Shown here: piece after piece, positions 1 to 24,064 of the stretch
How the letters are laid out: each line of letters starts with the position of its first letter
Position numbering within the stretch: position 1 is the stretch's first letter
Virus record (IMG/VR): IMGVR_UViG_3300046819_000096
Location: 1-24,064 of that record
Source of the DNA: a virus
Taxonomy: Duplodnaviria; Caudoviricetes
Length of the DNA stretch: 24,064 bases
Direction: 5' to 3' (one strand)
Made by a program: the position numbers and the translations under genes
The notes under the pieces: generated by a model
Databases searched by the model: none
What the model was told of the DNA's origin: nothing
What the model saw: only the letters and a program-made list of their open reading frames with translations

Positions 1-2
1 AA

Positions 3-674
3 GTTAAACGTGCTAAACTCGGTGTTATTGTGCATACGCAATATCACGGAAAAGACCTACAGTCAATGTCGGCTGATCCTTTCCCGGATCATCACAACTT
101 TGGCCACAATGAAGATGTATGGCACAAGTCAGCAGAATATGATACTAGACATGTACACTATTCTGAAGATGCTCAAAAAGAATTCCACAAACACATGGAA
201 GCAGCATCCAAATTGAATAATGAGGGTGGCAAGAAGATGTATAATGCCATTCAACCACATGGTGGTGAAGCAGGTCATCTTTCAACATATATTAATCAAA
301 CCGTTCGTACAGGTGAAACTCCTTCTGTTAATGGTTTGCAAAAACACATCACAGACAAATATAAGAAGGCGGCAGAAAAACTTAAAACTCCTGCTGCTCA
401 AGGTCGTAGAGAAGGTGAAGGTCAACAACACGTTGCCCATATTGCTGATAATAAGGAACATTATGAAAACTTCTTGAAAATGCACCACCACATACAACAG
501 GCAAAGAATGTATTGGTTCACACATTGAACCAACATGAAGGTGGTCTGGAACATCATATAGATAATAAGAGAACAAATCCAGAAGGATTTGTCGTTAATC
601 ATGCAGGCGAGCCAACAAAACTCGTCAATCGTGCCGAATTTGCAAGAGCAAACCTATTAAAAGTCAGAAAATGA
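3..674 (+). CDS. 5'-truncated conserved T4-like phage protein with ligase/nucleotidyltransferase-like C-terminal motifs
   Basis: The frame is open from the window edge (VKRAKLGVIVHTQYHG...), so the listed GTG at 30 is probably not the start. It ends PEGFVVNHAGEPTKLVNRAEFARAN, a signature I recall from the ORF preceding cytidyltransferase genes in aquatic T4-like phages. His-rich. Confidence 0.7.
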   Translation, partial: VKRAKLGVIVHTQYHGKDLQSMSADPFPDHHNFGHNEDVWHKSAEYDTRHVHYSEDAQKEFHKHMEAASKLNNEGGKKMYNAIQPHGGEAGHLSTYINQTVRTGETPSVNGLQKHITDKYKKAAEKLKTPAAQGRREGEGQQHVAHIADNKEHYENFLKMHHHIQQAKNVLVHTLNQHEGGLEHHIDNKRTNPEGFVVNHAGEPTKLVNRAEFARANLLKVRK

Positions 675-2539
675 AAACCTTTTTAGAGTCATTAGACGAA
701 ATTAAGAAGTCCACCAAACCGGTGGTAATGGCCTTTGGTCGTATGAACCCACCAACATCAGGTCACTTAAAGTTGATCGATAAGGTTAAATCTACGGCCG
801 AAAAAGAAGGTGCAAAACACACTATCGTTCTTTCTCGTTCACAGGACTCTAAAAAGAATCCGTTATCAGGTGAACAGAAAGTTAAACACTTACAGAGATT
901 CTCTCCTGGCACACATTTTGATGTTGCTTCGAAAGATCATCCAACACTTATGCACCACGCAGCTAGATTACATGCTGCAGGTCACGACCATCTGATTGTT
1001 GTTGGTGGTTCGGATCGTGTTAAAGAATATCACGACCTCTTACACAAGTATAATGGTAAAGAAGGTAAACACGGATATTACAACTTTAAGAAGATTGAAG
1101 TCCGTTCTGCTGGTCATCGTGATCCTGATGCAGAAGGTTCTGAAGGCATGTCTGGCACTAAAATGCGTCACCATGCACAGAACAATGATTTCCATTCTTT
1201 CCGCCAAGGTGTTCCTCACCACGTTTCAGATCAACATGCTAGAGAGTTAATGAGAGATACTCGTAAAGGCATGGGTCTAAATGAAAATATCAATCGTGGT
1301 GTATTCAAGGCAATTTTTGTAACTGGTGGTCCAGGTTCAGGTAAAGATATTATCATTCGTGAGTGTATTGCGGAATCTAAATGTGTTGAGTTGAATACAA
1401 TTCAAGCATTCGAACAAATTTCAAAACTTGGTTACATCAAAGAAGTTAAAGAACGTAAACCATTAATCATCAATGGCCCAGCAGAAAACTCTCAAAGAAT
1501 CGGTGTCATTAAAGAATATCTTGGAAACTTGGGTTATTCGACAATGATGGTTTTTGTGGAAACTTCCAACGAAGCATCACAAGAAAGAAATTCTAAACTG
1601 TCTAGAATGATGGTAGAATCTATCAGAAATGAAAAATGGGAATTGTCACAGAAGAACAAAACAATGTTCTCCGAATCGTTTGACAATTTTATGGTTTTCG
1701 ATAATAACCGTACCATTGAAAGTCTGGAAGAAGATATTACCGATACATATATGTCAATCAACTCATTTTTAGACAACAGAAACTATTCGGAAAGTGCATT
1801 TGGTTGGTTGGATAGAAACAATAGACTAAATATCAATGAAAAACTCACAAATTTCTTCAAGGAAAGTAATAATGATTCAGGCAATTCTAAATTGGTTCAA
1901 AAAGTTAACGTCAAAGGGAAATACAACCCAGCCTTCCGTGCCGCAGGTCCAGGAGACATTACCCCAGACAACCGAGCAGGTGACGAAAACGCAGACGACC
2001 TCAAGTGGGACGCACCAAAAAGGAACAAAACGTACACCTTCAAAACCTACAGTGAAGGCAAAAACCCAACGCTCACAATCAGCCCAGAGCCAAAAGAGCC
2101 AAACTTCCAAAAAGACGCAGACAAAGAAAAAGTAAAAAAACGTGGTGACAAATCACTGAAGCAACAGACTTTGGGTAAACCTGCTGGTGTCGGTCAAGAA
2201 TATGATACTCGTGCAGGTGGCCAAGGTGCCGCAGCTGGTGCAGGTTTAGGTAATCAGACATACAGTGAAAGTATTGATGCAAGTAATGATGATGTTATCA
2301 ACTTTGCTGGTATGACAAGAGGTCCTACTCCTAATCCTTTGAGTAGTGATTATGACAACACGAAGAAGTCGTTTAAGAAGTTTAGAACCATCAAAAAAGA
2401 AGCAATTGATGATCCTGGTGCAAATGATATGGGTGTCGGTGGTACATTAGGTGGTGCAACTAATAAAGAACCTATGCAGTCATACAAAGATTCAGATCGT
2501 AATACAACCCTAACAATTAAGAAAAAAAAGAAGGTGTAA
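671..2539 (+). CDS. Cytidyltransferase/NMNAT-like (HxGH superfamily) domain fused to a P-loop kinase-like domain and a low-complexity tail
   Basis: N-domain FGRMNPPTSGH...VVGGSDRV...MSGTKMR. Second domain KAIFVTGGPGSGKD (Walker A at 1325-1345), LIING and MVFVETS...RN. ATGA overlap with the upstream ORF. Confidence 0.85.
   Translation: MKTFLESLDEIKKSTKPVVMAFGRMNPPTSGHLKLIDKVKSTAEKEGAKHTIVLSRSQDSKKNPLSGEQKVKHLQRFSPGTHFDVASKDHPTLMHHAARLHAAGHDHLIVVGGSDRVKEYHDLLHKYNGKEGKHGYYNFKKIEVRSAGHRDPDAEGSEGMSGTKMRHHAQNNDFHSFRQGVPHHVSDQHARELMRDTRKGMGLNENINRGVFKAIFVTGGPGSGKDIIIRECIAESKCVELNTIQAFEQISKLGYIKEVKERKPLIINGPAENSQRIGVIKEYLGNLGYSTMMVFVETSNEASQERNSKLSRMMVESIRNEKWELSQKNKTMFSESFDNFMVFDNNRTIESLEEDITDTYMSINSFLDNRNYSESAFGWLDRNNRLNINEKLTNFFKESNNDSGNSKLVQKVNVKGKYNPAFRAAGPGDITPDNRAGDENADDLKWDAPKRNKTYTFKTYSEGKNPTLTISPEPKEPNFQKDADKEKVKKRGDKSLKQQTLGKPAGVGQEYDTRAGGQGAAAGAGLGNQTYSESIDASNDDVINFAGMTRGPTPNPLSSDYDNTKKSFKKFRTIKKEAIDDPGANDMGVGGTLGGATNKEPMQSYKDSDRNTTLTIKKKKKV
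1872..2135 (+). CDS. Candidate overprinted 87-aa basic Thr/Lys/Gln-rich protein in the +1 frame
   Basis: AAGGA 8 nt before ATG 1872. Starts MIQAILNWFKKL. T-ending codons of the host frame largely vanish across this interval and return after TAA 2135. Confidence 0.55.
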   Translation: MIQAILNWFKKLTSKGNTTQPSVPQVQETLPQTTEQVTKTQTTSSGTHQKGTKRTPSKPTVKAKTQRSQSAQSQKSQTSKKTQTKKK

Positions 2540-2541
2540 AA

Positions 2542-3648
2542 ATGCTTGACAACAAAATCAAAAGTGTCTCTGAAACTGTAATGAAGGTTATTAACCTCCA
2601 GGAAAAAGTCACCGTCAAAAAAGAATATGATGATAAACATGAAGCTGAACATGGTGTTTATCACAATGGCAAAAAAATTGGTTATGTTGTTCACGATAAA
2701 AAGAGCAACACACACACAGCTTATCATGGTCCACAAGGAGATGATGGTGAAGAAGATTATGGTCATATAGACGATCATGACAGTCATGCTGACGCAGTGA
2801 ATACAATCAAACATTCGGCTGGTGTTCCTGTGCATGAAGAAATTGATCCGAAAAAGAGAACTAAAGACACCTTGAAGGGTGCTAACGAACCAACAAAACA
2901 AAAGGACGATGTTGGTCCTGGTTCAGATGGAAAATCAACAAAAGTCAAGTATCGTCCTGGTCCACTTGCTACTGAAGGTTTCAAAGATAAACTGTTAAAC
3001 TGGATCGGCGAAGCTAACGAAGAAATGCTTTCTCGTTACATGAAGTCTCGTGGTTATAATCCATCAACGACAACAAAAGACAAAAAGATTGCTATTGTTA
3101 AGTCGAATGAATTTAAGAAGTGGATGAATGATCACCAGTTTGAAGAAACAGAAGTTGAAACCGACAATGTTGAAGAACTGATTGAAATGGTCAATGAAGT
3201 TCTTTCTAAAGATGCAAAGGCTGCTGACTGGATTCACGATTTCGTTCACAGTGACAATCCTAAGTTTGAAGGCAAGTCTAAGAAGAAACGCATGAAGATG
3301 GCTCTTGCTGCTTATTATTCGAAGCAACGCAATGAAGATTGGGAAGCAGAACCAGAAACTAAAGAACCTGAAGCTAAAGATGATGCTAAATTGAAGGCAC
3401 AGGCACAAAAGACAAAGAAAGACCTAGACAAGATTTCTAAGGCATTTTCTAAGAAGAACGAAGAAGTTGAACTGGAAGAAGGTAGACAACCTGAAACAGA
3501 CAATGTTCCTTTTGTTGCACCTTACACTGATGTTAAACCTGACGTTAAAGACAAAGGTACATCAGGTTCACATACTCCATTTTCTAGAGTTAGACACTTA
3601 GCACGTACTGCTATGGATAAAGTTAAGAAAGAAGTGGTTGACAAATGA
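2542..3648 (+). CDS. Probable internal head/virion protein with multiple gp21-type cleavage motifs
   Basis: 368 aa, Lys/Glu/His-rich. Modules are separated by NLQE, VHEE, LATE, MVNE and EEVELEE. Contains DFVHSDNPKFEGKSKKKRMKMALAAY, which I recall from T4-like head proteins. Confidence 0.65.
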   Translation: MLDNKIKSVSETVMKVINLQEKVTVKKEYDDKHEAEHGVYHNGKKIGYVVHDKKSNTHTAYHGPQGDDGEEDYGHIDDHDSHADAVNTIKHSAGVPVHEEIDPKKRTKDTLKGANEPTKQKDDVGPGSDGKSTKVKYRPGPLATEGFKDKLLNWIGEANEEMLSRYMKSRGYNPSTTTKDKKIAIVKSNEFKKWMNDHQFEETEVETDNVEELIEMVNEVLSKDAKAADWIHDFVHSDNPKFEGKSKKKRMKMALAAYYSKQRNEDWEAEPETKEPEAKDDAKLKAQAQKTKKDLDKISKAFSKKNEEVELEEGRQPETDNVPFVAPYTDVKPDVKDKGTSGSHTPFSRVRHLARTAMDKVKKEVVDK

Positions 3649-5408
3649 GTGACAAAGCCCAAAAGATAAAGGCAATCATCAAAGGTGTGGCTCCAAAGTC
3701 CACCTTTGGTACTAATCCTAATGATCCTTGGTCAGCAAAGTATAATGTTGCTGAATCTAGTGACTTGGAGAAATACTTAAAGTCTAAAGGCATCAATCCT
3801 GCATTTGTTGGTACAGACACTAAGATTGCTCATTCTAAATCTGGTGATTTCGCTAAATGGAAACGTGATCACCAATTTGAAGAAGTTCAAACAGAACAGA
3901 CTGCAACCAGCAAGCACACTCCAACTGAAATTAAGAAACATGAGTTGGAGAAAAAGGCACACAAACAAAAAGAAATAGGATCTGTTGGTGCTAAACCTTG
4001 GAATCAACCAAACTACAATCTGTCAATCAAAGCTCGTCAAGCAGCTGCCGATAGATTAAATAAAGAAGAAGTGCAGATTGACGAAGGTAAGATGGGTGAA
4101 TTGCATGACACCATTTCCCGTCATGTTGACAAGCATATCTCTGACTTCAAGAGCGGTCATACTGGTATGGATCAATTCGGTAGCAAAGTTCTTGCTGCTC
4201 ATAAAGCGGTTGCAAAAGAACATGGTCTAGAACATAAGCATGCTGCTAAGTTTGTTAACGACTACGTTGATAGTAAACTAAATGAAGAAGTTGTGTCAGA
4301 AGCAGATAAACATTCGTTTATTGGAAAGATTCGACGCAAACAAGAGTTGAAGAAAAAAGTTGATTCTACTTGGAAAGAGCTAGGTACTGCTCAGAAACAA
4401 GGCGACCATGAAACTGCTAGTAAAGCATTTAGAAAACACGAAAGATATGCTAATCTTGAACGTCCAGGAACTTGGACTAAAGTCAAAGAAGAAACTGACC
4501 TGAACGAAGTCTCTGACCAAACTCTTGACAAAGCATGGCATGGTCGTTACCAACAAGCACTTGCTGCTAAGCATGGTTCTCCAGAACATCAAAAAGCACA
4601 TAAGAGCATGGGTAAAATTGGCGATGTTATGAAAAAGAGAATTGATAAAAAATTGACCCACATGGTAAAGCACGATCCTGAAGCATACAAGAAATCGGCA
4701 GTTGATTCAGCAGAACAGGATCGTAAACGTGGTTGGTCAACAGAAGAGCGTGTATGTCCAATTTGCGGCCAAACACCTTGTAATTGTACACACATTTCAG
4801 AAGATAAGTTTGGTAAACCAACACCATCTTTAGAAGAAATCGCCAAGAAACATAAAGTTTCCATGGAAGAATTAAAAAAGGCTCACGAAGAAGGTGTTAA
4901 GGTTGAAAGTGAACACACTAACGACAAAAACGTTGCTGATGAAATTGCTCGTGACCACCTGAACGAAAAACCAGACTACTATAAGAAACTTAAAAAGTAT
5001 GTCGAAGATGTTTTCCAAGATGCTCAGGCGGCTACACAAACTGTTTTTGATGGTGCAACAAACACTGATGACACCACACAAAACAAAAAGAGAGAAATGT
5101 CGAAATCAGCAAGAATGATTAAAGCTCTCTATAAGAAACATAAGATGGTCAAAGAAGATTTATATGACCACGAAAAGGAAGATAAGTCTGTTGCGACCTA
5201 TGGTAAGAAACCAAAAATGAATACTCCAGATATGGATAAGAATTTTGGTGAAAATAAACCTGATGCTGCAGCGGTTATGTCTGGTGGTAAAACATTAACG
5301 GGTGAACCTAGAGATGATGTGGAAATTGACCCATTAATGAGAAATGTTCCAAATCGCCTGGATGACGTTAAGAAGGCTGATTCGGATACGAAAAAAAGTA
5401 AACAATAA
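3645..5408 (+). CDS. Probable internal head/virion polyprotein with a DUF5661-like module and a small Cys cluster
   Basis: 587 aa. Linkers NVAE, EEVQIDE, LNEEVVSE, EETDLNE, HISE, MVKE. Contains CPICGQTPCNC and GVKVESEHT...IARDHLNEKPDYYKKL (DUF name from recall). Confidence 0.65.
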   Translation: MSDKAQKIKAIIKGVAPKSTFGTNPNDPWSAKYNVAESSDLEKYLKSKGINPAFVGTDTKIAHSKSGDFAKWKRDHQFEEVQTEQTATSKHTPTEIKKHELEKKAHKQKEIGSVGAKPWNQPNYNLSIKARQAAADRLNKEEVQIDEGKMGELHDTISRHVDKHISDFKSGHTGMDQFGSKVLAAHKAVAKEHGLEHKHAAKFVNDYVDSKLNEEVVSEADKHSFIGKIRRKQELKKKVDSTWKELGTAQKQGDHETASKAFRKHERYANLERPGTWTKVKEETDLNEVSDQTLDKAWHGRYQQALAAKHGSPEHQKAHKSMGKIGDVMKKRIDKKLTHMVKHDPEAYKKSAVDSAEQDRKRGWSTEERVCPICGQTPCNCTHISEDKFGKPTPSLEEIAKKHKVSMEELKKAHEEGVKVESEHTNDKNVADEIARDHLNEKPDYYKKLKKYVEDVFQDAQAATQTVFDGATNTDDTTQNKKREMSKSARMIKALYKKHKMVKEDLYDHEKEDKSVATYGKKPKMNTPDMDKNFGENKPDAAAVMSGGKTLTGEPRDDVEIDPLMRNVPNRLDDVKKADSDTKKSKQ

Positions 5409-5411
5409 ATA
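5404..5411 (+). promoter_or_regulatory. T4-type late promoter variant (AATAAATA)
   Basis: 7/8 match to TATAAATA at the end of the previous gene, ahead of an AAGGAG SD and a structural gene. Confidence 0.6.
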
Positions 5412-5444
5412 GTATAATAAACGGGATTTTTCAAGGAGAAAAAC

Positions 5445-6116
5445 ATGTCCTCATGGGGTAAATACGATAACGCAGCTAACACACCACTGTGGGCTGTTAA
5501 CGCTTCGATTGTTAAGAACAATCCAACAAAGGCTGCACCAACTCGTGCCAACGTTACACTTCTGTATGCAAACACCACATCTGGTGCTTACATCGCTGGT
5601 GAAACTGTCGGTCTTTTCGGTGTTGATGCACAAGAAGCTAATGCAAACAAGAAAGTTGCACATGCTGGTTGGGTACTGAAAACTACAGGTACTGGCGGCC
5701 GTGCTGGTCGTGTACAACAAGAAACTCTAGTTGCTCTAAGTTCCATGAATGGTACTGACGGTGATGGTCAAATTTACGCTAACGTTTCTATTTCACTGGC
5801 GGGTCCTTCGGCTGCGTCAGTTCTGGCTAGCGGTTCGTATGCTAACACAGCAACGTTCACAGTAACACCAACACTGTCCGGTAACACATCTGCAACTCTG
5901 ACATATGCATGGCAGACAAACAATGCAACTGGTACCAGAGGTTGGACAACACCAACAGATATCGCAAACATCCACTTCACTGGTGTAACTACCGCAACTC
6001 TGGGTGTCAAACCAGCAAATACTGCTAACACAACCGATGTGTTCCGTGTTGTTGTTACTGCGGCTGATCAAGGTGTGGTTGCAACATCTTCTAACGCAAC
6101 AATCACAATCGCTTAA
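5445..6116 (+). CDS. Virion structural/decoration protein with a C-terminal Ig-like domain
   Basis: MSSWG start and HAGWV motif. Ala/Thr-rich beta pattern TYAWQ...W...FTGVTTATLGV...FRVVVT. Strong SD AAGGAG and a late promoter upstream. Confidence 0.7.
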   Translation: MSSWGKYDNAANTPLWAVNASIVKNNPTKAAPTRANVTLLYANTTSGAYIAGETVGLFGVDAQEANANKKVAHAGWVLKTTGTGGRAGRVQQETLVALSSMNGTDGDGQIYANVSISLAGPSAASVLASGSYANTATFTVTPTLSGNTSATLTYAWQTNNATGTRGWTTPTDIANIHFTGVTTATLGVKPANTANTTDVFRVVVTAADQGVVATSSNATITIA

Positions 6117-6604
6117 TGTTCAATTTTCGTGAATTTCTAAACGAGGGTGGATACCACTTACCGGTGGTATCCATTTCTAAGGATAAAGTTGATTTATCCA
6201 ATGATATAACACGTGATGAAATTAATCGCAATTTGTCGGCAGTAATGTCACAACAATGGATTAATCCATATAGTGCATTGCTAAAGGTTACAAAACTTCT
6301 TTCGATGTATGGCATTACTTTACCGAAAATTGTGTTAGACAACGAAATTGATGATGAGTTGGTTATCGTATTGAATCAGTTTGGTCCTAAGATTGGTGCT
6401 AAGCTTGATGGTACAATTAACACAGTTCAGAATCCGGATGAAGGTGAATTCTACCTTATATTCCAGTACAATCTAAGTGATAGTGGTTTTCTTGAATGTT
6501 TTTCTTCTGTAGCAACGGAAGACGAATTGAATGATATTCTAGACGAAGATGAAGAAGGTCAATTTGAGGATGAAACTGGCGATTTAGATCCCAGACAAAA
6601 ATAA
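6116..6604 (+). CDS. Hypothetical acidic protein with a capsid-targeting-like N-terminus
   Basis: TAATG coupling. Starts MFNFREFLNE. Confidence 0.7.
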   Translation: MFNFREFLNEGGYHLPVVSISKDKVDLSNDITRDEINRNLSAVMSQQWINPYSALLKVTKLLSMYGITLPKIVLDNEIDDELVIVLNQFGPKIGAKLDGTINTVQNPDEGEFYLIFQYNLSDSGFLECFSSVATEDELNDILDEDEEGQFEDETGDLDPRQK

Positions 6605-6990
6605 TGATCGATAATTTGACTGATGAAAACTTTGTTATGTATGCGATGAAGTGTTATACTTCACCACATTGTATTTTGTCTGAATTTGAAGGCGACATAA
6701 AAAGAATAAAATATCTGAAAAGATTGATTCGCAGATATAAAGTAACAAAGGCATTAAAAGAAAGATTGATACTAAATCATATCATTCTATTGAGCAACGT
6801 TTTCGGCCATTTACCTACAGTCAGAATCCTATTCTTCAAAATAGAAGAACGTGATTATGATGTATTAAAAACTTTTCTGTTATATCTAAACATTATGCCA
6901 GAAGTAGTTAAAGGTATCAACGGCAAAAATATAATGTCGAGTGATATACCATTAGATGAAACCGTTGTCGGAGTCTTAAGAAAGCTATGA
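6604..6990 (+). CDS. Conserved T4-like phage hypothetical protein
   Basis: LTDENFVMYAMK...KRIKYLKRL...ERLILNHII..NVFG, a family I recall from aquatic T4-like phages. Confidence 0.75.
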   Translation: MIDNLTDENFVMYAMKCYTSPHCILSEFEGDIKRIKYLKRLIRRYKVTKALKERLILNHIILLSNVFGHLPTVRILFFKIEERDYDVLKTFLLYLNIMPEVVKGINGKNIMSSDIPLDETVVGVLRKL

Positions 6991-7361
6991 AAACATTTAA
7001 ACAGTTAAGAGAAGGTCTAAAAGATTCCTGCTGGAAGGGATATGAGGCCATAGGCACAAAGAAGAAGAACGGTAAGACTGTTCCGAATTGTGTACCTGTA
7101 AAAGAAGATTGGCAAAAGGTCAACAAACAAGACAATACAGATGGTATGTCACAGAAGGCAGTTAATGCTTATCGCCGTGAGAATCCTGGTTCGAAACTAA
7201 AGACTGCGGTTACAGAAAAGAATCCAAGTGGTAAACGTGCATCACGCAGAAAATCATTTTGTGCTCGCATGAGTGGCATGAAACGTGCTCATGCAAGTGC
7301 TGAGACCAAACGTGATCCAGATTCACCAATCAACAAAGCCTTACGTAGATGGAGATGCTAA
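6987..7361 (+). CDS. Basic two-module probable head protein
   Basis: MKTFKQLRE leader, then CWKGY...VPNCVP, a VKE linker, and RRKSFCARMSGMK...DPDSPINKALRRWRC. Confidence 0.75.
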   Translation: MKTFKQLREGLKDSCWKGYEAIGTKKKNGKTVPNCVPVKEDWQKVNKQDNTDGMSQKAVNAYRRENPGSKLKTAVTEKNPSGKRASRRKSFCARMSGMKRAHASAETKRDPDSPINKALRRWRC

Positions 7362-7546
7362 TGAAATCGTTTAAAGATTTTATCAAAGAAGATGGCATGG
7401 CCGTTGGTGGTTCAACAGGACCAACAAACGTATCATCTGGTGTTGCTGGTACTGGCGGTTCAGCTGGTGAACCAGGAGTAAATCCAAAGAAAAGAAAATC
7501 TCCTGTCTTGATGAAGATAGCTAAGAGAAATCCTCCAAAGATGTAA
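7361..7546 (+). CDS. Small Gly-rich probable head protein
   Basis: GGAG before ATG 7361 (TAATG coupling). MKSFKDFIKE leader and GEPGV motif. Confidence 0.7.
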   Translation: MKSFKDFIKEDGMAVGGSTGPTNVSSGVAGTGGSAGEPGVNPKKRKSPVLMKIAKRNPPKM

Positions 7547-7547
7547 A

Positions 7548-7922
7548 ATGAACCATTGGTTAGATGCAATTTGGACACCAAATGAACTGATGTTCATAAT
7601 ACTATCTGTAATAATGATAGTATGTAGTGTTTATTTGTATCGATTAAATGCTGATAAGAAAAGTAAAGTATATTTTTTAGACCTAGTGTGTACCAATGGC
7701 GTATTGAACGAAAGAAAGTTCAGTAGATTTGGTGTCTGGATTGTAAGCACTTGGGGTTTCATTTATCTTATAGCTATGGATAGATTAACCGAATGGTACT
7801 TCATTGGATACATGGGTGCTTGGGTTGCAAATGCCTTGATTGGTAAAGCAATACAGAATAAAGATTTACAAGAATACTACAATGAACCTAATAATGAAAT
7901 AAGGGAAAAATGTCATGATTAA
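7548..7922 (+). CDS. Putative holin (about 3 transmembrane segments)
   Basis: Three hydrophobic stretches and a charged C-terminal tail. Overlaps the endolysin start. Confidence 0.6.
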   Translation: MNHWLDAIWTPNELMFIILSVIMIVCSVYLYRLNADKKSKVYFLDLVCTNGVLNERKFSRFGVWIVSTWGFIYLIAMDRLTEWYFIGYMGAWVANALIGKAIQNKDLQEYYNEPNNEIREKCHD

Positions 7923-8343
7923 CAGTCGTTCTTTGGATGAATTGCATCCTGTGGTAAAACCAAAGGTTGAAAAATTTTTAGAATTGTGTGATAATGAAGG
8001 CATTGATCTTCTTGTCACATCAACTTATCGTGACCATGAATCGCAGAACGCTTTGTATGCTCAAGGTCGCACTGCACCAGGTAAGAAAGTGACTAACGCA
8101 AAAGCAGGACAGTCCTGGCACAATTGGCGTTGTGCAGTTGATATTGTTCCATTGCGTAACGGTAAACCAGTATGGAACACTTCTGGTGAAGATGCTAAAC
8201 TGTGGGAAAAAGTTGGTCAGTTGGGAGAACAAGCCGGTCTAGAATGGGCAGGTCGTTGGAAAACATTTAAAGAAATGGCACACTTCCAATACACTGGTGG
8301 TTTAACACTCAAAGATTTACAATCTGGTAAACAGATAGGATAA
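7915..8343 (+). CDS. Endolysin, M15 family (L-Ala-D-Glu type) Zn peptidase
   Basis: TYR..Q..LYAQGRT.PG..VTNA..GQSWHN...AVD...W.G.W..F.E..HFQ motif set of CwlK/Ply500-like peptidases. Confidence 0.92.
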   Translation: MINSRSLDELHPVVKPKVEKFLELCDNEGIDLLVTSTYRDHESQNALYAQGRTAPGKKVTNAKAGQSWHNWRCAVDIVPLRNGKPVWNTSGEDAKLWEKVGQLGEQAGLEWAGRWKTFKEMAHFQYTGGLTLKDLQSGKQIG

Positions 8344-8346
8344 ATT

Positions 8347-8775
8347 ATGTGGGCACTAAACTTTTTACCTGACGTTGTATTTCATTTGGTATTAATTGTA
8401 GGCATACTTGCAATTATCGTTAGTTATGTGTTAGCATACTTACCCTTTGTACAGAAATACAAATTACCACTTCAAGTCGGTGGAATTATTCTGACCGTCA
8501 TTGGTATCTGGTATGAAGGTGGCATTGCCAAAGATAAAGAGTATCGTGTTAAAATTGCCGATATGCAAATTCAAGTAGCAAAGGCAGAGAAAGCATCTGC
8601 CGAACTAAATACCAAACTTGTTGAAGAATTGTTGAAGAACGAACAGGTCATTCGTGATAACAATAATGCAAACAAGAAGAAGTTAAAGGAATTAGAAGCA
8701 AATCTTAATGCTGGTTGCAAAGTGCAACCTCAAGTCATTGATGTGTTAAACAATGCGGCAGTAAACATAAAATGA
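8347..8775 (+). CDS. Putative inner-membrane spanin (Rz-like)
   Basis: N-terminal hydrophobic segments, a long coiled-coil and a Cys near the C-terminus. Lies between the endolysin and a lipoprotein gene. Confidence 0.75.
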   Translation: MWALNFLPDVVFHLVLIVGILAIIVSYVLAYLPFVQKYKLPLQVGGIILTVIGIWYEGGIAKDKEYRVKIADMQIQVAKAEKASAELNTKLVEELLKNEQVIRDNNNANKKKLKELEANLNAGCKVQPQVIDVLNNAAVNIK

Positions 8776-9026
8776 AAAAACTTTTAATATTGCCTCTACT
8801 ATTCATCTTGACCGGTTGCCCAACCGTTCCGGTGAAACAAGAATTCCCTAAGGTACCAGATTCTTTCTTGGTGCCTGCACCACAACTTAAGGTCACACCA
8901 GACGGTGCTTCGGCCAGTGAAGTTTTTGATGTTGTAATCGAAAACTACAGCACATATCATAGTGTGTCGAACACGTTAAGTAAGTGGCAAGAGTGGTACA
9001 AACAACAGAAACAACTTTCCGAGTGA
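8772..9026 (+). CDS. Putative outer-membrane spanin lipoprotein (Rz1-like)
   Basis: MKK, hydrophobic core, LTGC lipobox, Pro-rich linker and a C-terminal L..W...Q helix. Confidence 0.82.
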   Translation: MKKLLILPLLFILTGCPTVPVKQEFPKVPDSFLVPAPQLKVTPDGASASEVFDVVIENYSTYHSVSNTLSKWQEWYKQQKQLSE

Positions 9027-9051
9027 TATGTTTTTTGCATATCACATCCAT

Positions 9052-9059
9052 TATAAATA
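9052..9059 (+). promoter_or_regulatory. T4-type late promoter TATAAATA
   Basis: Perfect gp55 consensus in an intergenic region. Confidence 0.7.
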
Positions 9060-9091
9060 AATAACACTGATGAGTTGACGGGCGTATTATT

Positions 9092-9595
9092 GTGATTAAT
9101 ATAGAAGAACAAGAAATCAATAAATCACACAGCGCTGAATTGAACATGTCAACATCAAAACAAACAAATGAATGCTCAGATATCATCGATATGAAGGTCG
9201 ATGTTGGTGTATTAAAAACGCAAATTAGTGTCATCTCTCAATTGTGTGAGAAGATGGATAAGGTTATTGAAAAGCTTGTGGATGCCCAAGATAGACATAT
9301 TAGCCAGGTCTACAGAGAGATGGACAAACGCAGAATAGAAACTGATGCAGATGTAAAAGAGATTCATTCCAGAATCGATACGGTATTGGATAAAGTCCAA
9401 GATACCGAAAGACGTTTATTGGAAGAAATTAAAGGTTTAAGAACGGAGATTTCGGATCATAATAGAAAAGAAAAAGAGTCTCTGGACAAGTTGTTAGAGT
9501 GGAAATGGATGGTTGCCGGCGGCATTATTGTTATGTCATGGTTGATTTCTCATCTAAGTCTTGATACCATAAAGTCTGTATTGTTCCGTATGTAA
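9092..9595 (+). CDS. Coiled-coil protein with a C-terminal transmembrane anchor (start uncertain)
   Basis: Heptad-rich body ending LEWKWMVAGGIIVMSWLI. A similar gene commonly precedes gp61 in aquatic T4-like phages (recall). Confidence 0.7.
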   Translation: MINIEEQEINKSHSAELNMSTSKQTNECSDIIDMKVDVGVLKTQISVISQLCEKMDKVIEKLVDAQDRHISQVYREMDKRRIETDADVKEIHSRIDTVLDKVQDTERRLLEEIKGLRTEISDHNRKEKESLDKLLEWKWMVAGGIIVMSWLISHLSLDTIKSVLFRM

Positions 9596-9620
9596 ACAAC
9601 AAAAGAAAATTGATTATATT

Positions 9621-10634
9621 ATGAGTGTTTTTATTGATCGTAAGTTCCTCCTCATGGTTTCTCCGAAATTGCAAAGGTTTACGCAAAAGAAGCAAGACCT
9701 TTATAATTTTCGATGCCCACTTTGCGGTGATTCGGAGAAAAACAAGACGAAGTGCCGAGGCTACGTCTACCGAAAAAAGAACGATTATTTCTATATGTGC
9801 CACAACTGTGGTGCATCTACTTCTTTTTACAATTTTCTGGACAAAGTTGATCCAACGATTGTGAAAGAATATGCTTTGGAACGATTTAAGAACGGTGACA
9901 CTGGTAATCAAAACTATCCAAAACCAACGTTTGAGGAATTCAAGACTGAACGACCAACATTCAAGAAGTCTTTGGGCATTCCAACTATCGAATCGTTACC
10001 AATAGACCATCGTGCAAAGGTGTTTATTGAGAACAGAAAAATCCCAGAAGAAAATTATAAGCAGTTATACTTTGCGGAAGATTTTAAACGATTCATTGAG
10101 GATCTAGGTATCGTCCAAGAAGGCCTCAAGGAAAATGATGAGAGACTGGTCATTCCGTTCTATGACAAAGAAAAGAATCTAATTGCCGTACAAGGTCGTA
10201 CAATAGGCGATTCTGTGTTGCGTTATATCACCATCAAGACGGATGATAATAACGAGAAGATTTACGGAATGGATACTGTTGACACCGATAAGATGATTTA
10301 TGTTGTTGAGGGTCCTTTTGATTCTATGTTTGTTGATAATGCAATTGCAACCTGTGATTCGAATCTAACACACGCAGCAACAGTGTATGATAAGTCAAAT
10401 ATAACACTCATCTTTGATAACGAACCACGGAACAAAGAAATTGTCAAGAAGTTAGAAAAGGCCATAGAAGATCACTACAATGTGGTTATATGGCCTGAAA
10501 TGATAGAAGAAAAAGATGTAAATGATATGATTCTTTCGGGGTTTTCTAAAGATGACCTCCAAGATATCATAAGTAAACACTCCTTCATTAATTTGAGGGC
10601 GAAAATGGAGTTTGTTAACTGGAAGAAAGTATGA
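9621..10634 (+). CDS. 61: DNA primase, T4 gp61 family
   Basis: Zn finger NFRCPLCGDS...CHNCG, RLVIPF, QGR, TOPRIM VVEGPFDS, FDNEPRN and KDVNDM. Confidence 0.96.
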   Translation: MSVFIDRKFLLMVSPKLQRFTQKKQDLYNFRCPLCGDSEKNKTKCRGYVYRKKNDYFYMCHNCGASTSFYNFLDKVDPTIVKEYALERFKNGDTGNQNYPKPTFEEFKTERPTFKKSLGIPTIESLPIDHRAKVFIENRKIPEENYKQLYFAEDFKRFIEDLGIVQEGLKENDERLVIPFYDKEKNLIAVQGRTIGDSVLRYITIKTDDNNEKIYGMDTVDTDKMIYVVEGPFDSMFVDNAIATCDSNLTHAATVYDKSNITLIFDNEPRNKEIVKKLEKAIEDHYNVVIWPEMIEEKDVNDMILSGFSKDDLQDIISKHSFINLRAKMEFVNWKKV

Positions 10635-10647
10635 ATGGAGATTTGAA

Positions 10648-11310
10648 GTGAAAGTGAAATTAATTAATTATTCGCAACCTACACAAGAGATGTTAGATGA
10701 TGGTGTAGTATCGTTACAGGATCAGGTTGCATATGTAGCCAGAGTATCTAATCCAAGTAACCAGTTGAACATGGAAACTGCTCCAAAATTAATCGGGTAT
10801 CTGATTAAACATAAACACTGGTCACCATTAGAAATGGTTAGTGTGTGTTTAGAGATTGAAACTACTCGTGATATTGCTCGCCAGATTTTACGACACCGGT
10901 CCTTCTCTTTCCAAGAGTTTAGTCAACGTTATGCTGTTGCTGACCTTGGATTTGAAAAGAGGGAAGCAAGATTTCAAGACCCAAAGAATCGTCAGAATAG
11001 TGTGCCTTGTGAAAACCCTGCTGTACAATCATTCTGGGAAAACTACCAACAAAAAGTACAAGATACTGTGCAAAATGCATATCAATGGGCGATAGATAGT
11101 GGTATAGCTAAAGAACAAGCAAGAGCTGTATTGCCAGAAGGCATGACAACTTCAAGGATGTATATGAATGGAACTTTACGTTCCTGGGTACACTATATAC
11201 AACTCCGCAGTGCAAATGGTACCCAAAAAGAACACATGGATGTTGCTATTGCTTGTGCTAAGGCAATCGAACCAATTTTCCCTATGATTAACGATTTTTT
11301 GAGTGATTGA
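10648..11310 (+). CDS. thyX: FAD-dependent thymidylate synthase
   Basis: HWSPLE and RQILRHRSFSFQEFSQRY (RHRx7S motif), AKEQARAVLP, TQKEH. GTG 10648 follows a GGAG SD. Confidence 0.96.
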   Translation: MKVKLINYSQPTQEMLDDGVVSLQDQVAYVARVSNPSNQLNMETAPKLIGYLIKHKHWSPLEMVSVCLEIETTRDIARQILRHRSFSFQEFSQRYAVADLGFEKREARFQDPKNRQNSVPCENPAVQSFWENYQQKVQDTVQNAYQWAIDSGIAKEQARAVLPEGMTTSRMYMNGTLRSWVHYIQLRSANGTQKEHMDVAIACAKAIEPIFPMINDFLSD

Positions 11311-11314
11311 TATT

Positions 11315-11749
11315 ATGAATATAAATTTAGTAAAAAGCAATGAAGAAGCAGTAGTACCAACAATCGCAACGCAAGGATCCGCTGGTGCAGATTTGTGTTC
11401 GATTATGCCAGAAACATTCATTTATCCAGGCGAAACAAAATTAATTAAGACAGGGATCAACATCTCCATTCCCCTCGGTTATGCCGGTTTCGTATGTTCT
11501 CGTTCTGGATTAGCACTTAAACAAAACGTGTTTGTTTTAAATGCACCTGGCATTATCGATAGTGATTATACAGGTGAAGTTGGTGTAATTTTGCATAATG
11601 CAAGTGGTGATCGATTCACCGTAAAACCTGGTGACAGAATTGCCCAATTGTTGGTTGTCAAATGTGAGCACTTTACATTTAATGAAGTTAAAGAATTAGA
11701 AAAGACAGAACGTGGTGAAGGTGGGTTCGGTTCCACTGGTCACAATTAA
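11315..11749 (+). CDS. dut: Trimeric dUTPase
   Basis: AGADL, SRSGLA, GIIDSDYTGE, GDRIAQL and RGEGGFGSTG (motifs I-V). Confidence 0.97.
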   Translation: MNINLVKSNEEAVVPTIATQGSAGADLCSIMPETFIYPGETKLIKTGINISIPLGYAGFVCSRSGLALKQNVFVLNAPGIIDSDYTGEVGVILHNASGDRFTVKPGDRIAQLLVVKCEHFTFNEVKELEKTERGEGGFGSTGHN

Positions 11750-11760
11750 TAATAAGAAGA

Positions 11761-13647
11761 ATGGAGAAATATATGTTAAACGCTTATCAGAGATACATCG
11801 CCCTTTCACGCTATGCAAGATACTTGCCTGAGCAACAGCGCAGAGAGACCTGGGAAGAAACTGTATCTCGTTATTGTGATTTTTTTGCGAGCAAGAGTTC
11901 GGATTTTCCTAAAGATGAGATATATAATGCTATCTCAAATCTAAAAGTTATGCCATCGATGCGAGCGTTGATGACAGCAGGAAAGGCATTAGAACGTGAT
12001 AATATTGCCGGTTACAATTGTTCTTATATTGCTGTTGATGATCCTCGTGCATTTGATGAAGCGCTTTTTGTTCTGATGTGTGGTACTGGATTGGGTTTCT
12101 CTGTTGAACGCCAATTCATCACCAAACTACCTGATGTTGCTGAATCATTCCACAAGACAGAAACAGTAATTAAAGTTAAAGATAGTAAACTAGGTTGGGC
12201 ATCATCGTTCCGTGAACTAATCAGTCTTTTGTATAGTGGTCATATTCCACAATGGGATCTGTCTGCACTTCGTCCTGCTGGTGCACCACTCAAAACATTT
12301 GGTGGTCGTTCATCTGGTCCAGGTCCACTCAATGATCTGTTCCGTTTTACTGTCAACCTGTTTATGAAGGCTGCAGGTCGTAAGTTGAATTCATTAGAGT
12401 GTCACGACCTGATGTGTAAGATTGCTGATGTTGTGGTTGTCGGTGGTGTACGCCGTTCTGCTCTGATCTCATTGTCGAACCTATCTGATGACCGTGTACG
12501 TCATGCTAAGAGTGGCCAATGGTGGTTAGATGAACCTCAACGTGCTTTGTCTAATAACTCTGTTGCATACACAGAGAAACCAGATATGCTTCAATTCATG
12601 GAAGAATGGAAGTCACTATATGAATCCAAGTCTGGTGAACGTGGTATTGTAAATCGCCTTGCAGCTAAGAAGAAGATTAAATCTCTTGGCGAAAGTCGCC
12701 GTAATCCCAACTTTGACTTTGGTGCGAACCCATGCGGTGAAATCATCCTACGTCCACAAGAGTTCTGTAACCTAACCGAAGTAATCATTCGTGAAGAAGA
12801 TACATTAGAGACTCTGTTGAAGAAAGTTGAAATTGCAACCATTCTCGGCACATTCCAATCAACACTGACCGATTTCCGTTACCTGCGTTCCGTCTGGAAG
12901 AAGAATGTAGAAGAAGAACGTCTGCTTGGTGTATCGTTAACAGGTATCATGGATCATCCAGTTCTAGGCATCGTTAGCGATCAAACCAAAGAGTGGTTGA
13001 CCAAGATGCGTGAACATTCCATTGCAGTTAACAAGAAGTGGGCTGCTATCCTGGGTATTCCAGAATCAGCATCTATCACAACAGTCAAACCATCTGGCAC
13101 AGTATCACAATTGGTAGATTCATCGTCAGGCATTCACCCACGCATGTCCCGTTTCTACATCCGTACTGTTCGTAATGATAAGAAAGATCCACTTTCGGAC
13201 TTCCTGATTGAACAAGGTGTTCCATACGAAACCGATGTGATGAAGGATAGCAACTGGGTATTCTCGTTCCCAATGAAGTCACCAGCACATTGCCGTATTG
13301 CATCAGAAATGACTGCTATCGATCAGTTGGAACATTACCTGATGTATAACGATTATTGGACAGAACACAACCCATCGATCACCGTTTATGTGCGTGAACA
13401 TGAGTGGCTTGAAGTTGCTGCTTGGGTTTATAAGCACTTTGATGGTCTAAATGGAGTTTCGTTCCTGCCATACAACGATTCTATATACCAACAAGCACCT
13501 TATCAACCAATTGATGAGGAAACATACAACACAATGATTGCTAGTTTCCCTGAAGTTGACTTTGATAAGTATAACGTTAACGAGTATGAGGACAAGACTG
13601 TCGGCGTTCAGACATTGGCTTGTGTCGGCGGGGCTTGTGAAATTTAA
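11761..13647 (+). CDS. nrdJ: Class II (adenosylcobalamin-dependent) ribonucleotide reductase
   Basis: PSMR, YNCS, LMCGTGLGF, VGGVRRSALI, NPCGEI, FCNLTE, TVKPSGTVS and C-terminal ACVGGACE. No nrdB next to it. Confidence 0.92.
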   Translation: MEKYMLNAYQRYIALSRYARYLPEQQRRETWEETVSRYCDFFASKSSDFPKDEIYNAISNLKVMPSMRALMTAGKALERDNIAGYNCSYIAVDDPRAFDEALFVLMCGTGLGFSVERQFITKLPDVAESFHKTETVIKVKDSKLGWASSFRELISLLYSGHIPQWDLSALRPAGAPLKTFGGRSSGPGPLNDLFRFTVNLFMKAAGRKLNSLECHDLMCKIADVVVVGGVRRSALISLSNLSDDRVRHAKSGQWWLDEPQRALSNNSVAYTEKPDMLQFMEEWKSLYESKSGERGIVNRLAAKKKIKSLGESRRNPNFDFGANPCGEIILRPQEFCNLTEVIIREEDTLETLLKKVEIATILGTFQSTLTDFRYLRSVWKKNVEEERLLGVSLTGIMDHPVLGIVSDQTKEWLTKMREHSIAVNKKWAAILGIPESASITTVKPSGTVSQLVDSSSGIHPRMSRFYIRTVRNDKKDPLSDFLIEQGVPYETDVMKDSNWVFSFPMKSPAHCRIASEMTAIDQLEHYLMYNDYWTEHNPSITVYVREHEWLEVAAWVYKHFDGLNGVSFLPYNDSIYQQAPYQPIDEETYNTMIASFPEVDFDKYNVNEYEDKTVGVQTLACVGGACEI

Positions 13648-13826
13648 TGCCTATATTTGATTTTTCATGTAAAGAATGTGGAAAGACATTCGAAAAATTA
13701 GTAAAGAGCTCGGACATTCCACCGGAGTGTCCGAGTTGTGGAAGTAGAAACACCACTAAAGATGAGATACAGAAATTTGGTTTTGAGTTAAAAGGAGTTG
13801 GTGTTTATAAAAACAATACCCATTAG
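13647..13826 (+). CDS. FmdB-family zinc-ribbon protein (59 aa, not in the ORF track)
   Basis: Manual translation MPIFDFSCKECGKTFEKL...ECPSCGS...FELKGVGVYKN. TAATG coupling to nrdJ. Confidence 0.85.
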   Translation: MPIFDFSCKECGKTFEKLVKSSDIPPECPSCGSRNTTKDEIQKFGFELKGVGVYKNNTH

Positions 13827-13842
13827 AAAAGAAGGATAATAA

Positions 13843-14031
13843 ATGTCAACAAAACTTTTAACAGGAGAATGTGGCAATTGTGAATCATATTTTGAACTAT
13901 CTTTTATGCGTGAACTAGTCTCTCAAGATCCAGAGTATTGCCCCTTTTGCGGTGAAATCATCGAAGATTCCTTAGAAGAATATATAGAGGAAGATGAATT
14001 CGATGGTGGAACTGAGGAATGGGAAGATTAA
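13843..14031 (+). CDS. Small acidic zinc-finger protein
   Basis: CGNC...YCPFCG with an acidic tail. AAGGA SD. Confidence 0.75.
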   Translation: MSTKLLTGECGNCESYFELSFMRELVSQDPEYCPFCGEIIEDSLEEYIEEDEFDGGTEEWED

Positions 14032-14432
14032 ATTGGCAATATAATGGTGTTGATTTTACGGAAGATCAAATAGGTGAATTCTACGGATTTGTCTATTTGA
14101 TCACCAACACACAAAGCGGCAAGAAGTACATTGGTAAAAAATTCTTTTATTCTTCCAAGACCAAACAGGTTAAGGGTAAGAAGAAACGGTATAAAGTAGC
14201 CAGTGATTGGCAAACTTATTACGGATCCAATTCACAACTGTCTGAAGATGTGATAGAATTTGGTCCTGAAAATTTCAAAAGAGAAATAATACACTTGTGT
14301 CGTTCCAAGGGTGAATGTGGTTATCTTGAAGCAAAAGAACAATTTACAAACTCTGTTTTAGAGAATGATGATTATTACAATAGTTGGATTATGGTCAAAG
14401 TGCATAAGAACCATATTAAAGGATTGAGATGA
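14019..14432 (+). CDS. Stand-alone GIY-YIG endonuclease
   Basis: YGFVYLITN...KKYIGKK, YYGS, F.REI, LEAKEQ, YYN. Confidence 0.85.
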   Translation: MGRLNWQYNGVDFTEDQIGEFYGFVYLITNTQSGKKYIGKKFFYSSKTKQVKGKKKRYKVASDWQTYYGSNSQLSEDVIEFGPENFKREIIHLCRSKGECGYLEAKEQFTNSVLENDDYYNSWIMVKVHKNHIKGLR

Positions 14433-14788
14433 GTTTACTTGAAACTATGCAAAGTCATATCGGAAATGAACCGTATGACATTATTATGTTTGTGCCACAT
14501 CCAGAGCAAAAGGATTCCCTACACATTGAATTCTTAAATTACAAGGATCCGGGTGAAAATGTAGGCTCTTGCGATTTAGGGCATAAGTATGATATCCTAC
14601 TGTTTGAAGAAAATGATGCTGGTGAATTCCACAAAGAAGATAGATTTCAGGCTATTCTCACAGCACCAATCGAATATGCAGCAAGAATGGCTAAATCAAA
14701 AATTTATGGAATTATCGGAAGAAAGACCACAACATCTGACGAGTTCTTTGATGACTTCCAAGAAACACTAGGAAAAGAAGATGACTGA
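14429..14788 (+). CDS. Hypothetical protein
   Basis: 119-aa ORF coupled to its neighbours by overlaps. Confidence 0.65.
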   Translation: MSLLETMQSHIGNEPYDIIMFVPHPEQKDSLHIEFLNYKDPGENVGSCDLGHKYDILLFEENDAGEFHKEDRFQAILTAPIEYAARMAKSKIYGIIGRKTTTSDEFFDDFQETLGKEDD

Positions 14789-15197
14789 CACAACTAATTC
14801 ACCCTCAATTCAGGATAGATTGAAATCTAGAACCAATGAAATGATTGGTGAAATTGAATTTCACTTTGATGAGTTTTGGTCATCATCGTGGAAAGAAATT
14901 AAAATGTACAAGATTATGCACAATCTTGGAATAAAATCTGCCCACGCTAAGACCATAATCAAACATGCACAACGATGCATTAATGAATATCAAATGGCTA
15001 TTGATGGCACAGACAAACAACTGGAAGAAGGTTATAGCAACTTCACCAAACCACAATTGAAGAAGATGGTTAAATGGTGGGAAAATATTATTGCCGACTG
15101 TAACGCCATCGTTGATGATGGAAAAACATTGCGGAAATATAATACTGCAAGAAACAAGAGACTCCGTGCTCTTGACATTAAACCTAAAAGAAAGTAG
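14781..15197 (+). CDS. Conserved T4-like hypothetical protein
   Basis: PSIQDRL...DKQLEEGYSNFTKPQLKK motif recalled from T4-like phages. Confidence 0.7.
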   Translation: MTDTTNSPSIQDRLKSRTNEMIGEIEFHFDEFWSSSWKEIKMYKIMHNLGIKSAHAKTIIKHAQRCINEYQMAIDGTDKQLEEGYSNFTKPQLKKMVKWWENIIADCNAIVDDGKTLRKYNTARNKRLRALDIKPKRK

Positions 15198-15200
15198 AAT
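15172..15200 (+). promoter_or_regulatory. sigma70-type promoter upstream of rnh
   Basis: TTGACA-N17-TAGAAT. Confidence 0.75.
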
Positions 15201-15224
15201 AGCCTTTCTATTTAAGGATATATT

Positions 15225-16085
15225 ATGATTCTAGTTGATCTAAATCAAGTCCTCTTGTCAGGACTAATGGCACAGTTGTCATCACAAAAAGGCCTTCATA
15301 TGGATGAGGATCTAATCCGTCATATGATCCTGAATGTCCTACGCACTCATATTAAGAAGTTTAAGGGTGAGTATGGAAATATCGTGCTTTGTTGTGATAA
15401 CCGCAAATACTGGCGCCGTGATGTGTTCCCACTATACAAACACGGCCGAAAGAAAACACGAGAAAAGTCTGACCTGGATTGGCATCTAATCTTTGATATG
15501 CTTTCCAAGTTTAAGAATGAACTTAAGGAAAACTTCCCATATCATGTCATTGACGTTGATGGTGCAGAAGCAGATGATATTATTGGAACTCTGGCACCAC
15601 GTTATGTTGCTCACGAAGATGTTTTGATTATTTCAAGTGATGGAGACTTTCCTCAATTACAGAGATATAACACAGGTAAACATTCGATCAAGCAATACAA
15701 TCCTGCTATGAAGAAGTTTATCAAGTCGGTTGATCCTGTACTTGAATTGAAAGAGAAGATTATTCGTGGCGATAAAGGTGATGGCATTCCTAACATCTTT
15801 TCTCCTAGTGATTGTTTTGCACTTGAACAACGTCAGAAACCTATCACCAAAAATGTAATGGATAAACTGTTAAACGAGAGTGTACAGAATTGGTCAGATG
15901 ATCGTGCTAAAACTGGTTTCTCTAGAAACGAGATTCTTATTGACCTAAGATTCATTCCAAAGGAAATCCAAGAGAAAATCCTAAATACATTAGAGGAAAC
16001 GAAACCGGCATCCCGCCAAAAAATGTTAAACTATTTCATTAGCAAAAAACTGAAGAATCTAATGGATGTGATTGAGGAATTTTAA
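15225..16085 (+). CDS. rnh: T4-type RNase H (5'-3' exonuclease/flap nuclease)
   Basis: MILVDLNQ, YWRR..FP.YK..R, EADDIIG, ISSDGDF.QL and GDKGDGIPNI. Confidence 0.95.
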   Translation: MILVDLNQVLLSGLMAQLSSQKGLHMDEDLIRHMILNVLRTHIKKFKGEYGNIVLCCDNRKYWRRDVFPLYKHGRKKTREKSDLDWHLIFDMLSKFKNELKENFPYHVIDVDGAEADDIIGTLAPRYVAHEDVLIISSDGDFPQLQRYNTGKHSIKQYNPAMKKFIKSVDPVLELKEKIIRGDKGDGIPNIFSPSDCFALEQRQKPITKNVMDKLLNESVQNWSDDRAKTGFSRNEILIDLRFIPKEIQEKILNTLEETKPASRQKMLNYFISKKLKNLMDVIEEF

Positions 16086-16507
16086 TGAAAAATCTATATG
16101 AAGTCTTTGACGAATTTGAAGAATCAAAGACAGAACAAGAACGAATTGATGTGATCGGACGCAATCTATCACAACACCTAGTAGAAGCACTACAATACGC
16201 TTATCATCCAAGTTATGTTTGGAAGTATAAAGAGTTGCCTAAAGAATATAAAATTCCAGATGCACCACCTGGAATGGCATTCTCGAATATCGGTAAAGAA
16301 CTTAAGAAGATGTATTTGTTCCGAGATGGTGATCCTGCAGCTGAAAGATTAACGGACCGTCGGAGACTTGAGATTCTTTTACAAATGTTAGAATCACTCG
16401 AACCAAGAGAAATGGAAGTGATAGTTGGTATTTTCAAGAAAGATTTAGGTGTAAAGGGCCTGAATTATAAATTCATCAAAAAAGTGTTTCCTAATCTACT
16501 GCCGTAG
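16085..16507 (+). CDS. Conserved T4-like hypothetical protein following rnh
   Basis: RR.EILLQMLESL.P.E.....KKDL...V.KVFPNLL pattern. TAATG coupling. Confidence 0.75.
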   Translation: MKNLYEVFDEFEESKTEQERIDVIGRNLSQHLVEALQYAYHPSYVWKYKELPKEYKIPDAPPGMAFSNIGKELKKMYLFRDGDPAAERLTDRRRLEILLQMLESLEPREMEVIVGIFKKDLGVKGLNYKFIKKVFPNLLP

Positions 16508-16517
16508 GAGTTGTATC

Positions 16518-16703
16518 GTGTCTAAATTTATGGGCAAGTTCCGTAAGAATGATAATTATAATGAAGATTATGAAGATGATCGTAAATTTTCAAAATCAAA
16601 GAAACCCAAAAATGAGCATGCCGAAGCAAGAAAAGTAAAAGCTCGTTATTTCGATGAGGTGTGTCGGTCATACAACCGGGAAGACAAATACCGTCAAGGT
16701 TGA
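16518..16703 (+). CDS. Small charged hypothetical protein
   Basis: AGGAG SD before the GTG start. Confidence 0.6.
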   Translation: MSKFMGKFRKNDNYNEDYEDDRKFSKSKKPKNEHAEARKVKARYFDEVCRSYNREDKYRQG

Positions 16704-16728
16704 CAAAATATCGGTTTTGTTGTAGGAT
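16700..16728 (+). promoter_or_regulatory. sigma70-type promoter
   Basis: TTGACA-N17-TAGGAT. Confidence 0.7.
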
Positions 16729-16770
16729 GTAGTCTGTTGGCATCACTTATTGATACGGACGGACTACATT

Positions 16771-17121
16771 ATGATTATCCATACACATACCGCTAAAAGC
16801 AAGAAACGTAAACCCAATGCTAAGCAACGTGCGTTAAAAGCATCATGGGAAGATATACTCAAAAAATATGAACCGAAGAAGAAAGTTAATACGGTACAAA
16901 CAAAGCCATCGGTACTTGTTAACCAAAGTGGTGCGTATCGCCGTACAACGCAACATATCCCTTCATTGGGAACTAGCGGCAAGGCAGATTGTTCAAAGCC
17001 AGTTTCCAGAAGTTACACTGGAACCGCCATCATTGGAATTGCAACAATGCATAAATCAAATGCAGTCCCGGTCTTTTCGCAAGAGGACGCAGTTGAAATC
17101 TCCCGAATGAGGAGAGGATAA
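16771..17121 (+). CDS. Conserved T4-like basic hypothetical protein
   Basis: C-terminal YTGTAIIGIATMHKSNAVPVF...ISRMRR signature. ATG 16771 follows GGA. Confidence 0.75.
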   Translation: MIIHTHTAKSKKRKPNAKQRALKASWEDILKKYEPKKKVNTVQTKPSVLVNQSGAYRRTTQHIPSLGTSGKADCSKPVSRSYTGTAIIGIATMHKSNAVPVFSQEDAVEISRMRRG

Positions 17122-17345
17122 TGGACGACCGAATTAAACAACTTGCCGATAAAGCACAAGAATATGCTGAGTGGACAACACCACAAGGCTTAGAGTGGTT
17201 TCCTACATTTAAAGAAAAGTTCGCCGAGTTGATTGTTCAGGAATGTGCCGAAATCGCTGACTGTTCCTGGCGTACACAGTGTCCAGGCTTTATGATCAAA
17301 GAACATTTCGGAGTTGAAACATGGAAAAAATCAAGTTTTCGGTAA
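17121..17345 (+). CDS. Hypothetical phage protein
   Basis: RIKQLA...KFAELIVQEC...IKEHFGVE. GGAG/AGGA SD and TAATG coupling. Confidence 0.7.
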   Translation: MDDRIKQLADKAQEYAEWTTPQGLEWFPTFKEKFAELIVQECAEIADCSWRTQCPGFMIKEHFGVETWKKSSFR

Positions 17346-17455
17346 AATTGGTCAAAGTTAGACGCAGGACTCCTATAAAACCTGTACAAACACACAAGAG
17401 TAATGTACAATATACTCGTAAAGTTAAACACCGAAAGGAAAATTGTGAGTTTTGA
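17321..17455 (+). CDS. Small basic protein, loosely ArfA-like (44 aa, not in the ORF track)
   Basis: GGAG SD, then MEKIKFSVKLVKVRRRTPIKPVQTHKSNVQYTRKVKHRKENCEF. Confidence 0.6.
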   Translation: MEKIKFSVKLVKVRRRTPIKPVQTHKSNVQYTRKVKHRKENCEF

Positions 17456-17609
17456 TGAGTTTTATGATGAAATTGACGATGTTGATGAGTATTTTGACAA
17501 CCAATTGCAAGAATATTCGATGGAATCACTCGAATGGCACAAAAATATCTTTAAATTCTTGAATCCGAGCAATGTTTTATACATTCCTGATCAACATTAC
17601 ATGGTTTAA
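17445..17609 (+). CDS. Small acidic hypothetical protein
   Basis: AAGGA SD before GTG 17445 (MSFDEFYDEIDD...). Confidence 0.55.
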   Translation: MSFDEFYDEIDDVDEYFDNQLQEYSMESLEWHKNIFKFLNPSNVLYIPDQHYMV

Positions 17610-17618
17610 CACGAAAAA

Positions 17619-17798
17619 ATGCTTACTTATGAACAAGATGAGTTTTTCCGAGCAGTTTCCGATGTAGAAACAATCTTGGAAAACGTAAATATCGATGATT
17701 TGGCGTTTCAGTTAGTAAAGAGAGTGCCGGAACTAGCAGACAAACTGGCTTTTAGTCTGGATTGTCATTTGATGGAAAGTGATTGGAATACAAAATGA
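17619..17798 (+). CDS. Hypothetical protein (59 aa)
   Basis: Manual translation MLTYEQDEFFRAVSDVE...WNTK. Fills the gap and has an ATGA overlap with the next ORF. Confidence 0.6.
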   Translation: MLTYEQDEFFRAVSDVETILENVNIDDLAFQLVKRVPELADKLAFSLDCHLMESDWNTK

Positions 17799-17944
17799 GT
17801 GAAAGTGTTAAAGATACAATGGATGGCGTTGAGTGGAATGTTCCGGGAAAAGAACTGGATCAAATCCTACGCAAATTTGTGGTAAAGCGGTTGTGGGAAG
17901 AGGATCTCCAACGATATAACGACCTCCGAGAAGAACTGTTGTAA
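17795..17944 (+). CDS. Hypothetical protein (49 aa)
   Basis: MSESVKDTMDGVEWNV...LREELL. ATGA coupling. Confidence 0.55.
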   Translation: MSESVKDTMDGVEWNVPGKELDQILRKFVVKRLWEEDLQRYNDLREELL

Positions 17945-17954
17945 AAATACAACA
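17937..17954. promoter_or_regulatory. Palindromic operator TGTTG-N8-CAACA, copy 1
   Basis: TGTTGTAAAAATACAACA, 27 nt upstream of a -35 box. Confidence 0.65.
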
Positions 17955-17981
17955 CTAGGATTCGAATAATCCAGTAATATC

Positions 17982-18010
17982 TTGACTATTGGTCGTTCCT
18001 ATGAGATAAT
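17982..18010 (+). promoter_or_regulatory. sigma70-type promoter (extended -10)
   Basis: TTGACT-N17-GATAAT with TGn. AGGAG SD follows. Confidence 0.7.
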
Positions 18011-18035
18011 GTTTCTATCTTGTTAGGAGACACAC

Positions 18036-20153
18036 ATGCAGAATTTTGAATCCAAATCTATCCTTGCCAAACTGATGGCAACCGAGAACCTTACTGTGGA
18101 ACAACGCAATGTTCCTACGGCTTCTTTTAATGTTAAAGACCGTATTCTCACTGTTCCGGTTTTGGATAAAAACATCTCCAGCCAACTGTATGACCTGTTC
18201 ATGGGCCATGAAGTTGGCCACGCTCTCTATACTCCGCTTGAAGGTCTGGAAAGAGCCTACAATGAAAAGATTAGTGCATCGGTTTGTAATGTAATCGAGG
18301 ATGTACGCATTGAGCGTAAGATGAAGGACAAGTATCCTGGTCTCCGCAATTCTTTTACCAAGGGTTATCGTGAACTGATTGAAAAGGACTTTTTCGGTAC
18401 TCAAGGTGCTGAACTGAATGATATGTCCTTGATTGACCGCATTAACCTGTTCTACAAAGGTGGCCCGATCCTTGGCATTAAGTTTACTGAAACTGAGCGT
18501 GAAATTCTAAAGGAAATCGAATCTGCTGAAACCTTTGATGATGTTCTGATTCTCGCCAAGAAAATCTCTGGTGTTATGAAGGACGAAAAGGAACAACAAA
18601 AGGCCAATGCAAATCCTGAAGATGCCGGCGAAGATGAGGATCTGGAGTCGGATTACGATGGTTTTGATGGCGATGAATACCAAGATGAATGGTCTGATGA
18701 GGAAGGCGCCGATAGTAAAGAAGATGATGAACTGGAGATCGAAGGCAATCAACCATCCTCTGGTGCTGACGAAGGTGATGAAATCCGTTCACAAACGGAT
18801 GATAACTATCGTAAGAACCAAAGCAAACTGTTTGCTGATGATGGCAAGGTAAACATCTATGCCAATCTGCCACGTTACGACCTAGACAAGGCCATTCTGG
18901 ATCACAAGGTACTGTGGCATCTGCATCGTACTGATCCTAATCCACGCCTGAATCCTGATGCACCAGAAAAATTCCAAAGTATTCTTAAAGAGAATAACAA
19001 GGTTGTTTCTTATCTGGTTAAAGAATTCGAGCTGCGTAAGAATGCCGACCAACTAAAACGTGCATCTACGGCTAAGACTGGTGACCTGAATATGTCCAAG
19101 ATTTTCTCATACAAATTCAATGAGGACATCTTTAAGAAAATCACTGTTCTTCCTGGTGGCAAGTCTCATGGTCTGGTTATGTTCCTTGATTGGTCTGGTT
19201 CTATGTCGGATCATATCTACAACACCGTCAAACAACTTCTGTCGCTGGTGATGTTCTGTAAGAAGGTTAATATTCCGTATGAAGTATTTGCTTTTGCTAA
19301 TAACGATTATGGGAATGTCTTCCAACAACACAAGCAATCACCAATTAAGAATGATCTGGTGATGGGTGATTTCCGTCTGTTGAATATGCTTTCTAGTCGT
19401 ATGTCTGCCAGTGAATTCAAGTATGCGGCAACCCAACTGGTTGGTATGTCACACTACTACGGTTATGTTCCACACTGGATGAGTCTGAATTCTACTCCGA
19501 TGTTCCAAGCGATCATCACGGCAATGGAATATATTCCGGTTTTCCAGAATAAGTATAAACTGCAAGTCGTTAATACTATCTTCCTGACTGATGGTGAATC
19601 TGACCGTGCTTATGGTGTGTTTGGTGATTACACCGATAGAGATGGCAATTCTGGTATCCGTGTACAAGATTTTCAAGCTCTGGCTATGCAAATGGAGGGC
19701 AAGTACATCACTCGTGGTGAAATCAATGTAACCATTAATGATCCAGTAACCCGTGAACAGGTTAAAATCAATGCCTATCGTGAGCGTGAATCTATGACCG
19801 AAGGTATGATCCGTCTGCTCAAGAAACGTACTGGTTGTAATGTACTAGGTTTCTATGTTCTCTCTGGTCGCCAATTCAACCGTGATGGTGTCCAACGTTT
19901 CTTTGGTATGTCAAACAATCACGATGAAATCAAGGCTAAGTTCCGTAAAGAGAAGTCTGTGGTCGTTAAGAACGCTGGTTTTGATGAATACTACCTACTC
20001 CGTTCGGAAGGCCTAGATACCGATGCAGATGTTGAATTTGATACGAATGGTAAGACCACTACTCGTAGTCTGGTAAATGCATTTACTAAGTATGCTGGCA
20101 ACCGACACAGTAACCGTGTCATCCTCAACCGCTTCATTGGAATGATCGCATAA
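18036..20153 (+). CDS. CobT-like protein: HExxH metallopeptidase-like domain, acidic linker and vWA (MIDAS) domain
   Basis: GHEVGHAL.T, NVIED.RIE, an Asp/Glu-rich linker, FLDWSGSM, STP and FLTDGE. Confidence 0.88.
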   Translation: MQNFESKSILAKLMATENLTVEQRNVPTASFNVKDRILTVPVLDKNISSQLYDLFMGHEVGHALYTPLEGLERAYNEKISASVCNVIEDVRIERKMKDKYPGLRNSFTKGYRELIEKDFFGTQGAELNDMSLIDRINLFYKGGPILGIKFTETEREILKEIESAETFDDVLILAKKISGVMKDEKEQQKANANPEDAGEDEDLESDYDGFDGDEYQDEWSDEEGADSKEDDELEIEGNQPSSGADEGDEIRSQTDDNYRKNQSKLFADDGKVNIYANLPRYDLDKAILDHKVLWHLHRTDPNPRLNPDAPEKFQSILKENNKVVSYLVKEFELRKNADQLKRASTAKTGDLNMSKIFSYKFNEDIFKKITVLPGGKSHGLVMFLDWSGSMSDHIYNTVKQLLSLVMFCKKVNIPYEVFAFANNDYGNVFQQHKQSPIKNDLVMGDFRLLNMLSSRMSASEFKYAATQLVGMSHYYGYVPHWMSLNSTPMFQAIITAMEYIPVFQNKYKLQVVNTIFLTDGESDRAYGVFGDYTDRDGNSGIRVQDFQALAMQMEGKYITRGEINVTINDPVTREQVKINAYRERESMTEGMIRLLKKRTGCNVLGFYVLSGRQFNRDGVQRFFGMSNNHDEIKAKFRKEKSVVVKNAGFDEYYLLRSEGLDTDADVEFDTNGKTTTRSLVNAFTKYAGNRHSNRVILNRFIGMIA

Positions 20154-20162
20154 GGAGATTAA

Positions 20163-20378
20163 ATGAATATTATATCAACATTCGAAAACGGACCCAGAAA
20201 GTCCATTATTAAGGCCGAAGGTGGTGCATACACCACCAACGGGTTTTATGTCGTAGAGTATTATCTGGATAACAAGTTAATTGGTACTTCCCGCCACACT
20301 AATTCTAGTCTTGCCGAAGAAGTCGCTGATGAATATGTACTAACACCTAATGGTCAAAAGGCATTTTTGACAGAATGA
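20163..20378 (+). CDS. Hypothetical protein
   Basis: TAAGGAG SD. Confidence 0.7.
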   Translation: MNIISTFENGPRKSIIKAEGGAYTTNGFYVVEYYLDNKLIGTSRHTNSSLAEEVADEYVLTPNGQKAFLTE

Positions 20379-20650
20379 CCGACCACGACAAAATGACAGA
20401 AGCCTTTATTATACTGCAAGAAGAATGTGCAGAGGTTATCCAATCAGTTTCCAAAGCGTTCCGTTTTGGGCTAGATAACCGTCTGAACGATGGCCCATCC
20501 AAAAAGGAGATGATTGAATCTGAAGTGGGTGACCTCCTGTGCATCATTGATATTCTTGTAGAGAGGGCAATCCTGTCTGATTCCAACATTAATGCCGCAA
20601 AGAAAGAAAAACGTGAGAAACTCAAGAAATGGTCTAATTTAGGATTATAA
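20375..20650 (+). CDS. MazG-like NTP pyrophosphohydrolase
   Basis: LQEECAEVIQ..SK..RFG...ESEVGDLL (EExxE...ExxD). Confidence 0.8.
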   Translation: MTDHDKMTEAFIILQEECAEVIQSVSKAFRFGLDNRLNDGPSKKEMIESEVGDLLCIIDILVERAILSDSNINAAKKEKREKLKKWSNLGL

Positions 20651-20772
20651 TGGATATCAACGAACTCATTACTTTTCTCAATCGGATATCCTGCTGGATT
20701 CCTCAGAACACCTCCATCCAGAGGGAGATCAAAGAGGTCATATCCAGACTAAAATCCCACCGTGGATACTGA
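20650..20772 (+). CDS. Small hypothetical protein (40 aa)
   Basis: AGGA SD, TAATG coupling, MDINELITFLNRISCWIP... Confidence 0.5.
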   Translation: MDINELITFLNRISCWIPQNTSIQREIKEVISRLKSHRGY

Positions 20773-20775
20773 CAC

Positions 20776-20804
20776 TTGACAATTACCAAAATTTAGTATA
20801 GGAT
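20776..20804 (+). promoter_or_regulatory. sigma70-type promoter
   Basis: TTGACA-N17-TAGGAT, intergenic. Confidence 0.72.
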
Positions 20805-20851
20805 GCTCTCATACTAATTGATTTTCCCGGCGGTTCCGAGGGCTGCTCACC

Positions 20852-21067
20852 ATGGACTTTTCACAATACCACTTCTTTAATATAGATTTAGTTTCTCTCA
20901 ATCTATTGTCTTTCTTTCTGGGTGCTCTATGGGCTTTCTTTAACCAAGGCCTTTTCGGTAGAAGAATCGCTGGGCCAATATTTGGTTACTTCATTCTCCT
21001 TGCGGCATGGTACGCTTTCAAATATTACGCTATCACACATGGCGTTGACTTAGGAAATCTAAAATGA
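20852..21067 (+). CDS. Small two-transmembrane protein
   Basis: Two hydrophobic segments. First gene after the promoter. Confidence 0.65.
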   Translation: MDFSQYHFFNIDLVSLNLLSFFLGALWAFFNQGLFGRRIAGPIFGYFILLAAWYAFKYYAITHGVDLGNLK

Positions 21068-21309
21068 CCAAATTAAAACTAGTAGATAACGATGGATTCC
21101 AGACCTTTGTCGAGGTCATCGATTGTGTTAAACCCGAGAACTACAAACAGATTCGATTCACCACTGTCTTTGCTCGTTCTCGCCATCCAGAAGGAGACCG
21201 TGAGGCCTATTCTGTGACACTCTCTCCTACAGCCTATTCTAACCTAATCGATCTATTAACAAAAGACGATACTGTAGAAGAACTGAATCAATTTAACATG
21301 GTGCCATGA
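21064..21309 (+). CDS. Hypothetical protein
   Basis: AGGA SD and ATGA overlap. Confidence 0.65.
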   Translation: MTKLKLVDNDGFQTFVEVIDCVKPENYKQIRFTTVFARSRHPEGDREAYSVTLSPTAYSNLIDLLTKDDTVEELNQFNMVP

Positions 21310-21422
21310 TGACCCCAATGAAATATCGTATTTTCTACCTGAAACGATCTGTATATGCTCTGAAGGCCTTCTGTGTATTCTTTGGACACGTTATTACTGG
21401 GCCACGCAAATGGACGACCTAA
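21306..21422 (+). CDS. Small hypothetical protein (38 aa)
   Basis: ATGA overlap, fills the gap, weak SD. Confidence 0.4.
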   Translation: MMTPMKYRIFYLKRSVYALKAFCVFFGHVITGPRKWTT

Positions 21423-21730
21423 GAGAAGAAATACAGTGTAGAATAGACTACTATAAGCAACTCTGTAAGGATAGACAGTTTATTGACCAAGACATGTATC
21501 ACTATTACAGAGGCTCTGCAACCTCTCTGGAGATACTGTTATCCTATATGGAGAGAGGAATCACTGGAACCTCTGAGGATATCCCGAAAAAAATTCTGAA
21601 ATCTAAAGATGAGAAAAGTCGATTAATCTCTAATATACTGAATGGAGAGAAACACCATATCGATAAGGGATATGAAGTGGATACTCTAGAGGCCCAAGAA
21701 AAATTCGAAAAATCTCGTACTGCCTCCTAG
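21410..21730 (+). CDS. Hypothetical protein
   Basis: 106-aa ORF whose 3' half runs into the A-tract region. Confidence 0.55.
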   Translation: MDDLREEIQCRIDYYKQLCKDRQFIDQDMYHYYRGSATSLEILLSYMERGITGTSEDIPKKILKSKDEKSRLISNILNGEKHHIDKGYEVDTLEAQEKFEKSRTAS

Positions 21731-22146
21731 AAAAAAAATCTGGGATCACTGAAACCTCCTGAAGAAAACTCCTCCGGGAAAAATTGGTGGATACTGAAAT
21801 TCCCGGAGAAAATAAAAAATAGGAAAAAAGAGTTTGACCATGGAGGGCTTTTTTCTATATTGACTTAACGCTCGCACACCCCCGCCCATATACGCATGGA
21901 CACTGCTCGTCACAGACCATACCACTGCTGCTCCTCCGTACCTCTTGCCACCTCTGCGTTCCCTGCCATTTCTAACCAGAACCACTGTGGCCACTGTCAT
22001 CCCACTACCTCGTATATTTTTCTATAATTTCCTGTGGCCCTATAGTTTCCCTCTATACCTGCCCAAACCCTCTCCACCACTGCTCTCCCGTTGTTGCGTT
22101 ATTACAACAGCCCTCTCTGTGGACTGCTGTTTTGCACTGCTGGGGC
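21731..22146. other. Non-coding island, candidate replication origin or packaging/terminus region
   Basis: Largest gene-free gap in the window. A-tracts, then a C-rich strand with CACTG repeats. The sequence turns G/T-rich downstream. Confidence 0.45.
22092..22109. promoter_or_regulatory. Palindromic operator TGTTG-N8-CAACA, copy 2
   Basis: TGTTGCGTTATTACAACA, about 37 nt upstream of a -35-like box. Confidence 0.6.
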
Positions 22147-22174
22147 TTGTATTCTGTGCCAATGCGAGTATATT
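22147..22174 (+). promoter_or_regulatory. Probable sigma70-type early promoter
   Basis: TTGTAT-N16-TATATT heading the small-ORF array. Confidence 0.5.
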
Positions 22175-22210
22175 AGAGGCATGGATAAATTCACTGGAAA
22201 AGGTATGGAT

Positions 22211-22324
22211 ATGTTAAATCGTTTTGTTAATCGTGTTTTGGATAATGAATGGGCTGTAATGATTGGCTCTGGTGTTATTATGAGCGCTCTGGTTATTCAA
22301 TTTATTATCGTTTCGACCAATTAA
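22211..22324 (+). CDS. Small single-transmembrane protein (37 aa)
   Basis: AAGG SD, MLNRFVNRVLDNEWAVMIGSGVIMSALVIQFIIVSTN. Confidence 0.55.
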   Translation: MLNRFVNRVLDNEWAVMIGSGVIMSALVIQFIIVSTN

Positions 22325-22334
22325 GGGGGTTATT

Positions 22335-22529
22335 ATGAAGTTTAAAATGGATTTGATTAAGGCTCGTAATACCACAGTAGAAACTAAGCTGTATTATACT
22401 GTGAGTGCTTTTAATATTGCTAACGAGGAAGTATTCTTCCACAATGTTAATCCACGCACGCTCAAGAGCTTAATCCGTGATTTGAAAGACAATCGCTATA
22501 CCAAAATCTTTTCATTCATTCAGGACTAA
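22335..22529 (+). CDS. Hypothetical protein
   Basis: TAAGGGGG SD. Confidence 0.65.
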   Translation: MKFKMDLIKARNTTVETKLYYTVSAFNIANEEVFFHNVNPRTLKSLIRDLKDNRYTKIFSFIQD

Positions 22530-22530
22530 T

Positions 22531-22614
22531 ATGGACGATAAAATCAAAGAGTTTCTGGATACTCTGAAAACACCTGAATTGATCGCTGTATTCCGCCGTA
22601 TGAATAACAAATAA
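22531..22614 (+). CDS. Tiny protein (27 aa)
   Basis: AGGA SD, MDDKIKEFLDTLKTPELIAVFRRMNNK. Confidence 0.55.
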   Translation: MDDKIKEFLDTLKTPELIAVFRRMNNK

Positions 22615-22623
22615 GGAACTATT

Positions 22624-22716
22624 ATGACTCTAAAATACCGTGTTTATTCTAAGCATATTCTGGTTAAGCTGTATGACGGCAAAACCCTCCTTTCAACCTT
22701 TAAAATGGACGTATAA
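22624..22716 (+). CDS. Tiny protein (30 aa)
   Basis: TAAGGA SD, MTLKYRVYSKHILVKLYDGKTLLSTFKMDV. Confidence 0.55.
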   Translation: MTLKYRVYSKHILVKLYDGKTLLSTFKMDV

Positions 22717-22717
22717 T

Positions 22718-22858
22718 ATGACGCTCTCTGAATTGTATAATAAGCTCTGTGATAATGAGGTTAGTTTCATAGAGTTTCTGGATCTGATTAACCAGCGTGA
22801 AATGGATGCTTTTAAACGTGGATTTGAGAAGTCTGCGGATCTATTAAAAGGCCTATAA
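22718..22858 (+). CDS. Small hypothetical protein (46 aa)
   Basis: GGA SD, MTLSELYNKLCDNEVSFIEFL... Confidence 0.6.
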   Translation: MTLSELYNKLCDNEVSFIEFLDLINQREMDAFKRGFEKSADLLKGL

Positions 22859-23024
22859 TATGGTTTCTGAATGGCCTCTGAATGGTTCGGTTATATTCCG
22901 GAATGCTCAGGGGTTATTTGGAAAAGATATTAAAACGGCATCACGGATAGAAACTAAGTCCCAAATCCCACTATACCTCTGCGATAACCCCTGCGCTTAA
23001 TCCTAGTTTCTCTCCATGGCTTAC

Positions 23025-23032
23025 TATAAATA
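23025..23032 (+). promoter_or_regulatory. Possible T4-type late promoter TATAAATA
   Basis: Perfect consensus, intergenic, upstream of a GAGGT SD. The context is AT-rich, so a chance match is possible. Confidence 0.45.
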
Positions 23033-23058
23033 ACGACTTTTTAATATACGAGGTTAAT

Positions 23059-23250
23059 ATGTTGGATGATTATGGTTTAAATCTACGGGAATTAGAGGAA
23101 CTTTCTCTCCTTTCTATTATCTCCCTATATCGGAAGGGTTATCCTATTCATATTATTGCTGATGCTAAAGAGGTAAGCATGGAATATGTTGTGGATGTAA
23201 TTGATTATTGTTGTGGTACTAATGGTGTTATTACTGAGGAAGTATTATAA
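23059..23250 (+). CDS. Small hypothetical protein, possibly HTH-like
   Basis: GAGGT SD. IISLYRKGYPIHIIADAKEVSMEYV pattern. Confidence 0.6.
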   Translation: MLDDYGLNLRELEELSLLSIISLYRKGYPIHIIADAKEVSMEYVVDVIDYCCGTNGVITEEVL

Positions 23251-23399
23251 TGGATATTCTTAAGAAAATGGCAGAGGTATTATCGGATGATGATTATAAT
23301 GCCTTAGTGGATTATATTGATTCACAATATGCGGCAGGTTATCGGGAAGGTTATGATAATGCTGATTATGAATGGTCTAATAATGACGGGAGAGTATAA
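23250..23399 (+). CDS. Small acidic protein (49 aa)
   Basis: GAGGA SD, TAATG coupling, ...YAAGYREGYDNA... Confidence 0.6.
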   Translation: MDILKKMAEVLSDDDYNALVDYIDSQYAAGYREGYDNADYEWSNNDGRV

Positions 23400-23516
23400 T
23401 TGAAGTTTGATTATGCTGAATGGCGTAGGTTAATGAACCGTTTTATCACTGGTTATATTACAGAGTATGAACGGAATAAGTTTTTTAGAATGAATAAGGT
23501 GTTATTGGAGGGTTAA
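23400..23516 (+). CDS. Small protein (38 aa, TTG start)
   Basis: GGAG SD. Exactly fills the gap. Confidence 0.45.
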   Translation: MKFDYAEWRRLMNRFITGYITEYERNKFFRMNKVLLEG

Positions 23517-23518
23517 TT

Positions 23519-23680
23519 ATGCGTGAATATACTAATAAACTGATAGAATTGGTTGAGGATGGTATGGTTGCAAAAGAGGAATTGATTCTCGACCTATTAA
23601 ATTATCTATCGGAGAGTGAAGTGAAAGATTTTATGGATCGGTCTGGTTATACTGAATTTTTAGAATTGGATGATGAATGA
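23519..23680 (+). CDS. Small acidic protein (53 aa)
   Basis: GGAGG SD, MREYTNKLIELVEDG...LLNYLSESEVKDFM. Confidence 0.7.
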   Translation: MREYTNKLIELVEDGMVAKEELILDLLNYLSESEVKDFMDRSGYTEFLELDDE

Positions 23681-23841
23681 AAGTTTATGTGGTTTGTATA
23701 AAAGAAAAGAATATGGATCGGTATATACAATCTGTTTATGGTGTATATTGTAGTCTGAATAAGGCTAATTCGATTCGTGATTATCTGGAGAGTATGGGTG
23801 AAATACCTGAAATGTATATAAAAGAATTAGAAGGGGAATAA
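23677..23841 (+). CDS. Small hypothetical protein (54 aa)
   Basis: ATGA overlap, MKVYVV...VYGVYCSLNKA. Confidence 0.65.
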   Translation: MKVYVVCIKEKNMDRYIQSVYGVYCSLNKANSIRDYLESMGEIPEMYIKELEGE

Positions 23842-23843
23842 TA

Positions 23844-24002
23844 ATGAATGAATCACAATTTAATTTAAGCATTGTTTTTACCAATGACGAGGGCATATTA
23901 CATTCTGAGGAATGGGAGAGTATATCCTACTATAAAGTTCGTAGTATAGTGGATGAATGGATGGATGATACTGTGGTTGAAATATCGGTTACTAGGGTTT
24001 AA
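23844..24002 (+). CDS. Small hypothetical protein (52 aa)
   Basis: AAGGGG SD, MNESQFNLSIVFTNDEG... Confidence 0.6.
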   Translation: MNESQFNLSIVFTNDEGILHSEEWESISYYKVRSIVDEWMDDTVVEISVTRV

Positions 24003-24046
24003 TACCTTTTTAAATACCATTCTTTTGGAGTGGTATTATTAAAAGG

Positions 24047-24064
24047 TGTTGTTTTTATACAACA
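24047..24064. promoter_or_regulatory. Palindromic operator TGTTG-N8-CAACA, copy 3
   Basis: TGTTGTTTTTATACAACA, intergenic, at the window edge. Confidence 0.6.

Follow-up and report, generated by a model that had tools for sequence, protein, structure and literature searches.

The window, as we call the whole 24,064-nucleotide stretch analysed here, is a fragment of a T4-like phage genome with matches to primase, ribonucleotide reductase, an endolysin and an Rz-like spanin. The gene of interest (Table 1), referred to below as the host gene, encodes a nucleotidyltransferase domain, a P-loop kinase-like domain and a low-complexity tail. Residues 21-112 match PF01467 (E 2.3e-5) and residues 1-371 the cytidyltransferase family phrog_3041 (E 2.8e-63); TIGR00125 is matched as well. 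Its N-terminal decamer fits the arrangement described for T4, with a 10-residue capsid-targeting tag and an L/I-X-E site for the gp21 protease (in the account of PMC9026906), from which we infer that the enzyme may be packaged into the phage head. Capsid-tag-like decamers ending in Glu open the ORFs that start at 671, 6116, 6987 and 7349 of the window. Further along, positions 7548-9026 hold a lysis-like cassette made up of a membrane protein, an M15 endolysin, a membrane-anchored ORF and, at 8772, the Rz-like lipoprotein match, which sits there in a nearly separated layout.

Wholly within the host gene, in the +1 frame, lies a second open reading frame that runs from the ATG at 1872-1874 to the TAA at 2133-2135, exactly where the original prediction had placed a hidden, overprinted gene. 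Its start is preceded by a Shine-Dalgarno-like motif that the host gene spells with a Lys-Glu codon pair, while an alternative in-frame ATG at 1836 lacks such a motif.

Table 1. The host gene, the nested ORF with its candidate signals, and three look-alike ORFs that stand alone (window coordinates; those of the look-alikes refer to their own loci).
Feature	Coordinates	Strand	Basis or remark
Host gene, 622 aa: nucleotidyltransferase, P-loop kinase-like domain, low-complexity tail	671..2539	+	PF01467, phrog_3041, TIGR00125
Capsid-targeting-like 10-residue N-terminus of host protein, ending L-D-E	671..700	+	sequence
P-loop motif GGPGSGK of host kinase-like domain	1325..1345	+	sequence
TAAATA, candidate internal late promoter	1827..1832	+	45 nt before nested ATG
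Shine-Dalgarno-like AAGGA, spelled by host Lys-Glu codons	1859..1863	+	8-nt spacer to ATG 1872
Nested +1 ORF, 87 aa, net charge +15	1872..2135	+	sequence, conservation
Predicted amphipathic N-terminal helix of nested product	1872..1913	+	AlphaFold2 and hydrophobic pattern
Probably disordered T/K/S/P/Q-rich tail with basic end; zone of host T3 depletion	1914..2132	+	composition, model coil
Host-frame motif KEPNFQKD, over nested basic end	2093..2116	+	conservation
Stand-alone look-alike L261	264-530	-	amphipathic start, Pro-rich middle, basic end
Stand-alone look-alike L268	501-866	+	amphipathic start, Pro-rich middle, basic end
Stand-alone look-alike L273	291-530	-	amphipathic start, Pro-rich middle, basic end

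The hidden gene had been suspected from a loss of T-ending codons in the host frame, and this loss is strong. Measured solely at host codons able to end in T (T3), it leaves 11/65 T-ending codons in 1871-2137 against 212/374 in the rest of the gene (149/277 before and 63/97 after; Fisher 2.1e-9), and 5/56 (2.6e-12) in 1910-2137, bounds that were picked post hoc. A sliding scan of the 23 window genes likewise finds its lowest 40-codon window here, with 2/40 at 1961-2120 (binomial 1.7e-10), the runner-up having 9/40. That second-lowest window lies at 5844-5973 in the ORF 5445-6116 (binomial 1.3e-4 before correction). The original prediction was borne out for the tail of the nested ORF, where the depletion is bounded by the nested stop; it is refined by the first ten nested codons, which are T-rich, since the hydrophobic face of the helix is encoded there. 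Across 91 homologs host T3 is 0.87 and 0.81 over these ten codons and 0.03-0.11 over the last 30, returning past the nested stop to 0.46-0.60, with 0.49 immediately after each homolog's own stop. The open +1 frame in the window genome alone is modest evidence (P=0.0115 by synonymous resampling).

Conservation across relatives says considerably more. In a first set of 80 homologous loci plus the window, reduced to 56 distinct rows, the ATG stands in the same column in 48/56, and all 48 of these keep the +1 frame open, where 2.87 stops would be expected on average; the open frames span 83-128 codons, two of them running off the locus. A larger set of 168 rows (less 54 duplicates and 14 not covering the region) gave 100 distinct segments, 91 of which carry a +1 frame that starts at an ATG and runs for 72-128 codons without a stop, and nine do not, counts that are not independent events, the homologs being mutually related. 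The scripted count was 87/13; four loci (L052, L053, L065 and L079) were reclassified by hand, since the stop of the 96-codon ORF in each lies within the test span by a single codon. A further 80 loci comprise 16 with the nested ORF, five without it and 29 duplicates, the remainder being unclassified (21 without anchor, nine without hit). The host frame is intact throughout, with no stops in 91/91. Codon differences at positions that encode the same residue, computed over 40 homolog pairs, fall to 0.125 over the nested head and 0.206 over its tail, against 0.307 in the enzyme domains and 0.306 after the nested ORF, the synonymous constraint that a second code would impose. Four DNA sequencing runs show no variant inside the nested ORF, but the best of them may be the window's own source, which makes the result uninformative; none of the runs found to contain the sequence was RNA.

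Where the ATG is gone the signal goes with it: the six such homologs that keep the host segment show 2-5 stops in the +1 frame and T3 of 0.51-0.64, and the T3 counts in ORF-less L086 and L087 are 17/43 and 25/49. A quick, midpoint-rooted tree built from the enzyme domains requires five changes to account for the nine ORF-less rows; well-supported branches compel four of these, and under that root the changes are read as repeated losses. The nested ORF is evidently dispensable, being absent from two genomes estimated at 98% (G001) and 100% (G009) completeness. A heuristic filter found no stand-alone copy in these or in a third ORF-less genome (G002, 71% complete), so that complementation by such a copy is unsupported in these three genomes. 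Seven long records hold the nested copy alone in four cases and neither form in three.

The start signal is conserved as well. An SD-like motif precedes 82/91 nested ATGs, compared with 66/2182 other +1 ATGs, and it is the host's codon choice that supplies it: a host Lys before Glu at this site is AAG in 52/56 cases against 57/712 elsewhere, and a Gly-Glu pair uses GGA in 22/23 against 13/136. Synonymous host codons are thus chosen so as to spell a ribosome-binding site. The region around the nested start is also unstructured (mean -1.4 kcal/mol, compared with -4.1 for the gene body and -2.0 for the host start). Because the +1 frame is kept open with a start signal of its own across most relatives, it is likely to be a translated gene, and we put the probability that the ORF is a translated second gene at about 95%.

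A late promoter inside the host gene, upstream of the nested ORF, is probable. TAAATA occurs within 80 nt upstream of the nested ATG, at varying spacings, in 54/91 homologs as against 56/1579 other windows; the count expected is 20.7 from host residues and 33.5 from local codon use (maximum 46 in 500 runs). The Leu codon before AAT-A in this region reads xTA in 43/43 cases, and other Leu codons do so in 128/212. Between genes of the window, TAAATA is found 38-39 nt ahead of the starts at 5445 and 9092. The published late-promoter consensus of cyanophages is NATAAATA, as given in PMC2984593. Compared with the T4-type late promoter (N)ATAAATA, the TAAATA core is enriched here, yet the preceding bases are mostly GT (29/55) rather than the TA that mostly precedes the intergenic copies (30/47). 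The motif is missing in 37/91 nested homologs and kept by one ORF-less clade, and may therefore serve downstream genes too.

The nested product begins with a short amphipathic stretch, as had been suggested for the window: positions 2, 5, 6, 8 and 9 are hydrophobic in 98, 98, 77, 89 and 91% of the 91 homologs. The head keeps this hydrophobic/basic pattern while its residues exchange (I/L, L/F/W, F/L), and at five nested starts (L034, L041, L050, L051 and L075) four-residue extensions lengthen it in register. AlphaFold2 models a single 13-residue helix at residues 2-14 followed by coil (mean pLDDT 67, pTM 0.18), with a block at residues 1-10 reaching pLDDT 82. In being terminal, with one hydrophobic face and basic flanks, the predicted helix resembles membrane-targeting helices of the MreB/MinD type; its hydrophobic moment exceeds the resampling mean in 89/91 homologs, at p<=0.05 in 11/91 (p=0.18 for the window). 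The rest of the product is hydrophilic and basic, again as expected, F/I/L/M/V making up 0.121 of it compared with 0.396 on resampling (p<=0.01 in 91/91). Net charge ranges from +3 to +20 across homologs and from +4 to +10 over the last 20 residues, while the middle differs widely among homologs, both in how long it is and in its residues (mean column identity 32%). The Lys-rich host motif KEPNFQKD, which lies beneath the basic end and dictates much of it, is conserved in its own right (K475 96%, E476 90%, F479 98%, D482 98%, n=91) and retained in lineages without the nested ORF.

Searches with the nested product found no family in Pfam (0/40 members), PHROGs or NCBIfam, and protein searches found no named or stand-alone homolog. 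The ESM Atlas offers three viral clusters at 0.83-0.84, which are leads only, and no usable named hit; a profile of the nested family matches 16 of 1.84 billion cluster representatives, of which the 10 looked up are singletons. Two protein searches gave 4 and 16 hits, and those examined (all but P0005) resemble the nested family except for two proteins that are of low complexity or look chimeric. A search for a longer, fused form came up empty, which is weak evidence, and scanning loci with the nested protein alone yielded one locus. Searches of the open-access literature found no report of the nested ORF. Every sequence-level condition that would have told against the original prediction was checked, and none of them held. 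On sequence evidence, then, the nested gene is a strongly supported, unannotated member of what appears to be a new family.

The overlapped part of the host protein seems well suited to carrying a second code, which is likely tolerated there because the segment starts at a hydrophobic-x-Glu, protease-type site (82/91 homologs), looks disordered and can be deleted, as most of it has been in L018 and L202. The host gene varies in other ways. A kinase-plus-tail gene without the nucleotidyltransferase domain (L098:1923-3251) still contains the nested ORF, and two loci (L054:2835-4709 and L058) retain it with an unrelated host tail from about the end of the nested ORF onward. Breaks in the host frame occur at the nested stop in L307:501-692 and upstream of it in L242:1201-2823, the nested ORF being intact in both; each may be an assembly error or a natural split.

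A scan for the head pattern returned 67 loci and, among their ORFs, 43 distinct ones, of which 12 belong to the host family, and a second type of host tail (type 2) came to light that does not align with the window's type-1 tail (best E 0.7). Of 38 type-2 loci, five are duplicates and 20 contain a nested, SD-led +1 ORF (51-97 aa) that is laid out in the same way; the 13 without one include nine that are incomplete, one with a 199-aa frame, two that are distant and one complete gene lacking the overlapped segment. Type-2 T3 runs from 0.54 before the ORF to 0.83 over its head, 0.24 over its tail and 0.55 after it. The products share short motifs with those of type 1, and 3/21 beat all 200 shuffles on the nested profile. 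In the type-2 tree one row (L403) was misaligned and is ignored.

Three ORFs that stand alone resemble the nested product in layout (Table 1) and have no PHROG or NCBIfam family. L273 has TAAATA at -33 and AAGGAG, a spacing shared by 24 nested cases, and L261 sits behind a homolog of window ORF 16085. Locus scans found one locus for L261 and at least one for L299.

Birth of the nested frame de novo on an older host tail is the origin toward which we lean slightly, a Lys-Glu or Gly-Glu pair having supplied the SD and an Asn-Val-type pair the ATG. In type 1 the host segment appears to stay under purifying selection after loss of the nested ORF, with differences of 0.069/0.048/0.317 at codon positions 1/2/3 (two pairs), and host identity (0.817) exceeds that of the nested frame (0.756; 24 pairs). 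Codon adaptation, in point values only, is 0.61 for the host and 0.54 for the nested frame, the 0.80 outside lying far above both, and on the nested profile the three look-alikes (L261, L268 and L273) do not clearly outscore their shuffled versions, of which 9, 193 and 18 out of 200 score as high. In type 2, however, the two frames are equally conserved (0.763 vs. 0.768, nine pairs), and the only complete ORF-less member (L383) is without the whole overlapped host segment. The distribution criterion, one of those for de novo overprinted genes treated in PMC8227390, reads both ways: the cultivated relatives HTVC008M, Melnitz and C48C1 have no such nested ORF, but they have other host tails too.

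That type-1 and type-2 products have short motifs in common though their host tails do not align, and that stand-alone look-alikes exist at all, would favour capture of an older gene. We consider it possible, though on the unlikely side, that a stand-alone late gene for a membrane-to-DNA tether, with its own promoter and SD, was swallowed when the gene for a head-packaged enzyme read through it in another frame, was carried onward in two unrelated-looking tails and was lost repeatedly. If so, nature would offer one gene for comparison in three states: stand-alone, nested and lost.

As to what the nested gene does, late in infection ribosomes would likely start at the internal SD, on read-through mRNA and probably also on a transcript from TAAATA. 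The product, which has no capsid tag, signal peptide or Cys, likely for that reason stays in the cytoplasm. There the short amphipathic helix would lie on the inner face of the host membrane and the disordered basic end would hold DNA or another polyanion, making the protein an accessory tether. This reading is suggested by the helix of MreB and the layout of the phasin PhaF, and we offer it tentatively, at slightly less than even odds. Taken separately, membrane binding by the predicted helix is somewhat favoured, and nucleic-acid binding by the basic end, judged from its composition, we regard as evenly balanced. A nine-residue N-terminal amphipathic helix takes MreB of E. coli, and likewise GFP fusions, to the membrane, a single copy localising GFP only slightly (according to the account in PMC3163269); a monomeric nested product may therefore bind membrane weakly. 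PhaF has been modelled with an amphipathic N-terminal helix and a disordered DNA-binding C-terminus (in the description given in PMC3574117).

The helix could instead dock not on lipid but on a protein (a prohead, the host enzyme or a host complex), with the tail as a spacer. Disordered proteins often use short amphipathic helices to bind other proteins, the nested ORF remains within the gene for a probably head-packaged enzyme, and in 9/91 type-1 homologs and the type-2 member L403 the helix is followed by H-[PA]-L-[DE], which resembles a linear binding motif. Most members, however, lack that motif, and a head whose pattern is kept without its exact residues suits a lipid surface better than a pocket, so that we think docking rather improbable. 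Still more doubtful is a membrane-disturbing accessory to lysis, akin to the cationic amphipathic phage peptides: the cationic amphipathic start and the probably late expression would fit such a role, but there is one short helix followed by 73 residues of hydrophilic coil, no Cys or lipobox, and the window already has its endolysin and Rz-like spanin match. The great variation of the middle might also suggest that only the act of translation matters, in protecting the mRNA or attenuating host-gene ribosomes, the peptide being incidental. This is most improbable, as 91/91 homologs retain hydrophobic residues in the head and have the tail cleared of them, beyond what stop avoidance would produce, and about 400 nt separate the nested stop from the next gene, which precludes translational coupling. 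That there is no second gene at all, T having been lost through host-protein composition, RNA structure or an antisense gene (a 77-codon antisense ORF does lie at 1877-2110 of the window), has almost nothing left to commend it, since T3 is counted solely at T-capable codons, the signal stops at each homolog's own +1 stop and vanishes in homologs without the ATG, and of the other frames the best antisense one is open in 27/91 homologs, the +2 frame in 0/91. No Rfam family reached threshold, and a frameshift fusion was set aside given the conserved SD and ATG.

The nested gene adds an unannotated and widespread family to the freshwater T4-like phages, one that hardly ever appears in the output of gene callers. 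A nested frame of this kind persists in more than 120 diverged loci, and several lineages that lost it show relaxation of codon use, a rare natural experiment on overlapping genes; the two host-tail types, together with the stand-alone look-alikes, would allow birth de novo and capture to be tested against each other. The floppy, protease-delimited tails of head-packaged phage proteins suggest themselves as sites for more hidden genes.

The embedded architecture itself is already known, in lambda Rz1 and T4 gene 30.3'; by its sequence the product is neither and matches no family. Two-component spanins may be embedded, overlapped or separated, lambda Rz1 lying in the +1 frame of Rz (as described in PMC6139136), and like Rz1 the nested ORF is wholly embedded on the same strand in the +1 frame and missed by gene callers. 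Unlike Rz1, its product has no lipobox or Cys, the gene around it does not encode an i-spanin and the lysis cassette is elsewhere, nor is there any sign that nested and host products form a complex as Rz1 and Rz do. Identity as an Rz1-type o-spanin was rejected, the window product having no Cys and no family match. T4 gene 30.3' (NC_000866; 75 aa, translated internally within gene 30.3 in a different frame) is likewise a short basic internal ORF in a T4-type gene, but its product is hydrophobic-rich throughout and its host gene is unrelated; a homology search gave 7.7 bits, E 40, and homology was rejected. It is the host protein that resembles the T4 internal head proteins and Alt, as these are described, in that it opens with a 10-residue tag whose end reads L-x-E and has Glu sites in the tail; the nested product, unlike T4 tagged proteins, has no tag and would therefore not be expected to be packaged by that route. 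With E. coli MreB it shares a short basic/hydrophobic helix at the extreme N-terminus, by analogy alone, having no actin fold, no homology that passed a test and no known polymer to lend it avidity. And while PhaF of P. putida has a long helix and a leucine zipper, where the nested product is helical over about 13 residues and lacks a zipper, both combine an amphipathic N-terminus with a disordered C-terminus, the layout that in the phasin, according to PMC3574117, goes with a role as a DNA tether.
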